Source of the DNA: a virus
Lineage: Duplodnaviria > Heunggongvirae > Uroviricota > Caudoviricetes
Reading direction: 5' to 3' (one strand)
Virus record (IMG/VR): IMGVR_UViG_3300031999_000011
Length of the DNA stretch: 64,000 nucleotides
Part shown: positions 1-64,000 of the stretch, piece after piece
Layout of the letters: every line of letters begins with the position of its first letter
How positions within the stretch are numbered: the stretch's first letter is position 1
Position numbers and translations under genes: made by a program
Notes under the pieces: generated by a model
Told to the model about the DNA's origin: nothing
What the model saw: only the letters and a program-made list of their open reading frames with translations
Database searches by the model: none

Positions 1-51
1 GGAGATGGAGCTTTTAGTATTTAATGTTACTACTTTGATAAGATTGGTGTT

Positions 52-366
52 ATGAATATTCAACAAGTATACGATGCAGCTATTGTTGACTCTAGAGTCA
101 CTGGAGTAGATATACCTGTTTGGATATTGAGCGATGACACTGTAGTTCCTGTTGTAGGTGTATCGAATGTTATAGATAATTTTACATTGCACAACGATAT
201 GTTTTTTATAGGTATTGAAGATCAACAAGTTTATGAAAATTGTAATATTGATACTCAACAATTAAATAAACTTAAAACCTGGATTACAACCAATAAAACT
301 GCATTATTAAACCATTGGTATAATAATCCATATATTTTCAACACATTGTCGAAATTATATTTATGA
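52..366 (+). CDS. hypothetical protein
   Basis: 104-aa ORF, co-oriented with neighbours; no motif recognised. Confidence 0.4.
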   Translation: MNIQQVYDAAIVDSRVTGVDIPVWILSDDTVVPVVGVSNVIDNFTLHNDMFFIGIEDQQVYENCNIDTQQLNKLKTWITTNKTALLNHWYNNPYIFNTLSKLYL

Positions 367-407
367 GGTTAGATGAGTTGCAATTATTATTTGGTTAAAT
401 GGTTTTA

Positions 408-463
408 TAAGTAGCTCAGCAGTAGAGCGGGAGTCGGTGGTTCGATTCTACTCTTACGAAAAC
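408..463 (+). pseudogene. degenerate tRNA-like remnant (D-arm tAGCTCAGcagTAGAGCg and GGTTCGATTC T-loop present, anticodon arm missing)
   Basis: Canonical D-arm and T-loop strings with only ~7 nt between them; cannot fold into a full cloverleaf. Confidence 0.25.
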
Positions 464-469
464 GAAGAA

Positions 470-506
470 CCCTATATTTGTTAGTCTAGATATGGGGTTT
501 TTTATT
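470..506 (+). terminator. rho-independent terminator
   Basis: CCCTATAT ... ATATGGGG stem followed by TTTTTTATT. Confidence 0.55.
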
Positions 507-530
507 GTATAGAAATAAAGTGAGGTTAAA

Positions 531-821
531 ATGTCAAAAACATACACACATACCATGATGAGAAAAATTAAAACAGCGATGGTAGAACGAAAACGAGTAT
601 TACATGGAGAAGATCCTAAAAATGGTAAATGTTCACTTGGATTTGGTACAATAGAAATGCAGGATCCTACTATGATGCAATTACTATATCAATGGCGTAT
701 GGGTCCAAATAGAAGTGGATATCAAAGAAAAACTGAAGCAAAAAGTAAAGTTCAAAATAGGCGAATTGATAAAGCTAAATCAAAAAAAGATTATCGTAAA
801 GAGTTAGGTATAGAATATTAG
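531..821 (+). CDS. hypothetical small basic (K/R-rich) protein
   Basis: 96-aa ORF, lysine/arginine-rich. Confidence 0.45.
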   Translation: MSKTYTHTMMRKIKTAMVERKRVLHGEDPKNGKCSLGFGTIEMQDPTMMQLLYQWRMGPNRSGYQRKTEAKSKVQNRRIDKAKSKKDYRKELGIEY

Positions 822-854
822 TATAAATATTAATTTAAAAATAAGGACATTTAT

Positions 855-1403
855 ATGAATATATGGGAAATATTTGATACAAGTATACAATTAACATGGC
901 AACAAAACGGACAATATGAATTAGCAGCTTTAAATTTTGAGAACATACCATATGTTTTACAAATATATAAAACACAATTAAGACAAATACCTGAATTGTT
1001 AGGTAAGAATACAGCTGAAGTTTCATTTTTTCGATCTGACTTAACTGATCAACAGAGTTTTTCAACCACATATGATGTTCCATCTCCTACTATGTTGTAT
1101 GGTGTTATAAGTAATGCACTTGCAGATAAATTTGCAAATTATGATGCATTTTACTTTTCAGCTGAAAAAGCTCACTCAAGTACGAAAGATGAATATGATG
1201 CAAAGGTTAGCATATATCAATATGCTGCAAGGAGAATGCTTAAACGATATGGAGCTAAGGACTATGTAAATATTAATAATAGAGGAACTGATTTTATAAT
1301 TTCAAAAATAGCAATTGTTAGTGATGCATATAAAAACCCTGTAAAAGAATATCTTGATCAATTAGATTGGAATACAGTTCCTAATATTAAATCAAAAAAG
1401 TAA
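855..1403 (+). CDS. hypothetical protein
   Basis: 182-aa ORF with SD-like AAGGA upstream. Confidence 0.5.
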   Translation: MNIWEIFDTSIQLTWQQNGQYELAALNFENIPYVLQIYKTQLRQIPELLGKNTAEVSFFRSDLTDQQSFSTTYDVPSPTMLYGVISNALADKFANYDAFYFSAEKAHSSTKDEYDAKVSIYQYAARRMLKRYGAKDYVNINNRGTDFIISKIAIVSDAYKNPVKEYLDQLDWNTVPNIKSKK

Positions 1404-1407
1404 TATA

Positions 1408-2121
1408 ATGCAAATATTAAAAGAAAAAATACAAGCTGCAAATAAAATTGTGATATTATCAGGAGCTGGATTATCAGCTCCCAGTGGGATTAAAACATTT
1501 CGTGATAATGGCGGGTTATGGAATACATATCAAGTGGAAGATGTTGCAACAACTCGTGCGTTTAAGACAAATCCAAAAATAGCATGGGAATTTTATGATC
1601 TACGTCGTTCTGAATTGCCCACCTTTCACCCAAATGAAGCACATATTCAAATTGGTTTATTGCAAAAATCTAAACCTGTAACATTATTAACTCAAAATGT
1701 TGATGATTTATTAGAACGGGCAGGTTGTTCTAATGTTATACATTTGCATGGAACATTATTAGATACAAAATGTGATGAATGTGATTATTTGATATTGAAT
1801 GACACTCAAAGTAGAAGTAATGATTATATATATCCGGAGTGTCGTCGTGGTACATTAAGACCTTGTGTAGTTTTATTTGGTGAATTATTATCATATGATG
1901 AATTTTATATTGCTGATGCTGCTATAAGTGCATTAACAAAAGACAATGTATTAATCGTAGTTGGTACAAGTTTAGAAGTACATCCAGTATGTAATTTCCC
2001 TAATAAAGCTTTAAGAAACGGTGCTATTGTCATAGAAATTAATAAAAAGGCTGTATTATTTGGAAATGATGTTTATCAAATTGAAATGGATTGTGCAGAA
2101 GCATTTCGATTATTATTTTAA
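1408..2121 (+). CDS. Sir2-family NAD-dependent protein deacylase (sirtuin)
   Basis: GAGLSAPSGIKTFRD...GLW N-terminal NAD-binding motif, TQNVDDL, HG catalytic His region, paired Cys (CDECD...CRRG) zinc ribbon, VVGTSL. Confidence 0.85.
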   Translation: MQILKEKIQAANKIVILSGAGLSAPSGIKTFRDNGGLWNTYQVEDVATTRAFKTNPKIAWEFYDLRRSELPTFHPNEAHIQIGLLQKSKPVTLLTQNVDDLLERAGCSNVIHLHGTLLDTKCDECDYLILNDTQSRSNDYIYPECRRGTLRPCVVLFGELLSYDEFYIADAAISALTKDNVLIVVGTSLEVHPVCNFPNKALRNGAIVIEINKKAVLFGNDVYQIEMDCAEAFRLLF

Positions 2122-2979
2122 ATGATAAATATCATAAAAGTAATTATTATGAAATTACATGATTTGCTACCTAAACAAAAGCCCTTCACATCAGCAGTTG
2201 TTAATTTATATTTAAAAGAATACGCGGTTGAGTTTGATATTAATACAATTATCTATGAAGGTGAGTATAAAACATACCCCCGTCAAGACTTAATAAAAAA
2301 AATAAAAAATGAATTGAAATTGACAGTATATCCAGATGAACATGATCCAAACAATATATTAGTACAATTTTTACCAAGATTTGTAAAAGTAATGCCAAAA
2401 TTATTACAACAAGTGCAGTTGTATGGTTGGTTTATTTCTGGAATTGAAACAGATACAGAACAAGAATATAAAGGATCTGATGAAGTAACAATTAACAATT
2501 TTTTACATTCAGGTTATAGAGAAGCTATAATAACACTTGAACCTAAATATAGTGATGAATTTAAAACTCCAAAATTGTTGTATCACGTAACTCCAATAAG
2601 TGTATGGGAAACAAAGATAAAACAATACGGGTTGTCACCAAAATCTAAATCAGTTCAATCATTTCATCTTGAACGAGTGTATGTAACTACAACAGCAGAT
2701 TTAGCAATTGAATTAATTAAACCACTCGCAAATGCTGGACTGAACAATGCATCTAATCAACATTATGATTCGGCAAAATTTAATCCTAAAGAATATTATA
2801 AAAAATGGGTAGTATTAGAAATTGATACTACTAAAATATCTAGTGTTGATGGATACTCTTATTTTAGAGTACATATTGATCACAACACTGATAGTTTTAA
2901 TCAGCATGTTAGTTTGTATACGCAAAATTATATTCCTCCTGTAGCTATTAGAATAATCAAAACCATCAATGCTTATTAA
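2122..2979 (+). CDS. hypothetical protein; weak resemblance to KptA/Tpt1 RNA 2'-phosphotransferase core (LYHVT...GL.P...R.YV)
   Basis: 285-aa ORF; the H-x-T...GLSP segment resembles the Tpt1 HGT...GL.PM motif, otherwise unrecognised. Confidence 0.5.
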   Translation: MINIIKVIIMKLHDLLPKQKPFTSAVVNLYLKEYAVEFDINTIIYEGEYKTYPRQDLIKKIKNELKLTVYPDEHDPNNILVQFLPRFVKVMPKLLQQVQLYGWFISGIETDTEQEYKGSDEVTINNFLHSGYREAIITLEPKYSDEFKTPKLLYHVTPISVWETKIKQYGLSPKSKSVQSFHLERVYVTTTADLAIELIKPLANAGLNNASNQHYDSAKFNPKEYYKKWVVLEIDTTKISSVDGYSYFRVHIDHNTDSFNQHVSLYTQNYIPPVAIRIIKTINAY

Positions 2980-2993
2980 TAATTGATTTTTAT

Positions 2994-3203
2994 ATGTTAA
3001 AAACACTAGGTGAAAAAATGAGAATGATTAACATTGAAGAAGGATTAGGAGACGATATTCATTGTAGTAAATGTAATGGATATATTGATACTGGATTAGA
3101 ATGTACAGAATGTGGTCACGACATGCGCCCAGAAATTTATCCGGAAGATTATGTGTTAAATGCGTTAGTCTACAAAATATCGTATAATACGCATATCAAT
3201 TAA
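2994..3203 (+). CDS. small zinc-ribbon protein
   Basis: CSKCNGY...CTECGH four-Cys arrangement. Confidence 0.45.
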   Translation: MLKTLGEKMRMINIEEGLGDDIHCSKCNGYIDTGLECTECGHDMRPEIYPEDYVLNALVYKISYNTHIN

Positions 3204-3208
3204 GTGAG

Positions 3209-4387
3209 GTGGACTGTATGGAAGTCTTTATCTGTGGTGGTGCTGTTCGTGACGTAATCATGGGTCACGAACCAAAAGACATTGATTTTGTGGTCGTAGG
3301 TTCAACTCCTGCAGAAATGATTGCAAATGGTTTTAAACAAGTAGGTGTAGATTTTCCTGTGTTTTTGCATCCTAAGACTGGTGAAGAGTGGGCACTCGCA
3401 AGAACAGAGAGGAAAATCTCAGTTGGTTATAACGGTTTTACATGTGAGACAACTGATGTCACGTTGATACAAGACTTGTCACGCAGAGATTTATCTTGCA
3501 ACTCAATGGCTGTTAGAATCGAAGATTGGGCAGAATTCAAAAACACTAAAAGTGCGCATTTGGTTATAGATCCATTTTGGGGTCAAGCTGATATACATTG
3601 TGGTATATTGATTCATACCAGCGAAGCTTTTTCAGAAGACCCAATTCGGGTACTTCGTGTATCTCGCTTCGCTGCGAGGTACAACTTTGCTGTTGCACCT
3701 GAAACAATGCAGTTGATGTCTGATATCGTACATGAACTTGATCATGTACCAACAGAACGAATCTGGATGGAGTTTGAAAAAGGCTTGATGGAAGATCATT
3801 CACATAGGATGATTGAGGTCTTGCATGAAGTTGGTGCATTTCACGTTAAAGTCATGCAACCATTTAATCGTGCTCCTGATATGTGGCAACGTCCAAGTAG
3901 ATCTGATGTTTTGAAAAAAGCTGTTCATATTAAACATTTGCCATCCAGATTTGCTTTGATTGGTACAGGGTTTACAAAAGATGAATTTAAAACACACCGT
4001 ATTCCAAATGACTGTGCTGATATAAGTTTAATTATTAACAAACACGTTGAACGTTTGGCATTTTTTCATGTTTTTAATAAAGCTCAAAGATTGAATATTA
4101 TAATGGAATTGAGGGCAATACAACGACCTGTTGCATTTTTAAATCAGGTGTTTGATGTAGTAGATATATTGTTTGATGTGGATTGTACCATACATCGTGA
4201 TAAATTTTTTCAAGATATTAAAGATATTTCAAGAGTTGATGCTGCAGTTGTTGCTGAAAAAGCTAAAAAAGCATTTAACCCAAATGATATTTGGAGCTTA
4301 GGTACAACAATACAGAATGCAATCTTTAATGCAAGATTGGACATGATGGATGTTGATAAGCGTAATTGGGTAGTATCTGGTCAGTAA
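3209..4387 (+). CDS. cca: tRNA nucleotidyltransferase (CCA-adding enzyme) / poly(A) polymerase family
   Basis: N-terminal FICGGAVRDVIMG...KDIDFVV (GGxVRD...DxD class II nucleotidyltransferase head), RRD, ~390 aa. Confidence 0.85.
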   Translation: MDCMEVFICGGAVRDVIMGHEPKDIDFVVVGSTPAEMIANGFKQVGVDFPVFLHPKTGEEWALARTERKISVGYNGFTCETTDVTLIQDLSRRDLSCNSMAVRIEDWAEFKNTKSAHLVIDPFWGQADIHCGILIHTSEAFSEDPIRVLRVSRFAARYNFAVAPETMQLMSDIVHELDHVPTERIWMEFEKGLMEDHSHRMIEVLHEVGAFHVKVMQPFNRAPDMWQRPSRSDVLKKAVHIKHLPSRFALIGTGFTKDEFKTHRIPNDCADISLIINKHVERLAFFHVFNKAQRLNIIMELRAIQRPVAFLNQVFDVVDILFDVDCTIHRDKFFQDIKDISRVDAAVVAEKAKKAFNPNDIWSLGTTIQNAIFNARLDMMDVDKRNWVVSGQ

Positions 4388-4436
4388 TATAAATATAAAC
4401 AATAAATGGATGTAAAACTTATAGGAGGTAATTAAT

Positions 4437-4511
4437 ATGAAATGGGAAACACCAAGTTATAAAGACTTACGATTCGGATTCGAAATAACAATGTATATAT
4501 ATCATCGATAA
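4437..4511 (+). CDS. PqqA-like 24-aa peptide (MKWETPSYKDLRFGFEITMYIYHR)
   Basis: Strong SD TAGGAGG 8 nt upstream; about half the residues match canonical PqqA [23 protein letters not shown], including W, P, DLR, G, the E-x3-Y pair, I and terminal R. Confidence 0.5.
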   Translation: MKWETPSYKDLRFGFEITMYIYHR

Positions 4512-4513
4512 TT

Positions 4514-4909
4514 GTGAAATATTTATTGATAATATTAGTATTATTATGTACTAGTTGTGCTGACTACCCATATTATGGAGGATACGGAGGTGGATATCCT
4601 TATTATTCAGGATACGGCGGATATCCATATTATCGATCATATGGTGGATACCCGTATTATCGATCATATGGTGGATACCCGTATTATCGATCATATGGTG
4701 GACACGGTGGTGGATACGGTGGATACAGAGGAGGCTACTACAGTGGATGGAGTGGAGTACATAGTGGTGGAGGGAGTGGAGGACACGGTGGTGGATGGAG
4801 TGGAGGACACGGTGGTGGATGGAGTGGAGGACACGGTGGTGGATGGAGTGGAGGACACGGTGGTGGATGGAGTGGAGGACACGGTGGTGGATGGAGTGGG
4901 CATCGTTAA
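4514..4909 (+). CDS. Gly/Tyr-rich secreted repeat lipoprotein (GGYPYY(R)SY and GGHGGGWSG repeats)
   Basis: GTG start 2 nt after the PqqA-like stop; signal peptide with LLCTSC lipobox; two nested 30-bp tandem repeat arrays. Confidence 0.6.
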   Translation: MKYLLIILVLLCTSCADYPYYGGYGGGYPYYSGYGGYPYYRSYGGYPYYRSYGGYPYYRSYGGHGGGYGGYRGGYYSGWSGVHSGGGSGGHGGGWSGGHGGGWSGGHGGGWSGGHGGGWSGGHGGGWSGHR

Positions 4910-4956
4910 ACACTTAATCTAAAAACGTAATATTTATCAAATTTTAAAAATAATTA

Positions 4957-5229
4957 TTGCAATTTTTAGAAAATATCTTTAATATAGAGTATCACTATTC
5001 ATATAGTGATGTTTTATATTTGGAGATATATGTTATGAATTATTCTGATGATGCCACGAAAGTGGATATGTCTTATCCAATTTCTGTAAATGATATAGAA
5101 GATATACACCATACAAGAATTGCAATAACTGCATATTATAAGGCGGAAAAACGAAACTTTACACCTGGTCATGAACTTAATGATTGGCTGATTGCTGAAA
5201 AAGAATGTGATGTGTTTAGATATATTTAA
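4957..5229 (+). CDS. DUF2934-like small protein (AYYKAEKRNF..G....DWLIAEKE motif)
   Basis: C-terminal motif nearly identical to the C-terminus of the hydroxylase at 46483..47430. Confidence 0.5.
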   Translation: MQFLENIFNIEYHYSYSDVLYLEIYVMNYSDDATKVDMSYPISVNDIEDIHHTRIAITAYYKAEKRNFTPGHELNDWLIAEKECDVFRYI

Positions 5230-5315
5230 TTCATTAAATATTATGCAGTTTGAGGAGGTGATGTATCACAATTATGATAAATACTCCTATAATGTGATAT
5301 ATAGATTATTGGAGA

Positions 5316-5645
5316 GTGGTTATGTCGTTGATTATTGTTGGTAGTCTAAAATGGAATGCATCTAAAGCACTTGACGTTGTTGGATATCGTGTATATTGGA
5401 CTGTTAGTGCTTTACCTTTAAATTATAGTTCGCGGTTTGTAGATGTTGGGAATGTAACAGAAGTTCATTTACCATTCGCAGGTATGCCACTTAATTGTTG
5501 TTATAAAATAGGAGTGGTATCAATTGATAGAACTGGTAATATATCTGATATATCAATTCCTGTTATTGTTTCATTAAGTCCGCATAAACGAAATATATGG
5601 GGTACACTTAAACGTATTCTTAAAAAGTTATCACACTGGTTCTAA
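5316..5645 (+). CDS. Ig/FN3-like domain protein (tandem paralog A)
   Basis: W.ASKALDVVGYRVYWT...VDVGNVTEVHLPF; paralogous to the next ORF. Confidence 0.55.
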   Translation: MVMSLIIVGSLKWNASKALDVVGYRVYWTVSALPLNYSSRFVDVGNVTEVHLPFAGMPLNCCYKIGVVSIDRTGNISDISIPVIVSLSPHKRNIWGTLKRILKKLSHWF

Positions 5646-5746
5646 CAATAAAAATTATTTAAAAATAATTTAACTTTATAAAAAATTTAATAAATACATA
5701 TATACAGTGATACACAAGTTATTGTATATTTTAATGGAGATCGCAT

Positions 5747-6058
5747 ATGGCATTAATTAAACCTGTAGGAAGTGTACAATGGGTTGCATCTATTGCACCT
5801 GATGTAATTGGTTATCGTGTGTTTTGGACAATTGATGGAACAGCACCTGATTATACAAGTCAATCTGTAGATGTTGGGAATGTAACAGGGGTTCAATTAC
5901 CATTCACTGGATTGGAAGCATTTGAAGGTATTCTTCAGGTTGGTGTCGCTGCAATTGACGCTGCTGGAAATGTATCTGATATAGCTGCACCAGTGAATAT
6001 ACCTTTGGACTCAATTGCACCAGATGCACCAACTGGTGTTGTATACGTTGCAGCATAG
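5747..6058 (+). CDS. Ig/FN3-like domain protein (tandem paralog B)
   Basis: WVASIAPDVIGYRVFWT...VDVGNVTGVQLPF; about 50% identity to the previous ORF. Confidence 0.55.
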   Translation: MALIKPVGSVQWVASIAPDVIGYRVFWTIDGTAPDYTSQSVDVGNVTGVQLPFTGLEAFEGILQVGVAAIDAAGNVSDIAAPVNIPLDSIAPDAPTGVVYVAA

Positions 6059-6109
6059 AGCAGTATATACTTAAGTATCACACCAAGAAATAACCACAAG
6101 TGTAATTAA

Positions 6110-6140
6110 AGGAGATGTATTGCTACATCTCCTTTTTATT
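6110..6140 (+). terminator. rho-independent terminator
   Basis: AGGAGATGTA-ttgc-TACATCTCCT perfect 10-bp stem followed by TTTTATT. Confidence 0.6.
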
Positions 6141-6171
6141 GTTCGTATTATATTGATGTATAATAAATAAT

Positions 6172-6528
6172 ATGATACAACCCAGGAATTATATTATGAA
6201 ATTAACACAAATAGCTGGCAAAAAAGTAGTAGCCGGTAATCCAAAAAATATAAGTTTTTGGGAAGCGATAAAAAATCTATATCCATTTGTTAAGAAACAT
6301 GAAGACCCTATCATATTATGGTTAGTTGATAATGATATCAACTTTACTACACCGTCTGCAGGCCGTTATAAGATCGCACATAATCCACTAGCTTGTAAAG
6401 TATTAACATTGTATTCAAAAAATGGTAAATTAGTTGTACAACCATTAAGCGGTAAACAAGAAGTTACTGTAAGTGATAAACCAAATGAGTTAATGAAAAC
6501 AATAAAAATTTATCGAGAAGTGAAGTAA
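6172..6528 (+). CDS. hypothetical protein
   Basis: 118-aa ORF. Confidence 0.5.
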   Translation: MIQPRNYIMKLTQIAGKKVVAGNPKNISFWEAIKNLYPFVKKHEDPIILWLVDNDINFTTPSAGRYKIAHNPLACKVLTLYSKNGKLVVQPLSGKQEVTVSDKPNELMKTIKIYREVK

Positions 6529-6586
6529 AACTTGATTTCTTTGTTAATTTAGTATATAATATTGATACACTGATAAGGAAAATGAT

Positions 6587-6877
6587 ATGAATAAGTTAAT
6601 ATTAATTGTATTATTATTATTTAGTACTAATGTTTTTGCAGAAGGGTTTTCGTTTGTTCCAAATGAACAGATTGTTACAAGTGGGTGGGTTGATGGTAAA
6701 TATCAAACCAAAACTACTATTATTGATTCAACAGGTAAACAAGCAACAACATCTGGATGGCAAAACAATAAGTATGTAACTGAAACCACAGTTATAGATA
6801 CTGATGGGAATGGTGCAACAACATCTGGATGGCAAAACGGTAAATATGTAACTAAAAGATCGACCTTTCAAAAATAA
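6587..6877 (+). CDS. secreted repeat protein (3x TSGWQN.KYVT.TTVID.DG)
   Basis: Signal peptide MNKLILIVLLLFSTNVFA; three ~18-aa repeats. Confidence 0.55.
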   Translation: MNKLILIVLLLFSTNVFAEGFSFVPNEQIVTSGWVDGKYQTKTTIIDSTGKQATTSGWQNNKYVTETTVIDTDGNGATTSGWQNGKYVTKRSTFQK

Positions 6878-7078
6878 TAAGGTAGGTGTATCATGAGTAC
6901 AAACGCAAGATGGTATTGGATAATATGCATTGTTGGGATAGTGATGTACGGTTTGTATAAAATGGAGGAATTGTATCTCAACCATATGGCTCAAATGCAA
7001 CACGTTTCTAGACAAGTTATAGAAAAATAATATGTTACATACTATATTTATAAATTTAATTGAATTGATAATATCATA

Positions 7079-7519
7079 TTGTTTAGTTATTATCCTATAT
7101 CGATGGGCACCATATTTATGATTAATAAAACAGGGTTTGCAGCAATTGTTGAATCAATACGTAATAATTCAAATACTTTACCTCGATATGGAAAGATTGC
7201 AGTATTAACCGATGAAATGAGTAAGTTAACTGTATCGATGCTTGTACAAGATGGTAAAACACCCATAACAGATAAAATGGAAACTCCAATGGGTAATGTT
7301 GCAGATATTATGCTAACATTATTTGATATTATACAAGATTGCTATCCAACTCTTAGTGGTGCAGAAATATACACCCAATTACAACATAAAATACATTGTA
7401 AATACGCTAAATGGTCATTACAGGTAGAACCAGTCGTTAATAATGATAATTCGGTTAAATCTAAGCAACGTCATTGGGCTGATGATACTATGTCAATTAG
7501 TATTATTAATACTTCTTAA
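7079..7519 (+). CDS. hypothetical protein
   Basis: 146-aa ORF (start uncertain; ATG at 7107/7128 also possible). Confidence 0.45.
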   Translation: MFSYYPISMGTIFMINKTGFAAIVESIRNNSNTLPRYGKIAVLTDEMSKLTVSMLVQDGKTPITDKMETPMGNVADIMLTLFDIIQDCYPTLSGAEIYTQLQHKIHCKYAKWSLQVEPVVNNDNSVKSKQRHWADDTMSISIINTS

Positions 7520-7576
7520 TTTGATTAAAATTATACTATATTATTAAATAAATATCTTTTTAATAAGGAGATATTT

Positions 7577-7711
7577 ATGTATAAATTAGGTATAGTAATA
7601 TTAGTAATATTGGGATATGTATGTTTGCAATATTTTGTAGAATCAGCAAAACCGTGTTCGCCTTTTAGTCGGGAATATGGAATATGTGGATCAGATATAC
7701 AAAAGAATTAA
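7577..7711 (+). CDS. small membrane peptide (44 aa)
   Basis: SD TAAGGAG upstream; hydrophobic core IVILVILGYVCL. Confidence 0.3.
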   Translation: MYKLGIVILVILGYVCLQYFVESAKPCSPFSREYGICGSDIQKN

Positions 7712-7914
7712 AAGAATTTTTTTAAAACTTTTTCAATTGCATAATGTAAATCCGATTCAAGATCCTCTACATCTTTTTCTGGTATAATAATGTCTTTAGG
7801 TAATTTCACTTTAGTGGTTACTTCATTATCATGTATTGTAGTTGAATATATTGCATTGGGAGTTAAGCAAGTATGATCTTTATCATATTTTTCAATTAAA
7901 TTTTTTAGTAACAT
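7708..7914 (-). CDS. hypothetical protein (minus strand)
   Basis: 68-aa ORF in a gap between + strand genes, not overlapping them. Confidence 0.35.
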   Translation of the reverse strand: MLLKNLIEKYDKDHTCLTPNAIYSTTIHDNEVTTKVKLPKDIIIPEKDVEDLESDLHYAIEKVLKKFF

Positions 7915-7992
7915 ATTATTATTCCGTTAATTATATATTATTTATGAGCTACTTTAGATTGTTAATAATAACAATAAGGGTAGTTCACTATT

Positions 7993-8367
7993 GTGGGGAG
8001 TTATATCGATATGAGTTATGATATTTATTTAAAGTATCCAGGTACTGATGATGCTTGTGTTTTAGAGGAACGTCATCAAATGAGAGGTGGTACATATCAA
8101 ATTGGTGGTACACCGAAAGCTGAATTTAATATTACCTGGAATTATGCAAAATTTTATTATGTATTATTTGGAGAATCTGGTATTCGTACACTTTATGGAA
8201 AAACTGGAGTGGAAAGTATTCCAATATTAGTAGATGCCATTAATCAATTAGGTGATGACGTTAGTGATAATTATTGGGATGCAACTGAAGGTAATGCAAA
8301 AAAAGCATTACAGTGTTTATTGGTGTTAGCTGAACAATGTCCTGATGGTATTTGGGATGGTGACTAG
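7993..8367 (+). CDS. hypothetical protein
   Basis: 124-aa ORF; small hairpin plus T-run just downstream (8375-8400). Confidence 0.5.
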   Translation: MGSYIDMSYDIYLKYPGTDDACVLEERHQMRGGTYQIGGTPKAEFNITWNYAKFYYVLFGESGIRTLYGKTGVESIPILVDAINQLGDDVSDNYWDATEGNAKKALQCLLVLAEQCPDGIWDGD

Positions 8368-8454
8368 TGTATTGCGGTGAGGGTCACTCATTTTCACAAC
8401 CAGATACTCTTAGGTTATAATTATATATTTAATATTTTTTAATTAAGCTGAAAT

Positions 8455-8670
8455 ATGAATGTTAAAAAACTGAAACAATTGTTAGAAACTGTACCAGATG
8501 ATACAGTGATTTTAATTCCAGGTAATAATCATGATTATTATGAAGTGTCAATTGGTGAATTTACAACTGCACTATATGATAAACTTGAATGGTTTGAAGA
8601 TTTCGGAAATGCAGCAACCCCTGAAGAACAATATGGTGTAAGAATACCGGTATTTGTAGTAAGCGCATAA
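8455..8670 (+). CDS. hypothetical protein
   Basis: 71-aa ORF. Confidence 0.45.
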   Translation: MNVKKLKQLLETVPDDTVILIPGNNHDYYEVSIGEFTTALYDKLEWFEDFGNAATPEEQYGVRIPVFVVSA

Positions 8671-8763
8671 TATAATAATTATTCATTTTATTGAGGTTAC
8701 CTTATATTACCATTATAAAAAAATAATAAATAATATATTAACCACAAATAAGGAAGATGTATT

Positions 8764-9327
8764 ATGCCAACATCAAATGGATTACCTAATTATACTGATT
8801 TTTTATCAGAAAATAAAGCGGGTATTAAACCACCAAATACTGTTGTAACAGATAAGTATAATGACATATTTGACCAGAATATGGTATTTTTGGTTGCTGC
8901 CGCAGCTGCTGAATTAGATAATGTTGCAACAACTGACCTCGCACCAAGATCGTTATCAGAATTTGCAGCACAAACATTATTATTAAAACAAGAAATTATT
9001 CGTAATGAAAAGCTTACATTGCTTGGTGTAGATTTTAATACACTTAAAACGGATTTTACTACACTTAAAACCGATTTCACTACATTTAAAACAGAATTTA
9101 ATATATTTAAAAATGATTTTAATATATTTAAAACAGATTTTAATTCACTTAAAGAACGAGGGGTTAATGAGAGTTTAGGTATTGTCAGTCGTGGAATTAG
9201 TGTAGGTGATATGAATAAAGATAATCGTGGTTTGATACGAATGGCATTAGATGATTCAGGTATGAAAGAAACATATCTCGCTGCACGACAAAGTGAAGTT
9301 GATACTCCAATGATTCCTAGCAGTTGA
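8764..9327 (+). CDS. repeat protein with heptad-like (F/L)KTDF(T/N)T repeats; possible fibre/adhesin component
   Basis: Seven or more consecutive 7-aa repeats encoded by a degenerate 21-bp DNA repeat. Confidence 0.55.
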   Translation: MPTSNGLPNYTDFLSENKAGIKPPNTVVTDKYNDIFDQNMVFLVAAAAAELDNVATTDLAPRSLSEFAAQTLLLKQEIIRNEKLTLLGVDFNTLKTDFTTLKTDFTTFKTEFNIFKNDFNIFKTDFNSLKERGVNESLGIVSRGISVGDMNKDNRGLIRMALDDSGMKETYLAARQSEVDTPMIPSS

Positions 9328-9578
9328 TAACTATGCCAAAAGCAGTTCGAGTTACAGATACTGATAGTGATGGAGATACCCAAATTACTGGATCCCCTGA
9401 TGTATTTACAAACAATTTAAAAAATGTTCGTGTACTTGATGTTGACAGTGATGGAGATATTCAACTAACTGGATCAGCTAATGTGTTTATTAATAATAAA
9501 AAAGCTGTTCGAGTTACAGATACAGATAGTGACGGAGATACACAAACTACTGGATCACCTAATGTGTATATAGGTTAA
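9324..9578 (+). CDS. three ~27-aa repeats with DxDxDGD calcium-binding-like loops
   Basis: AVRVTDTDSDGDTQ(I/T)TGS.NV repeated 3x (81-bp DNA repeat); start overlaps upstream stop (ATGA). Confidence 0.5.
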   Translation: MITMPKAVRVTDTDSDGDTQITGSPDVFTNNLKNVRVLDVDSDGDIQLTGSANVFINNKKAVRVTDTDSDGDTQTTGSPNVYIG

Positions 9579-9843
9579 AAATATATCATAATTGAAGATA
9601 CGTGGAGCTCAATGTCTAATTTCAACATAATGTAGGTATAGAACTAATATTTGATATCTCTAATAATATTAGTTGCATAATCATTATAAGCATGATATAA
9701 TGTACACATTAATTAAAGGTAAATAAAGTGAAAAACCCTGTTGCAAAATATAATATTAAGTATAACCGTTCTGTGATTCAAAAGGATCGTAAGAAGGATT
9801 ATTCTCGTAAAATCAAATATAAAAAATTTGAATAATATGATGT

Positions 9844-10059
9844 TTGAAAAACCTGAAAGATACTTGTACATTGGAAGAACGTAAGTCAGTATTACTACCT
9901 ATAGTTTTAAAGATTATACCGAGATTACTTGTAGTCGATATCTTAGAAGTTCAACCTATGTCATTAGCAGATGTTGATTATTCGTTTAATACTAAATATG
10001 ATAATATTCCGCGAACATATAAACAAGGTACTGTAATACATGACTTTGTGCGTGGATAG
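9844..10059 (+). CDS. hypothetical protein
   Basis: 71-aa ORF. Confidence 0.35.
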   Translation: MKNLKDTCTLEERKSVLLPIVLKIIPRLLVVDILEVQPMSLADVDYSFNTKYDNIPRTYKQGTVIHDFVRG

Positions 10060-10308
10060 ATGAGATATTATGGTACAGAATTCATTACAGAAGATTTGTG
10101 GTGGAAAATACAAATACGAGGATTATAATATGGAATTTATTACTCCCCTAATATGAAAATAATTAAACAAATAATTAAACAAATTACTAATAAGTTTAAA
10201 TATATTTGCTATTCAGTGTTAACGGTATCAACAACTGATGTTATAGTTATGTTAATTTTTTTGATATTAGTTGCTATTGATTTAATTTGGTGATGGTAAG
10301 GTATTAAA

Positions 10309-10608
10309 ATGATTATAGGTGATATTGTTACTATTATTGATCCAAAATTTAATACAATATGTGGTGAATTTAATACAGGTATAGTAATAAGTATTTCACC
10401 ATTTATGATTGTTTCAGAAAATGAATGGGGTGCTTTTATATGGATACCATTAGTAACTGATTGTGAAGTTTGTGGATATACTGATACTGAAACGTTAAAT
10501 AGGTGTATATCTTATATCCCTAAGTCAGAAGCGACTGTACTTGATGAATTAAAATCGAGTTTACAATATTATGATCAAAATGCCATGAGTCATTTATTAT
10601 CGAAATAA
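10309..10608 (+). CDS. hypothetical protein
   Basis: 99-aa ORF. Confidence 0.4.
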   Translation: MIIGDIVTIIDPKFNTICGEFNTGIVISISPFMIVSENEWGAFIWIPLVTDCEVCGYTDTETLNRCISYIPKSEATVLDELKSSLQYYDQNAMSHLLSK

Positions 10609-10620
10609 CGTGGAGACACA

Positions 10621-10854
10621 ATGATAACTGAACGCATAATACATTGTATAAGATGTAATATATACGTTGGGACAATACGGGATGCTAAGCTTAAGAAAGG
10701 GTTAGCATTTGTTTGTCCAACTTGTATCGTTGAATTTAATAATATATCAAGTAGTTCTAGTAGTTCTAGTAGTTCTAGTAGTTCTAGTAGTGTATTTAGT
10801 GATTTATTTAATGATAGTATATTTGGAGGTATTTTTGATAAGGACAAATTATAA
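10621..10854 (+). CDS. zinc-ribbon protein with poly-Ser tract
   Basis: CIRCN...CPTC then 16 consecutive Ser encoded by the (AGTAGTTCT)n repeat. Confidence 0.45.
   Translation: MITERIIHCIRCNIYVGTIRDAKLKKGLAFVCPTCIVEFNNISSSSSSSSSSSSSSSVFSDLFNDSIFGGIFDKDKL
10746..10795 (+). repeat. (AGTAGTTCT)n microsatellite inside the CDS
   Basis: Five or more perfect 9-bp units read directly. Confidence 0.8.
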
Positions 10855-11042
10855 TGAAAACAACTACTCCAAATTTACCAATAAGTGAAGTACCACCGGT
10901 GTGTGTTAATGAGTTCTTGCAAGAGTTAATACAATTATGTAAGAAGTATGAGTTTGAGCTTATCGGGCATTGTTATGGTGTTGACGGAAAAGTAAATGGT
11001 GATATTGCCATTACAAAGGCTGAATCAACAACCACACACTGA
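10854..11042 (+). CDS. hypothetical protein
   Basis: 62-aa ORF; start overlaps previous stop. Confidence 0.4.
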   Translation: MKTTTPNLPISEVPPVCVNEFLQELIQLCKKYEFELIGHCYGVDGKVNGDIAITKAESTTTH

Positions 11043-11198
11043 ATCCAATATATGAAAATTACATTTCAAGATTCAAATATTGAATTTGGTGAATTAGACA
11101 AAATTGCCGATGCATTAAAAATTTTAGACATTGAACCTATATCGTTATGGATTAACCGATCATGATTAACTTATTTACTGTATTACAAGAGCATTAAT

Positions 11199-11561
11199 AT
11201 GAGCTACTTACATCCAGATGGCAGTCCAGATACACATGAAGAAATACTTGAAAGTGCCCGATGTTTTGTAGCGGTTATTGGTAAATTGTTTCAACCAAAT
11301 GAAGGTATGGTGGTTGAGTTAGAATATCAGGCAAATTATACTAATGACAAATGGGGTAAATACATTGTCTGGAAAGATGAAAAGTCTCAACAGATTAAAA
11401 TTGATAAACTATCGACAACTGACTACATATATAACTCACCAAATGGTCAATTAGTTTGGGTACACGCTGATGTATGTGTTGCACCATGGGACGACTTACA
11501 GGTAGGTGAATATATCAATATCGCAGAGAAAGTTGGGAAGATAGTAATACAGTTGAGGTAG
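11199..11561 (+). CDS. hypothetical protein
   Basis: 120-aa ORF. Confidence 0.5.
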   Translation: MSYLHPDGSPDTHEEILESARCFVAVIGKLFQPNEGMVVELEYQANYTNDKWGKYIVWKDEKSQQIKIDKLSTTDYIYNSPNGQLVWVHADVCVAPWDDLQVGEYINIAEKVGKIVIQLR

Positions 11562-11718
11562 TACAACATCCAGACGGGTTATATATTAATTTTAAAACGG
11601 GTATCTATCCAACTCCGTTAATAGATATACCAGCAGACGCAATTTTTACTAAGGAATAAAAACATGAAAAAATACGAAATAAGAGGACAGTGCATTTTCC
11701 ATTAGTTTAATTTAACTG

Positions 11719-12279
11719 ATGGAGAGGAAAATGCTTACAGTAAAACAAAAAAATTATTACGGGAAAAAAGATGTTGTTATCGGTTATTTTACAGATATAA
11801 AACAAGTTTTTGATTATTTCAAAAATATTCATGGGATGTATGAGTTAGAAAAACACTTCTCACATGACCCATCTGAATATTATCGTAGAACCTTTGTTTA
11901 TAGCCGTGAATACAAACAATACACATCGCGTTATGTAGTATCAGCACCAGAATACTGCTACGTTATTTCAAACGATAAAGATATTCGTTATAGCCGCGAA
12001 ACAGTACTTGGTGAATTCCGTAAAATAAGAAAAGGTCGCAAATTTGGATATTATCGTTATTTTTACGGATACAAAAGACATAACCGTGGTAGTTACCACC
12101 GCAGACCTGATACATTTCAAGAACGTACGATGTCTGTAAATGTGATTGAAGAAGAAGGTGAACCCAAATGGAGACCTTCAAGAAATATGCATAATTTACC
12201 AACAACATACGATGATTTGCAACACTACGATCAACGTATTAATAACTGGAAACGATACAGAAAAACTCAGTGGAAGTAA
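11719..12279 (+). CDS. hypothetical Tyr/Arg-rich protein
   Basis: 186-aa ORF. Confidence 0.5.
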   Translation: MERKMLTVKQKNYYGKKDVVIGYFTDIKQVFDYFKNIHGMYELEKHFSHDPSEYYRRTFVYSREYKQYTSRYVVSAPEYCYVISNDKDIRYSRETVLGEFRKIRKGRKFGYYRYFYGYKRHNRGSYHRRPDTFQERTMSVNVIEEEGEPKWRPSRNMHNLPTTYDDLQHYDQRINNWKRYRKTQWK

Positions 12280-12773
12280 GAATGTATTATTATAATGTAC
12301 CGAGAGTCAATGGTGTAAGTGGTAAGGCAACTCCTCTTACTAAAGAGGAGTATGAAGTTGCAGTATATGAGCTTGTTGATGATATTAGTTCTGCTGATAC
12401 TTCATGTCCTATGGTTAATTATTATGAGGATGGATTCTTATTAAGAGTAGAAGATGAATTGCGGTTAGTAGAATTAACTGCAAATTATTATAAAGTTAGT
12501 ATTACAAGAATTTCACTCAAAGTATCAAGAGTAACAAAACAAGACTACGATGATATTGCATCGAAAATTGATGGGTTTAACATATTGGATGATGTTATTA
12601 CAGTAAATGGTGATGATCGATACGTAATTAGTTATTATTTTACCGAAACAGACGAGGGACCTCAAGTATATGTAGATGTTATTGAAGAGGGATTTTATAT
12701 TGCTATGGAAAATGAAGAACTATCCACATTCAAATGGAAACGTAATTATTCAGGCATATTAAATGACAATTGA
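12270..12773 (+). CDS. hypothetical acidic protein
   Basis: 167-aa ORF overlapping the previous stop. Confidence 0.5.
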   Translation: MEVRMYYYNVPRVNGVSGKATPLTKEEYEVAVYELVDDISSADTSCPMVNYYEDGFLLRVEDELRLVELTANYYKVSITRISLKVSRVTKQDYDDIASKIDGFNILDDVITVNGDDRYVISYYFTETDEGPQVYVDVIEEGFYIAMENEELSTFKWKRNYSGILNDN

Positions 12774-13005
12774 GGAAGAAATAATCTTTCAGGATTACAC
12801 TGAATGTGTAATTTATAAGGTCGTAGATCAAGGTGAGGACGCTGCATTAACAACAGTGTTAGATATTTGTTTGCATGAAAATATTGGGCAATCACTTCAT
12901 TGTTTATTGGAATCTGAAAAAATAACAGATGATGATATTTCAACTGGAGTTATTTGTTACACTACTAAAGAAAGCTTTGCTGAGAATTCAGTTAAATTAA
13001 ATTAG
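12763..13005 (+). CDS. hypothetical protein
   Basis: 80-aa ORF. Confidence 0.35.
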   Translation: MTIEEEIIFQDYTECVIYKVVDQGEDAALTTVLDICLHENIGQSLHCLLESEKITDDDISTGVICYTTKESFAENSVKLN

Positions 13006-13035
13006 CTAGAACAAAACGGTTAGATGAATAATATT

Positions 13036-13110
13036 GACGTGTTGGTATAGTGGTTGTTGCCCTGGTCTGCAAAACCAGTGAGAAGGGTTCAATTCCCTTA
13101 CACGTCTCCA
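13036..13110 (+). tRNA. tRNA-Cys (GCA), encoded CCA
   Basis: Acceptor GACGTGT/ACACGTC; anticodon stem CTGGT/ACCAG with loop CTGCAAA; T-arm AAGGG-TTCAATT-CCCTT; 3' T-CCA. Confidence 0.8.
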
Positions 13111-13127
13111 AACAATAAGGGATTAAT

Positions 13128-13562
13128 ATGATACATTCAAAATCGACTACACTTTGTATTAAGAAAGCAAATAATGAAGTCACTATGACTACTAGACTTT
13201 CGCAAATTACTAGTCTGTTAACAGATTATAATATTGTTTACGGTCGTAAAACTTTACGAGAAATCAATGAAATTCTTCAAGGTATACCCGATAATGGATA
13301 TTTAGATTATGAAATATTTGAATCAGTTGAACCTATGAATATGGATTTACATTATCATGATGATCTTGAAGCCCGAGTTATTACAACCGGGTTAGGTACG
13401 TTTTTGTTTCCAAGTGATGATGCTGTAATTGAATTACAAGTATCAGCTGGTGATTATATTGTTATTCCAGGTAAAATGAAACATAGTTTTAAAACCCCTG
13501 GTAATCTTGCTGCCATTCGATTGTTTACAAATTATGATGGTTATATTGCTAATTATGTATAG
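13128..13562 (+). CDS. cupin-fold protein (two-motif cupin, acireductone-dioxygenase-like)
   Basis: HYHDDLEARVITTGLG (H.H...E......G) and GDYIVIPGKMKHSF (G.....P.G..H) cupin motifs. Confidence 0.55.
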   Translation: MIHSKSTTLCIKKANNEVTMTTRLSQITSLLTDYNIVYGRKTLREINEILQGIPDNGYLDYEIFESVEPMNMDLHYHDDLEARVITTGLGTFLFPSDDAVIELQVSAGDYIVIPGKMKHSFKTPGNLAAIRLFTNYDGYIANYV

Positions 13563-13666
13563 AGTTTATTTTGAACAAATAAATTAATATGGTAAAAAAA
13601 TTACAAATTTAAGTTGATTTATTGTTATAAATATACTACAATATAATATAATAAATTGACTTAGAG

Positions 13667-14107
13667 GTGTTTATGATCACAATATATCCATATAAGCTAC
13701 CTGGTAGCTCGTATATGATGATTGATAGAACAGGGATTGAAGTTCCAGGTCTTGATGTTTGGGTGTTTGATGATGAACAGCACGGATTACATCAAGAAGC
13801 TCTTATTTCTGGTACAGATGAAGTTATTGAATTTGTAACTAAAGACATACCAGATGCTGAAAAAGGCTTTAAATTAATATTCAGTGATGAAATGTTTGAA
13901 AATTATCAATTAGTTGGATATTGGTACAAAGCAGGTTATGCTAAGGGACCTTGGGCTAGTGATATTAAAGGTAATTGGTATCTTTGGAATTTACCATTTC
14001 AAAATAATCCAAAAATATATGGTTGGTTGTGCCCAGCGTTGTTTTTATATTTTGAAACTGCTCCATCAAAATTATATATCAGAGTTGAACCTATTAAACC
14101 TAAATAA
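13667..14107 (+). CDS. hypothetical protein
   Basis: 146-aa ORF. Confidence 0.5.
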   Translation: MFMITIYPYKLPGSSYMMIDRTGIEVPGLDVWVFDDEQHGLHQEALISGTDEVIEFVTKDIPDAEKGFKLIFSDEMFENYQLVGYWYKAGYAKGPWASDIKGNWYLWNLPFQNNPKIYGWLCPALFLYFETAPSKLYIRVEPIKPK

Positions 14108-14136
14108 TTAATATAAGTCAAATATAGGGATATAAT

Positions 14137-14667
14137 ATGAAACTTGATGAATTAATTGCACAAACATTACCATTACCATATACATGGATAAACGATCATA
14201 CTGCTACATTCGAATTTAAAGGTATTACCTTTATAATAGCATTAGCACCAACAGATCCTATCAAATTTGAAAAACAGAAAGATGGGTTGCGAGGCTTACA
14301 TATTGCATTCGGGATTGCAACACGACATGATTCAGACGGAACATATGATTTAAATACTGAATTAACCGGATTACATAATGCACGATTAGTTATTGCGACA
14401 GTAACATATGCTATTATTGATAAACTTAATAGTATATCATCATTGTATGATTTTATAGCTATAGTATCTAAAAATGATGCAGCGATGTCATCAAGAACTA
14501 AAATTTATCGAGCCGCGGTTATTGACGTAACAGATCATTTAACTCGTATGGGATATCAGTATACATATCAGTTAAAAAATGAGTTAGGAGCTGGTGTTTT
14601 CTTAATCTCAAAAATAGAATTAACACAATGGCAAGCTCAATTTATTGCTAAATTTCATTGTTCTTGA
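14137..14667 (+). CDS. hypothetical protein
   Basis: 176-aa ORF. Confidence 0.5.
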   Translation: MKLDELIAQTLPLPYTWINDHTATFEFKGITFIIALAPTDPIKFEKQKDGLRGLHIAFGIATRHDSDGTYDLNTELTGLHNARLVIATVTYAIIDKLNSISSLYDFIAIVSKNDAAMSSRTKIYRAAVIDVTDHLTRMGYQYTYQLKNELGAGVFLISKIELTQWQAQFIAKFHCS

Positions 14668-14704
14668 ATAATATAAGTAAATTAAAATGGATTTAAGAAA
14701 TTAA

Positions 14705-15049
14705 ATGCGAGTTTTAAAATTTGTTCAATTAGATGACGATTTAGTACCTATATCTGAAATAATTAATGTTGATATATCACAAATAATTACTGAAACTGTT
14801 TTAGTGTTATTAAAAAACGGTAAGATATATACCATCGTTGGACATCCGGCTCTTGAGATTATTTGGAGACTTAAACCTTCAGCATTAGAGGGAAATAGAT
14901 GTATAATATGGAAAAAACATATGTGGGCAGTACATAATATAATAGCTCATCCTCTTATGCAGATATTTGCTTGGTTTGGTGCGTATGATTTAGCTATTTG
15001 TATACATGATAGTACAATTCCAAAACCTATTGGATATAAAACATATTAA
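14705..15049 (+). CDS. hypothetical protein
   Basis: 114-aa ORF. Confidence 0.45.
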   Translation: MRVLKFVQLDDDLVPISEIINVDISQIITETVLVLLKNGKIYTIVGHPALEIIWRLKPSALEGNRCIIWKKHMWAVHNIIAHPLMQIFAWFGAYDLAICIHDSTIPKPIGYKTY

Positions 15050-15055
15050 CGTATT

Positions 15056-15445
15056 ATGAATAATGTATCACTATTAGTATTAATTGCATTGTTTATACTT
15101 AAACATTTTGTTATTGATTTTTTTTTAGAAACTCCTTATCAATCTAATAATAAACATATATTAGGTCATTTAGGAGGTATATTGCATGCACAGTTACATA
15201 GTTTTACATCTTGGGTAATATTAGGATTTACATTTAACTTCTTTATACCTATAGTTGTGGTAGCTGTGGTAGCTGAATTTTTTATTCATTATTTTATTGA
15301 TTTAGTTAAAACAAATTTATGTGTATTATATAAATGGCAGTATAATACTCAAAAAGGGTTTTGGTATATGTTAGGTGCTGATCAAGCACTTCATTATTTG
15401 ACGTATATTGCGATGATATATTATATTATTACACATATTAATTAA
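15056..15445 (+). CDS. integral membrane protein (tandem paralog A, DUF3307-like His-rich TM protein)
   Basis: LKHFVIDFFLETPYQSNNKHILGHLGGILHAQLHSFTSWVILGF; 3-4 predicted TM segments. Confidence 0.55.
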   Translation: MNNVSLLVLIALFILKHFVIDFFLETPYQSNNKHILGHLGGILHAQLHSFTSWVILGFTFNFFIPIVVVAVVAEFFIHYFIDLVKTNLCVLYKWQYNTQKGFWYMLGADQALHYLTYIAMIYYIITHIN

Positions 15446-15449
15446 AATT

Positions 15450-15821
15450 GTGAACACTACATTATTGATTGTAATCGGACTTTTTACGATTAAACACTTT
15501 ATTATGGATGTTTTGTGTCAAACACCATATCAATTTCAACATAAACATATATTAGGACATCCAGGTGGAATTATCCACACATCATTACACGCATTTACGT
15601 CTTGGTTAATACTAGGATTTATATTTGGGTTTTTAACTCATGTAGTTGTAATTGCCGTTATATTTGAGTTTTTTGCTCATTATTTTATAGATTTTTTTAA
15701 AAGAAATTTCACATTAATGCATAAATTAACTCCAGCTGATTTGAACTATTGGTACGTATCAATATTTGATCAATTATTACATTATTTAACATATTTTTGT
15801 ATGATTTATTATATAATATAG
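15450..15821 (+). CDS. integral membrane protein (tandem paralog B)
   Basis: IKHFIMDVLCQTPYQFQHKHILGHPGGIIHTSLHAFTSWLILGF; about 55% identity to the previous ORF. Confidence 0.55.
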   Translation: MNTTLLIVIGLFTIKHFIMDVLCQTPYQFQHKHILGHPGGIIHTSLHAFTSWLILGFIFGFLTHVVVIAVIFEFFAHYFIDFFKRNFTLMHKLTPADLNYWYVSIFDQLLHYLTYFCMIYYII

Positions 15822-15979
15822 TGGCATTATAATTAGAAATAATGTATAATGTACTTAGAATTTAAGTTATAACAATTTTATGAATTATTTAAAAACTTTT
15901 GAATATATAATATGTTTTGAAGATAATTTAATTTAATTTAATTTAATTATATAATATTTTAAATATTTGGAGATAAATT

Positions 15980-16249
15980 ATGAATTACTATAATGTTAGT
16001 TTAGCAATTAGCGGATATGCATTTATGCGACGTATCAGTTATGAGTTGTATGATACATGTAATAAACTAATTAATGATGCACGTTCCCGTTATCGTTATA
16101 CCACAATTATATTAAATGGTATGGAATATGATGTAATATCATATGGTTATGGTTTTTACATTGCAGTAGCTGAACCAACATATAACCACCGTTTATCAAA
16201 TGTTAATCGTAGCAGTATTGAGTGCAATCATATTGTGGCCGAACAATAA
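15980..16249 (+). CDS. hypothetical protein
   Basis: 89-aa ORF. Confidence 0.4.
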   Translation: MNYYNVSLAISGYAFMRRISYELYDTCNKLINDARSRYRYTTIILNGMEYDVISYGYGFYIAVAEPTYNHRLSNVNRSSIECNHIVAEQ

Positions 16250-16276
16250 AATAATTCAATATATGATGATACGATA

Positions 16277-16510
16277 ATGTCAATTCAAGAATTTTTAGAT
16301 AGTTGTAATGATACAGTTGATATTGATAATTCATTCACTTTAAGTTGGTCCAAAGAAGGTGTCGGATTTGGTGAGTTTCGGTTTTATAAAAGTGAAGACG
16401 AGGCAATTCATATTAATAATGAATGTATGGGAAAGAATTTTATTAAAAATGTATTATGTAATATGGTTGATATTGCTATTTTAGATGATCCCTACGAAAA
16501 AATTGAATAG
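16277..16510 (+). CDS. hypothetical protein
   Basis: 77-aa ORF. Confidence 0.4.
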   Translation: MSIQEFLDSCNDTVDIDNSFTLSWSKEGVGFGEFRFYKSEDEAIHINNECMGKNFIKNVLCNMVDIAILDDPYEKIE

Positions 16511-16526
16511 GTTAAAATAATTATTA

Positions 16527-16814
16527 ATGCGAAATATAAACAATATATCTGTTAAACTTGACAAAGAATGTTATTGTCCTGTATGTAATTGTAAAATCAA
16601 TGCAGCTACAGCATTAGATGGTAGTGGTGTAGTACCTAATGCTGGAGATGTAAGTATGTGTGTCATGTGTTCTGCATATTTAAAATATTCAGATGATTTA
16701 ACTCTCCGTGAGCTAACAGTTGATGAACTGGTTGATTTACCAGATGATATATTATATGTGCTAACTAAAACACGTAGTATATTTAAAAATATAAGTGGCA
16801 ATAAAAACTGTTAA
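16527..16814 (+). CDS. small Cys-rich (zinc-binding?) protein
   Basis: CYCPVCNC...CVMC. Confidence 0.4.
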   Translation: MRNINNISVKLDKECYCPVCNCKINAATALDGSGVVPNAGDVSMCVMCSAYLKYSDDLTLRELTVDELVDLPDDILYVLTKTRSIFKNISGNKNC

Positions 16815-16911
16815 TTGATAAGTTATATAGGAGAATAATTATGATTAAATTATAAATTGTCTACCATTGATAAATACAATTTTTTTCTAATTTCGTTTAA
16901 AGTGACTTAAA

Positions 16912-17556
16912 ATGTTTATATTTGATATATCTAGCCTCATAATAGGGGCAATGTTTGGCGGTATTTGGGCATCTATATTCTCAACTATGTTTATTGCTGC
17001 GGTAATTTTATTAACCGCTACTGATGAATTTTGGTGGTCATATGGATCATTATTATTGTATACTGTAATATTAGCAATATTTACACCAGCTAATCCGTTT
17101 TTATATATTTGGCACAATCCACTAAGCTCTATCGAAATTTTTATTGGATATTTTATAATAGGTGCCGTTTTTGCTTTATTAAAGTACTGGTCTTTTATAC
17201 AAAGGGTTGTACAGAAAATAAAAGATTTTAAGAAACAATTTATTATTGATAATAAACTTGAAATATCTACAATTGATGAAATACCAGAAGAGTATAAAAA
17301 ATTATGGAATAGTTATAAATCACAGAAGTTATCAAGTTCAGAATTACATAAAATTAATAATGGTTTACGTCCGAGTAATAACTCAGCACTTATTATGAAT
17401 TGGATTGCATGGTGGCCATTTGTGGCTGTAGGGTTATTTGTTGCAGATCCATTAAGAAAGTTGGTTAAAGCAATATACGAACATCTAGTTTCCACCTTTG
17501 GGAAAATGTATGAACATATTGTTACAAAAAACATCAATATGACAGACTTAAAATAA
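16912..17556 (+). CDS. integral membrane protein
   Basis: Five or more hydrophobic segments in the N-terminal 170 aa. Confidence 0.55.
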   Translation: MFIFDISSLIIGAMFGGIWASIFSTMFIAAVILLTATDEFWWSYGSLLLYTVILAIFTPANPFLYIWHNPLSSIEIFIGYFIIGAVFALLKYWSFIQRVVQKIKDFKKQFIIDNKLEISTIDEIPEEYKKLWNSYKSQKLSSSELHKINNGLRPSNNSALIMNWIAWWPFVAVGLFVADPLRKLVKAIYEHLVSTFGKMYEHIVTKNINMTDLK

Positions 17557-17573
17557 CATATGAGGAAGATTTA

Positions 17574-17744
17574 ATGTTAGAAGATATAGTGTTAGATATA
17601 TGTGGTGCACTTGGGTTAATTGTATGTGGTGTAATTGGTATTGGTGTGTTTGCAGCATGTATTGCATTCCCGTGGATCCTAGGTATTGTAGGTGCAATAT
17701 CAATTAATGCAGTGATAGAAAACGATGAATCATTAGTACTTTAA
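17574..17744 (+). CDS. small membrane protein (56 aa)
   Basis: SD GAGGAAG upstream; two hydrophobic helices with GxxxG-like spacing. Confidence 0.35.
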   Translation: MLEDIVLDICGALGLIVCGVIGIGVFAACIAFPWILGIVGAISINAVIENDESLVL

Positions 17745-17768
17745 TACTTAAGTTTATACGAATAAGTA

Positions 17769-17978
17769 ATGCAAAACGAATCAATTGATTATCCAGTAGC
17801 TTCAGCAAATAAACCATATCGAGTGACAGCATATCATTATACCCGTAATAATAACCGTAGTTTTATCGTTGGAGATTATCGCTGGTATTGGCAAGCTAAT
17901 TTAGTATCTTGGTGGTGGCATCAACTAGGATGGGGTTGTAACACATGGAAAAAATACAACAACATTTCTGAAGCTTAA
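17769..17978 (+). CDS. hypothetical Trp-rich protein
   Basis: 69-aa ORF. Confidence 0.35.
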   Translation: MQNESIDYPVASANKPYRVTAYHYTRNNNRSFIVGDYRWYWQANLVSWWWHQLGWGCNTWKKYNNISEA

Positions 17979-18082
17979 GATCTATTATTGATCAAATAAT
18001 AGGTCATCAAATTGCTGAAGAAATTTGGGGTGGCTCAATTACTCGTAAACCACGTATATTACCAACTATTAAGGTAACAAAA

Positions 18083-18478
18083 ATGGAACAATATTTGATA
18101 GATGATTATGGAGTTATTGAAAGTGAACAATATCTTCAACGAGTTGAAGATATAGAGCCTTATTTTGAAAATTGTAGTGAGGGTATGTTTGATTGTGGTC
18201 GAGGATATTATCAAGATGAAATTTACCGTTTTGTAAAAATTGGTGATAAGTTTTATAATGTACGCATTACAGCAGTAATATATAATCACAAGCAAGATCG
18301 TGGTGCTGAATTATACTATGTAAATTCAATTGCTGATGTTACATATAACGAAATTGATAAACCATTACCGATTCTAAAAAAATTGATTAATTTGGAGGTA
18401 GCAATATCTGATTCACGATTAGCAGAATTGAAAGAGTGGTTAGATACACACGGTGTAGAATATAGTAATTTTGCATAA
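18083..18478 (+). CDS. hypothetical protein
   Basis: 131-aa ORF. Confidence 0.5.
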   Translation: MEQYLIDDYGVIESEQYLQRVEDIEPYFENCSEGMFDCGRGYYQDEIYRFVKIGDKFYNVRITAVIYNHKQDRGAELYYVNSIADVTYNEIDKPLPILKKLINLEVAISDSRLAELKEWLDTHGVEYSNFA

Positions 18479-18627
18479 GATTTAATTTGATTTTTACTTA
18501 AAATGGATATATAATATCTTTATGTTGTTAAACAGGAGGAGTTATATGGATATAACATAGATTTAACTAAAATACATTTTGTCTTTTAGTTAAATTACAT
18601 GTGTCGAATTTGTATAAATAAAGAATT

Positions 18628-18702
18628 GGTAGATGAGCTAGTTTGGAATAGCGTGCGCCTGAAGAGCGTGAGAATAAGGTTCGAATCCTTGATCTACCAC
18701 CA
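18628..18702 (+). tRNA. tRNA-Phe (GAA), encoded CCA
   Basis: Acceptor GGTAGAT/ATCTACC; D-arm GCTA-GTTTGGAA-TAGC; anticodon loop CTGAAGA; T-loop TTCGAAT; A-CCA. Confidence 0.8.
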
Positions 18703-18710
18703 GAATTAAT

Positions 18711-18786
18711 TGGGCTATAGTGTAATTGGAAACACCTCACACTTTGACTGTGATATTGTTCGGTTCGAGTCCGGCTAGCCCTACCA
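18711..18786 (+). tRNA. tRNA-Gln (TTG), encoded CCA
   Basis: U1 start as in bacterial tRNA-Gln; D-arm GTGT-AATTGGAA-ACAC; anticodon stem TCACA/TGTGA with loop CTTTGAC; T-loop TTCGAGT; 1:72 U-U mismatch. Confidence 0.7.
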
Positions 18787-18858
18787 CTTTTAAAAAGATA
18801 AATAAGTAGATACACTAAAAGTAGTGGTTAAAATATAATATACGTAGGAGATTGTATA

Positions 18859-19245
18859 ATGATAAAATTAATATTTATAGCACTATTATGTGTTTTTGTT
18901 ACAGGTTGTGCATCAATGAGCAATTGGACGCCAACAGTTGATACATATAACGATAGACGTGCATCTCATATCCCGCAAGATCAAGCAGAGTGCAGACAAT
19001 TAGCATCTCAAGCATCTGGTGGAACAGTTAAAGAAACCTTTACCGGTGCAGGTGTAGGAGCATTAATAGGTGCAGCAGGTGGAGCAATCGCTGGAGCGTT
19101 TATCGGAAATCCAGCAACTGGTGCAGCGATTGGTGCTGCTGCAGGTGGTTTTGGTGGTGGTGCTGGATTGGGCTTCAACGCCGAGAACAATTATAAACAA
19201 TCATACAAAGTTTGTATGAGACACAGAGGTCATACAGTAATTTAG
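18859..19245 (+). CDS. OsmB/SlyB-like glycine-zipper outer-membrane lipoprotein
   Basis: Lipobox FVTGCAS; GAGVGALIGAAGGAIAGAFIGNPATGAAIGAAAGGFGGG glycine zipper; paralog of 33194..33673. Confidence 0.65.
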   Translation: MIKLIFIALLCVFVTGCASMSNWTPTVDTYNDRRASHIPQDQAECRQLASQASGGTVKETFTGAGVGALIGAAGGAIAGAFIGNPATGAAIGAAAGGFGGGAGLGFNAENNYKQSYKVCMRHRGHTVI

Positions 19246-19258
19246 TATGAAAAATTAT

Positions 19259-19336
19259 GCGCTCGTAGCTCAATTGGATTAGAGCATAGGATTTCTAATC
19301 CTATGGTTGGAGATTCGAATTCTCTCGAGCGTGCCA
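19259..19336 (+). tRNA. tRNA-Arg (TCT), encoded CCA
   Basis: Acceptor GCGCTCG/CGAGCGT; anticodon stem TAGGA/TCCTA with loop TTTCTAA; T-arm GGAGA-TTCGAAT-TCTCT; G-CCA. Confidence 0.8.
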
Positions 19337-19353
19337 AACATTAAAAGAATTAT

Positions 19354-19431
19354 GTCCATGTAGCTCAATTGGATTAGAGCATCGGTCTACGAAACCGAAG
19401 GTTATCCGTTCAAATCGGATCATGGATACCA
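19354..19431 (+). tRNA. tRNA-Arg (ACG), encoded CCA
   Basis: Acceptor GTCCATG/CATGGAT; anticodon stem TCGGT/ACCGA with loop CTACGAA; T-arm ATCCG-TTCAAAT-CGGAT; A-CCA. Confidence 0.8.
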
Positions 19432-19472
19432 AATGGTAAAAAAATGATATATAATATATCTTAATGAATAAT

Positions 19473-19548
19473 GCAGGTGTAGCTCAATGGGTAGAGCGCC
19501 GTCCTTCCAAGTCGGATGTTGCAGAATCGTCCTCTGTCACCTGCTCCA
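19473..19548 (+). tRNA. tRNA-Gly (TCC), encoded CCA; atypical T-loop ATCGTCC
   Basis: Acceptor GCAGGTG/CACCTGC; anticodon loop CTTCCAA; one mismatch in the anticodon stem; A54/U58 instead of T54/A58. Confidence 0.65.
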
Positions 19549-19555
19549 ATTTTAT

Positions 19556-19631
19556 GCTTCGTTAGCTCAATGGGTAGAGCACTGCATTGTCACTGCAGAG
19601 GCAGCGGGATCATAGCCCGCACGAGGCGCCA
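19556..19631 (+). tRNA. tRNA-Asp (GTC), encoded CCA; atypical T-loop ATCATAG
   Basis: Acceptor GCTTCGT/ACGAGGC; anticodon stem CTGCA/TGCAG with loop TTGTCAC; T-stem GCGGG/CCCGC; G-CCA. Confidence 0.7.
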
Positions 19632-19663
19632 AATATAATGTAATTATATCAATTAAATGATTT

Positions 19664-19885
19664 ATGAAATTTCACAAACTTGAAGTATACGTTTTCGATT
19701 TTGAAGAAGGTGATAATATTAAAGATATTATCGTTGAAATTGAACAAAATCGACATTTTAATATGGAAGTTAAAGCTCATCAAACAGTTGATATTGGTGA
19801 ATGGGATGATGATCATGAATTAAATCTAACACGCACTTCATTAGAACAGTTTAGAGCGTATTTTGAAAAGAATAATGTCGGGTGA
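19664..19885 (+). CDS. hypothetical protein
   Basis: 73-aa ORF lying between tRNA genes. Confidence 0.4.
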   Translation: MKFHKLEVYVFDFEEGDNIKDIIVEIEQNRHFNMEVKAHQTVDIGEWDDDHELNLTRTSLEQFRAYFEKNNVG

Positions 19886-19922
19886 TACTCATGTGAATCC
19901 GTGAGTCTGGTTATAATTAAAT

Positions 19923-20000
19923 GGGCCTGTATCCCAATTGGTAAGAGGACACCGGCTTAGACCCGGTGTGTTGGAGATTCGAATTCTCTCAGGCCTACCA
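19923..20000 (+). tRNA. tRNA with anticodon TAG (Leu, reads CUA) but class-I short variable loop; encoded CCA
   Basis: Acceptor GGGCCTG/CAGGCCT; 3-bp D-stem; anticodon stem ACCGG/CCGGT with loop CTTAGAC; variable GTGTT; T-arm GGAGA-TTCGAAT-TCTCT; A73-CCA. Confidence 0.6.
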
Positions 20001-20017
20001 ATTTTAGTGAGGTTGTA

Positions 20018-20200
20018 ATGACAAAAGCGTTAAATGATTCCATATTCGATAATTTAGCTATAGTAATTATTGCTGTTATAGTTGTTATGGTTTTACTTGG
20101 TATATTATTAAGTTTTGTATCTACTGTATTTAAATTCATTATACTTTGTATTATAGTTGGTGCTAGTTATAAATTATACAAATATTACAACACTAAGTAA
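20018..20200 (+). CDS. small membrane protein
   Basis: 60-aa ORF; hydrophobic IVIIAVIVVMVLLGILLSFV. Confidence 0.4.
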   Translation: MTKALNDSIFDNLAIVIIAVIVVMVLLGILLSFVSTVFKFIILCIIVGASYKLYKYYNTK

Positions 20201-20203
20201 TTT

Positions 20204-20620
20204 TTGCTTTTGATAATATTCCCTACCCAAATATATGAAAATTATATTTGGGTTTTTAGTTTAATGGAGTGTTGTATGGTTTTATTTCAACATGATACTG
20301 GATATACTAAAATTACTAAAAAGTATTTAAGATTGGCTGCTGTATATAGAAGATTTGCTGAACGTTCCCCACATTATGATTTTTCAATGAGAAGTTTAAT
20401 TGAATGTTTTAGACACGAAACATATGGTGATAAACATTCTCCGATGAATGGATATGTTCATGGAAAACACCTTAAAGATATTACCGTCTCTATGTGGATT
20501 GAAGATATAGATAAGTGTAATTTCTGCAAAGCTGAATTTTTAACTCCTTTAAATAAGTGGTGGGTCTCAAAAGCATTTGATACTATAATGCCACCTACAT
20601 GGTTTCCATTTCAAAAATAA
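20204..20620 (+). CDS. hypothetical protein
   Basis: 138-aa ORF. Confidence 0.45.
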   Translation: MLLIIFPTQIYENYIWVFSLMECCMVLFQHDTGYTKITKKYLRLAAVYRRFAERSPHYDFSMRSLIECFRHETYGDKHSPMNGYVHGKHLKDITVSMWIEDIDKCNFCKAEFLTPLNKWWVSKAFDTIMPPTWFPFQK

Positions 20621-20633
20621 CAAGGACGACACA

Positions 20634-21221
20634 ATGATAGGCGACAATTTAATAGATTATATAGACCAAGGTCAACGTATGCTAGATGATATAAGAACTA
20701 ACTTCTCTGATCATCAAAATTCAAATAAATTAATACAATCCGCTTACGATAAACTTAATTTCTTTAAAACTGATCCCTCAATTACACCCAGTTGTGATTG
20801 GGTACCTGGTGGGATTTACAACAGGTACGGATACGATTCAGAAATTCCAGGATTTATTGCTGAATTGATTGCTCAATGTAATTGCATACAATATATGGAT
20901 TTACCAGTTATTGTTGCTCAAGATAAACAAAGTCAATGCAATGATCAAATTGATTTTTGGTGCGGTGATTTTTCATTTCAAGTTAAAGCTGCAATAACAA
21001 CACATTGGGTTCGCATTGGGATTCGCAGAGATTGGGTAACTCATTCACAAGCAACTTACTTAGCATTAGTAGACATAATGTTGCAAACTAATATTATGTC
21101 AGAACGTACTCAGTTACTTAAAGAATTTTCTACTAGAAGTACAACTCGCAGTTTACATATTGATGATCTAAAAGATATATCGCTGTATGGTAAAATAAAT
21201 AATGATTGGCTATATTCATAG
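20634..21221 (+). CDS. hypothetical protein
   Basis: 195-aa ORF. Confidence 0.5.
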   Translation: MIGDNLIDYIDQGQRMLDDIRTNFSDHQNSNKLIQSAYDKLNFFKTDPSITPSCDWVPGGIYNRYGYDSEIPGFIAELIAQCNCIQYMDLPVIVAQDKQSQCNDQIDFWCGDFSFQVKAAITTHWVRIGIRRDWVTHSQATYLALVDIMLQTNIMSERTQLLKEFSTRSTTRSLHIDDLKDISLYGKINNDWLYS

Positions 21222-21274
21222 TTGATTAAACATACATTATAATATATAATGTATATTTAAATAAGGAGAATAAT

Positions 21275-21448
21275 ATGTGGCAAGCAATAAAAAGTTTCTA
21301 CTATATTCATGTTAATATGAGTGTAGTATGGTTTTTAGTTGGCGCAGGTGTGGTGTATACCATGATTCCATTTGGTGAATTCGTAGGTTTTGCTTTAATG
21401 TTTGGTGCGGTAGTTTACTGGTTTGATAGTGGAAGGTACAGTAGATAA
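21275..21448 (+). CDS. small membrane protein (57 aa)
   Basis: SD AAGGAG 7 nt upstream; two hydrophobic helices. Confidence 0.35.
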   Translation: MWQAIKSFYYIHVNMSVVWFLVGAGVVYTMIPFGEFVGFALMFGAVVYWFDSGRYSR

Positions 21449-21506
21449 GATATCAGGTATTAGCAACCTAAAATAAATACATAGTCTACTTATAGGAGAG
21501 ATTATA

Positions 21507-21908
21507 ATGAAATTTTTAGGATTGTTAGTATTATTGTTAATTGTATCTGGTTGTGCAACTATAATTAGTGGTACTACAGATAATGTGTTAGTTAAAAGTA
21601 CTCCATCAGGAGTACCGTTTACTATACAAAATAAATCGGGTGTAACAGTAGTAGGTGGTGTAACACCAACAAAAGTTCAGCTGAAAAGAGGTGATGGATA
21701 TTTTAATGATGAAGTATATAAAGTAAATTATGTTATAAAAGGGTTTTACCCGCAAACAAGTGTTATTGCAGCATCAATAAATCCATGGTATTTTGGTAAT
21801 TTAATATTTGGTGGAATAATAATAGGCGGAATAATAATAGATCCGTTAACAGGTGCAATGTGGTCATTCCCAAGCGATACAAATATATTATTATTTCCAA
21901 TTCAATAA
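21507..21908 (+). CDS. lipoprotein with C-terminal glycine zipper (GGIIIGGIIIDP)
   Basis: Lipobox IVSGCAT; SD-like GGAGAG upstream. Confidence 0.55.
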   Translation: MKFLGLLVLLLIVSGCATIISGTTDNVLVKSTPSGVPFTIQNKSGVTVVGGVTPTKVQLKRGDGYFNDEVYKVNYVIKGFYPQTSVIAASINPWYFGNLIFGGIIIGGIIIDPLTGAMWSFPSDTNILLFPIQ

Positions 21909-21919
21909 TTGTTTAAAAG

Positions 21920-22150
21920 GTGTGTAAAATGGTAGCTGAAAGGTTAGGTGCAAGAATGGTATTAGCAACAATAATTATTGGCGGGTTGATATCAATAGGT
22001 ACACGATTAATATGGCCTACATTATATCCACAAGCTCCATTAGAACGGGTATTGTGGGAACTAATTTGTTATGTATTTGGATATGAGCTTAGTGATAAAC
22101 TTGGTGATGTATTTAATAATATGTTTAAGAAGAAATCAGTAAGTGGTTGA
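21920..22150 (+). CDS. small membrane protein
   Basis: 76-aa ORF with hydrophobic N-terminus. Confidence 0.4.
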   Translation: MCKMVAERLGARMVLATIIIGGLISIGTRLIWPTLYPQAPLERVLWELICYVFGYELSDKLGDVFNNMFKKKSVSG

Positions 22151-22454
22151 TACACGACAGGTGTCTGCAGATGAACAAGTCGAATTATTATTAATACAGG
22201 CAATTAGTAACGATGTTAAATTATTTACTAAACTTGTACTTGAAACGTTACAAAAAATAAGTGAAGATGTAGATGGATCGTATAATATAAGTGAATCATT
22301 ATTGCCTGAAGCTACATATAATGAAATTGCTACAATTATATATAAATCTCGTTCTGAAATAACAAATAAGGTAGAGTTAGATTTATATCTTATTAATATT
22401 ATGATTAATATTACTCAAGCTGTTGTTGACGCAAATAGATTAAAAAGTAATTAA
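22143..22454 (+). CDS. hypothetical protein
   Basis: 103-aa ORF overlapping the previous stop. Confidence 0.4.
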   Translation: MVDTRQVSADEQVELLLIQAISNDVKLFTKLVLETLQKISEDVDGSYNISESLLPEATYNEIATIIYKSRSEITNKVELDLYLINIMINITQAVVDANRLKSN

Positions 22455-22494
22455 TAAATATTAGACGAGCAGTTACAATTTAATGAGGTAATTT

Positions 22495-23112
22495 GTGAGT
22501 AGTTCAAACAAAGATTGGTATTCAATAACTAATACATATTTAGATTGTCGACTCAATAGTATTTTTTTTCGTGTTAAAGAAAAATTTGGTGGATTATCAA
22601 ATATGTCGAACGATTTTCCAATTTGTGTTAATGGGTACAGTATAGCTAATAATGAGGCATTATATCAAGCATGTAGGTTTCCAGATTATCCTGAAATACA
22701 ACGAGAAATTATTATTCAACATAGTGGTATTGCAGCTAAAATGAAAAGCAAAAAATACCGGAAAGAGTTTACAAGAGTAGATTGGGATGATGTTCGAGTT
22801 GATATTATGCGTTTTTGTTTACAACTTAAACTTCAACAGTATGAAAAACCATTTGGTCTACTACTTATGAGTACTACTCAAACAGACATTGTTGAACGAT
22901 CAAGTAAAGATGCATTTTGGGGTGCTGTTTGGGACGATAACGCAGGCGCTTATGTTGGTCAAAACATACTAGGTAAGTTACTTATGGAGTTACGTGATTG
23001 GTTTTTTAATTGCGATATGAGTCTTAATGAACGTGGGTTATTTAGTTATAATTACATTGAACTGTTGAATGTTAACAATTTTTTGTTATTAGGAAATAAT
23101 ATAATTCTATGA
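22495..23112 (+). CDS. NADAR (YbiA-like, DUF1768) domain protein
   Basis: FGGLSNMSNDFPICVNGYSIANNEALYQACRF (LSNF...G..y.s.EH.yQa.KF) and DAFWGAV (D.yWG.G) NADAR signature motifs. Confidence 0.7.
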   Translation: MSSSNKDWYSITNTYLDCRLNSIFFRVKEKFGGLSNMSNDFPICVNGYSIANNEALYQACRFPDYPEIQREIIIQHSGIAAKMKSKKYRKEFTRVDWDDVRVDIMRFCLQLKLQQYEKPFGLLLMSTTQTDIVERSSKDAFWGAVWDDNAGAYVGQNILGKLLMELRDWFFNCDMSLNERGLFSYNYIELLNVNNFLLLGNNIIL

Positions 23113-23157
23113 ACAACTAAATAACATTTAAATAATCTATGCTAGGAGGAATAGCAC

Positions 23158-23355
23158 ATGTGTAAAAAATTACAAATTATAAGTTTAGTTGTAGTATATA
23201 GTATTTGGCCTCAGGTTACCAGTGCAGAAACAGGTGTTACACATGATAGAAATAAAACAGGTTCATATAAACGAATGGATCCGCTAACCTCTTTTTTTGG
23301 TGGACTCGGGTTAATTGGTATCGGTATGTGGATGAACCACAAAAATAAAGTTTAA
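23158..23355 (+). CDS. small secreted/membrane protein
   Basis: SD TAGGAGG upstream; signal-peptide-like N-terminus. Confidence 0.4.
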   Translation: MCKKLQIISLVVVYSIWPQVTSAETGVTHDRNKTGSYKRMDPLTSFFGGLGLIGIGMWMNHKNKV

Positions 23356-24509
23356 TAATATACTCGTTTATGTGGAGTTTTATATACTAACGCACCTTGT
23401 GCATTCGGTTCTTTTCGTGAATTATATAATTTATGAGGACAAAAACCAACCATTGATTTAGGATGTATTCGCATTTTATATAACGATATAATAGCATCAC
23501 TAAATGTATGTCCACTAACAACATTATCATCGATAAAAATTATATCTTTGTCTTGTAGTTGAGAAGCAATATGTTTTACAGCTAATTGAAAATTGTAAAA
23601 CCCTCTATCTCGATCTCCTCCTACTGGTGCTATTGCATTGTGAATACTAAATCTTGAATTTTCTAACCTATCAGTTGCTGTAGCTAATTCATTTTCAGCT
23701 TTAGTCAATTCTCTGTGAGTCATATCTAATTCTTCTATAGTATCAAAATCAGCATTATTTAATCTAACTATATGTTGTTTTAAGTGTGCAATAGTATTTT
23801 GTAATTCTTTTAACCGATTATGAGGACTAATTGATCTATCAGCTGCAGTATCATGTTCTTCACCTTTTACACCTCTAGGTTCATATATACCACCCGTATA
23901 CACATAGTTAGATAATCGAGGCCAATGGTTCTTCAAAAATGCACCATGTATAATATTAATATTACTCAAATATTCAGAAATTATATTAGCAAATTGTTTA
24001 ACTACAGGTGAACTTGATGATAATGTAACTAATACTACTTGGTTGTGTTCATCTGGGTGTATTTTATTATTGTGTAATCTTACAAACATTTTTTGAATTG
24101 CAGCATATTGTTTATCACGTGAAGTGCGTTGTTCAGGTTTTGGTAGTATATGTGATATTACTTTTTTTAATCCCACTCTTACAAATTTTTCAATTTCCGC
24201 ATCCGACATAGTATGATTCGTATTTCGTTTTTTAATAGCATCCATTAACCCAGTTGTATGTTCTTGATTTTCCCAACCTATAGGAGTTTTATCTAATGAA
24301 TATGCATGTAATACAGGAATACTTGCAGGTGGTTTGAGTAGGTTATATCTATTAAACAACATTAATTCTTCTTTTTGCAAATTGATTTGCACAGTATGAA
24401 TACCTGTTTTGTATTCTTTAGCATTTAATGTACCGGGTTCATCAAATTCATGAGCATATGTACCGTCTGCTAATTGCCGTTTAATCGTTTTAATTTCAGT
24501 TAATAACAT
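23352..24509 (-). CDS. phosphoribosyltransferase (type I PRTase) domain protein with inserted coiled-coil region
   Basis: C-terminal PRPP-binding loop IIFIDDNVVSGHTF; earlier VVLVTLSSSSPVV hood-like segment; minus strand, convergent with the NADAR gene. Confidence 0.6.
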   Translation of the reverse strand: MLLTEIKTIKRQLADGTYAHEFDEPGTLNAKEYKTGIHTVQINLQKEELMLFNRYNLLKPPASIPVLHAYSLDKTPIGWENQEHTTGLMDAIKKRNTNHTMSDAEIEKFVRVGLKKVISHILPKPEQRTSRDKQYAAIQKMFVRLHNNKIHPDEHNQVVLVTLSSSSPVVKQFANIISEYLSNINIIHGAFLKNHWPRLSNYVYTGGIYEPRGVKGEEHDTAADRSISPHNRLKELQNTIAHLKQHIVRLNNADFDTIEELDMTHRELTKAENELATATDRLENSRFSIHNAIAPVGGDRDRGFYNFQLAVKHIASQLQDKDIIFIDDNVVSGHTFSDAIISLYKMRIHPKSMVGFCPHKLYNSRKEPNAQGALVYKTPHKRVYY

Positions 24510-24610
24510 GTATATTTCTCGGTAAGTATGTATATTTATTTATTGCAAACTTGTGGAAAGTATATTATAATAAAATATATTATAATAAAATATTGTTAAT
24601 AAGGGGTATA

Positions 24611-24841
24611 ATGTTTTTCGTAACAACAGCTACAAATCATCCAACGGGTGCTGGTTATTTTGAAATCCATACTGATGATTATAGTGAGGCAAATAAAGCT
24701 TGTTTTGATACATTAGGTGAGAAATGGTGTTTCTTATATAATGATATTAACAAACTTCATGAATTGGATCGTATTAAATTAGGTGAAATTTATGTTGAAG
24801 AGGATGATCCAGAACACACAGGGTATATAATATTTACATAA
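24611..24841 (+). CDS. hypothetical protein
   Basis: 77-aa ORF (ATG at 24611 preferred over the longer track ORF). Confidence 0.4.
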   Translation: MFFVTTATNHPTGAGYFEIHTDDYSEANKACFDTLGEKWCFLYNDINKLHELDRIKLGEIYVEEDDPEHTGYIIFT

Positions 24842-24863
24842 TAATTTAATCAGGTACTTAATT

Positions 24864-25094
24864 ATGAATATAACTGAAGCAGTTGATAGAGCTATACAAG
24901 AATGTACACTAATAGATGCGTTATCTTGGATTTGTGTATGGGAAAGTGAGCGGGCAATACAACAAGCACGATTTAATTATGGATCTGGTTCCAATGGACA
25001 AGGATGGGATACTTGTTTTAAGTATTGTATATCTGAAGTAGTTAAAAGATACCAAGCTACTGATATAATTTTAAAAATAGATAATACTTGTTAG
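24864..25094 (+). CDS. hypothetical protein
   Basis: 76-aa ORF. Confidence 0.4.
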   Translation: MNITEAVDRAIQECTLIDALSWICVWESERAIQQARFNYGSGSNGQGWDTCFKYCISEVVKRYQATDIILKIDNTC

Positions 25095-25103
25095 TTATCT
25101 ACT

Positions 25104-25949
25104 ATGTTTGATTCACCAGTTGTACCAAAATCGTTTTTTATGAATGTTGGAGAGAACTCAGCAAATATTGCATTGAGTTTAACTGTAGCAAAAGAGAAAG
25201 TGATAGTACGTATAACAGGTGGTTGTGGATATATGAGTGTAGAAGATGCTAATGGGTTGTATGATCTATATAGTCAAGCGTTTAGTGGATTTAACGGTGT
25301 GATGTTGTTTGGTGGTACTCGTATGGTTAGCAGGATAGACCGAAATACGGTCATTCCAGGTATAACTGAAGTTGTTCCTCGTATTAAGCATGAAAATCCA
25401 GGTTGTGTTGTTTTAGGAGTTGTTCCAAGAACAGAGGATGTTAAACTGGATACAACTTATGGGTTTATTATTTCAGACGATAATAACCCGTGGATAACTA
25501 TTCCACATCCAGATCAAGATTTTTTTGTAATTGTACAACGTTCAGTAGATCAATCAGCTGATTGGAATGATGAATGGCAAGAATGTTATAATGTAACAAA
25601 ACGATTACGAACCTATTGTGATTGGACTTCATTATTAATTGCATATAATGGCGGTGGAGTTACTGAAAAAGAAATACTTACAATTGCAGCAGCTGGTTGG
25701 CCTGTATTGTTGGTTAATGGTGGAGGTAGGAAAACAGATGAGTATGCTGCAAATGAAGAATTTTTAGCAGCACATCCAAATGTAAGAGTATGTGAAAAAA
25801 ATGTAAGAGATTTTAGAAATACATTGATTGAAATGGGTATACTACTTGGGTTTAGGAAATCTTTAAATCTACAAGTAGTAAATGGTGGTAAAATTAATTT
25901 AAGAGAGTATATTAATTATGAACATAACAGCACAAACAGTAATAAATAA
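25104..25949 (+). CDS. LOG/SLOG-like Rossmann-fold protein (tandem paralog A)
   Basis: RITGGCGYMS (compare LOG GGGxxGxMG) and LLVNGGGRKTDE (compare LOG PGGxGTxxE). Confidence 0.55.
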   Translation: MFDSPVVPKSFFMNVGENSANIALSLTVAKEKVIVRITGGCGYMSVEDANGLYDLYSQAFSGFNGVMLFGGTRMVSRIDRNTVIPGITEVVPRIKHENPGCVVLGVVPRTEDVKLDTTYGFIISDDNNPWITIPHPDQDFFVIVQRSVDQSADWNDEWQECYNVTKRLRTYCDWTSLLIAYNGGGVTEKEILTIAAAGWPVLLVNGGGRKTDEYAANEEFLAAHPNVRVCEKNVRDFRNTLIEMGILLGFRKSLNLQVVNGGKINLREYINYEHNSTNSNK

Positions 25950-26694
25950 GTCGGGTAAAGTTGATTTATTTGTATCAGAAAGCAGTGGAGTTTTACCTGC
26001 TAATTATATGTTAGTGGCAACAAAAGCTAAGTCAAAAGTTGCACTACGTATTGCAGGTGGTTGTAAAAATATGAGTGAGCAAGATAAGTTAGATATGCTT
26101 GATTTTTTTGCTACCGCTTTAATTGGATATTCAGGTGTTCTTTTTTCTGGAGCGACTCGACAATTAACAGCTGATGGTTTACTGGATCCAATGGTGACTG
26201 ATGTTCCTGGTTATGTTGCTCAAAAAAATGATGGTATAATTGCATTAGGTACAGCACCACGCACTGATGCTTGGTCATTACAAGGTGAATCTGCATTTAT
26301 ATTAGATGGATATGGTACAAGACCAAACCCAACAATGGATGCTATTTTATTAGTACAAGATGGTCCTGATGCAACATTAGATTGGGATGGAGATGTACCA
26401 GTTTATTTGAAAATTATGGAATCTTGGAGAAGTTATGCTGGTTTTGAACATGTTGGTTTAATTTCGTGGAACGGTGGCGCAGTCACAGAAGCTGAATTTA
26501 GAGCTACTGCTAACCGTAAATGGCCTACCATATTAATACAAGGTTCTGGTCGTGCTACTGATGATGCTATTCAAGCAATAGTAGGAGAATTACCGGGTGC
26601 GTTACAAGGTGATCATGTATATGTTGTTGATAAGTCTGATCCATTAGCATTACGACAACTTTTAATCGATAATGGTTTTATATTAATTATTTAG
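25918..26694 (+). CDS. LOG/SLOG-like Rossmann-fold protein (tandem paralog B)
   Basis: RIAGGCKNMS and ILIQGSGRATDD; overlaps paralog A by 32 nt; same length and architecture. Confidence 0.55.
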   Translation: MNITAQTVINKSGKVDLFVSESSGVLPANYMLVATKAKSKVALRIAGGCKNMSEQDKLDMLDFFATALIGYSGVLFSGATRQLTADGLLDPMVTDVPGYVAQKNDGIIALGTAPRTDAWSLQGESAFILDGYGTRPNPTMDAILLVQDGPDATLDWDGDVPVYLKIMESWRSYAGFEHVGLISWNGGAVTEAEFRATANRKWPTILIQGSGRATDDAIQAIVGELPGALQGDHVYVVDKSDPLALRQLLIDNGFILII

Positions 26695-26711
26695 TGTAAA
26701 TAAAAATTTAA

Positions 26712-26747
26712 CACCTAAATATTGTACCATAGTACAATATTTAGGTG
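26712..26747. promoter_or_regulatory. perfect 36-bp palindrome (16-bp arms, 4-nt centre), candidate operator or RNA hairpin
   Basis: CACCTAAATATTGTAC-cata-GTACAATATTTAGGTG read directly; ends 7 nt before the next start codon. Confidence 0.45.
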
Positions 26748-26753
26748 AACAAT

Positions 26754-27176
26754 ATGAATAATACGGATGATGAATTACAGAATATCGATATAACTGAATT
26801 AACCACACGTTTAACTCAAATACGTCAATTACAAAATATATTACTAACTCCAGTGTATACTTTATCACAAATTATTACAGTGTGTATAGGATTAATATTA
26901 TTACTGGTTGTAGGTGCGGCTGGATGGATAAATCTTAATAATAAAATCACATACAATAAAGACAGATCAGAAATAGGTGTTAGTGAGTTACGTACTGATA
27001 TAATTAATGATATTAAAAATATTAGAGATACAATATTATATGTCGAAAAAAATATAATGGAGTACGAAAAACCACATCAAGTAGCTATAAAAGATTTAAC
27101 AGTTAAAGTGCAAGAATTAGACAATACTGTGACACAATTGTATTTTAGGTTATCAAAAAATAAAAACAAAAATTAG
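26754..27176 (+). CDS. single-pass membrane protein with C-terminal coiled coil (paralog of 30167..30589)
   Basis: TM helix ITVCIGLILLLVVGAAGW; C-terminus LDNTVTQLYFRLSK resembles LDSTVNQLYTRSSQ of the paralog. Confidence 0.5.
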   Translation: MNNTDDELQNIDITELTTRLTQIRQLQNILLTPVYTLSQIITVCIGLILLLVVGAAGWINLNNKITYNKDRSEIGVSELRTDIINDIKNIRDTILYVEKNIMEYEKPHQVAIKDLTVKVQELDNTVTQLYFRLSKNKNKN

Positions 27177-27236
27177 TGGATATTTCATATTATATAATGT
27201 ATAATATAACATATAAAATAACTTAGGAAAAGTAGT

Positions 27237-27701
27237 ATGATATATTATGGTTTTACGAACATGTATTTAAGTTCGATTCAAGTTGGTATACAAAATGCTC
27301 ATTGTTTGGTAAATATAGGTCGAAAATACAATAACGATAACAGTAATGTTTTTATATTGGAAAGTGACGTAGCTGCTAGATCAAATTATATCGATTGGTC
27401 AGATAACTACAAAACTATGGTTTGCTTAAATGGTGGAAATCAAGCAAACCTTAAAGAAATTGTTGATATATTTTGTGCACATGATAATCCGTTTGCATGG
27501 AATTGTTTTTATGAAGATGAACAATCGTTAAATAATTGTTTAACTTGTGTAGGTATTATTTTACCAGAGCGTATTTATGATGCAGCTCAGAGAATCCGAG
27601 AAGACAGAACTGGGCAATTTGTAATTGCGTTGCAAAATGAATTTATTGATTGGGAATTTAAATTAATGTCAATTATTAATAGTTGTAGATTAGCAAATTA
27701 A
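27237..27701 (+). CDS. hypothetical protein
   Basis: 154-aa ORF. Confidence 0.5.
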   Translation: MIYYGFTNMYLSSIQVGIQNAHCLVNIGRKYNNDNSNVFILESDVAARSNYIDWSDNYKTMVCLNGGNQANLKEIVDIFCAHDNPFAWNCFYEDEQSLNNCLTCVGIILPERIYDAAQRIREDRTGQFVIALQNEFIDWEFKLMSIINSCRLAN

Positions 27702-27772
27702 CATTTTTAAAGATTGTACAGTTAACTAAGATAATTAGTTATTATATTTCTAACGTTGAAGTGGAGTAATTT

Positions 27773-28027
27773 ATGGTAGAGCAAGTTGAAAAAACAAAAC
27801 GTAATTTTTTCTTTTTTAATGATGGTAATTTTGAAGTGAAAAATGTTGAAGCGTTTTCTTGTGAAGGATTTCCTGAGACTTGGTTTGTACCTGGTGCAGG
27901 TACGTGTACTATTGGATCTAGTATATTTGAGGATATATCATCGGTGCAAAAACACGCAAGAGCAATATTGCGTCAAAAAGAAAACTTACTTGAAGAATTA
28001 CGGTTAAAAGTTGATTTAATAAAGTAA
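27773..28027 (+). CDS. small Cys-containing protein (tandem paralog A)
   Basis: NVEAFSCEGFPETWFVPGAGTCTIGSSIFED. Confidence 0.5.
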   Translation: MVEQVEKTKRNFFFFNDGNFEVKNVEAFSCEGFPETWFVPGAGTCTIGSSIFEDISSVQKHARAILRQKENLLEELRLKVDLIK

Positions 28028-28064
28028 TAGTTGCAATTGTATATTAATATAATTGAGGTGAAAT

Positions 28065-28319
28065 ATGGACGAACAAATTGAAGTAGTAGGTTCTCGTAAA
28101 TTTTTTCATTTAAATGTAGATACTTTTGATGTGAAAGTTGTTAACGCGTTTTCTTGTGATGGGCAATCAGATATTTGGTATATTCCGAATGAAGGATTAT
28201 GTACTATCGGTAATACCATATTTGATAATACCCAAACTTTGCGTAATACAGCTCGGGTTATCTTAAATAAAAAAGATATTGAACAATTTAGGTTAAATGA
28301 AAAGTTTTTAAAAATGTAA
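28065..28319 (+). CDS. small Cys-containing protein (tandem paralog B)
   Basis: VVNAFSCDGQSDIWYIPNEGLCTIGNTIFDN; same length (84 aa). Confidence 0.5.
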   Translation: MDEQIEVVGSRKFFHLNVDTFDVKVVNAFSCDGQSDIWYIPNEGLCTIGNTIFDNTQTLRNTARVILNKKDIEQFRLNEKFLKM

Positions 28320-28332
28320 TTAAACATTTACA

Positions 28333-28563
28333 ATGGTAGCAATTGTACATCATACATACGATGAACCAAAAGAATGGAATATAGGTGGATATCCATATGC
28401 ACACATGTTTGAGCATTTTAATGCTGTTCAAATAGTAGAAGCCGATGGATTTGAGCTAGAACAAATTATTCGACTAGTACAAAATCTACCATATATTGTT
28501 GGTGCTGACAAACAGGTTTGGACGGGTGATTTAGCTAGGTTAGTTGTTCAAGCACTGTTATAA
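28333..28563 (+). CDS. hypothetical protein
   Basis: 76-aa ORF. Confidence 0.45.
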   Translation: MVAIVHHTYDEPKEWNIGGYPYAHMFEHFNAVQIVEADGFELEQIIRLVQNLPYIVGADKQVWTGDLARLVVQALL

Positions 28564-28578
28564 TTTGTTCATAATCAA

Positions 28579-29697
28579 TTAATCCCAAAAGTATACTAAA
28601 TTTGTCCCAATTACATAGAAATGATTATATTCAGTTGAGTGATGTCTAATATCTGTTGGATCAATAAACCCACCACCTTGAATATAATGCCCTTCTATAT
28701 TTGCTATCCATGATCCTTTATGCCAACCTATTCCTAAATTTATATCTTTAGTATATGTCTGTATTTGAGGTGCAGTGTTATCCGGTGAACGATATTGATT
28801 ATAATTTGCGCGTATTGAAAAATCTTCATTTATATTATATGTAATTGTTGGAGATATACCACAATATAATTTACTAAATTGAGTCCATCCTACATTTTTA
28901 CGTTTAACACATATTCCTTCTAAAGATGCTGTAAAATCATCTTGTACCCATTCTATACCAGTTCCAACTCGGCTACCTGCATTAAGTCCAATATCGATTG
29001 GTATCGGATTTGAGGTAATAATTTTAGATGTTTCCCAAAATGCAATAGTCCTTACACCATATTTTGGAAATTCATAACCGAGTGATACTAATTGGTGATC
29101 ACCGAATTTAGTTTTAATCGGTTTAGGTTTATTATCTTTTTCATCATCGTCACTGAATAGTGTTTGGGTATCAGTAAATTGTGTTGTTTGTTTATCTATA
29201 AGATATGATAATTTGAAGTTTTTATATTTTGCATCAAACCCCACACCTACCCCACTAGTATTAGATTCTTCAAATATATTCCAATATAAAGCTCGTGGTT
29301 GAAATACACCTTGTCTTGTTCTTGGATTTACTCTAGTAATATTATATAGTGTGGTATCATACCATATTTTACCACCTTTTAATGTTAATTGAAAATTATT
29401 AATAGGTATATTAGGAGTATACGCAATGTGATTGTATACCAATATATCATCTACAGTCGTACCATATTTGAATTGATTAAATACAACTAATCTATCTGTT
29501 AACTTAAGGTTAGTAATAAACCCTGCTTCTATTCCTGTTCCAGCTGCATCAAATTCAACATGCGATAATATATATCGTGCTCCTAAATATCCAGAAATCT
29601 GTAAATTTATCCCATTTGAAAACTCATAAGTTATAGCAAAAATCTGATTACTTGGTATAATTAAACAGATTAAATATACAATTTGTTTTATTGACAT
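28579..29697 (-). CDS. secreted protein, likely outer-membrane beta-barrel (porin-like)
   Basis: Signal peptide; alternating aromatic/Gly-rich beta-strand-like pattern; C-terminal ...NLVYFWD. Confidence 0.5.
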   Translation of the reverse strand: MSIKQIVYLICLIIPSNQIFAITYEFSNGINLQISGYLGARYILSHVEFDAAGTGIEAGFITNLKLTDRLVVFNQFKYGTTVDDILVYNHIAYTPNIPINNFQLTLKGGKIWYDTTLYNITRVNPRTRQGVFQPRALYWNIFEESNTSGVGVGFDAKYKNFKLSYLIDKQTTQFTDTQTLFSDDDEKDNKPKPIKTKFGDHQLVSLGYEFPKYGVRTIAFWETSKIITSNPIPIDIGLNAGSRVGTGIEWVQDDFTASLEGICVKRKNVGWTQFSKLYCGISPTITYNINEDFSIRANYNQYRSPDNTAPQIQTYTKDINLGIGWHKGSWIANIEGHYIQGGGFIDPTDIRHHSTEYNHFYVIGTNLVYFWD

Positions 29698-30143
29698 TGA
29701 GGTAGGTCATCACATATAACTATAGTTTTATTATATGTAATTAATTGATAATTAACATAACCTATCGCTCCATTGTGACTATGAACTAACTGTATCATAG
29801 CTGCATCATTCTGAACTTCTACTACATTTGTAGCTCTTGCAGTATAAGTATTTACTTCTAAATTATGTTTATAGTTATATATTGTCATGTTTAATACTGA
29901 CATTATAAAAAAGCGATGTTCTATAGAATCTATTGGTTTAATATACACAGTTATATTTTCTCTGTTGTTCCAATAAGTTTCTTTTCTAGTAAATATACGC
30001 TGTAACATTATTGTATTCATGAATACTGTATTCGGTAAATCATAGTTTGTAAAAATAATTTTTGGATCGTCAGTATCACTTTTTAACATTATAGGAATTC
30101 CACTTAATATAATCAATAATATATATTTGAATATTTTTATCAT
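29688..30143 (-). CDS. secreted periplasmic protein
   Basis: Signal peptide MIKIFKYILLIILSGIPIMLKS; 10-nt overlap with the downstream beta-barrel gene (operon). Confidence 0.5.
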   Translation of the reverse strand: MIKIFKYILLIILSGIPIMLKSDTDDPKIIFTNYDLPNTVFMNTIMLQRIFTRKETYWNNRENITVYIKPIDSIEHRFFIMSVLNMTIYNYKHNLEVNTYTARATNVVEVQNDAAMIQLVHSHNGAIGYVNYQLITYNKTIVICDDLPQCQ

Positions 30144-30166
30144 TTTATTATGTAAGGGGTGATTAG

Positions 30167-30589
30167 TTATTTTGTATTTCGATTTGATTGTGATGATCTA
30201 GTATATAATTGATTAACAGTGCTATCTAAGTCATCTATTTTATTATTTAATTCTTTTATTGTTGTTTGCATTTGAATTAGATGGTTGTCATACTTTGTAC
30301 GCAACTCTTTATCCTTAATATCTATATTATCTATATCTTTATGTATTTGTTCAATAATTAAATCTGTGCTAACTTTTTGTGTGTCAAGTTTACTAGTAAC
30401 GCCATTCCACGCAGCTAATATTCCTCCTCCTAGAGTAAAAATTGCAAATAGCACTGCCGCAGCTTGAGAAAAAGTAATTACTCCTCCTCCTGTAGTGTTA
30501 TTCTGGGGAGACTGATTTAACTTTGCTTCTTCTAAGAGCTGCAGTAGAAGTTCTGTTATTCTTTTTTCACTCGCGTTAGTCATAGTCAT
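30167..30589 (-). CDS. single-pass membrane protein with coiled coil (paralog of 26754..27176)
   Basis: TM AAAVLFAIFTLGGGILAAW; C-terminal LDSTVNQLYTRSSQ. Confidence 0.5.
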   Translation of the reverse strand: MTMTNASEKRITELLLQLLEEAKLNQSPQNNTTGGGVITFSQAAAVLFAIFTLGGGILAAWNGVTSKLDTQKVSTDLIIEQIHKDIDNIDIKDKELRTKYDNHLIQMQTTIKELNNKIDDLDSTVNQLYTRSSQSNRNTK

Positions 30590-30826
30590 AATATTATAAA
30601 TCTCTAGTAAATCCTACTGATTTTCTTATATAAGTATTTATAATTTATACATAATATGAATAATGTACAATAAGCTATAAAAACAATAAAGTAACAGTGG
30701 ATTTATTTAAATAAATATGTTATAATTATCATATATTATTTAATTATGAATAATATGTGAATTATTACCTTTATTGACTTTAATTTATGTGGTGTTAGTC
30801 AATCACCGGTTTCAAAGGAGAAAAAA

Positions 30827-31546
30827 ATGATGTATCAGTCAAAGTTTATTGCTTGTCTAAAAGCAAATGGTAAAATCTTACGTGAATTCAACGATACAGT
30901 TCGTGTTCCTTTCGGAACAGAGTTTTCAATTTTATTAAAAAATTTAAATACTGTTCGTGCACAGGTATCTATCAGTATTGATGGTGAATCAGTAACTGGC
31001 GAAAGTAAAATTATTGTTAACTCAAATGAAGATTTTGAATTAACACGATATATAAAGAATAGGAATTTAACTAGTGGTAATTGTTTTAAATTCATTGAAC
31101 GTACAGCTAGTATTGAAGATTATCGTGGTGTAAGATTAGATGACGGTATTATTAGAGTTCAATTTCAAGTTGAACACAAACCATTGCCATCAATTTATAT
31201 AAACTCTATAAAACCATATTGGTCTTACAGTAGTACTTCAGTGTATCGATCTGCAGTTGCATGTGATTCATCTAATAATACGGGGTTTATGGATCAAGTT
31301 AATGATGCAGGAATAACTGTACCAGGTTCAATTTCTAATCAACAATTTCAAAGTATTGATAATTTTCCTGTAGAAAGTGAAACACATGTTATTGTACTTA
31401 AAATGATTGGAATAGTGGGAAATGGTCAATTAGTAACTCAACCAGTTACTGTGAAGGTTCAAAATATATGTCAAACATGTGGTAAAGTGAATAAAATAAA
31501 CTCAAAATATTGTTCTGAGTGTGCTACTAATTTAGTTGTTATATAA
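30827..31546 (+). CDS. protein with C-terminal zinc ribbon (CQTCG...CSEC)
   Basis: 239-aa ORF; SD AAAGGAG upstream. Confidence 0.5.
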   Translation: MMYQSKFIACLKANGKILREFNDTVRVPFGTEFSILLKNLNTVRAQVSISIDGESVTGESKIIVNSNEDFELTRYIKNRNLTSGNCFKFIERTASIEDYRGVRLDDGIIRVQFQVEHKPLPSIYINSIKPYWSYSSTSVYRSAVACDSSNNTGFMDQVNDAGITVPGSISNQQFQSIDNFPVESETHVIVLKMIGIVGNGQLVTQPVTVKVQNICQTCGKVNKINSKYCSECATNLVVI

Positions 31547-31578
31547 TTTAATTTTTTGACTAACCAATATAAAGATGT

Positions 31579-31842
31579 ATGAATATACAAGAAAAACCTA
31601 ATATGACTTTTAGTATAACTAGTAACCGGGTTACATTAATTATAACTACTATTTGTATAGTAATTGCAGTTTTTTGTGCTGGTATGTTATTCGAAAAATA
31701 TTTGCATGAATTTACTGATTATGAATTAATGATAATAGAATTGATGATTAATTCACCAGATACAACAGAATCAGCTGATATTAATGAAAGTGAAGAGGAA
31801 GATGGCGGTATTATGAGTTGTAGTAAGGAAACAGAATGTTAA
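31579..31842 (+). CDS. small membrane protein
   Basis: TM ITTICIVIAVFCAGMLF. Confidence 0.4.
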   Translation: MNIQEKPNMTFSITSNRVTLIITTICIVIAVFCAGMLFEKYLHEFTDYELMIIELMINSPDTTESADINESEEEDGGIMSCSKETEC

Positions 31843-32138
31843 AAGGTGAGATGCAATCTACAATTATTGGAATTATTATAACTGTGATAGTGGTTATATT
31901 AATAGTTACATTTATATATATGTCATATAATAATGAGAATAAATTAACTCAAACTACATTAACATCAACTGAATTTGTATTGGAAAGTAAAGTAAAAATT
32001 AATATACCGGAACTTGAGGATTGCACACTGTATACACTTACGTACGAGACAATAGCTTGGCCAATACGTGTTATCCGGTGTGCTAACTCAATATCTACAC
32101 AAATTAATGATAATATTTCTATAATTGCAAATGATTAA
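31836..32138 (+). CDS. small membrane protein
   Basis: TM IIGIIITVIVVILIVTFIY. Confidence 0.4.
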   Translation: MLKGEMQSTIIGIIITVIVVILIVTFIYMSYNNENKLTQTTLTSTEFVLESKVKINIPELEDCTLYTLTYETIAWPIRVIRCANSISTQINDNISIIAND

Positions 32139-32185
32139 TGCATTTATTATTATAATTATTGGATAAATACTAAAAGGTAACATAT

Positions 32186-32512
32186 ATGAAACGTTTAATA
32201 TTAATTGGTATATTGTTATGCAGTATATCAGCATATGCATATGGTCACGGTTACGGAGGTGGTTGGAGTAATAATGGGCAAAATGCTTACAATAATCAAA
32301 ATTGGAGCAATCGTCAATGGAATGCTACTATTCCAGGATATAATGTTCCTTATCGTTATTATGGTTACGGTTATACACCTTACCCTTATTATCCCCAACA
32401 GTATTATGGTTATCCCCAACCGTATTATGGTTATCCACAACCGTATTATGGTTATGGTGGTGCACAATTTGGTATTTCAATACCTGGTTTCAGTTTATTT
32501 TTTGGTAATTAA
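32186..32512 (+). CDS. secreted Gly/Tyr/Pro/Gln-rich repeat protein (paralog 1 of 3)
   Basis: Signal peptide; YYGYPQP repeats; C-terminus GISIPGFSLFFGN. Confidence 0.6.
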   Translation: MKRLILIGILLCSISAYAYGHGYGGGWSNNGQNAYNNQNWSNRQWNATIPGYNVPYRYYGYGYTPYPYYPQQYYGYPQPYYGYPQPYYGYGGAQFGISIPGFSLFFGN

Positions 32513-32538
32513 ATTTATTACCTAATAGGAGTGTTAAA

Positions 32539-32862
32539 ATGTATAAATTAACAATACTAATAATAGTATTATTTTTTAATGTGGTAGTCTATGCAGACGG
32601 TGGGGAACATCATGGTCACGGTGGATATGGTGGGGGTTGGGAAGGACATCATGGTCACGGTGGATATGGTGGGGGTTGGGAAGGACATCGTGGTGGTTGG
32701 GGAGGACATCATGGTGGATATGGACGTCAACTATATTACCCTTATCCTTCATACCCACAATATCCTATAATTCAACAACCTTACTACCCACAACAGTATT
32801 ATGGTTATGGTCAACAATTTGGTATTATAGCACCTGGTGTTAGTATATTTTTTGGTAATTAA
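32539..32862 (+). CDS. secreted Gly/His/Tyr-rich repeat protein (paralog 2 of 3)
   Basis: Signal peptide; [13 protein letters not shown] repeats; C-terminus [13 protein letters not shown]. Confidence 0.6.
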
Positions 32863-32888
32863 TTTATTATGATATTAAGGAATATAAA

Positions 32889-33191
32889 ATGTATAAGTTA
32901 TTATTAATACTGTTATTGTTTAGTGTATTAGTATACGCTGACGACGACGATGACGATGACGATGATAATGGGAGATATCAACAAGGTTATAGTTATTCAA
33001 TACCAACATATGGATATCCACAAGGTTATGGATATCCACAAGGTTATGGATATCCACAAGGTTACGGATATCCACAAGGTTATGGATATCCACAAGGATA
33101 CCGGTATCCACCACACGGTTATAGATATCACCCAAGACAAGGTGGCGTACAAATAATTGTACCAGGATTATATTTAAATTTTGGAGGATAA
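32889..33191 (+). CDS. secreted poly-Asp plus (YPQGYG)n repeat protein (paralog 3 of 3)
   Basis: Signal peptide; D9 tract; six YPQGYG repeats; C-terminus [12 protein letters not shown]. Confidence 0.6.
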
Positions 33192-33193
33192 TA

Positions 33194-33673
33194 ATGAAAT
33201 ATTTAATAATAGTAATGTTGTTGTTAGTTGGTTGCGCAAGTGAAAGTGGTTGGGTTCCAACTGTCGACACATCATATCAACCACAACAACAACAATATCA
33301 ACCACAACAACAATATCAACCACAACCTGGAGCGCCATCAGTGCAGCAAGGTGGATATGTACCGGAAGTACAACAAGGTTATGATCCGAATGCATACAAT
33401 CAGGCAATGGTTGAATGTCAGATGCTTGCTAAACAGGCATCTGGTGGTACATTCAATTCAACTATTACTGATGCTGCAGGTGGTGCTTTATTAGGTGCTG
33501 CAGGTGGAGCAATTGTAGGAGCATTCACAGGAAACCCTGGAACTGGAGCTGCTATTGGTGCTGCTGCAGGTGGTTTTGGGGGAGGTACATATGGTGGATT
33601 AAGTTCCAATGCAACTTATAAAAGTGCATTTTCAAATTGTTTAAGGCAAAGAGGTTATCGAGTACTCAATTAA
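33194..33673 (+). CDS. OsmB/SlyB-like glycine-zipper lipoprotein with Q-rich linker (paralog of 18859..19245)
   Basis: Lipobox LLVGCAS; QPQQQQYQPQQQYQPQ; LLGAAGGAIVGAFTGNPGTGAAIGAAAGGFGGG; conserved C-terminus ...C..RG..V. Confidence 0.65.
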   Translation: MKYLIIVMLLLVGCASESGWVPTVDTSYQPQQQQYQPQQQYQPQPGAPSVQQGGYVPEVQQGYDPNAYNQAMVECQMLAKQASGGTFNSTITDAAGGALLGAAGGAIVGAFTGNPGTGAAIGAAAGGFGGGTYGGLSSNATYKSAFSNCLRQRGYRVLN

Positions 33674-33878
33674 CGCATATATGGAACTATTAAACGATTT
33701 TTTTTGTAGTTATTTGATATAATAAATATACATGAAGTTATACTATTTGTTAGCAAGCATATATTTAAAATATTGCTGTTAATTATACGATAAAGGGGTT
33801 ATAATATGAGAGATGGAAATCAAAATATAGTAGTTATTATTGTTGTTTTATTAGTTCTTGTGGTTCTAGGAGCATTAG

Positions 33879-34322
33879 GTGCCTTACAACCACTTTATTT
33901 ACCATTTTAGGAGCATACAAATGAAGTATTTTTTATTATTATTGTTTATGATTCCGTGTATTAGTATAAATGCGGGATCACAAGCAACAGATGTAAGTAT
34001 TGAGGCTGGTGTTGTCAATAAAGATTTAACGGTAGAGTCAGAGTATCCATCTTCAGCTGATACTTCTACAGAATTATTGGTTGCACCACCTTCAGATGTT
34101 CATGTTATTTGTGATGATAATTGTGTTAACAGTGAACCCAAACAATTAGATAATAAAAGTGTAAAGATTATTCCAGTACAACCTGTAGTTGTACCAATTA
34201 TAGCACCAGTGTTAACTATACAAAAACCTCAAGTTGTAAAACACACTAAAAATAAATCGAAAAAAGTAATGAAAACAAAAGCGAAATTAGTATCAGAAGA
34301 AGGTTGTAAACCGGCAAAATAA
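33879..34322 (+). CDS. secreted protein
   Basis: Signal peptide MKYFLLLLFMIPCISINA (internal ATG at 33921 is the probable start). Confidence 0.5.
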   Translation: MPYNHFIYHFRSIQMKYFLLLLFMIPCISINAGSQATDVSIEAGVVNKDLTVESEYPSSADTSTELLVAPPSDVHVICDDNCVNSEPKQLDNKSVKIIPVQPVVVPIIAPVLTIQKPQVVKHTKNKSKKVMKTKAKLVSEEGCKPAK

Positions 34323-34368
34323 CATTAAGGTTGTGATACGGATATCTTATAATATCATGGAGTGATGA

Positions 34369-34581
34369 ATGCAAGCACATAAAGTAACATGTCGTTTAAA
34401 GAATGGTAATATTAAAAAATATGAAGTTGATGGAGTTGACACTGCGCAAGCGGCAAGAGAATTTGTAATATCACAAGTTAAAAATATACGTACTGTGTTA
34501 GCTTTAGTTAATTCTCCAAGTATACATCCAGAACCATTGGAATTTGAACCAGAAGACCTACCACCTAAACGATATGCATAA
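34369..34581 (+). CDS. hypothetical protein
   Basis: 70-aa ORF; SD GGAGTGA upstream; its stop overlaps the next start (ATGCATAA). Confidence 0.4.
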   Translation: MQAHKVTCRLKNGNIKKYEVDGVDTAQAAREFVISQVKNIRTVLALVNSPSIHPEPLEFEPEDLPPKRYA

Positions 34582-35095
34582 TATTTTAAAGTTAACTTCG
34601 TCTGTGTTATATATGCCAATTGGACCGTCTGGTTGTGGTAAAAGCACATTATATCATAAGTTACGAGGTGTACAACGAGAATTACATAATTTATCAAAGG
34701 ATAGTATACGTTGTTTATTATACGGTGATGATTATGCTAAAGCTTGGATAGCTGCAAATAATGATAAAGATTTTGTAGCTAAAGTAAAAGTTATATATGA
34801 GAAAATGTTAGGTGAAAAAAGCAAAATATATTTAGATAACACTAACTTGTCTCCAAAAATTCGTAGGTATTGGTTGACAGAAGCAAGTAAATACAATTAT
34901 ACAAAAATTGCTATTGTATTTGATGTAGATGTAGATATATTATTATCTCGTCAAGTGACTCGTGAAGATAAAACAGTACCAAAAAGTGCTATTTACCAAC
35001 AAGTAGCAGCGCTTAAACAACCTGTTATTGGTGAGTTCGATGTTGTATATTCAATAATTGATGTAATTAGAGTATTAGAAAATGTTAACACATAA
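34574..35095 (+). CDS. P-loop nucleotide/polynucleotide kinase-like protein (AAA_33/zeta-toxin-like fold)
   Basis: Walker A GPSGCGKST near the N-terminus; DNTN (Walker-B-like). Confidence 0.6.
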   Translation: MHNILKLTSSVLYMPIGPSGCGKSTLYHKLRGVQRELHNLSKDSIRCLLYGDDYAKAWIAANNDKDFVAKVKVIYEKMLGEKSKIYLDNTNLSPKIRRYWLTEASKYNYTKIAIVFDVDVDILLSRQVTREDKTVPKSAIYQQVAALKQPVIGEFDVVYSIIDVIRVLENVNT

Positions 35096-35369
35096 TCTTA
35101 GAACATTTCCCCGTTCTCAACAAACTATTAGTACTATAAAAGATTTAGATGAACTTTTTGATAAGTGGATTGGGATACAAAAAGATGATTATATTGTTAG
35201 TATAGAAGAGATATTCTGTTATGTATCACTTGAATTCGCACAACAATATTATTTAAAACATTTAATGCGTGATAACATTCCTGAGAACAGGGAATATATG
35301 TTTAAACCTATAGAGCATATTCCTGGTATATATAAAGTAACCGCAATGTATATAAAGTGTACAGAATAA
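35082..35369 (+). CDS. hypothetical protein
   Basis: 95-aa ORF. Confidence 0.45.
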
Positions 35370-35719
35370 TTATTATGCTTATAACGAAATTAAAATCTAA
35401 GATACATAGGGTTACGGTAACAGACTCAAATTTGTCATATGAAGGATCTTGTGGAATTTCTATTGATTTATTGCAGCTTGCAAATATACAATCATATGAG
35501 CAAATTCATTTATATAATGTAAATAATGGAGAACGATTTACTACGTATGCAATAGAAGGTGAACCTAATATAATTTCAGTTAGAGGAGCTGCAGCTAGAA
35601 AAGCAGTTGTTGGTGATATATTAATTATATGTACGTATTGTCAAATATCAGAAGATAACGATTATCAACCAATTAATGTTTATGTAGACTCACAAAATAA
35701 TCCAATGTCTAATATATAA
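35357..35719 (+). CDS. panD: aspartate 1-decarboxylase (pyruvoyl-dependent), PanD
   Basis: [33 protein letters not shown]...[12 protein letters not shown]...[16 protein letters not shown] aligns with E. coli PanD (KLHRV.VT.ADL.YEGSC.ID, G-S cleavage site, NG.RF.TYAI). Confidence 0.85.
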
Positions 35720-35738
35720 TTTCAAGAGTACAATTATT

Positions 35739-36095
35739 ATGAATCTAAATATTAAATATGGATCTTCTGTAGCAGCATTAGTACTTACAGATGTTGTATG
35801 TGAACACACAAATAGTAATAAAATCAACCGTAAAGTTGCTCGCACATTAAATCAATTTAATATTCGTGCTAATTACATTGAAACCAGTTGTAACGATGTC
35901 GTTAAAAAACTTGAATCAACAATTGTATTTTATGAATTATTAGTAAAAGATTATATACATCGGTGTGATACAATTTTTCATAATGAAGCGGATATAAAAG
36001 TAAATTCTTTTATTAAAAATGTTATTAAAGCTAGATATAAAGCTTGGTTAGATAAAAACTTAAAAATACACAAACAATATACTAGAAGGAAGTAA
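35739..36095 (+). CDS. hypothetical protein
   Basis: 118-aa ORF. Confidence 0.45.
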   Translation: MNLNIKYGSSVAALVLTDVVCEHTNSNKINRKVARTLNQFNIRANYIETSCNDVVKKLESTIVFYELLVKDYIHRCDTIFHNEADIKVNSFIKNVIKARYKAWLDKNLKIHKQYTRRK

Positions 36096-36104
36096 TGTAA
36101 TTTT

Positions 36105-36467
36105 ATGAGCACCGATATACCGAGTGAAAAAAACATAACAGCATTTAATGGAATTTTTACAGCACGTCTTAATAAAATAATTAAAGATATAAAAAAAGTT
36201 CGACGTGATCCTACAAAAAAAGATAAACTAAAATCGTTGTTGCAGGAGGCTAAACATCTTAAACATAGTATAAAAACTTCTAATAAAAAACAACATTATA
36301 ATATATCAACTACATATGAAATTAATGAAGATGGTATGATATTGTTTGATACTGTTAATTTATTATCTAATAATGGTGTTAAAGTTGTTGATATATTTAC
36401 ATCTGTAAATAATACTTCAGATAATCATAAAACATTTACTATCAATTTTATCATTAAACAACAGTAG
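36105..36467 (+). CDS. hypothetical protein
   Basis: 120-aa ORF. Confidence 0.45.
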   Translation: MSTDIPSEKNITAFNGIFTARLNKIIKDIKKVRRDPTKKDKLKSLLQEAKHLKHSIKTSNKKQHYNISTTYEINEDGMILFDTVNLLSNNGVKVVDIFTSVNNTSDNHKTFTINFIIKQQ

Positions 36468-36583
36468 ATTTTTCTCCTAACTTATACTATACTATATTAT
36501 ACTATAATACATTATATGTATAATATATGTAGTAAATAATAACTAATTATAATAACTAATTTTATTAACCAGATAGGTTTAAT

Positions 36584-36802
36584 ATGCAAATTTTTACAAG
36601 AGATACACTTGACATAATAATAACGAAAATACTTAGTGTGATTTTCACATCGACCAGACGAGTAATATTTATATCGTTAGTGTTAACAGGTACGATGATA
36701 ATGTATTTTGGTTTTTGGACTTATATGGGAATAACAATTGTTGTATGTGCAATATTTATTATACTTATTTGGTGTGATGGTAAATTACACCCGGTTGATT
36801 AA
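36584..36802 (+). CDS. small membrane protein
   Basis: Two TM segments. Confidence 0.4.
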   Translation: MQIFTRDTLDIIITKILSVIFTSTRRVIFISLVLTGTMIMYFGFWTYMGITIVVCAIFIILIWCDGKLHPVD

Positions 36803-36805
36803 TAG

Positions 36806-37408
36806 GTGTTTTTTGTGAGTCGTACACTATATAACTTAGTTTTATTTACATCTGAATCTGGCAATTTAGCTAAGTTTGTGGGTAATCATTTTAAGTCAAA
36901 TAATCCAATCTATATATCTCCAGATGACGATCTTGAAGTGGTATTTCATCATTTGGTGCATCTTTCAATTCGACGTAGATTAATTGGAATCTCTGTTGGT
37001 TATACTAAATTAATACCAAAAAATATTATCGATTTGTTTGAAGGTCAATTATTTAACACTCACCCAGGTGAATTACCGTTAACACGTGGATTATATGGTA
37101 TTACAGCAATTCAAAAAATGATTACTTCGTATAAATCACTAGGAAGAATAACCATTCATCGAGTTGATGAACATTATGATACTGGTAGTGTAATTGCAAC
37201 CATTACATTTCCATATTTAACAGAGTTAGTTGATATGCAACTATTATATGAACTTTCAAATAATAATGATAGTCCCATACCTAAAGATTATTTATATGAA
37301 TGGACAGTAGATTACTCAAGAATGTTAAAATTGATTGAACCAACATTCGTTGTTAAATTTATTGATAATTGCTTTAAAACTAAATTAAAAAGTCATATTA
37401 AAAAATAA
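36806..37408 (+). CDS. formyltransferase (PurN/Fmt N-terminal catalytic domain family)
   Basis: LVLFTSESGNLAKF (compare PurN LISGNGSNLQAI), FNTHPGELPLTRG (N.HPSLLP..RG), ITIHRVDEHYDTGSVIA (GVTIH.VDE.LDTGPII); GTG start. Confidence 0.7.
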   Translation: MFFVSRTLYNLVLFTSESGNLAKFVGNHFKSNNPIYISPDDDLEVVFHHLVHLSIRRRLIGISVGYTKLIPKNIIDLFEGQLFNTHPGELPLTRGLYGITAIQKMITSYKSLGRITIHRVDEHYDTGSVIATITFPYLTELVDMQLLYELSNNNDSPIPKDYLYEWTVDYSRMLKLIEPTFVVKFIDNCFKTKLKSHIKK

Positions 37409-37479
37409 ATTAAATAAAATTTTAGTTGATCAATTGTGCCATTTAGTATAAACTCATATTTTCTTAAAGGAGTTTAAAT

Positions 37480-38547
37480 ATGATAGAAGAACATTATAAA
37501 AGTTATACTGGGATTAGTAGAGATCATAGTGCGTCTATGAAACATCTTACTAAGTATGCTGCAATTGATTACAATAATCAAATTCAAGAAATTAAAGCTA
37601 ATGCAGAGGGTATAGACACTATAGTTAGTGTTGTTAAATGTGGCGTTGGTAGACAGGGTATTGTTGAACGAATTATAACTAATTCAAATGTTAATGTATT
37701 AAAGGAAATTACCACATCTGATTATGATGCTGATGGTTGGTCAACTCCATTATTTGATAGTATTGGTACATTGATCGAATTATTTGAAGCCGCACCTGAT
37801 GCAAATGAGGATACTGTTGCGTTCTTAGTTATGGCTATTACTGATGGTGAAGAAAATAGCTCAGTTAAATGGAAGCATACATTATTTCAAAAAATCCAAC
37901 AATTACAAGCGACTGATAAATGGACTTTTGTATTTCGTGTACCTAAAGGTTATGCGAAATCATTAACAAAATTTGGTATACATCCAGGTAATATTCTCGA
38001 ATGGGATCAAACAGAAGCAGGTTTTGTAAAAGCAACACAAGAAACAAGTACTGCACTAAGTGGGTACTATAATAATTTAAGATCCGGGGTTAGATCAACT
38101 GACCGGTTCTTTACTAATATTGCTGATGTTAGTCCTGATGAAATCAAAAAGAAATTACATGATATCACAAATCAAGTTAGTTTTTGGGTCGTAAGTGATT
38201 CAGAAGCGGGTGTTCAAATTCGTGATTTTTGTGAGTCACACTTACACGGTCAAAAAATGTTAAAAGGGGCTGGGTTTTATCAATTAGTAAAACCAGAAAA
38301 AGATATTCAAGACTACAAACAAATTATCATTCGTGATAAGTCATCCGGGTTAGTTTATACTGGCGATGCAGTTCGTGATATGTTAGGTTTACCAAATTAC
38401 GGACATATTAAAGTATCACCGGGCGATCATGGTCAATGGGATATATACATACAATCGACATCTGTAAATCGTAAGTTACCAGCTGAGACTTCTGTGTTAT
38501 ATTATGCAAATATAGGGAAACCATATCATGAAGGTAAGTCCGCTTAA
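37480..38547 (+). CDS. von Willebrand factor type A (vWA) domain protein
   Basis: MIDAS-like DHSAS (DxSxS) near the N-terminus; ITDGEEN (TDGxxN); Rossmann-like alternating pattern. Confidence 0.65.
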   Translation: MIEEHYKSYTGISRDHSASMKHLTKYAAIDYNNQIQEIKANAEGIDTIVSVVKCGVGRQGIVERIITNSNVNVLKEITTSDYDADGWSTPLFDSIGTLIELFEAAPDANEDTVAFLVMAITDGEENSSVKWKHTLFQKIQQLQATDKWTFVFRVPKGYAKSLTKFGIHPGNILEWDQTEAGFVKATQETSTALSGYYNNLRSGVRSTDRFFTNIADVSPDEIKKKLHDITNQVSFWVVSDSEAGVQIRDFCESHLHGQKMLKGAGFYQLVKPEKDIQDYKQIIIRDKSSGLVYTGDAVRDMLGLPNYGHIKVSPGDHGQWDIYIQSTSVNRKLPAETSVLYYANIGKPYHEGKSA

Positions 38548-38755
38548 TTTAAAAAAATCAACGGATGTAAACAAGATGAGAGTCTATATAAGACTAGCGT
38601 TCTCATCATTATTAATTTTATTAGATATAGGATGGTTATTACCTATCTTAATATCTAGTAAATCTGGATGTTTAGTTATGTTAGGTTTTGTTTTAGTAAT
38701 TTTAACAATTCCATTTGCATATTATGCATATCGGTGGAGTGTTAAAACAGATTAA
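38528..38755 (+). CDS. small two-TM membrane protein
   Basis: Hydrophobic LLILLDIGWLLPILI and VMLGFVLVILTIPFAYYAY (alternative start ATG 38575). Confidence 0.4.
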   Translation: MKVSPLNLKKSTDVNKMRVYIRLAFSSLLILLDIGWLLPILISSKSGCLVMLGFVLVILTIPFAYYAYRWSVKTD

Positions 38756-38810
38756 TGGTAATTTAATTATGTATTAAAATAATTAAAATAAAAATAAGGA
38801 TAGTTTAAAT

Positions 38811-39716
38811 ATGAATAAGGATAATTTAAGTATGAATATGAATAGTTTTGTCGGTTGGTTTATTGCTGCTGTTGTATTAGTTGGTGGATTGATATTTTGG
38901 TCAAATTGGGAAAAAGTTCCCGCTGGGTATGTTGGTGTAAAGGTGCATTTACTTGGATCTGATAAAGGTGTTGATACAGAAGAATTAGGTACAGGTAGAT
39001 ATTATATTGGAATGAATGATGAGTTGTATACATTTCCAACGTTTTCTCAAAATCAAATATGGACATTAAGTAAAAATGAAGGTAGTCCAAATGATGATTC
39101 ATTAACTTTTCAATCTGTAGAGGGGTTGGAAATTAATACAGATATTGGTATTACTTATAACGTTAAAGCAGATCACGCTACTAAAATATTTCAGAAATAT
39201 AGAAAAGGTATAGATGAAATTACCTCATTGTATTTAAGGAATATGGTAAGAGACGCGTTAGTAACTACAGCTTCTACTATGTCAATTGCTGATATTTATG
39301 GTGCTAAAAAAGCTGATCTTATGGCTAATACTATTGCCTCTGTTAGAGATCAGACAAAAGATATTGGTATCAATATTGAAAAAATATATTGGATAGGTAA
39401 AATGCGACTACCTACATCTGTTGAAACTGCTATTAATGATAAAGTCAATGCATCACAAAAAACTGTTCAACGAGAAAACGAAGTAGCTCAAGCAAAAGCA
39501 GAAGCAAATAAAGTAATTGAAGCTGCAAGAGGTGAGGCGCAATCTAAATTATTAATTGCACAAGCAGAAGCTCAAGCAATTACAATTAAAGGAAAAGCAC
39601 TTAATGATAGCCCTAAAATTATTGAATTAAATGCTGTAGAAAAATGGAATGGTACATTACCAGTTTATACAATGGGTACATCGACTCCATTTATTAATCT
39701 TGGTGAGATTAAATAA
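38811..39716 (+). CDS. SPFH/band-7 (prohibitin/stomatin/HflK-like) membrane protein
   Basis: N-terminal TM; band-7 core; C-terminal Ala/Glu/Gln-rich helix EVAQAKAEANKVIEAARGEAQSKLLIAQAEAQAI typical of the family. Confidence 0.75.
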   Translation: MNKDNLSMNMNSFVGWFIAAVVLVGGLIFWSNWEKVPAGYVGVKVHLLGSDKGVDTEELGTGRYYIGMNDELYTFPTFSQNQIWTLSKNEGSPNDDSLTFQSVEGLEINTDIGITYNVKADHATKIFQKYRKGIDEITSLYLRNMVRDALVTTASTMSIADIYGAKKADLMANTIASVRDQTKDIGINIEKIYWIGKMRLPTSVETAINDKVNASQKTVQRENEVAQAKAEANKVIEAARGEAQSKLLIAQAEAQAITIKGKALNDSPKIIELNAVEKWNGTLPVYTMGTSTPFINLGEIK

Positions 39717-39768
39717 TTATTGTAATAATCTGATAAATAATAATATTACTATTGGAAATAAATATAAT

Positions 39769-40356
39769 ATGAAATTAAAAGAAATTATATATAATCAAAT
39801 ATTACAAGAAGTACGTCAACAAGATGTTATTTTTTCTTATGATGGTAGAGCTGTTGTTGATACATCACATGCGACTGCTCGTTTTCTTGAAAGAGTTCGT
39901 AATATATCATTTGATAAATTATGTGATTTATATACTCAAATGATTAAACGTGTCATTCACATGGATTCAACAAAAAGTGTACCAGCTGAAGAAATGTTGG
40001 TATATTCTAAAAAATTAGATCAAGCAGTGATTGTTGCATACAGGTATGATAGGTTTGATAGTCAAGATAATAATAAAAATTTTTACATTATGACGTATTT
40101 ACCAAGAGGTAAGAAAACACCAAGAGCGGGTACTACTGCGTTAATAGTTGAAGCGCATAATGATCATCTATTGAACTGTTCGCCGGAGTTAATGACGTAC
40201 TTATCAAATATTGTACAAAATAGAAGAATAAAGTTGAATGAAGACACTGTGAATTACGATTATATACCAGTTGTGTTAGCAAACGGATTAGATTACAAAA
40301 TTATATTACATGAAAATAAAATATATGACGTAAATCTTGAAATACTTGAATTTTAA
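39769..40356 (+). CDS. hypothetical protein
   Basis: ORF starting MKLKEIIYNQ (the longer track ORF overlaps the upstream gene). Confidence 0.5.
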   Translation: MKLKEIIYNQILQEVRQQDVIFSYDGRAVVDTSHATARFLERVRNISFDKLCDLYTQMIKRVIHMDSTKSVPAEEMLVYSKKLDQAVIVAYRYDRFDSQDNNKNFYIMTYLPRGKKTPRAGTTALIVEAHNDHLLNCSPELMTYLSNIVQNRRIKLNEDTVNYDYIPVVLANGLDYKIILHENKIYDVNLEILEF

Positions 40357-40371
40357 CTTAAAAGAGAGAAT

Positions 40372-40746
40372 ATGAAAACTACAATTGCAATATTAATAAT
40401 AGTAGGGTTGACAGGATGTGCAATACTTACATTTGATCCTGTTGAATATGATAGGTATATCACATTAAAAATGACAGCTGATGCTGCTATTCCAGAATGT
40501 GGTACCGATAAAATTAATAATAGTGTAATACAGTTAAGTGATTTAATCGCACATCAATATGTATCAACATCAAATAGAAGCGGTCGTGTACAAATAACAA
40601 CAGCAACTACTGAAATGGCTTCTTTGATTTCACAACTACAAATAAGGTATAAAGAAGGAACCCCTTCTATTGGATACTGTCAAGAAAAATTAAAAAATAT
40701 TTCTTCAGGTGCCACAACAATTTTACACACCTTGGGACAAATGTAA
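40372..40746 (+). CDS. lipoprotein
   Basis: Lipobox IVGLTGCA. Confidence 0.5.
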   Translation: MKTTIAILIIVGLTGCAILTFDPVEYDRYITLKMTADAAIPECGTDKINNSVIQLSDLIAHQYVSTSNRSGRVQITTATTEMASLISQLQIRYKEGTPSIGYCQEKLKNISSGATTILHTLGQM

Positions 40747-40749
40747 ATT

Positions 40750-41007
40750 ATGGATAAGAATGCAGACGTAAAAGAGCTTTTAAACTCACCTATCCCAGAA
40801 GTAGTAACAGCTGCACAACACGCTATTACACTTAATGAAAGATTTGCTCGTAAAGAAATTTCATTATCAGAATATAATGAATTAATTGATGATATAGCAA
40901 GATTAGATAGAATTGATACTGCTATGTTTAAAGAAGATGTTTATGTAGCTGTTAATAAAGCGTATAAAATAATTTTAGCTTTAAAAACCTTTGCTCCAAT
41001 GATATAA
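40750..41007 (+). CDS. hypothetical protein
   Basis: 85-aa ORF. Confidence 0.45.
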   Translation: MDKNADVKELLNSPIPEVVTAAQHAITLNERFARKEISLSEYNELIDDIARLDRIDTAMFKEDVYVAVNKAYKIILALKTFAPMI

Positions 41008-41026
41008 AAATTACTTGTGTTGTTAA

Positions 41027-41067
41027 AAACCCTTCTATTTATTTTATAAATAGAAGGGTTTTTATTG
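41027..41067. terminator. strong bidirectional rho-independent terminator
   Basis: AACCCTTCTATTTAT-ttt-ATAAATAGAAGGGTT perfect 15-bp stem flanked by A-run and T-run. Confidence 0.7.
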
Positions 41068-41081
41068 CATATTAATGTTTA

Positions 41082-41459
41082 TTGAATTATAATTTTATTT
41101 ATTTAAATTATATTTTTATGCAAAACATAAATGAAATAGATATAATAACTCAACTCGATGTATTCATATTAAGTAACATTCGCACCGCATGGTTAGAGAA
41201 CAAATACATGAAAGTGTATGTTCGAAAAGCGTTTCATAATATTGATGGAGTATGTGAGTGCACATTTGACGTTGCTAATGTGACTGTGTTTACCAAATAT
41301 CAAAAACGTGGTCATTTTAAAAATTTAATGCAACATGTTGAAACGTTAGGACGAAGTATATATGTTGAAAGCATAAATAATCCTGATTTAAAAAGTATGT
41401 TAATTAAAAACGGTTATACTATAGATTATACAGGATATAATGCATACAAGAAAGTTTAA
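41082..41459 (+). CDS. hypothetical protein
   Basis: 125-aa ORF. Confidence 0.45.
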   Translation: MNYNFIYLNYIFMQNINEIDIITQLDVFILSNIRTAWLENKYMKVYVRKAFHNIDGVCECTFDVANVTVFTKYQKRGHFKNLMQHVETLGRSIYVESINNPDLKSMLIKNGYTIDYTGYNAYKKV

Positions 41460-41540
41460 TATACTATTATTGTGCTGGTATAATTTATGATGATAATAAG
41501 TATGAAGTGAATTTAATTTTAACCTTAAATAAAAAATTAT

Positions 41541-43100
41541 ATGAAAACATTTAATATATCAATCATAACGGCATTCATTGTAATGATGATTGTGTCAATA
41601 ACAGTCGATGCTAAACCAAGTAGTTTTGGAGGTAGAAGTAGTGGGTCAGGTTCCTCAAGTTCCTCAACATCTCGGAGTTATTCCTCACCCGGTACTACTT
41701 ATTCAAGAAGTACCGGGTCAAGTGCTTCAAGTTCTTCAAGTAATCGTGCTTTATTTGGTGGGCGGTCAACATCAACAGCAATATTTACTGGAACAGCAGC
41801 AACAGCTGCAGCCTCAAATAGTAATCCGAAACCGATTGTTGTAACACGTGATAAACAATTAAGCAATATTGGTAATAAAGGAGCCACAGGGTCAGCTGCA
41901 GGTTTATTATATAAAGACTTTCAAACTAAATCTAAACCTGTATCTCCACAAGTAGTATTATCCCCAACCGATGTAAATCGAGTGTTTAGTCCACAATATC
42001 GTACTGAACGTAGACAAACGTATTATGAAGGGTATATACCACATAGATCTACACATATGCCGTCAACAAGTAATTATGGTCCTTGGGATGCATTAATGTT
42101 TGCTGCATTGTTAGATAATCTCGGTGATAGACAAATGTATTATAATCATCAAGATGAGCCCGGATTTCAACAGTGGAGAACTGATGCAAATCTTGCATGT
42201 CAAAAAGGAGATAAAGATGTTTGTGATAAGTTAGTAGATTTAGATCGGGAAATGGTTGAATATAAAAATAAAGGTATTAAGCCTAATCCGAGTTATATAA
42301 CTCCGGGAATTGATTCGAGCATTTATACTGCACAAAATATTGATACTAGCGGCCTCGTTCCAATTCGAATATGTTCTGGTTCTGTCGCATCTGATTATTC
42401 TAGATTTACTAGTCAGATTACAAAATTTACAAAAGTAAAAACTAATACAATAGTTTCAAATGGATCTGCAGATAATATCGCAGAAATGGCAAACGGGTTA
42501 TGTGATATGTCGTTTGTACAAGACGATGTTGCGAATACTACTCCCAATTTAGTTAAAGTAATGACGTTAAATCAGTTGGAAATTGTAGGGTTAGCATGCA
42601 CTACATCATATGAAAAGCTTAAAGACGTACCTGCTAATACTACAGTTTATGTAGGATCTGATCAAACTGGTAGCTTATTTACATATAATCAATTGGTGGC
42701 AAAAATACCAAGTTTGGCTAAGTTGAAATTAGATACAAGTAAAACAAGTCTACAAGCTGCAAATGATGTTGTAAGTGCAGGTGGTTGTGTATTTAGTGTA
42801 TCAACACCTGAATCTCCGTTATTTAAAGCAATAGATGCAACCGGTAAGATGAAGTTAGTACCGATCAATGCTGAAGACTTTGCTGATGGTAAACCCTCGT
42901 ATCAAATGGTTATAGTAATGGATTCTCATTATAAGAATTTAATTAACGATAAATTCAAAGGATTTGGTACAAATAGAGGTACAGATACGTTAGCTGTTAA
43001 AACAAGTTTAATTACTCCTCAATCTTGGATTGATAGTAACAAAACAGCGTTTGATATATTAATGCTGAATAGTACTGCATTAAAAGAATCAGTTCAATAA
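41541..43100 (+). CDS. membrane-anchored Ser-rich protein with C-terminal periplasmic substrate-binding-like domain (TAXI/TRAP-SBP-like)
   Basis: N-terminal TM, ~100-aa S/T/G-rich linker, then VSNGSADNIAEMANGLCDMSFVQDDVA resembling the TAXI motif qStGgS.eN...sGe.DlafvQsDva. Confidence 0.5.
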   Translation: MKTFNISIITAFIVMMIVSITVDAKPSSFGGRSSGSGSSSSSTSRSYSSPGTTYSRSTGSSASSSSSNRALFGGRSTSTAIFTGTAATAAASNSNPKPIVVTRDKQLSNIGNKGATGSAAGLLYKDFQTKSKPVSPQVVLSPTDVNRVFSPQYRTERRQTYYEGYIPHRSTHMPSTSNYGPWDALMFAALLDNLGDRQMYYNHQDEPGFQQWRTDANLACQKGDKDVCDKLVDLDREMVEYKNKGIKPNPSYITPGIDSSIYTAQNIDTSGLVPIRICSGSVASDYSRFTSQITKFTKVKTNTIVSNGSADNIAEMANGLCDMSFVQDDVANTTPNLVKVMTLNQLEIVGLACTTSYEKLKDVPANTTVYVGSDQTGSLFTYNQLVAKIPSLAKLKLDTSKTSLQAANDVVSAGGCVFSVSTPESPLFKAIDATGKMKLVPINAEDFADGKPSYQMVIVMDSHYKNLINDKFKGFGTNRGTDTLAVKTSLITPQSWIDSNKTAFDILMLNSTALKESVQ

Positions 43101-43116
43101 TAAATTAGGGGGTATA

Positions 43117-43812
43117 ATGATTTTTGGTATAGTAGTTATATGTGTAATAATTGGAATAATAGGATTTTATGTTTATAGAACATGGTTCTATGTTCCCAAA
43201 TCAACAATTAACTCAGATGGAGTAGATGTGAGTCAACATAGAGGTCAGATTTTCGATCACACTATGGTTAATGCAATACACCGTAGTAAATATTTTCCGG
43301 ATGATTTATATATTGGTCGCATGGCAAAATTAGATCCATCGTTAAAGGTGATGTTTAAAAATGTATTATTCGGTTTTCCAATTGACCCATTAATTGTAAA
43401 TAAGTTTTTATATTTTGATATTGATGGTAATCCTTTTGAAGAAGTTCAATTTGATAAAATTGGAGTTAAAGATTACATATTATTGTATGATACAACTGAA
43501 AAAGTTATTTACTTTTTAAATAAGTTGATGACGATTGGTATACCTGAAGGTGAGCAACCTGCTATGGTAACTGATGATGTTATTGTACTTGAAGAAGCTG
43601 GTGAAAAATATACATATAATGATTTCTCAGGCTTAATCAAAGTTAGGGTTACATCTGCAGGTGATAGTGCGTTTGATAGATTGATTCGTGTATATCAGCG
43701 TGAAATCACACCTGATGACAATGAGTATTGTATAATGATGATGAATACACCAGGTGTAGTAAGTATTTACATCGGATTCAACATCGGTATTATACAGTTA
43801 GAAATAATTTAA
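43117..43812 (+). CDS. membrane-anchored hypothetical protein
   Basis: N-terminal TM MIFGIVVICVIIGIIGFYVY. Confidence 0.5.
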   Translation: MIFGIVVICVIIGIIGFYVYRTWFYVPKSTINSDGVDVSQHRGQIFDHTMVNAIHRSKYFPDDLYIGRMAKLDPSLKVMFKNVLFGFPIDPLIVNKFLYFDIDGNPFEEVQFDKIGVKDYILLYDTTEKVIYFLNKLMTIGIPEGEQPAMVTDDVIVLEEAGEKYTYNDFSGLIKVRVTSAGDSAFDRLIRVYQREITPDDNEYCIMMMNTPGVVSIYIGFNIGIIQLEII

Positions 43813-43879
43813 AACATCGGTTGATTTTAGCCACAATATAGTATATAATATAAATTTTAATTAATAGTAGGTAATAAAT

Positions 43880-44635
43880 ATGAGTTTAAACTTTTTTAAG
43901 CATTTCGTTGGTGTTAAAGCTGGTCAAGCAGATGAAGCATTGGTCAATTTTGCAGCCAATATTGATCCAGAAGCCGTCAGTGAAGTTGCTGTTAAACAGA
44001 TGGAAGAAAAACACGCTGAATACGTGAAGCAATTGGCAGCTGCTCAGACTGACTTCAAACGTGAAAAACAAGATTATCTTGACATTAAAGTTGTATATGA
44101 TAAAAAAATGAATGGTGCTGAACGCGCACAGGCAGATTTGGATAAAGATCCGAATAATACTGAAGCAGCAGCTGCATTATCTGAGTTATTGGATAGCATT
44201 GAAAAAATGATGCCCAAATTGGAAAAAGAAGAACGTGAATACAAAGATGCTGAGCGTTTGATGCATGAACTCGATACTGCCTCAAATGAAGTAGCACAAG
44301 AGTTGTTACAGTTACGTGAAATTTTAAACCAATCTAAAGCTGATTTGAAGACTGCACAAGTCGACGCTGAACGTCAAAAGCAAAATTTGGAAAAAGCGAA
44401 AGTGTTAGCCGGTTTGAAAACATCTGGTGATAAATTTGATGCTGCAAAAAACGCATTACAAAAACGCGTTGAACAAACACAACAAGCAGCTAATGAAAGC
44501 CGAATTGCTGCTGAACAATTACGTAAACCTGTTGTAACTGTTTCTGCCGCTGCAAGCAAATATTTGGATGATGCACCTGCGGCATCAACCGAAACATTGC
44601 AAGAACGTATGGCTCGATTAAAAGCAAAAGTTTAA
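43880..44635 (+). CDS. PspA/IM30 (phage-shock protein A / Vipp1)-like coiled-coil protein
   Basis: NIDPEAVSEVAVKQMEE (compare PspA EDPEKMLEQAIRDMEE) and ~230 aa of continuous heptad coiled coil; locally elevated G+C. Confidence 0.5.
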   Translation: MSLNFFKHFVGVKAGQADEALVNFAANIDPEAVSEVAVKQMEEKHAEYVKQLAAAQTDFKREKQDYLDIKVVYDKKMNGAERAQADLDKDPNNTEAAAALSELLDSIEKMMPKLEKEEREYKDAERLMHELDTASNEVAQELLQLREILNQSKADLKTAQVDAERQKQNLEKAKVLAGLKTSGDKFDAAKNALQKRVEQTQQAANESRIAAEQLRKPVVTVSAAASKYLDDAPAASTETLQERMARLKAKV

Positions 44636-44657
44636 ACCTACTTCTCCTGGTTGGGTA

Positions 44658-44698
44658 AACCATATCTGTGAAACATCAGATGTGGTTTTACTTTTTAT
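44658..44698 (+). terminator. rho-independent terminator
   Basis: AACCATATCTG ... CAGATGTGGTT 11-bp stem (one G-U) followed by TTTACTTTTTAT. Confidence 0.6.
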
Positions 44699-44710
44699 AA
44701 ACAGCGTAAT

Positions 44711-45445
44711 ATGAAAAAACCTATTTTATATCTTGAAGCATTAACTACTAATAAACAACGATTAGCTTTTGATTTTTGTTATTCTGCAAAAATGGGTGCT
44801 GAACAATGTGGTATTAAAGTAAAAGCGTTTCAAAATATTTCAGATGTATCAAATGATCCTACTAATATTGTAGTTGGTTCTGTTGAAACATGTTCACTTT
44901 GGCTTCAAAATGCAGGATTTCAAATACCAAATGCTGTTGATATATCATTATTTCAAGAGTTTTTAGGTAGAAATATTACTGTTATTGATATTCAAGATGT
45001 TAAATTTCCTTCTTTTATTAAACCGTATTCCAAAATTAAAGCGTTTACTGGATTTGTAGCTATTGATAAATTATACGTTAGTATATTTTCAGAAAACTAC
45101 AAAGGGTTAGTTTGGTCACAAGATGTAGTTGAAATTATAAGTGAATATCGGTTGTATATTAATTGTCATAAAATTATTGGAATGAAGCATTGTCGTGGTG
45201 ATTGTTTATCATTTCCTGATGTTAATTTTATTAAAATATGTGTTAATAAATCAATAAAGATACTTGATTATCATGCATATACATTAGATTTTGGTGTACT
45301 TGAAGATGGTAGTACTATATTAATTGAAATTAATGATGGGTTTGCAATTGGTAATTATGGGTTAGAACCTCTTGATTATTATTACTTTATTCGAAATAGG
45401 TGGCTTCAACTAACAGGTATACGCCATCGAATGGAAGGTTTGTAG
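44711..45445 (+). CDS. possible ATP-grasp-fold protein
   Basis: FIKP...K.FTGFV, EYRLYI, ILIEINDGFAIGNYGL arrangement typical of ATP-grasp central and C-terminal subdomains; weak. Confidence 0.45.
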   Translation: MKKPILYLEALTTNKQRLAFDFCYSAKMGAEQCGIKVKAFQNISDVSNDPTNIVVGSVETCSLWLQNAGFQIPNAVDISLFQEFLGRNITVIDIQDVKFPSFIKPYSKIKAFTGFVAIDKLYVSIFSENYKGLVWSQDVVEIISEYRLYINCHKIIGMKHCRGDCLSFPDVNFIKICVNKSIKILDYHAYTLDFGVLEDGSTILIEINDGFAIGNYGLEPLDYYYFIRNRWLQLTGIRHRMEGL

Positions 45446-45508
45446 ATAAGTAATTTTTGCAATTACCGGTTAAATGTATTATAATGTATTTTTGATAAGA
45501 GTCTAAAA

Positions 45509-45751
45509 ATGGCTGGATATGGTAGTGTAGATGATGCATGGCAATGTGCAGAAGATGTTCGTGAAAATCAAATTGAATTATGTAAATTATTAATACCAAG
45601 TGGTGATAGTTTACATAATTGTATTAAATGCGGTGAAGTTATACCGGAAACAAGACGAATAGTTTTACCTGGTGTTAAAACTTGTATATTATGTCAAAAA
45701 ACCGTCGATATGCATAGGCCTAAGATTAAAGTGATGAGATATATACTTTAA
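45509..45751 (+). CDS. DksA/TraR-family C4 zinc-finger protein
   Basis: CIKCGEVIPETRR...LPGVKTCILCQ (CxxC-17-CxxC) with N-terminal acidic helix. Confidence 0.6.
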   Translation: MAGYGSVDDAWQCAEDVRENQIELCKLLIPSGDSLHNCIKCGEVIPETRRIVLPGVKTCILCQKTVDMHRPKIKVMRYIL

Positions 45752-45851
45752 CATTATCATTGCATCTCCCTAAGAGACTTAAGAGGAAACATGCAAATAT
45801 ATAAGTTTTTATTTTAGTAGGTGTAATAATAGCAATATTTATAAATGTGAT

Positions 45852-45860
45852 TGGTATAAT
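45852..45860 (+). promoter_or_regulatory. extended -10 promoter element TGGTATAAT
   Basis: Perfect TGnTATAAT in a 730-bp AT-rich non-coding region. Confidence 0.3.
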
Positions 45861-46029
45861 TGAGAGGATAAAAAGTTATACAATACACGAAATAATTAGT
45901 GTATTATTGATGTAATTAGGTATTAATAATTGGGCGTTATTACAAATATATTTATTATACATAATAGCGGTTGGTTTAAAGGTTGTTATTATAACAGTCT
46001 TTAAGTTTTATATACATCAATATTTACAT

Positions 46030-46038
46030 TGGTATAAT
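46030..46038 (+). promoter_or_regulatory. extended -10 promoter element TGGTATAAT (second copy)
   Basis: Perfect TGnTATAAT; same flanking ATTGGTATAATT as the first copy. Confidence 0.3.
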
Positions 46039-46039
46039 T

Positions 46040-46210
46040 ATGAGCGAACAAATTAATATACACGAAAATGAGTTTAACATACACATATATATGTACTGGA
46101 TAGCTATATTATCAACTCTGATAATGTTTGGGTTATTATACATATACTACAATCATATAACTATAGTTGATATACATACATTTATATCAACTATATTAGA
46201 TCATGATTAA
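46040..46210 (+). CDS. possible small membrane peptide (56 aa)
   Basis: ORF immediately after the second TGGTATAAT; hydrophobic WIAILSTLIMFGLLYIYY; no clear SD. Confidence 0.25.
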   Translation: MSEQINIHENEFNIHIYMYWIAILSTLIMFGLLYIYYNHITIVDIHTFISTILDHD

Positions 46211-46482
46211 AATTAATTATGTAGAAAACATGGAAAATATTTAATGGAATTCGCAAAATATTGATTTAGGATAGAAATATTTTTTAATGTGATTTTAATG
46301 TGTTCTTAATATTATTTTAAGCCAATCATATTATAATTATATTATGATTAAAATTATAATTAGATGTTAATGTTACTTTAATATAGTTTTATGATAAATA
46401 CAATATTAAAATACCTAATAAAGTGTGCTCACAGTGAACCCGGAGATAATGAGTATATCGAAAAAATAACAAGGAGAATCCC

Positions 46483-47430
46483 ATGTTAGATTTAATTATG
46501 CAAATTGTGATCGGTTATATCCGGTCTATTTCTGTTTCAAGTAACTTGATGATTGTAGTGATATTAATAGTATTTTCAATATTATTAGTATACGAAACAT
46601 TACATCCTAGAGAAAAATATCCAACAAAAAACTTATATCAATCATATAAAACAAATATTGGTATGTTTATTGTTAACACCATAATTTTGTCTGTATTATC
46701 TGCATCATCGTTACTATTATTAGTTGATGTACATTCATATAATGGAATATTTAACTTTATAACCAATAATAATGTTAAAATTATAGTGTCATTCTTATCA
46801 TTAGATTTATTGTTGTATTATTGGCATAGAATCTGTCATGAGTATGATAGGTTATGGATGTTTCATAGAGTACATCATAATGATTCATATTTAAACGTAT
46901 CAACTGCATTTCGTGTACACTTTATTGAATTATTTTTTACAAATGTATTAAAAGTAGTATTTGTAACAATAATAGGTATTAATGGGTTTATATTATTAAT
47001 ACATGAATTGATAACTATTTTATTTGTTATGGTTCATCACACTAATGTTAGTATTAAATATGAAAATATATTAAGTAAATTATTTATTGGGCCATCACTA
47101 CATCAAACACATCACTCTATGAATAGAGAGGAACATGATAGTAATTATGGTGCGATATTTTCTTTTTGGGATAGAGTGTTTGGAACATTATTAGAGACAA
47201 GTACAGTTAAAATTGGTATTAAAGGGTATTCTCCACAAAGTCTTATAAATTTAATAAGTTTTGGTTTTACTACCCCTGTTATACAACTGAAAAAACCTAC
47301 AATTGCAATAGAAGATATGATACGAGTGGCAGCGTATTATAGGGCAGAAAAACGTGGTTTTATTCACGGAAATGACCAATATGATTGGTTTATTGCAGAA
47401 CGTGATATTCATAATACAATAATTGTGTAG
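46483..47430 (+). CDS. fatty-acid hydroxylase superfamily (sterol desaturase / C4-methyl oxidase-like di-iron membrane oxygenase) fused to a C-terminal DUF2934-like motif
   Basis: His boxes HRICHE, HRVHHN, HHTNV, HQTHHS on a four-TM scaffold; C-terminal AAYYRAEKRGF.HG....DWFIAERD; strong SD AAGGAG. Confidence 0.75.
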   Translation: MLDLIMQIVIGYIRSISVSSNLMIVVILIVFSILLVYETLHPREKYPTKNLYQSYKTNIGMFIVNTIILSVLSASSLLLLVDVHSYNGIFNFITNNNVKIIVSFLSLDLLLYYWHRICHEYDRLWMFHRVHHNDSYLNVSTAFRVHFIELFFTNVLKVVFVTIIGINGFILLIHELITILFVMVHHTNVSIKYENILSKLFIGPSLHQTHHSMNREEHDSNYGAIFSFWDRVFGTLLETSTVKIGIKGYSPQSLINLISFGFTTPVIQLKKPTIAIEDMIRVAAYYRAEKRGFIHGNDQYDWFIAERDIHNTIIV

Positions 47431-47544
47431 TAGCTTCAGTAAATTAACCAGGTAAATGTGAGTGGTTTAATTATAATACAGATATATGTAAATTATATCA
47501 ATAAAGTGGCATTTATTTGCAATGTATACTATAATAGTATATGA

Positions 47545-48105
47545 TTGTGTTCTCGTGGAGATAAAATGCTAAGTATACTGAGTAAAATGAAAATAAGGTC
47601 TAGTTCAATTACATGGGCTATACAAGATGTAAACGAGTACTATTGTAATCTCAGTAAGACTCAATATGAAGAATTAATAACTCAATTAACTGGTATACCT
47701 ATACCAGTATCAATAATAGATACGTTAGTTGCTGAGATAACGTTTAAATATATTATACAAGGAATTATCCAAAATTTGTTATGTGATACAAAGAAAACTA
47801 TTTTAGATATCGTTAATGAAGCTGCAGGTAAAGCAAATAAACTAGTTGATGAAAATGGTAATATTATGCGTATGCTTCGTAATCCAGTTGACATTAAAAC
47901 AAAAGACATTAATGTTATTAAAACAATTAAAAAAGTAACACATAAGTTCGGTATAAGTAGACGAGATCAAGCTAACGAGCTCATTGAACAAAATAAATTA
48001 TTGGATAAATCTGCGGTTTTAGATATTTTAGTTATAGAGATGATGATTAAAAAACCAAATGCAAATGTATATTACACTAAATGGAAAGATTTGCAAATTG
48101 AATAG
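47545..48105 (+). CDS. hypothetical protein
   Basis: 186-aa ORF. Confidence 0.5.
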   Translation: MCSRGDKMLSILSKMKIRSSSITWAIQDVNEYYCNLSKTQYEELITQLTGIPIPVSIIDTLVAEITFKYIIQGIIQNLLCDTKKTILDIVNEAAGKANKLVDENGNIMRMLRNPVDIKTKDINVIKTIKKVTHKFGISRRDQANELIEQNKLLDKSAVLDILVIEMMIKKPNANVYYTKWKDLQIE

Positions 48106-48116
48106 GATAAATAATT

Positions 48117-48842
48117 TTGATTATTAAAAGTGTATTCAAAGACTATTATGATCATATTGAACATATTACTGGTGGTGACCCTAAAGTTGTTTATATAAGA
48201 CATAGGTTAAAACCACTTAAAGATATGGGAGATATTCATTTACCTCAATTTCTTAAATTTCAATTTAATTTACACAGATCTCTCCCGCATAGTTATAGTA
48301 GTAAATTTCAAGATTGTAACTTTAAATGGTGTATTGTAGCCGGTAAGTATTATCTTATTGTTGAAGAACACCCTACAGATAAACCAATTAAACCTTGGAC
48401 TATAGTAACACCTGAATCAGATATAATGAAAAGGTTATGTCCTGATAAGAAAAGTAAAAGTTTTTTAGATCGTGATAATAAACCAGAATTATTTTTTGGA
48501 ACAAGTAATTCATCCGCTATCGAATTGTGTAGGTTATTAAATCAACCAGTTTTTGTTGTTGAGAATGGTTTGGGATATCTTAATGATCAAGATCAGAATG
48601 CTTATCATCGAAAACGTGTTCAAATGGTGACAGTATGTTGTGAATTACCAATTTTAAAAGATTTAGGTTTTGCATCTGTAATACCAGCAGAAATAATGTA
48701 TCAAGATATTGCTTATTTTATGAGTAATACTATTCGTACAAACCCTGATATTTCACCTCCTGTGGAAATTGGTAACCTGGATAAAATTGTCGGACATGGT
48801 TTTGATTTACGTGAATCCTTTAGACATAGAAAAGCTTTGTAA
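48117..48842 (+). CDS. hypothetical protein
   Basis: 241-aa ORF. Confidence 0.5.
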   Translation: MIIKSVFKDYYDHIEHITGGDPKVVYIRHRLKPLKDMGDIHLPQFLKFQFNLHRSLPHSYSSKFQDCNFKWCIVAGKYYLIVEEHPTDKPIKPWTIVTPESDIMKRLCPDKKSKSFLDRDNKPELFFGTSNSSAIELCRLLNQPVFVVENGLGYLNDQDQNAYHRKRVQMVTVCCELPILKDLGFASVIPAEIMYQDIAYFMSNTIRTNPDISPPVEIGNLDKIVGHGFDLRESFRHRKAL

Positions 48843-48910
48843 ATAATAGTTGCATTGTACATATATGTATATTATAATAATAACATATAACTAGGTAGAG
48901 AATAAAAACT

Positions 48911-49135
48911 ATGCGTAAATCACAATTAGCAGCGTTAGTTGGGTTATCTTTCTCAACAGAAGGTATTTCAGATAAATTAAAAGATATTTGGGGTGATGTA
49001 TATAGTTCAACTACTGATATTGTAAATATGAAACAAACAGTTAGAGCTGAAAATATTCCGTTAAGTGTTGAAGTTATAGAACGTATTAATAAAGCTGAAG
49101 CAAAACGGGCACGTAAACAATTAAAGAGATTATAA
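48911..49135 (+). CDS. hypothetical protein
   Basis: 74-aa ORF. Confidence 0.4.
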   Translation: MRKSQLAALVGLSFSTEGISDKLKDIWGDVYSSTTDIVNMKQTVRAENIPLSVEVIERINKAEAKRARKQLKRL

Positions 49136-49137
49136 TC

Positions 49138-49323
49138 ATGAACACATTAATAACTACAGGGGGAATCCCGGTTAATGAGCAGTATATGCTAACGGGTGCG
49201 TCTTATAACATAGAACAACCTAAATATGTTGATATAAACGATGTAACAAGGACAACTAATCAAGAATTACTTGAAGAAGTTGAGTGGATTTTATCTTCAT
49301 TGGATGATTATTATAACGTTTAA
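49138..49323 (+). CDS. hypothetical protein
   Basis: 61-aa ORF. Confidence 0.35.
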   Translation: MNTLITTGGIPVNEQYMLTGASYNIEQPKYVDINDVTRTTNQELLEEVEWILSSLDDYYNV

Positions 49324-49482
49324 AGTGTTTGATATAAACTACTAGTGCTTAAATAATAAATTGTATGTTTAGTGTATTATGTATTAATACTAGAATTGAA
49401 ACCGTAAGAGTATTATATCACGGAGTATATTGATGTACCATCCGAATCAGATGTTGTTTGTATTACTGTAAGTAAAAACGGT

Positions 49483-49677
49483 ATGGTATATGGGTGGGTT
49501 TGTCAACCTAACGTATGTACTGAATTTGATGATTGGATATGTAGTGTGCCAGGTCAATTTTTAGGAACTCTTACCTATAATGGTAATTGGGTAAAGTCAT
49601 TAGTTTATGTAAGTGAAAATGAAAAACAATTGTTGTCAAGTACCCATAATTTAACAATATTATTAAAAAGGAAGTAA
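49483..49677 (+). CDS. hypothetical protein
   Basis: 64-aa ORF. Confidence 0.35.
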   Translation: MVYGWVCQPNVCTEFDDWICSVPGQFLGTLTYNGNWVKSLVYVSENEKQLLSSTHNLTILLKRK

Positions 49678-49678
49678 A

Positions 49679-49909
49679 ATGCCAAAGTTAAGAAAAGCTG
49701 CACATGTTCGTAGTATGAAGTCTATTGCTATTAAAGTTGGTGCTAAAATTGGTGGACGTAAAAGTAAGGTAAGTGTCAAAGGATTGTCTAATGCTACGTT
49801 GTTAAAAGAAGCTAATCACATTATTAGACCTCGGGACAAAAATAAAATCATGACAGAAATAAATGTACGTGGGTTAAATACATTAGTTAAATCCACAGAA
49901 ACAATTTAA
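49679..49909 (+). CDS. small basic (K/R-rich) protein
   Basis: 76-aa ORF with SD GGAAG. Confidence 0.4.
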   Translation: MPKLRKAAHVRSMKSIAIKVGAKIGGRKSKVSVKGLSNATLLKEANHIIRPRDKNKIMTEINVRGLNTLVKSTETI

Positions 49910-50058
49910 TGATGAGTTTAGAAGCCCCTAGGTCTTTATCCTAAGAGAAGTTCACATAAATTGGTTTAATATTATACATATTGTAATATAAACTTGATTA
50001 TAAGTTTGTATTATAATATACTATATAATATTAAAACTAAACATGGAGCAGTACTTAA

Positions 50059-50325
50059 ATGGATAATTCAAAAGCATATCGTCAAGTAATTGACAATTTA
50101 GTATATCACGCCACAAATGTTATAATTCAAGCTTTACACGATGATACATCATCACACTCAGTTCTAGATATTATTACAACTAGACAATCCGCTATATGGA
50201 ATCAATTAGATAATATAGTTGCTATTTGTTCTACAACATATCACATATCAATTGAACAAATAATTTCAGATTATACAACGCGATTAGCTTTTATTATGAC
50301 TCAAAAACTTAACGAGTGCGGTTAA
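50059..50325 (+). CDS. hypothetical protein
   Basis: 88-aa ORF. Confidence 0.45.
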   Translation: MDNSKAYRQVIDNLVYHATNVIIQALHDDTSSHSVLDIITTRQSAIWNQLDNIVAICSTTYHISIEQIISDYTTRLAFIMTQKLNECG

Positions 50326-50944
50326 GTTGTATAAGTTTCGATATTTGGGTATATTCACTACAATTAATATAGTAACAGTTATCTGCATATAACATAACTT
50401 CATGTCCACTTGTAATTCCTGCTCGCAAGTTTGTATTTTGATATAGTGATTCAAATTCTGGTGTATCAATATATTTTAATAATGTTCCGATAACTTTAGG
50501 TTCTTCATGATATAAGGATGTAAGAGTACCAAACAGATCTTTTGTTTTTCTATTTAAATAATTAAATAAATCTGAAATTTGTGGAGACCAGATAAACTTA
50601 AATTCACCAAGTGGTATTACAACATATATAGTTGAGCTGTACGTTTCTGCATCAGACATATTACTTGTTGTAAATGTACCATTTCTAAACGGGATTCCAA
50701 ATTTTGTTTTAAACACTCTATTAATTGCAGCATGTAAGTGTATAGGGATATCTCTTGGTTTTCTATTATCGCGATACCCAGGTAATATAATAACTGGATT
50801 TAATGATTTACCTGCACCTCTGTATAATACATATTCATCAGTATCATAGTTAATTAATTCCAAAAACGGTTTACATGTCGATATAATATTATTGGCAATA
50901 TGTTCGTATGGAGATTTTGTATCATTAAGTTCTAGTAATTTCAC
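50309..50944 (-). CDS. paralog A of a two-member family; possible R-S-E type ADP-ribosyltransferase fold
   Basis: CKPFLE...YVLYRG ... TFTTSNMSD ... SGHEVMLY; about 30% identity to 55767..56396 on the + strand. Confidence 0.45.
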   Translation of the reverse strand: MKLLELNDTKSPYEHIANNIISTCKPFLELINYDTDEYVLYRGAGKSLNPVIILPGYRDNRKPRDIPIHLHAAINRVFKTKFGIPFRNGTFTTSNMSDAETYSSTIYVVIPLGEFKFIWSPQISDLFNYLNRKTKDLFGTLTSLYHEEPKVIGTLLKYIDTPEFESLYQNTNLRAGITSGHEVMLYADNCYYINCSEYTQISKLIQLNRTR

Positions 50945-51002
50945 GAGTAGCTCCTTATATCTATATATTTATACATATTATAATTATAAATATATGAAAT
51001 AA

Positions 51003-51815
51003 TTGGAGGGTATTCATATGAATGCTGAATATATTAAAGTAATACAAAGAGAGTTAAATAATATTAAGAAAACTAAACTAACAGTTGATGGTATTTTAGG
51101 TAGTAGTACAATGGCTCAAATAAACAATTTAGTTGATGTTCCAATTCAATGGAATGTTGATCGTAAGGTTGTTGGTACATTACAATGGATTTGTAAATAT
51201 CATGGTTTAGAAGTAGGTGAAATTGATGGATATTTTGGTGATCAAACAGAATCTTGTTATGATGATCTTGTGGTATTATTATCAACTGGAAAATTACCTG
51301 AACCATTTCGTACTGAATCACCAACATTAGGTCGTAAAACAACATCAAAATGGCCATTACAAACTACAGCTGCATTAAATGCATTTTACGGACCTGTTGG
51401 TACTAATCAAGTTATGATACGGGTTCCGTATCCGTTACGTATTGCTTGGGACACTAAAAGTATAGCTAATAAAATTCAATGTCATACAAAAATAGCTGAG
51501 AGTGTATTGAGTGTATTGGAGCAAACTAAAGCTCATTATGGTAGTGATATATCGAATCTTGGACTTGATTTGTATGGTGGATGTTTAAATGTACGTAAAA
51601 TGCGAGGTGGAACTAATTATAGTGTACATAGTTGGGGTACCGCGTTAGACTTTGATCCAAGTCGTAATCAATTAAAAATGAATCACGCCACAGCTACTTT
51701 TGCAAAACCAATATACAATAAATGGTTTGATTTTTGGGAAAGTGAAGGTGCGACAAGTTTAGGTCGCTCTTGTGATTTCGATTGGATGCACGTGCAGTTT
51801 GCTTGCTTGAAATAA
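51003..51815 (+). CDS. endolysin: two peptidoglycan-binding repeats plus M15-family zinc peptidase
   Basis: PG_binding_1-like ...LTVDGILGSSTMAQI and ...GEIDGYFGDQT; C-terminal ...VHSWGTALDFDP (SxHxxGxAxD) M15 signature. Confidence 0.8.
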   Translation: MEGIHMNAEYIKVIQRELNNIKKTKLTVDGILGSSTMAQINNLVDVPIQWNVDRKVVGTLQWICKYHGLEVGEIDGYFGDQTESCYDDLVVLLSTGKLPEPFRTESPTLGRKTTSKWPLQTTAALNAFYGPVGTNQVMIRVPYPLRIAWDTKSIANKIQCHTKIAESVLSVLEQTKAHYGSDISNLGLDLYGGCLNVRKMRGGTNYSVHSWGTALDFDPSRNQLKMNHATATFAKPIYNKWFDFWESEGATSLGRSCDFDWMHVQFACLK

Positions 51816-51878
51816 TAGTTGAGCTGTTTAATTAATTAAGATATAATTGCACATTATTAATTTATAAGTGGGGGCAAA

Positions 51879-52088
51879 ATGAGCAAAGAAACCAATATAG
51901 ATGATGCAGGTGAAATATTAATTGTTTATAATATTTGTTATATTGTACTTGGTTTTGTGCTAGTCGGGATTGCACCATTATTTGACATACAATTTTCAAT
52001 TAGTGTTATAATAGTATCAATACTTATTTTATTGTGTAATAAAATACATTTAATGCCTTATTGGCTTACAGTTTTTAGGAAATCTTAA
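51879..52088 (+). CDS. small membrane protein (holin-sized, 2 TM)
   Basis: 69 aa immediately downstream of the endolysin; two hydrophobic helices. Confidence 0.4.
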   Translation: MSKETNIDDAGEILIVYNICYIVLGFVLVGIAPLFDIQFSISVIIVSILILLCNKIHLMPYWLTVFRKS

Positions 52089-52090
52089 TT

Positions 52091-52504
52091 ATGAAAAAAA
52101 TGATAATAGTTATGAGAACTGATCTTAATATGAGATGTGGAAAGCAAATTATCCAAGGTGCGCACTGTGCAGTTAATGTTATTTTACAACAAGGTGAGAT
52201 TTTATCACATAACAATGAAATGGGTATTTTTATACCATTAACAGCCGATTTAACTGAATGGTTAAATGGTGATACGTTTGAGTTATTTAATGGTAAGTAT
52301 ACCAAAATAACTGTCGGAGTAAATTCAGAAGATGAAATAATTGATCTTTGTAGACAAGCTGATTTTGCAAGTATTAATTATAAAATTACAACAGATTTAG
52401 GACTTACTGAATTTCACGGTATTCCGACTATTACAAGTTGTGCAATAGGTCCTGCCGATGTAGATGAAATTGATAAAATAACTGGTCATTTAAAATTATT
52501 ATAA
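52091..52504 (+). CDS. peptidyl-tRNA hydrolase, PTH2 family
   Basis: KMIIVMRTDLNMRCGKQIIQGAHCAVNV matches the PTH2 signature KMVLVVRTDL.MGKGKIAAQC.HA. Confidence 0.8.
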   Translation: MKKMIIVMRTDLNMRCGKQIIQGAHCAVNVILQQGEILSHNNEMGIFIPLTADLTEWLNGDTFELFNGKYTKITVGVNSEDEIIDLCRQADFASINYKITTDLGLTEFHGIPTITSCAIGPADVDEIDKITGHLKLL

Positions 52505-52514
52505 AGGAAAACAA

Positions 52515-53252
52515 ATGTATAATGTAGCACGTTGGACATCATCTTCTTTGTTAAAACGGGTTGAAGAATATTTTGGGGTAACCAGATTATATTGTGGAAC
52601 CGCAAAAGAATGGGACAATTGGGGTTCTCGCTTTGTAATTGAGCATCCATATATAAATTGGTTATATAATAAAATAGATAGTATTCAAGAAGTTTTACAA
52701 TATCCGTTTTATAAATTATATGATATATTGTATTATATTAGGTATAGGTATATTATAAAAACACATTATGTACCTACGGGGTTACCACCAGGTGAGTGGT
52801 ATGAAACTGATGAACGATTAATATTTTCAATGTTTAATTTATTAGTTGATTTTATTGAAATTGAAAAAGCAAATATGCAACGGTTATGTAAAAGTAATTC
52901 ATATAGTAATACTCCATGGTATTTAATATATAGATCTCGCGAACAAGGATTGCAATATCTTAATTGGGAGATTACATTAACTGGTGAAGATGGAAGACAA
53001 TCTTATACAGCTCAAGAACAATTAGCATTGTATAATTGGTGGACAGAAATCAGACCAAATAGGTTAGATCCATATGAATCAACTGGATATAATAGTCATT
53101 GTGATACCAGAGATTGGCAATTATGGGACGATGTTGATGATGTATTACAACCTATGTTAAGACAAATTCGAGAAATACAAAATGATTATAATGTTGAAGA
53201 TACTGATATGATGATACGGTTAGTTCGAGTACGAGCTTCACTTTGGACATAA
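52515..53252 (+). CDS. hypothetical protein
   Basis: 245-aa ORF. Confidence 0.5.
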   Translation: MYNVARWTSSSLLKRVEEYFGVTRLYCGTAKEWDNWGSRFVIEHPYINWLYNKIDSIQEVLQYPFYKLYDILYYIRYRYIIKTHYVPTGLPPGEWYETDERLIFSMFNLLVDFIEIEKANMQRLCKSNSYSNTPWYLIYRSREQGLQYLNWEITLTGEDGRQSYTAQEQLALYNWWTEIRPNRLDPYESTGYNSHCDTRDWQLWDDVDDVLQPMLRQIREIQNDYNVEDTDMMIRLVRVRASLWT

Positions 53253-53302
53253 GTATTTAATATTATATAAATACTATTATAACAATTTTAGGAGTATTAT
53301 AT

Positions 53303-53614
53303 ATGAATATTAGAGCTCAACTACTTAACTTTTTTGGTGTGTTAGGTCAGTTTTTATCAGTATTATTTCGTGAAGCATTACAAAAAGAATTGGTAATAGT
53401 TGTACCATTAGCTAGAGAGATTGTTGCACAAGTAGCATTTGATCCAACATTATTATCATCATCTGCCAAGCGTAACGCTGCTATTGCTGTAATTATAACA
53501 AAATTAGCGGCCCAACAATTAACAATAGGTCAAGACGTTATTCGTTTAGCTATTGAATTAGCCTATCAAGATTTTAAAATCAGTCCACCTGTACCGGTAA
53601 CTTCTGCAAGTTAA
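53303..53614 (+). CDS. hypothetical protein
   Basis: 103-aa ORF. Confidence 0.45.
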   Translation: MNIRAQLLNFFGVLGQFLSVLFREALQKELVIVVPLAREIVAQVAFDPTLLSSSAKRNAAIAVIITKLAAQQLTIGQDVIRLAIELAYQDFKISPPVPVTSAS

Positions 53615-53631
53615 AAAGTTGTGTTAAAATT

Positions 53632-53667
53632 AAAAAACCATTATAATTCCACATATGTGGTTTTTTA
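53632..53667 (+). terminator. rho-independent terminator
   Basis: AAAAAACCA...CCACATATGTGG...TGGTTTTTT nested palindromes followed by a T-run. Confidence 0.5.
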
Positions 53668-53768
53668 ATGTGTTTAATATAATTGTAAGTTATGATATCA
53701 ATAACAATTACTAGTGAAGTTGTAGATAATATAATTGAATTTAGTAATTATAATATTACGGAGAAAAA

Positions 53769-54278
53769 ATGAAACAATATGGTCAAACAGAAATAGTAGT
53801 ACCAGCAGTTGGAAGAATTGTTGTGGCGTGCGAAAGTGGTGATACATTACCTATAGCTGGGCTCGAAGGTATGTTTTTTTATCATAGAGGAATGAAATCA
53901 CTTTTTTTCTATGTAGATCAATGGTATAAAATTCCATTTGGTGATGGTAATTTAATAAATTCAATTCGATCGTTAAACTATGTAGCAGAGCTTGATGATA
54001 GTTGTAGCTTAAGTTCTGATATTGGAGGTACGTATTTAATAACTGGAAATAATCACGATATTATAATATCATTACCACCAGTTACAATTTCATTAGGGGT
54101 CACGTATATAATTAAATCGATGGGACCAACATTTATTATATCAGGTGCGTCAGAATTTGAAAATATTGATGGTAAAGAAACACAAACTGTGGGAGTATGG
54201 GAAACTATCACAGTTCAAAGTACTCGTGCAGGCTGGCATATAATTAATTGGTATATACCTAAATCATCATGGAGTTGA
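53769..54278 (+). CDS. hypothetical protein
   Basis: 169-aa ORF. Confidence 0.45.
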   Translation: MKQYGQTEIVVPAVGRIVVACESGDTLPIAGLEGMFFYHRGMKSLFFYVDQWYKIPFGDGNLINSIRSLNYVAELDDSCSLSSDIGGTYLITGNNHDIIISLPPVTISLGVTYIIKSMGPTFIISGASEFENIDGKETQTVGVWETITVQSTRAGWHIINWYIPKSSWS

Positions 54279-54281
54279 TGT

Positions 54282-54485
54282 ATGGCTTCATATATTAATG
54301 ATTATAAATTCACAGTTAATACTGGTGTTCAATATATTTTTAAAGGTTATGTGTATGATGATGTACTGACAAAAATAGTAGTATTAGATATTAATCATTT
54401 ACCAGTGTCAGAGGATGATCAGAATTCGTATGTGCTAACACCAGAAGAATCAAAAATAATATATAAAGGAATTATGAGTAAATAA
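54282..54485 (+). CDS. hypothetical protein
   Basis: 67-aa ORF. Confidence 0.4.
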   Translation: MASYINDYKFTVNTGVQYIFKGYVYDDVLTKIVVLDINHLPVSEDDQNSYVLTPEESKIIYKGIMSK

Positions 54486-54487
54486 TA

Positions 54488-55345
54488 ATGACAACATTTA
54501 CATTATCAATAACAGATGCTCCAACTGGAGATTTTAATTTATACATGCGAGCTATTCGCCGTGTTCCGAGATTAACAAAAGAACAAGAATATGAATTAGC
54601 TATAAAATATAAAGAGTATAATGATATATCTGCGGCTCAAACATTAATTTTATCTAATTTACGATTTGTGGTGTATATTGCTAAAACATTTAAAAAATGT
54701 AATATTCCATTGTCTGATATAGTACAAGAAGGTAACATTGGATTGATGAAAGCTGTATCTAATTTTGATCCATACGCAGGTGTTAGATTAGCGTCATATG
54801 CAGTATATTGGGTAAAAGCAGCTATAGTTGAATATATTATAAAGAATAATAATGTGGTTAAAACTATATTATCAAAGCCTCATCGAAAAGTGTTTTTTAA
54901 TATTAACAAATATATTAAAGAAGGTGAACAATTAACTGCCGACTTAGTTAATACAATAGCGACAGAGTTATGTGTTACTACACGAAATGTGTATGATGTT
55001 ATTGAACGTATGTCTCATCGTGAAGTACCTTTTGACTTTACTGATGATGTATCAACTAATTTTTCACTTGCAGAAATATTAACGTCTTCAGATGTTGACC
55101 CGGCTAAGATCATTGAACAAGAACAAGAATTAAAGTGGCAATATGAAATATTAACAAAAGCGTTACAACAATTAGATGCACGTAGTTTAGATATTATTAC
55201 TTGTAGAAAATTAATAGATCCCCCGATGACATTTAAAGAATTAGGAGTGAAATATCATTCCACTCATCAAAATATTGAACAAATTGAAAAACGAGCGATG
55301 AAAAAAATAAAGAATTTTATACAAAACGAGGTTAATAATGTTTAG
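54488..55345 (+). CDS. sigma-70 family RNA polymerase sigma factor (RpoD/RpoH-like regions 2 and 4)
   Basis: DIVQEGNIGLMKAVSNFDPYAGVRLASYAVYWVKAAIVEYI (regions 2.2-2.4) and MTFKELGVKYHSTHQNIEQIEKRAMKKIKN (region 4.2 HTH). Confidence 0.85.
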   Translation: MTTFTLSITDAPTGDFNLYMRAIRRVPRLTKEQEYELAIKYKEYNDISAAQTLILSNLRFVVYIAKTFKKCNIPLSDIVQEGNIGLMKAVSNFDPYAGVRLASYAVYWVKAAIVEYIIKNNNVVKTILSKPHRKVFFNINKYIKEGEQLTADLVNTIATELCVTTRNVYDVIERMSHREVPFDFTDDVSTNFSLAEILTSSDVDPAKIIEQEQELKWQYEILTKALQQLDARSLDIITCRKLIDPPMTFKELGVKYHSTHQNIEQIEKRAMKKIKNFIQNEVNNV

Positions 55346-55700
55346 ATTTATAAAAGAAAATAATCAGTTAGTAGAAATTGAAGACAAAATATTTAACCTT
55401 GAAACACTATACGTTGATTGTGAGTGTAATACAGCTGATCATGTATTTAGATTTGCATATGTATTAGATAATAGTAATAAATATATTGATGATGATTTAT
55501 ATCTCGAATGTGTGTTATGTTATGACGGGTTTTTATATAGATTAAAAACAGCACTTCTATATATTTTTAATTATCACAATATACGGCGATGGAACACAAT
55601 TTTAATATCTCATAATGATGCAAAAAAAATAAAAGAATTATGTGAGTTGTATTTAAGATCTAATGATGAAATTAAAAAGGTAGTTTCAAAGTCTGTTTGA
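55338..55700 (+). CDS. small Cys-containing protein overlapping the sigma-factor stop (candidate sigma partner)
   Basis: 120-aa ORF; CECN...ECVLC. Confidence 0.45.
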   Translation: MFRFIKENNQLVEIEDKIFNLETLYVDCECNTADHVFRFAYVLDNSNKYIDDDLYLECVLCYDGFLYRLKTALLYIFNYHNIRRWNTILISHNDAKKIKELCELYLRSNDEIKKVVSKSV

Positions 55701-55766
55701 AATGATAAAACCATCCCATATTGATTAATATTGTATAAATACTAACATATTTTTAAGGATATCAAT

Positions 55767-56396
55767 ATGTCTACAACATTTAAACAATATTTAATAGAAG
55801 GTTTATCAACAAAAGAAATTTACGACGTTGTTGAAGAAATTGTTACTAATTGTAAACCGTATTTAAACGAAATTAAAGACCCACATAATTATATGTTATA
55901 TCGAGGAGTATCACAATTAGTTTCACCAACTGGTGATATTCATAACACTCATCGAGATAGAATACCCAGTGACACAAGTTCTTCATTTCACAAAGCATTA
56001 GATGAGTGGTTTGTTAATAAATTTAATATTAGATTTAGAAGTCATTATTCAATGTTTTGTACACCAAATATGCATCAAGCTGCGTCGTACGGAAATGTTT
56101 GTGTTATATATCCAATCGGTAAGATTAATTATATCTGGGCTCCTAAAATGCGTGACTTGTTTGCGTATATTGCACATAAAGAAAGAATAAATAATATATC
56201 ACAAAACACTACACCTGAAGAAGCATATAAACATATAAATAAATGGTTTAACGAAGATAATGTTGAATATTATTTTAATACACAGTTAACCTCAAATGCG
56301 AATAATGAAGTAATGATTCACGTACCTAGTTATTATGTTATACCATTACAAACACAGCAAACTATTGAATATGGTTTAGCGAAACGAATGAAATAA
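55767..56396 (+). CDS. paralog B of the two-member family; possible R-S-E type ADP-ribosyltransferase fold
   Basis: CKPYLNEIKDPHNYMLYRG ... NNEVMIHV; paralog of the minus-strand ORF 50309..50944. Confidence 0.45.
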   Translation: MSTTFKQYLIEGLSTKEIYDVVEEIVTNCKPYLNEIKDPHNYMLYRGVSQLVSPTGDIHNTHRDRIPSDTSSSFHKALDEWFVNKFNIRFRSHYSMFCTPNMHQAASYGNVCVIYPIGKINYIWAPKMRDLFAYIAHKERINNISQNTTPEEAYKHINKWFNEDNVEYYFNTQLTSNANNEVMIHVPSYYVIPLQTQQTIEYGLAKRMK

Positions 56397-57158
56397 TTAT
56401 CTCATTTTACTTGTCCATTTGGACATTGCTACCCCAACATCATCGACATTTCGGTAAATATGTGGAGATAAACTCTTACTACCGGTACTTTTAATTACAT
56501 TAAAATATTTATTTCCAGTTGGGTTCATAATTGGTGACATATAAAAATTATTAATTTGATTTGCAGCTTGAGTAAACTCAATATCATTTGAGTTAGTGTT
56601 GATAATAATAAAAGGGCCACCTCCTTGTATAGGTATTTTTTCACTTAGATATTGTATATTGTGGTCTTCTTGGTGAGACGCTCTTATAATGTAATCAGGA
56701 TCAACATGTCTTGGTCTTTTAGCCGCTCTTTCTATACTGGTTTCTAAATCCGTACGGATCCATAAAATACCAATATCATAACCCATTGAATATAAAATAT
56801 CTATCCTATTTAACATTGATTTGGGGTTTGTTGCAGTACCATCAATTAATAGTGGTAACATATTATGTACGTAATGAATTAATTGTTCCTTATTTAAGTC
56901 TTGAGCTTTTGTTAATATAGGTATAATTTCTCGTGGATTTGCGTTAGGTCCGACATCGATATTGTGTTTTATACTTAAGTATTCATAAAATTTATCAAAG
57001 TTAATAATTTTAGGATAAACTCTACAATGTAATAATAATCGTTTTGCGAGAGTGCTTTTTCCACTACCTGGTAATCCAGCTATAAATATAGCTTTAAATA
57101 TACCAGCATCATTAATACCTTCAATTAATATATTATTGTTAATTTCACTAATTTTCAT
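56397..57158 (-). CDS. P-loop kinase (AAA_33/zeta-toxin/polynucleotide-kinase-like)
   Basis: Walker A AGLPGSGKSTLAKRL; divergent from the Thg1-like gene. Confidence 0.6.
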   Translation of the reverse strand: MKISEINNNILIEGINDAGIFKAIFIAGLPGSGKSTLAKRLLLHCRVYPKIINFDKFYEYLSIKHNIDVGPNANPREIIPILTKAQDLNKEQLIHYVHNMLPLLIDGTATNPKSMLNRIDILYSMGYDIGILWIRTDLETSIERAAKRPRHVDPDYIIRASHQEDHNIQYLSEKIPIQGGGPFIIINTNSNDIEFTQAANQINNFYMSPIMNPTGNKYFNVIKSTGSKSLSPHIYRNVDDVGVAMSKWTSKMR

Positions 57159-57259
57159 TGATATTGCCTGTATATGTAGTTATATTATATTTATATTAGT
57201 TGATTTATGTCGGTAATTACGTTATAATGCACAGATCAACTATTAAAAGGATAACATAA

Positions 57260-57985
57260 ATGAGTATAAGAGATAATTTAGGAAATCGTATGAAAAAATA
57301 TGAAACTGTTCATACTAATTTTTTAATGCGTAGAACACCTGTAATAATTCGTATTGATGGTAAGGCTTTCCATACATGGACGAGAAATTGTGAGCAACCA
57401 TTTGATGAAATGTTACACGAATCAATGAAAGCTACTATGCGTTTTTTAGTTAATGAAATGCAAAATGCAGTTTATGGATATACTCAAAGTGATGAGATTT
57501 CAATTCTATTATGCGATTGGTTGACATTTACTACTGAACAATGGTTTGATGGTAATATTCAAAAAATTGCATCTGTATCAGCTAGCCTTGCAACAGGTAT
57601 ATTTAACGCAATTCCAAACAATCATACCTCGCAACTTGCGTTTTTTGATGCACGGGTTTTTAATGTACCTTTTGCTGATGTACATAATTATTTCTTGTGG
57701 AGACAACAAGACGCTACTCGAAATTCAATTCAAACATACGCACGTGCTTACTTTTCTCATAAAGAGTTACACAAAAAATCTTGCAATGAAATTCAACAAA
57801 TGTTGTTTGAACAACATGGTGTAAACTGGAATGATTTAGATGTTTGGAAAAAACGTGGTTCACATGTTTATCGAGTACCTGATGAAGTACAAGGTGGTAC
57901 TTGGATGTATCATACTGAAATGCCAATTATTAATAAAGACTTCGCCGCGTTTGGACCCATAAATACATATTTAAAAATGGAGTAA
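57260..57985 (+). CDS. tRNA-His guanylyltransferase (Thg1) / Thg1-like 3'-5' polymerase
   Basis: IIRIDGKAFHTWT (compare VVRLDGRNFHRF), YGYTQSDEISIL (AYGQSDEYSFV), YFLWRQQDATRNSI (YLSWRQADCHINNL). Confidence 0.85.
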   Translation: MSIRDNLGNRMKKYETVHTNFLMRRTPVIIRIDGKAFHTWTRNCEQPFDEMLHESMKATMRFLVNEMQNAVYGYTQSDEISILLCDWLTFTTEQWFDGNIQKIASVSASLATGIFNAIPNNHTSQLAFFDARVFNVPFADVHNYFLWRQQDATRNSIQTYARAYFSHKELHKKSCNEIQQMLFEQHGVNWNDLDVWKKRGSHVYRVPDEVQGGTWMYHTEMPIINKDFAAFGPINTYLKME

Positions 57986-57989
57986 TTAT

Positions 57990-58250
57990 ATGAAATTATT
58001 AGTATGTATAGTGTTTTTTGCACCAGTAATATTGTTAGGTTGTGCAACAAAAACAAGTGTAGAGCAACTTCAAGCACAAATTGACCCAATTAAATATGAT
58101 GTTCGAGAGTTACATAAAGCTACAACAAGTGCGAAGTATGCAGTTGAACGTGCTAATATGCGTGCTGATAAAGCTTATATCGCAAGTAAATTAGCATTAC
58201 AGATAAATCAAGAGCTTAATGAAAGGGTTACATCAGAGGTAAATAAATAA
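57990..58250 (+). CDS. Lpp (Braun lipoprotein)-like small coiled-coil lipoprotein; possible o-spanin or exclusion lipoprotein
   Basis: Lipobox VILLGCAT followed by ~60-aa heptad helix, as in Lpp. Confidence 0.5.
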   Translation: MKLLVCIVFFAPVILLGCATKTSVEQLQAQIDPIKYDVRELHKATTSAKYAVERANMRADKAYIASKLALQINQELNERVTSEVNK

Positions 58251-58255
58251 AGTTT

Positions 58256-58693
58256 ATGTTTAAATATATTGTATTAGCATTAGTATTTACAACAAATGTA
58301 TATGCAACTCATTATAATACTCTCACTGCGGCATATATTGAAGTAACAAAGAAGATGATGTCTAATATGATAACAAATGATAAGTGTGATATTACAGATC
58401 GGTTGGGTAATACAAATAATTTAGGAGATATTGTAGTTGTTGTAAATGTTATGTGTCAAGGTAAAAACAGTTTTACTCAATATTTAATGAATGTGTATGA
58501 TAACGTGAATGGTAATAGTGTAATTACTGAACCTATAATTGTTGGTGATGAATATGATTTTAAAGTTGAGTTAGTTATAGTTACCGATAACGGTATTATA
58601 TTACGCGGTAAACAATGGTTAAAAACAGATGCACATTACGATTCATCATTAACAGATCACAAATATATATTATACAATCATCAATTAAAATAA
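58256..58693 (+). CDS. secreted hypothetical protein
   Basis: Signal peptide MFKYIVLALVFTTNVYA. Confidence 0.45.
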   Translation: MFKYIVLALVFTTNVYATHYNTLTAAYIEVTKKMMSNMITNDKCDITDRLGNTNNLGDIVVVVNVMCQGKNSFTQYLMNVYDNVNGNSVITEPIIVGDEYDFKVELVIVTDNGIILRGKQWLKTDAHYDSSLTDHKYILYNHQLK

Positions 58694-58702
58694 AGGACTA
58701 AA

Positions 58703-59176
58703 GTGAATATTATTAAAAAAAATACAAATATTATTATATTATTCGGAATATTTGTTGTTACTATAGCAACAGCACTTACAAACACCGAATCAACTTGTCC
58801 TGTACCTAGTACACCGGGTAATTTATCTTGCACTGTTACGAAAATAATAGATGGAGATACAGTGCACGCTCAATGCGGTGGAATTGATACCAAAATTAGG
58901 TTAACTGTTATTGATTCTTATGAGTCAAAGAAAAATACTCGAGCATTTAAACAAGCATATGAACAAAAAATAACAGTTGAAGAAGTCGTTATACGTGGAA
59001 AGCAAGCTACTGAATATACTAAACAAGAATTAGCAGATAAGCAAATTTTAGTTGTACCACCTGCTAAATCACAAATTGATAGATATGGTAGAACATTAGG
59101 CACAATATATTTTAATTGTGTTGATATAAATCAAAAATTACTTACAGAGCACCCAGATGTGTTTTTAAGATATTAA
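58703..59176 (+). CDS. membrane-anchored thermonuclease (staphylococcal nuclease, SNase) -like protein
   Basis: IIDGDTVHA...IRLTVIDSYE (V.DGDT...R..GIDaPE) and IDRYGRTLGTIYFNCVDINQKLLTEHPD (DrYGR.La.vy..g.dvN..LV..G.A). Confidence 0.5.
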   Translation: MNIIKKNTNIIILFGIFVVTIATALTNTESTCPVPSTPGNLSCTVTKIIDGDTVHAQCGGIDTKIRLTVIDSYESKKNTRAFKQAYEQKITVEEVVIRGKQATEYTKQELADKQILVVPPAKSQIDRYGRTLGTIYFNCVDINQKLLTEHPDVFLRY

Positions 59177-59260
59177 ATAGTCGATAATAATTTTATTTAA
59201 GTATATAATAAAGAGCACTTAAAAAGTGTTTTTATTTTTAATTTTTTTCAGGGAAGAAAA

Positions 59261-60037
59261 ATGCTAATTACACATGAAGTACCGTTTAGTTTGTTAGAAA
59301 TGTCTAGAGAATTCAATGATATAGATTATGTTCTCGTGCATTTACTGGAAGATTACCCAAATTACTACAAGTTTTTTGAAAAATCATTAGCAATGGGGCG
59401 TACAGTAATTTTAGACAACAGTATTTTTGAGCTCGAAGAGGTCTTTGATGCTGACAGGTTTGCGTATTGGGTTGAAAGATTAAAACCAACTGAATATATT
59501 ATTCCAGATGTACTTGATAATAGTACAGCGACTATTGAGTCATGTATGAATTGGATAACTGAGTATAGTCATTTACCTGGTAAGACAATTGGTGTTATTC
59601 AAGGTGCAACCGTTGAAGATGCGATTGAATGTTATTCAACAATATCTTTGTTAGTTGATAAAGTTGCGATTAGTTTTAATTGTAAATTTTATGAGTACTT
59701 ATATCCCCATACAAATAAATTATTTTCATGGATGCACGGTAGGCAAATGTTTATTGATTTATTAATAGATGAAGGTATAATTAACATATCACAACCGTTT
59801 CATTTATTAGGAATAGCTCTTCCTCAGGAAATACAACATTATAAGAGTGGATATGATTTTATTGAAAGTATTGATACCAGCAACCCAATAGTGCACGCAA
59901 TCAATAATATTTCATATAAATCATATGGGTTAGATAGTAAAGTAAGTGAAAAAATGATAAATTATTTGCATTATACTGAAATTGATCACAATATTTTAAA
60001 TCATAATATAAAAAAATTTAGGAGCTTTATAAAATGA
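59261..60037 (+). CDS. hypothetical protein; candidate DpdA/TGT-like transglycosylase
   Basis: RTVILDNSIFEL resembles the TGT catalytic-Asp motif ILTDSGGFQV; IDTSNPIVH resembles the second catalytic-Asp motif FDCVLPTR; inference from motifs and neighbourhood only. Confidence 0.5.
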   Translation: MLITHEVPFSLLEMSREFNDIDYVLVHLLEDYPNYYKFFEKSLAMGRTVILDNSIFELEEVFDADRFAYWVERLKPTEYIIPDVLDNSTATIESCMNWITEYSHLPGKTIGVIQGATVEDAIECYSTISLLVDKVAISFNCKFYEYLYPHTNKLFSWMHGRQMFIDLLIDEGIINISQPFHLLGIALPQEIQHYKSGYDFIESIDTSNPIVHAINNISYKSYGLDSKVSEKMINYLHYTEIDHNILNHNIKKFRSFIK

Positions 60038-60561
60038 AATGGCTAGCACTATTTAGTCAAACCGGTAGTGAACTTAAAAATATTATTGAGCAGACTGGAC
60101 GTAAACCTAATATGGTTTTAACAAACAGATTAGGTTCATCTGAAATTGATGGAGTGGTACCGATAACATATACTCCTAAAACACCTACTTCAATTGTATA
60201 CAATTTTTATTTTAATCATTATGATATTATCACATTACATGGTTATTTGAGAATAATATCACCTGATGCTTGTGATCATTTAATTTATAATGGACATCCT
60301 GCTGCTATTCATTTATATCCTGAATTGAAAGGTAAAGATAAACAAGAAGATGCATTTATTTACAAAGACAAATATCCAAGAATGGGAGTTGTTATTCATC
60401 GAGTAACACCTGAATTGGATGCTGGTGAAATTATAATGTGTCATGATGTAATTAATGATACAACAAGTATTGAAGATGCATATCAAAAATTAGCTAATTT
60501 ATCTGTTAGGCAATGGGTTATATTCGTAAAGAATAGACCAAATATGGGAGAACTCGTATGA
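60034..60561 (+). CDS. PurN-type (GAR-transformylase family) formyltransferase
   Basis: LALFSQTGSELKNIIE (VVLISGNGSNLQAIID), GYLRIISP...NGHPAAIHLYPELKG (GFMRILSP...NIHPSLLPKYPG; catalytic N and H conserved), IHRVTPELDAGEII (VHFVTDELDGGPVI; catalytic D conserved). Confidence 0.85.
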   Translation: MKWLALFSQTGSELKNIIEQTGRKPNMVLTNRLGSSEIDGVVPITYTPKTPTSIVYNFYFNHYDIITLHGYLRIISPDACDHLIYNGHPAAIHLYPELKGKDKQEDAFIYKDKYPRMGVVIHRVTPELDAGEIIMCHDVINDTTSIEDAYQKLANLSVRQWVIFVKNRPNMGELV

Positions 60562-61085
60562 AACTGGCACTTTGTGGGGTACACGGATCCGGAAAAACAA
60601 CATTATTAAATACGATACAAGAATTGAATCTGTTACCCGGTTATTATTATTCTACTAATTTAACTCGTAGATTAAGGGATCAGGGATATCTTATTAGTGA
60701 TAAGGGTGATGATGCGACACAAAATGCAATAATGAGTGTTCATAGAGCTAATATGGCATATACTGATATAATTATGGATAGATCTGCTTTAGATTGCTAT
60801 GTATATACTGAATACTTATATCGACAGGATAAGGTAAGTGGACTAACTAGTCAAAAGCTTTTTTCGCAAGCGATGGATTGTGTTAACAGGTATAATATTA
60901 TGTTTTACATTAAGCCAGAATTTGAATTAGAAGATGATGGTGTGCGACCTATTGATCAAAAATTTCAAAATGATATTGTGGAAACTTTTGATCGTATAAT
61001 AACTTTGTGTAGGTTACGAGTTACGTTATTGACAGGAACCGTTGATCAAAGAATTGAACAATTTAAACAAACATTAGGGATATAA
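60558..61085 (+). CDS. P-loop NTPase / (d)NMP-kinase-like protein
   Basis: MKLALCGVHGSGKTTLL Walker A at the extreme N-terminus, like phage dNMP kinases; start overlaps the upstream stop. Confidence 0.6.
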   Translation: MKLALCGVHGSGKTTLLNTIQELNLLPGYYYSTNLTRRLRDQGYLISDKGDDATQNAIMSVHRANMAYTDIIMDRSALDCYVYTEYLYRQDKVSGLTSQKLFSQAMDCVNRYNIMFYIKPEFELEDDGVRPIDQKFQNDIVETFDRIITLCRLRVTLLTGTVDQRIEQFKQTLGI

Positions 61086-61086
61086 T

Positions 61087-61989
61087 ATGTCAGATATTAA
61101 TAAACATTTAGGGCAAGTTTCGCAATATAGTTCAACATATTCACCAGATATTTTAGTACGTGAGAGTCGGTTGTTGAATCGGGAGGCACACTATGTAGAT
61201 TCAGATTCGTTTGTTGGTTATGATGTGTGGAATTTATATGAAGTTTCAGCATTAACTGATAATGGACTACCAGTTGTAGGGTTCGGTAAACTAATATACT
61301 CTGCTTCTAGTAAGTATATTGTTGAATCAAAATCTTTGAAATTGTACTTTTTTAGTTACAATATGGAGAAACTGTGGAGAAATACTGATGATGTTATTGA
61401 TACGATGGAACGACAAGTAGTTATTGATTTGTCATCATTACTTGAAACACCTGTTCAATTTAAGTTCTTTCACGCAAATGATAATCATATACCATATGCT
61501 CCATTTCAACTAACAGAAGATAGCAAAATACCATGTAAATTTAAAAATATTGATAATATTGATGGTGTTGAAGATATTAAATTTGTCGATTTTAAAGAAA
61601 ATAAAGATTTGTTAAAAGTTGAATATAATGATAAATTATGTTATAATGCTATAACATCTTGTTTTTTAAGATCGAATTGTCGCATAACTCATCAACCAGA
61701 TTGGGGGGACATTTATGTTTATTATAGAGGTGATTATCAATTAGATGAATTATCTTTTATTAAGTACATTGTTAGTTTTAGAAATGAATTCCACTTTCAT
61801 GAAGAGGTTTGTGAAATGATATATGCTGTATTATATAACATACTACAACCTAAAGAATTACTCGTAGGTTGTTTGTATACTCGGCGAGGGGGTTTAGATA
61901 TAAATCCTATACGAGCAACTCATACTTTTTTATTAGATTCTGGATTAATTGATATTAACACTGTTGTACAAAAAACAACAAGACAATAA
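61087..61989 (+). CDS. queF: NADPH-dependent 7-cyano-7-deazaguanine (preQ0) reductase, bimodular YqcD-type QueF
   Basis: Colinear with E. coli QueF: GYDVWNLYEVS, VESKSLKLYFFSY (E(S/L)K(S/A)LK(L/Y)(Y/F) QueF motif), SNCRITHQPDWGDIYVYYRG (catalytic Cys in NC.ITHQPDW), YIVSFRNEFHFHEEVCE, YTRRGGLDINP. Confidence 0.9.
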   Translation: MSDINKHLGQVSQYSSTYSPDILVRESRLLNREAHYVDSDSFVGYDVWNLYEVSALTDNGLPVVGFGKLIYSASSKYIVESKSLKLYFFSYNMEKLWRNTDDVIDTMERQVVIDLSSLLETPVQFKFFHANDNHIPYAPFQLTEDSKIPCKFKNIDNIDGVEDIKFVDFKENKDLLKVEYNDKLCYNAITSCFLRSNCRITHQPDWGDIYVYYRGDYQLDELSFIKYIVSFRNEFHFHEEVCEMIYAVLYNILQPKELLVGCLYTRRGGLDINPIRATHTFLLDSGLIDINTVVQKTTRQ

Positions 61990-61992
61990 TAT

Positions 61993-63543
61993 ATGGTATT
62001 AAAATATACAACTGAAAAGTTTATTGATAGGGCGATAATAGTACATGAAAACAAATATGTTTATACTAAATCAATATATCTAGGAGCAACAACCAAATTA
62101 ATTATTATATGCCCTATACATGGTGAATTTCCAAAAACACCAGATGGGCACATAAATGCAAAAAGTGGATGTCCACAGTGTGGTTATTTAAAATCAAAAC
62201 AAACAAATTTAGCACGATATGGAGTTGAATATCCGTTACAATCTAAAGAAATACATAATAAGACAAAACAATCATGTTTGATTAATAATGGAGTTGAATA
62301 TCCCTTACAATCTAAAAAATGTAGAGACAAAGCAAAAACCACAAGAGTTGAATTGTATGGAAATGAAAATTATTTAAATAGTGATGTTGGTGTTGAACAA
62401 CGTGCTAATATTATGCAAGAAAAGTATGGAACAGTACACGCACTACAAATAGTAGAATTTAAGGATAAATTAATACGAACAAATAAAAACAAGTATGGTA
62501 GAGAATACTCTCATCAACAACATATATCATATGAAGATGATAAAAAGTTAAATGATAAGGATTGGTTATATGAACAACATTATAATAAAAAATTAAACTT
62601 AACAGAAATATCTAACATATTAGGAGTATCAACTGGTACAATTGGTCGACATTTTCGAATATTAGGAATTGAAGTTCTTAATTTATCTCATTCACTTGGC
62701 GAAAAAGAGGTATTACAGTATATTCAAACATTAAATGATAATATAACTAGTAATAGTCGTAGTGTTATATCTCCACTTGAACTTGATATATATTTACCTG
62801 ATTACAACTTAGCTATTGAATATAACGGTACTTTTTGGCATTCTGAATTATGTGGAATTGATAAAAATTATCACATAAATAAAACAATTCAGTGTAATAA
62901 TAAAAATATTAGATTAATTCATATATTTGATACTGAATGGGAATTAAAACAAGAAATTGTTAAATCAAGATTATCATCTTTACTTGGTAACAATAACATA
63001 ATATATGCAAGAAAATGTATTATAGTTAAATTAACAAGTAAACAAAGTAGTGTATTTTTTAATGAAACACATATTCAAGGAAATGCGGGGAGTTCAATAT
63101 GCTACGGGTTAGAATATAATAATGAACTTGTTGTTGTAATGTCTTTTGGTAAAAGTCGGTTTAATAAAGATATAGAATATGAATTAGTTAGATTTGCTAA
63201 TAAATTATACACCAACGTAATTGGAGGTGCTAGCAGATTATTTAAATATTTTATTAAAACTCATCAACCAGCATCAATTATTAGTTATTCTGATAAACGA
63301 TGGAATACCGGCAATGTGTATTTACAATTAGGATTTAAATATTTACATACTTCTACTCCAAATTATTTTTATTTTCATAATACAAATAGCTACACACTAT
63401 TATCCAGACAACAGTTTCAAAAACACAAATTAAAAGATAAACTCGAAATTTTTGATCCTGTATTGACAGAGTGGGAAAATATGCAAAATAATGGATATAA
63501 TCGAATATGGGATTGTGGGAATGATGTATACATATATAAATAA
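61993..63543 (+). mobile_element. homing-endonuclease-like gene: N-terminal zinc-ribbon DNA-binding module, 3x GVEYPLQSK repeats, PD-(D/E)xK (Tlr8p/PBCV-type, IEYNGxxWH) nuclease core, C-terminal extension
   Basis: FIDRAIIVHENKYVYTK...CPIHGEF...GCPQCG; LPDYNLAIEYNGTFWHSE; free-standing, inserted directly after the queF stop. Confidence 0.55.
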
Positions 63544-63806
63544 GTCTTAATCGTATATAGGTATATTATAGTGGTAATATGTGTTTGCTACAATTTAAAC
63601 GAAGACAAAATAAACAAAGCATTAGAGAAAGGTATTGTACCTGCTAAAATGTATGATCATTTTGAATGTGATGCTCCTTGTGAGGTATGCATGGAAATGA
63701 TCGAAGAGCTTTTTGTGGAGAATGAACAAAAATAATCTTGATTTATCTCTTCATAGTAATTATAATTATACTTTATAAAATAGAAATTTAAACGGAGAGG
63801 TAGGTT

Positions 63807-64000
63807 ATGTCAACATTAAATATTAAAAACAATGCAGTATCTGTTGGCTTGAAAAAAGCAAACCATGAAGGTAGTGTACAACATGTTAAATCACCTGAAC
63901 AACAATTACTTGAAATAACAGTAATGACACTATGGGGTAAAGATTCATTTTATGAAGCCAATGATACTCGATTGATTCGTATTCGAGCACTAGTCAACAC
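63807..64000 (+). CDS. hypothetical protein (5' partial, runs off the window)
   Basis: SD GGAGAGG upstream; ORF open to the window edge. Confidence 0.4.
   Translation, partial: MSTLNIKNNAVSVGLKKANHEGSVQHVKSPEQQLLEITVMTLWGKDSFYEANDTRLIRIRALVN

Follow-up and report, generated by a model that had tools for sequence, protein, structure and literature searches.

A DpdA3-DpdN-kinase-QueF operon of a large AT-rich phage, probably for the replacement of DNA guanine by a 7-deazaguanine

The stretch of viral DNA analysed here (64 000 nt, from a member of the Caudoviricetes; hereafter the window) contains four ORFs, all on the same strand, which we assign to a 7-deazaguanine transglycosylase of the DpdA3 subfamily, a short formyltransferase of the PurN family (DpdN), a small P-loop kinase (K) and a bimodular QueF (Table 1). 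The DpdA3/DpdN and DpdN/K junctions are overlaps of 4 nt each and a gap of 1 nt separates K from QueF; the four ORFs form a single translationally coupled operon. They lie exactly where the original prediction had placed them, and all of the catalytic motifs that it had named are present. A megablast search of the module region against phage genomes returned no matches. The promoter scan gave 47 sites where 41 were expected, and no terminators were found; since the DNA has a G/C content of only 30%, this promoter and terminator scan is uninformative.

Table 1. Genes of the 7-deazaguanine module in the window
Feature	Position	Strand	Length
DpdA3-subfamily 7-deazaguanine transglycosylase	59261-60037	+	258 aa
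DpdN, short PurN-family formyltransferase	60034-60561	+	175 aa
K, NadR/dNK-like small P-loop kinase	60558-61085	+	175 aa
QueF, bimodular (YqcD-type), predicted NADPH-dependent preQ0 to preQ1 nitrile reductase	61087-61989	+	300 aa

The last ORF of the operon matches both Pfam domains of a bimodular QueF (QueF_N, E 1.6e-23; QueF, E 1.9e-20) and aligns with the QueF of V. cholerae (3BP1) at an E-value of 1.2e-40. The segments ESKSLKLYF, FHEE and YTRRGGLDINP as well as the Cys in SNCRITHQPDWG are kept in this alignment, and the catalytic Cys, Asp and His are all present together with the QueF motif E(S/L)K(S/A)hK(L/Y)(Y/F/W), so that the bimodular QueF proposed originally is borne out by domains, catalytic residues and motifs alike. 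The protein is 43% identical to the QueF of Flavobacterium phage immuto. With TIGR03138 it scores 226.6 bits, which is under the equivalog cutoff of 293.45 although this is still by far the best family; the QueF of the window is a divergent phage copy.

For the first ORF, a search of Pfam and NCBIfam, PF01702 included, gave no match. In tblastn comparisons, however, it shares 46% identity with the protein annotated as DpdA in immuto and 42% with the DpdA3 of phage CP220, and CGPG_00065 of Cellulophaga phage phiST matches the HMM of the DpdA3 family with an E-value of 9.5e-25; for this phiST homolog, Cui et al. give an HHpred value of 98.8% (PMC10516641). Searching the PDB with the single sequence yielded chance matches only, and the DpdA3 profile retrieved 7UI4 in the right register but at a non-significant E-value of 0.51. 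An hhalign comparison with E. coli Tgt, where the template was a single sequence, gave a probability of 1.6%, with an agreeing register (PD, IGVVQG/FGIIQG, HLLG/YLMG, DTS/FDC). Because neither comparison is significant, fold searches were needed for the TGT assignment: by two methods the top structural matches are TGT/DpdA proteins, and the protein has the TGT-type (beta/alpha)8 barrel, which at 258 aa is a minimal version of this TIM-barrel fold and lacks the C-terminal Zn subdomain. D52, F56, D83, L183 and D205 are invariant across 46 sequences of the family; the segments ILDNSIFEL and IDTSNP contain D52 and D205, respectively, both in invariant columns. The protein thus has three invariant active-site aspartates (acid/base, base-binding and nucleophile) with a stacking Phe and Leu, and the spacing of D52-x3-F56, D83, L182/L183 and D205 is that of Asp95/Phe99, Asp130, Leu236 and Asp256 in DpdA. 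The earlier suggestion that this ORF is TGT/DpdA-like holds, on the strength of the identity to immuto DpdA, the two invariant motifs and the structural matches. It can be refined: among the TGT/DpdA transglycosylases the ORF belongs to the DpdA3 subfamily, for which the link is with complete and not partial replacement of G. In each of the three characterised DpdA3 phages, 100% of G is replaced (PMC10516641). Net charge and pI, considered as a proxy for DNA binding, fail to discriminate because E. coli Tgt (pI 5.97) is acidic as well as DpdA3 (median pI 5.3).

DpdN exceeds the cutoff of Pfam Formyl_trans_N (34.3 against 26.1 bits), with only the C-terminal half of the model matched. Its N-x-H (in YNGHPA) and the Asp of ELDAGEII align with PurN and PseJ, as expected for the PurN-family formyltransferase with conserved N/H/D that had been proposed. 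Among the motifs conserved in the family (FSQxGxE, NGHP, PELKGxDPQ and DxG), NGHP and DxG are more than 90% conserved in 66 sequences, and the FSQxGxE loop lies at the position of the phosphate-binding loop of PurN. The protein shares 38% identity (E 6e-26) with immuto YP_010114479, which Cui et al. named DpdN (PMC10516641) and which is likewise located between DpdA3 and K. We rejected an assignment as PurN equivalog (GAR transformylase), for which TIGR00639 gives 37.6 bits against a trusted cutoff of 150.1 and the length is 175 aa against ~212 aa; instead, preQ1 is the predicted substrate of DpdN, with formylation at its aminomethyl group. One might still ask whether the gene simply serves purine biosynthesis as an auxiliary gene, like those of cyanophages, in which case the module would stop at dPreQ1 and the DNA would be unformylated. 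Indeed, the best phage matches outside the DpdN family are cyanophage PurN genes (P-SSM7, 30% identity, E 3e-6), loci of the type DpdA3-K-QueF do without DpdN, and the window holds another intact formyltransferase gene (36806-37408). We nevertheless consider an auxiliary PurN highly improbable, as the gene is much closer to immuto DpdN than to the cyanophage genes, is translationally coupled within the operon and stays far under the PurN cutoff, while its family adjoins DpdA3 in 32 of 42 dereplicated groups and does so almost only together with QueF (31 of these 32 DpdN loci).

K scores above the cutoff of Pfam AAA_28 (41.5 against 27 bits), carries a Walker A motif, a DR motif, a DDGxR lid and a kinase fold, and is 30% identical to its homolog in immuto; the P-loop kinase seen in this ORF from the beginning is thereby confirmed. 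A search of the PDB with the single sequence gave chance matches only. The best matches in sequence-profile and structure comparisons are the ribosylnicotinamide kinase domain of NadR (RNK) and deoxynucleoside kinases (dNK), with dGK and TMPK also among them. Phage records annotate such proteins as thymidylate kinase, and K matches the PHROG of this name (E 1.3e-27); we rejected this annotation, given a TIGR00041 score of 14 bits against a cutoff of 83.25, and profile and structure searches alike place TMPKs behind NadR and dNK. K is a member of the AAA_28/NadR-type ribosylnicotinamide kinase-like P-loop kinases and has the fold of kinases that act on small molecules, namely nucleosides or nucleotides. 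With the NadR domain and deoxynucleoside kinases it shares Walker A, the DR motif and the DDG-x-R lid; unlike NadR, it stands alone as a 175-aa protein and occurs in 7-deazaguanine clusters, a context without any pointer to NAD metabolism. Guanine salvage, with a PRTase and K as GMP kinase, was ranked low because K is unlike guanylate kinases. In Streptomyces phages, a K homolog lies beside a 'methyltransferase' that might have been a DpdA3 in disguise; this gene encodes a true FkbM methyltransferase, and the context is therefore unrelated.

The order that predominates in viral contigs is DpdA3-DpdN-K-QueF (28 of 42 dereplicated groups), as a rule with FolE, QueE, QueD and QueC alongside, and with ~1900 DpdA3 relatives in metagenomes, modules of this type are abundant. 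K lies at most 4 kb from DpdA3 in 36 of the 42 dereplicated loci, a detectable K being absent from the other six DpdA3 groups, and conversely DpdA3 is found at 56 of 64 kinase loci. K is also kept where QueF or DpdN is missing, e.g. in CP220, in DpdA3-K loci and in DpdA3-K-QueC loci. K is thus a core, near-constant partner of DpdA3, which is new with respect to the main text of Cui et al.; there the word 'kinase' does not occur (PMC10516641), in line with the original remark that the role of the kinase is not described. Genes of the dNTP-hydrolase type (MazG/dUTPase_2, HD, DCD-like) were considered as a third obligate component; since they are near only 55 of 165 loci, and mostly belong to a generic DCD-like family there, a tight association was rejected. 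The preQ0 synthesis genes had been described as missing from the window, and HMMs derived from related loci for FolE, QueE, QueD and QueC indeed match nothing in its 64 kb, nor in the ~84 kb obtained by adding 10 kb upstream and 10 kb downstream. A complete fdPreQ1 pathway (FolE, QueD, QueE, QueC, QueF, DpdN and DpdA) is therefore not encoded together within these ~84 kb of a genome of more than 120 kb.

The closest characterised system is the cluster of immuto_2-6A, in whose DNA fdPreQ1 amounts to 345 000 per 10^6 nucleotides while dG is absent (PMC10516641). The four gene families recur there with order and orientation unchanged (46, 38, 30 and 43% identity for DpdA3, DpdN, K and QueF). Differences lie in the surroundings: in immuto, the 4 kb upstream contain QueD, QueE, a PRTase and FolE, and DpdA3 is separated from DpdN by an ORF of 50 aa, whereas in the window these two genes overlap directly, the module stands alone without preQ0 genes in the ~84 kb, and a homing-endonuclease-like gene follows QueF. 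Based on the gene-for-gene synteny and the 30-46% identity to a cluster whose phage DNA carries 100% fdPreQ1, we think it probable that the operon lets this large AT-rich phage replace the guanine of its DNA with a 7-deazaguanine, most likely fdPreQ1 (7-(formylamino)methyl-7-deazaguanine), as a protection against restriction. The dPreQ1 in DNA, probably N-formylated, that the original prediction had suggested is in this way supported by analogy, as the product of the closest characterised system, and the module is a further case of the known fdPreQ1 system in a new, uncultured phage lineage. Complete guanine replacement is among the most extreme natural DNA chemistries and blocks many restriction enzymes; hosts counter it with dedicated glycosylases (bioRxiv 2025.10.29.685425).

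The window also carries tRNA-Asp(GUC), a queuosine-class tRNA, as well as the tRNA-maintenance genes Thg1, CCA-adding enzyme and PTH2, and one could imagine that the module serves tRNA and not DNA, with QueF raising the level of preQ1 for queuosine in host or phage tRNAs (position 34). The characterised relatives of DpdA3, however, go with fully modified DNA (PMC10516641), DpdA3 lacks the C-terminal part of tRNA TGTs, and neither a formyltransferase nor a kinase has a place in queuosine synthesis, which makes a purpose in tRNA modification scarcely credible. The original statement that phages cannot profit from queuosine in tRNA is too absolute for a window with a tRNA-Asp(GUC); modification of DNA remains far better supported.

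For the formation of fdPreQ1 in DNA the following steps can be proposed. preQ0 would be supplied by the host or by genes elsewhere in the phage genome. QueF, as its active site is fully conserved, would turn preQ0 into preQ1 by reducing the nitrile to an aminomethyl group. DpdN would formylate this amine before or after insertion, as suggested by its N/H/D and its occurrence almost only with QueF; by analogy to PurN, the donor might be N10-formyl-tetrahydrofolate. Judged by fold and motif register, DpdA3 would swap guanine for the deazapurine in a TGT-type double displacement with D205 as nucleophile and D52 as acid/base. K would be an obligate partner of DpdA3 and not of the tailoring enzymes; its fold suggests phosphorylation of a nucleoside or nucleotide, most likely a 7-deazaguanine (deoxy)nucleoside or nucleotide, or else a guanine-derived by-product. 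The published post-replicative model leaves the role of K unaccounted for. A core partner of DpdA3 with the fold of a nucleoside/nucleotide kinase reopens the question of timing, i.e. whether the base is exchanged after replication or in the nucleotide pool.

Two further systems with fully replaced G bear on this question. In the dADG system of CP220/Firehammervirus, DpdA3 is directly followed by a K homolog (34-36% identity) and preceded by a protein with an HD domain and a P-loop; unlike the window, CP220 has no QueF and no DpdN. In the dDG system of phiST, DpdL and MazG take the place of QueF and DpdN, and the DpdA3-family member lies beside a small Walker-A protein, CGPG_00066, which has no detectable homology to K and resembles the P-loop half of CP220 gp055.

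In phage T4, complete base replacement is achieved at the nucleotide level by the hmC pathway with gp56 dCTPase, gp42 dCMP hydroxymethylase and gp1 dNMP kinase. This is a functional analogy without homology to the proteins of the window, and a nucleotide-level route is hypothetical for DpdA3 phages. It would lead to the same product: DpdA3 would exchange the base on free dG or dGMP and not on DNA, K would phosphorylate the product towards the triphosphate, DpdN might act on the monophosphate, and the phage polymerase would incorporate the product while dGTP is depleted. We regard such a pre-replicative exchange as possible, though rather unlikely. It would fit the 100% replacement in all three characterised DpdA3 phages, the nucleoside/nucleotide kinase fold of K and its tight linkage to DpdA3, the bare barrel of DpdA3 (258 aa, against 413 aa for DpdA), the dNTP-hydrolase-type genes beside DpdA3 in CP220 (HD domain) and phiST (MazG), the loci of the type QueD-QueE-FolE-MazG-K-DnaE with no DpdA3 within 8 kb, the FSQxGxE loop of DpdN where PurN binds phosphate, and the ADG nucleoside observed in infected cells. 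If true, DpdA3 would be the first enzyme of the TGT family to act on a mononucleotide. However, we know of no TGT-family enzyme with such a substrate, and CP220-infected cells are said to contain no dADG phosphates. The small proportion of loci with dNTPase-type genes nearby, mostly of the generic DCD-like family, also speaks against this route, and Cui et al. argue that the event takes place after replication (PMC10516641).

Expressed alone in E. coli, DpdA3 is inactive (PMC10516641), which is compatible with exchange in the nucleotide pool and also with a missing helper for exchange on DNA. Along the latter line, K might not be a metabolic kinase at all but an ATPase accessory factor that DpdA3 needs on duplex DNA, a functional analogue of DpdB: bacterial DpdA works only in the presence of ATP and the ATPase DpdB (PMC10164549), and K adjoins DpdA3 whichever 7-deazaguanine is made. 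The bacterial Dpd system of S. Montevideo differs in several respects, with a sequence-specific DpdA of 413 aa, less than 0.1% of G modified, and a partner, DpdB, that is a ParB-like ATPase and not a kinase-fold protein (PMC10164549). K is unrelated to DpdB, the structures that match it best are without exception those of small-molecule kinases (NadR RNK, dNK, dGK, TMPK), it keeps the DR motif and DDGxR lid of such enzymes, and its 175 aa leave no extra domain for DNA binding, so that we consider an accessory ATPase decidedly unlikely. K is the obvious candidate for the component missing from the failed reconstitution of DpdA3, which offers a concrete and testable lead.

The four genes of the module lie exactly at the positions originally predicted, all on the + strand; because they are joined by 4-nt overlaps (ORF 1/2 and ORF 2/3) and a 1-nt gap (ORF 3/4), the layout is that of a translationally coupled operon. 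GC content is ~30% across the whole window, one strand carries nearly all of its genes, its relatives are IMG/VR viral contigs, and several metagenomes yielded assemblies of the same phage (contigs up to 120 kb); the window is an accessory region of a large phage.

Coordinates of features in the window and in related viral contig stretches (L-numbers; L005 lies downstream of the module)
Feature	Stretch	Coordinates	Strand	Remark
ORF 1, DpdA3	window	59261-60037	+	258 aa
ORF 2, formyltransferase DpdN	window	60034-60561	+	175 aa
ORF 3, kinase K	window	60558-61085	+	175 aa
ORF 4, QueF	window	61087-61989	+	300 aa
SNase homolog	window	58703-59176	+	immediately 5' of module
Homing-endonuclease-like gene	window	61993-63543	+	516 aa, directly 3' of QueF
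Second PurN-like gene	window	36806-37408	+	200 aa, 22 kb from module
tRNA genes	window	13036-13110 and 18628-20000	+
tRNA-Asp(GUC)	window	19556-19631	+	class normally with queuosine at position 34
RNA-maintenance cluster	window	3209-4387, 52091-52504, 57260-57985
Sir2 / PRTase-CE / SLOG genes	window	1408-2121, 23352-24509 (-), 25104-26694
TROVE protein and RNA ligase	L005	5452-8493		just downstream of window
dUTPase_2 and second AAA_28 gene	L005	8505-9194 and 10678-11265		pair, ~5.5-7.5 kb past QueF
Same pair	L097	15965-18208
QueD-QueE-FolE-MazG-K locus	L163	5308-13441
Thymidylate synthase, dihydrofolate reductase	L096	7511-8362 and 15156-15677		flank module
phiST CGPG_00066	L092	46381-46860	-
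phiST CGPG_00044	L092	27602-28646	-

ORF 1 has no match in Pfam or NCBIfam, but is 46% identical to the 'DNA guanine transglycosylase, DpdA' of phage vB_FspM_immuto and shares 42% identity with a hypothetical protein from CP220-like Campylobacter phages; both homologs fall in the subfamily that Cui et al. (PMC10516641) call DpdA3. The family comprises 1,901 proteins at E ≤ 0.001, and the phiST prototype matches the HMM that we built for it (9.5e-25). The AF2 model, for which 46 sequences were used, has high confidence (pLDDT 94.7), and Foldseek independently ranks ten TGT, arcTGT or DpdA entries at the top. Invariant columns include D52-N-S-x-F56, P82-D83, R161, H181-L-L-G184 and D205-T-S, with a spacing that agrees with the experimentally defined DpdA active site (Asp95 as acid/base, Phe99, Asp130, Leu236 and the nucleophile Asp256; PMC10164549); in a statistically weak hhalign alignment with E. 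coli Tgt, PD, IGVVQG, HLLG and DTS fall on the corresponding TGT motifs. Given this spacing and register, the two segments first picked out as catalytic are the right ones. DpdA3 is a bare barrel: it stops ~50 residues past its nucleophile, with only one invariant Cys, and so lacks the Zn subdomain of TGTs.

The assignments of ORF 4 as QueF with its catalytic Cys, and of ORF 2 as a PurN-family formyltransferase with conserved N/H/D, were likewise borne out. ORF 4 matches Pfam QueF_N (E 1.6e-23) and QueF (E 1.9e-20) and aligns over its full length with V. cholerae QueF 3BP1 (E 1.2e-40), keeping ESKSxKLY, the catalytic Cys in SNC(R/L)IT, QPDWG, the FHE His and YTRRGGLDINP; its 226.6 bits lie under the NCBIfam equivalog cutoff (293.45), as expected for a divergent phage copy. 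Its PHROG label 'GTP cyclohydrolase', also borne by the immuto QueF gene, is an apparent mislabel. ORF 2 reaches 34.3 bits against Pfam Formyl_trans_N (cutoff 26.1) in a match limited to the catalytic C-terminal half, and falls far under the PurN equivalog cutoff; aligned to PseJ and PurN structures, its N-x-H (YNGHPA) and the Asp of ELDAGEII sit on catalytic residues. Its best phage match, Flavobacterium phage YP_010114479 (38% identity, E 6e-26), was named DpdN by Cui et al. (PMC10516641), whereas cyanophage PurN genes match far less well (E 3e-6). FSQxGxE, located where PurN has its N-terminal phosphate-binding loop, is kept across 66 DpdN members together with NGHP, PELKGxDPQ and DxG. A second intact PurN-like gene stands among unannotated ORFs (Formyl_trans_N 40.3 bits; DpdN-family HMM E 1.9e-11; NTHP and HRVDEHYDTG present). 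The folate-cycle genes flanking the module in L096, the relative carrying P0008, could support a formyl-THF-dependent step.

In immuto_2-6A the genes follow the same order, namely gp206 (DpdA3), a 50-aa ORF, gp204 (DpdN), gp203 ('thymidylate kinase') and gp202 (QueF), with QueD, QueE, a PRTase and FolE just upstream. Immuto DNA contains 345,000 7-(formylamino)methyl-7-deazaguanines (fdPreQ1) per 10^6 nucleotides and no dG (PMC10516641). Owing to this orthology, the predicted preQ1-derived, probably formylated DNA modification is well supported: the module would yield 7-deazaguanine DNA, most likely fdPreQ1. The module is a new representative of the DpdA3/DpdN fdPreQ1 system reported in 2023, and the kind of system is therefore not new.

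What it adds is comparative. We fetched 80 DpdA3 loci from IMG/VR, called and clustered their ORFs, dereplicated at 90% DpdA3 identity and counted the 42 groups with at least 3 kb downstream. Within 4 kb of DpdA3, K was present in 36, QueF in 37 and DpdN in 32 groups; DpdN, K and QueF occurred together in 28, K with QueF in 4, K alone in 4, DpdN with QueF in 3, QueF alone in 2 and DpdN alone in 1. K therefore tracks DpdA3 and not the tailoring genes, with which the reciprocal test agrees: of the 64 K-family loci long enough upstream for the test, 56 have DpdA3, usually 0.8-1.4 kb ahead of K, and another 4 adjoin FolE, QueE or QueD. The core is DpdA3 plus K, to which QueF and then DpdN add tailoring steps. 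DpdN is almost never found without QueF (31 of 32 groups), a pattern consistent with action on the amine produced by QueF. Flanking clusters are FolE, a QueE-like radical SAM protein, QueD and QueC, often also a PRTase; class-II glutamine-amidotransferase-like and dCTP-deaminase-like genes recur straight after QueC in DpdA3-DpdN-K-QueF loci such as L015 and L027 (13/42 groups each). The amidotransferase-like gene (N-terminal MCAI) has no Pfam match. Three loci (L160, L163, L174) read QueD-QueE-FolE-MazG-K-small ORF-split DnaE polymerase, with no DpdA3 detectable within 8 kb of K; their MazG is a homolog of phiST CGPG_00068.

ORF 3 scores above the Pfam AAA_28 threshold. The K profile finds NadR ribosylnicotinamide kinase domains first (1LW7, E 8.8e-7, then 6GYE), which share its DDG-x-R lid, followed by thymidylate kinase and deoxyguanosine kinase; K has a small-molecule nucleoside/nucleotide kinase fold. 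With 14 bits against TIGR00041 (cutoff 83), K does not merit its database label 'thymidylate kinase'. Apart from distant homologs in Streptomyces phages, whose context is unrelated, the phage genome collection has K homologs in DpdA3 phages only. In CP220, where dADG replaces 100% of G, an HD-plus-P-loop protein (gp055) precedes DpdA3 (gp056) and a K homolog (gp057) follows. The remaining characterised DpdA3 phage, phiST, has another small protein with a Walker A motif (GEICSGKDT), CGPG_00066, directly beside DpdA3. Cui et al. described CGPG_00066 as without homologs in other 7-deazaguanine phages (PMC10516641); it resembles the P-loop half of CP220 gp055. A second phiST P-loop protein, CGPG_00044, adjoins a PRTase with homologs in immuto (gp211) and in 17 IMG/VR loci.

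The main text of Cui et al. mentions no kinase, nor did any paper in the later literature that we searched; in the published model, bases are exchanged on DNA after replication (PMC10516641). It is not obvious how an obligatory kinase-fold partner fits such an exchange. An ATPase cofactor like DpdB is disfavoured by the fold of K, and guanine salvage together with the PRTase by its lack of resemblance to guanylate kinases. Of the specific roles we rank highest a pool-level pathway like that of T4, in which K would phosphorylate the modified deoxynucleoside or nucleotide. Complete substitution of G, the bare DpdA3 barrel, the dNTP hydrolases adjoining DpdA3 in CP220 and phiST, the MazG-K-DnaE loci and the ADG nucleoside observed in infected cells would all suit this role; however, dADG phosphates are reportedly absent, and we know of no precedent for pool-level action in the TGT family. 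K offers a concrete starting point for attempts to reconstitute DpdA3 and to tell pre- from post-replicative substitution. Past QueF, outside the window, a distant K paralog (second AAA_28 P-loop gene, HMM E 4e-6) is paired with dUTPase_2, an all-alpha NTP pyrophosphatase; the pair is kept in the nearest relative and may bear on nucleotide-pool handling.

The preQ0 genes are, as noted originally, absent from the window: HMMs for FolE, QueE, QueD and QueC found nothing there, nor in 10 kb downstream (L005) or upstream (L093). Either another part of the genome, which exceeds 120 kb, thus encodes them, or the host supplies preQ0. The four-gene module also stands alone in the nearest relatives (74% and 62% DpdA3 identity).

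The gene 3' of QueF (PHROG 3339, E 1e-124; DUF7487, DUF723) looks like a lineage-specific mobile insertion, since TROVE directly follows QueF in the close relative L097. The SNase (staphylococcal-nuclease) homolog has a hydrophobic N-terminus and also adjoins the module in L097 and L096. The window carries eight tRNA genes (Cys, Phe, Gln, two Arg, Gly, Asp, Leu), a CCA-adding/poly(A) polymerase-type enzyme, a PTH2 peptidyl-tRNA hydrolase and a Thg1-like tRNA-His guanylyltransferase; the TROVE protein beyond it is Ro60-like. Also encoded are a Sir2-family protein, a weak PRTase-CE match and two tandem SLOG (LSDAT_prok) paralogs, domains commoner in bacterial defence or NAD-related systems.
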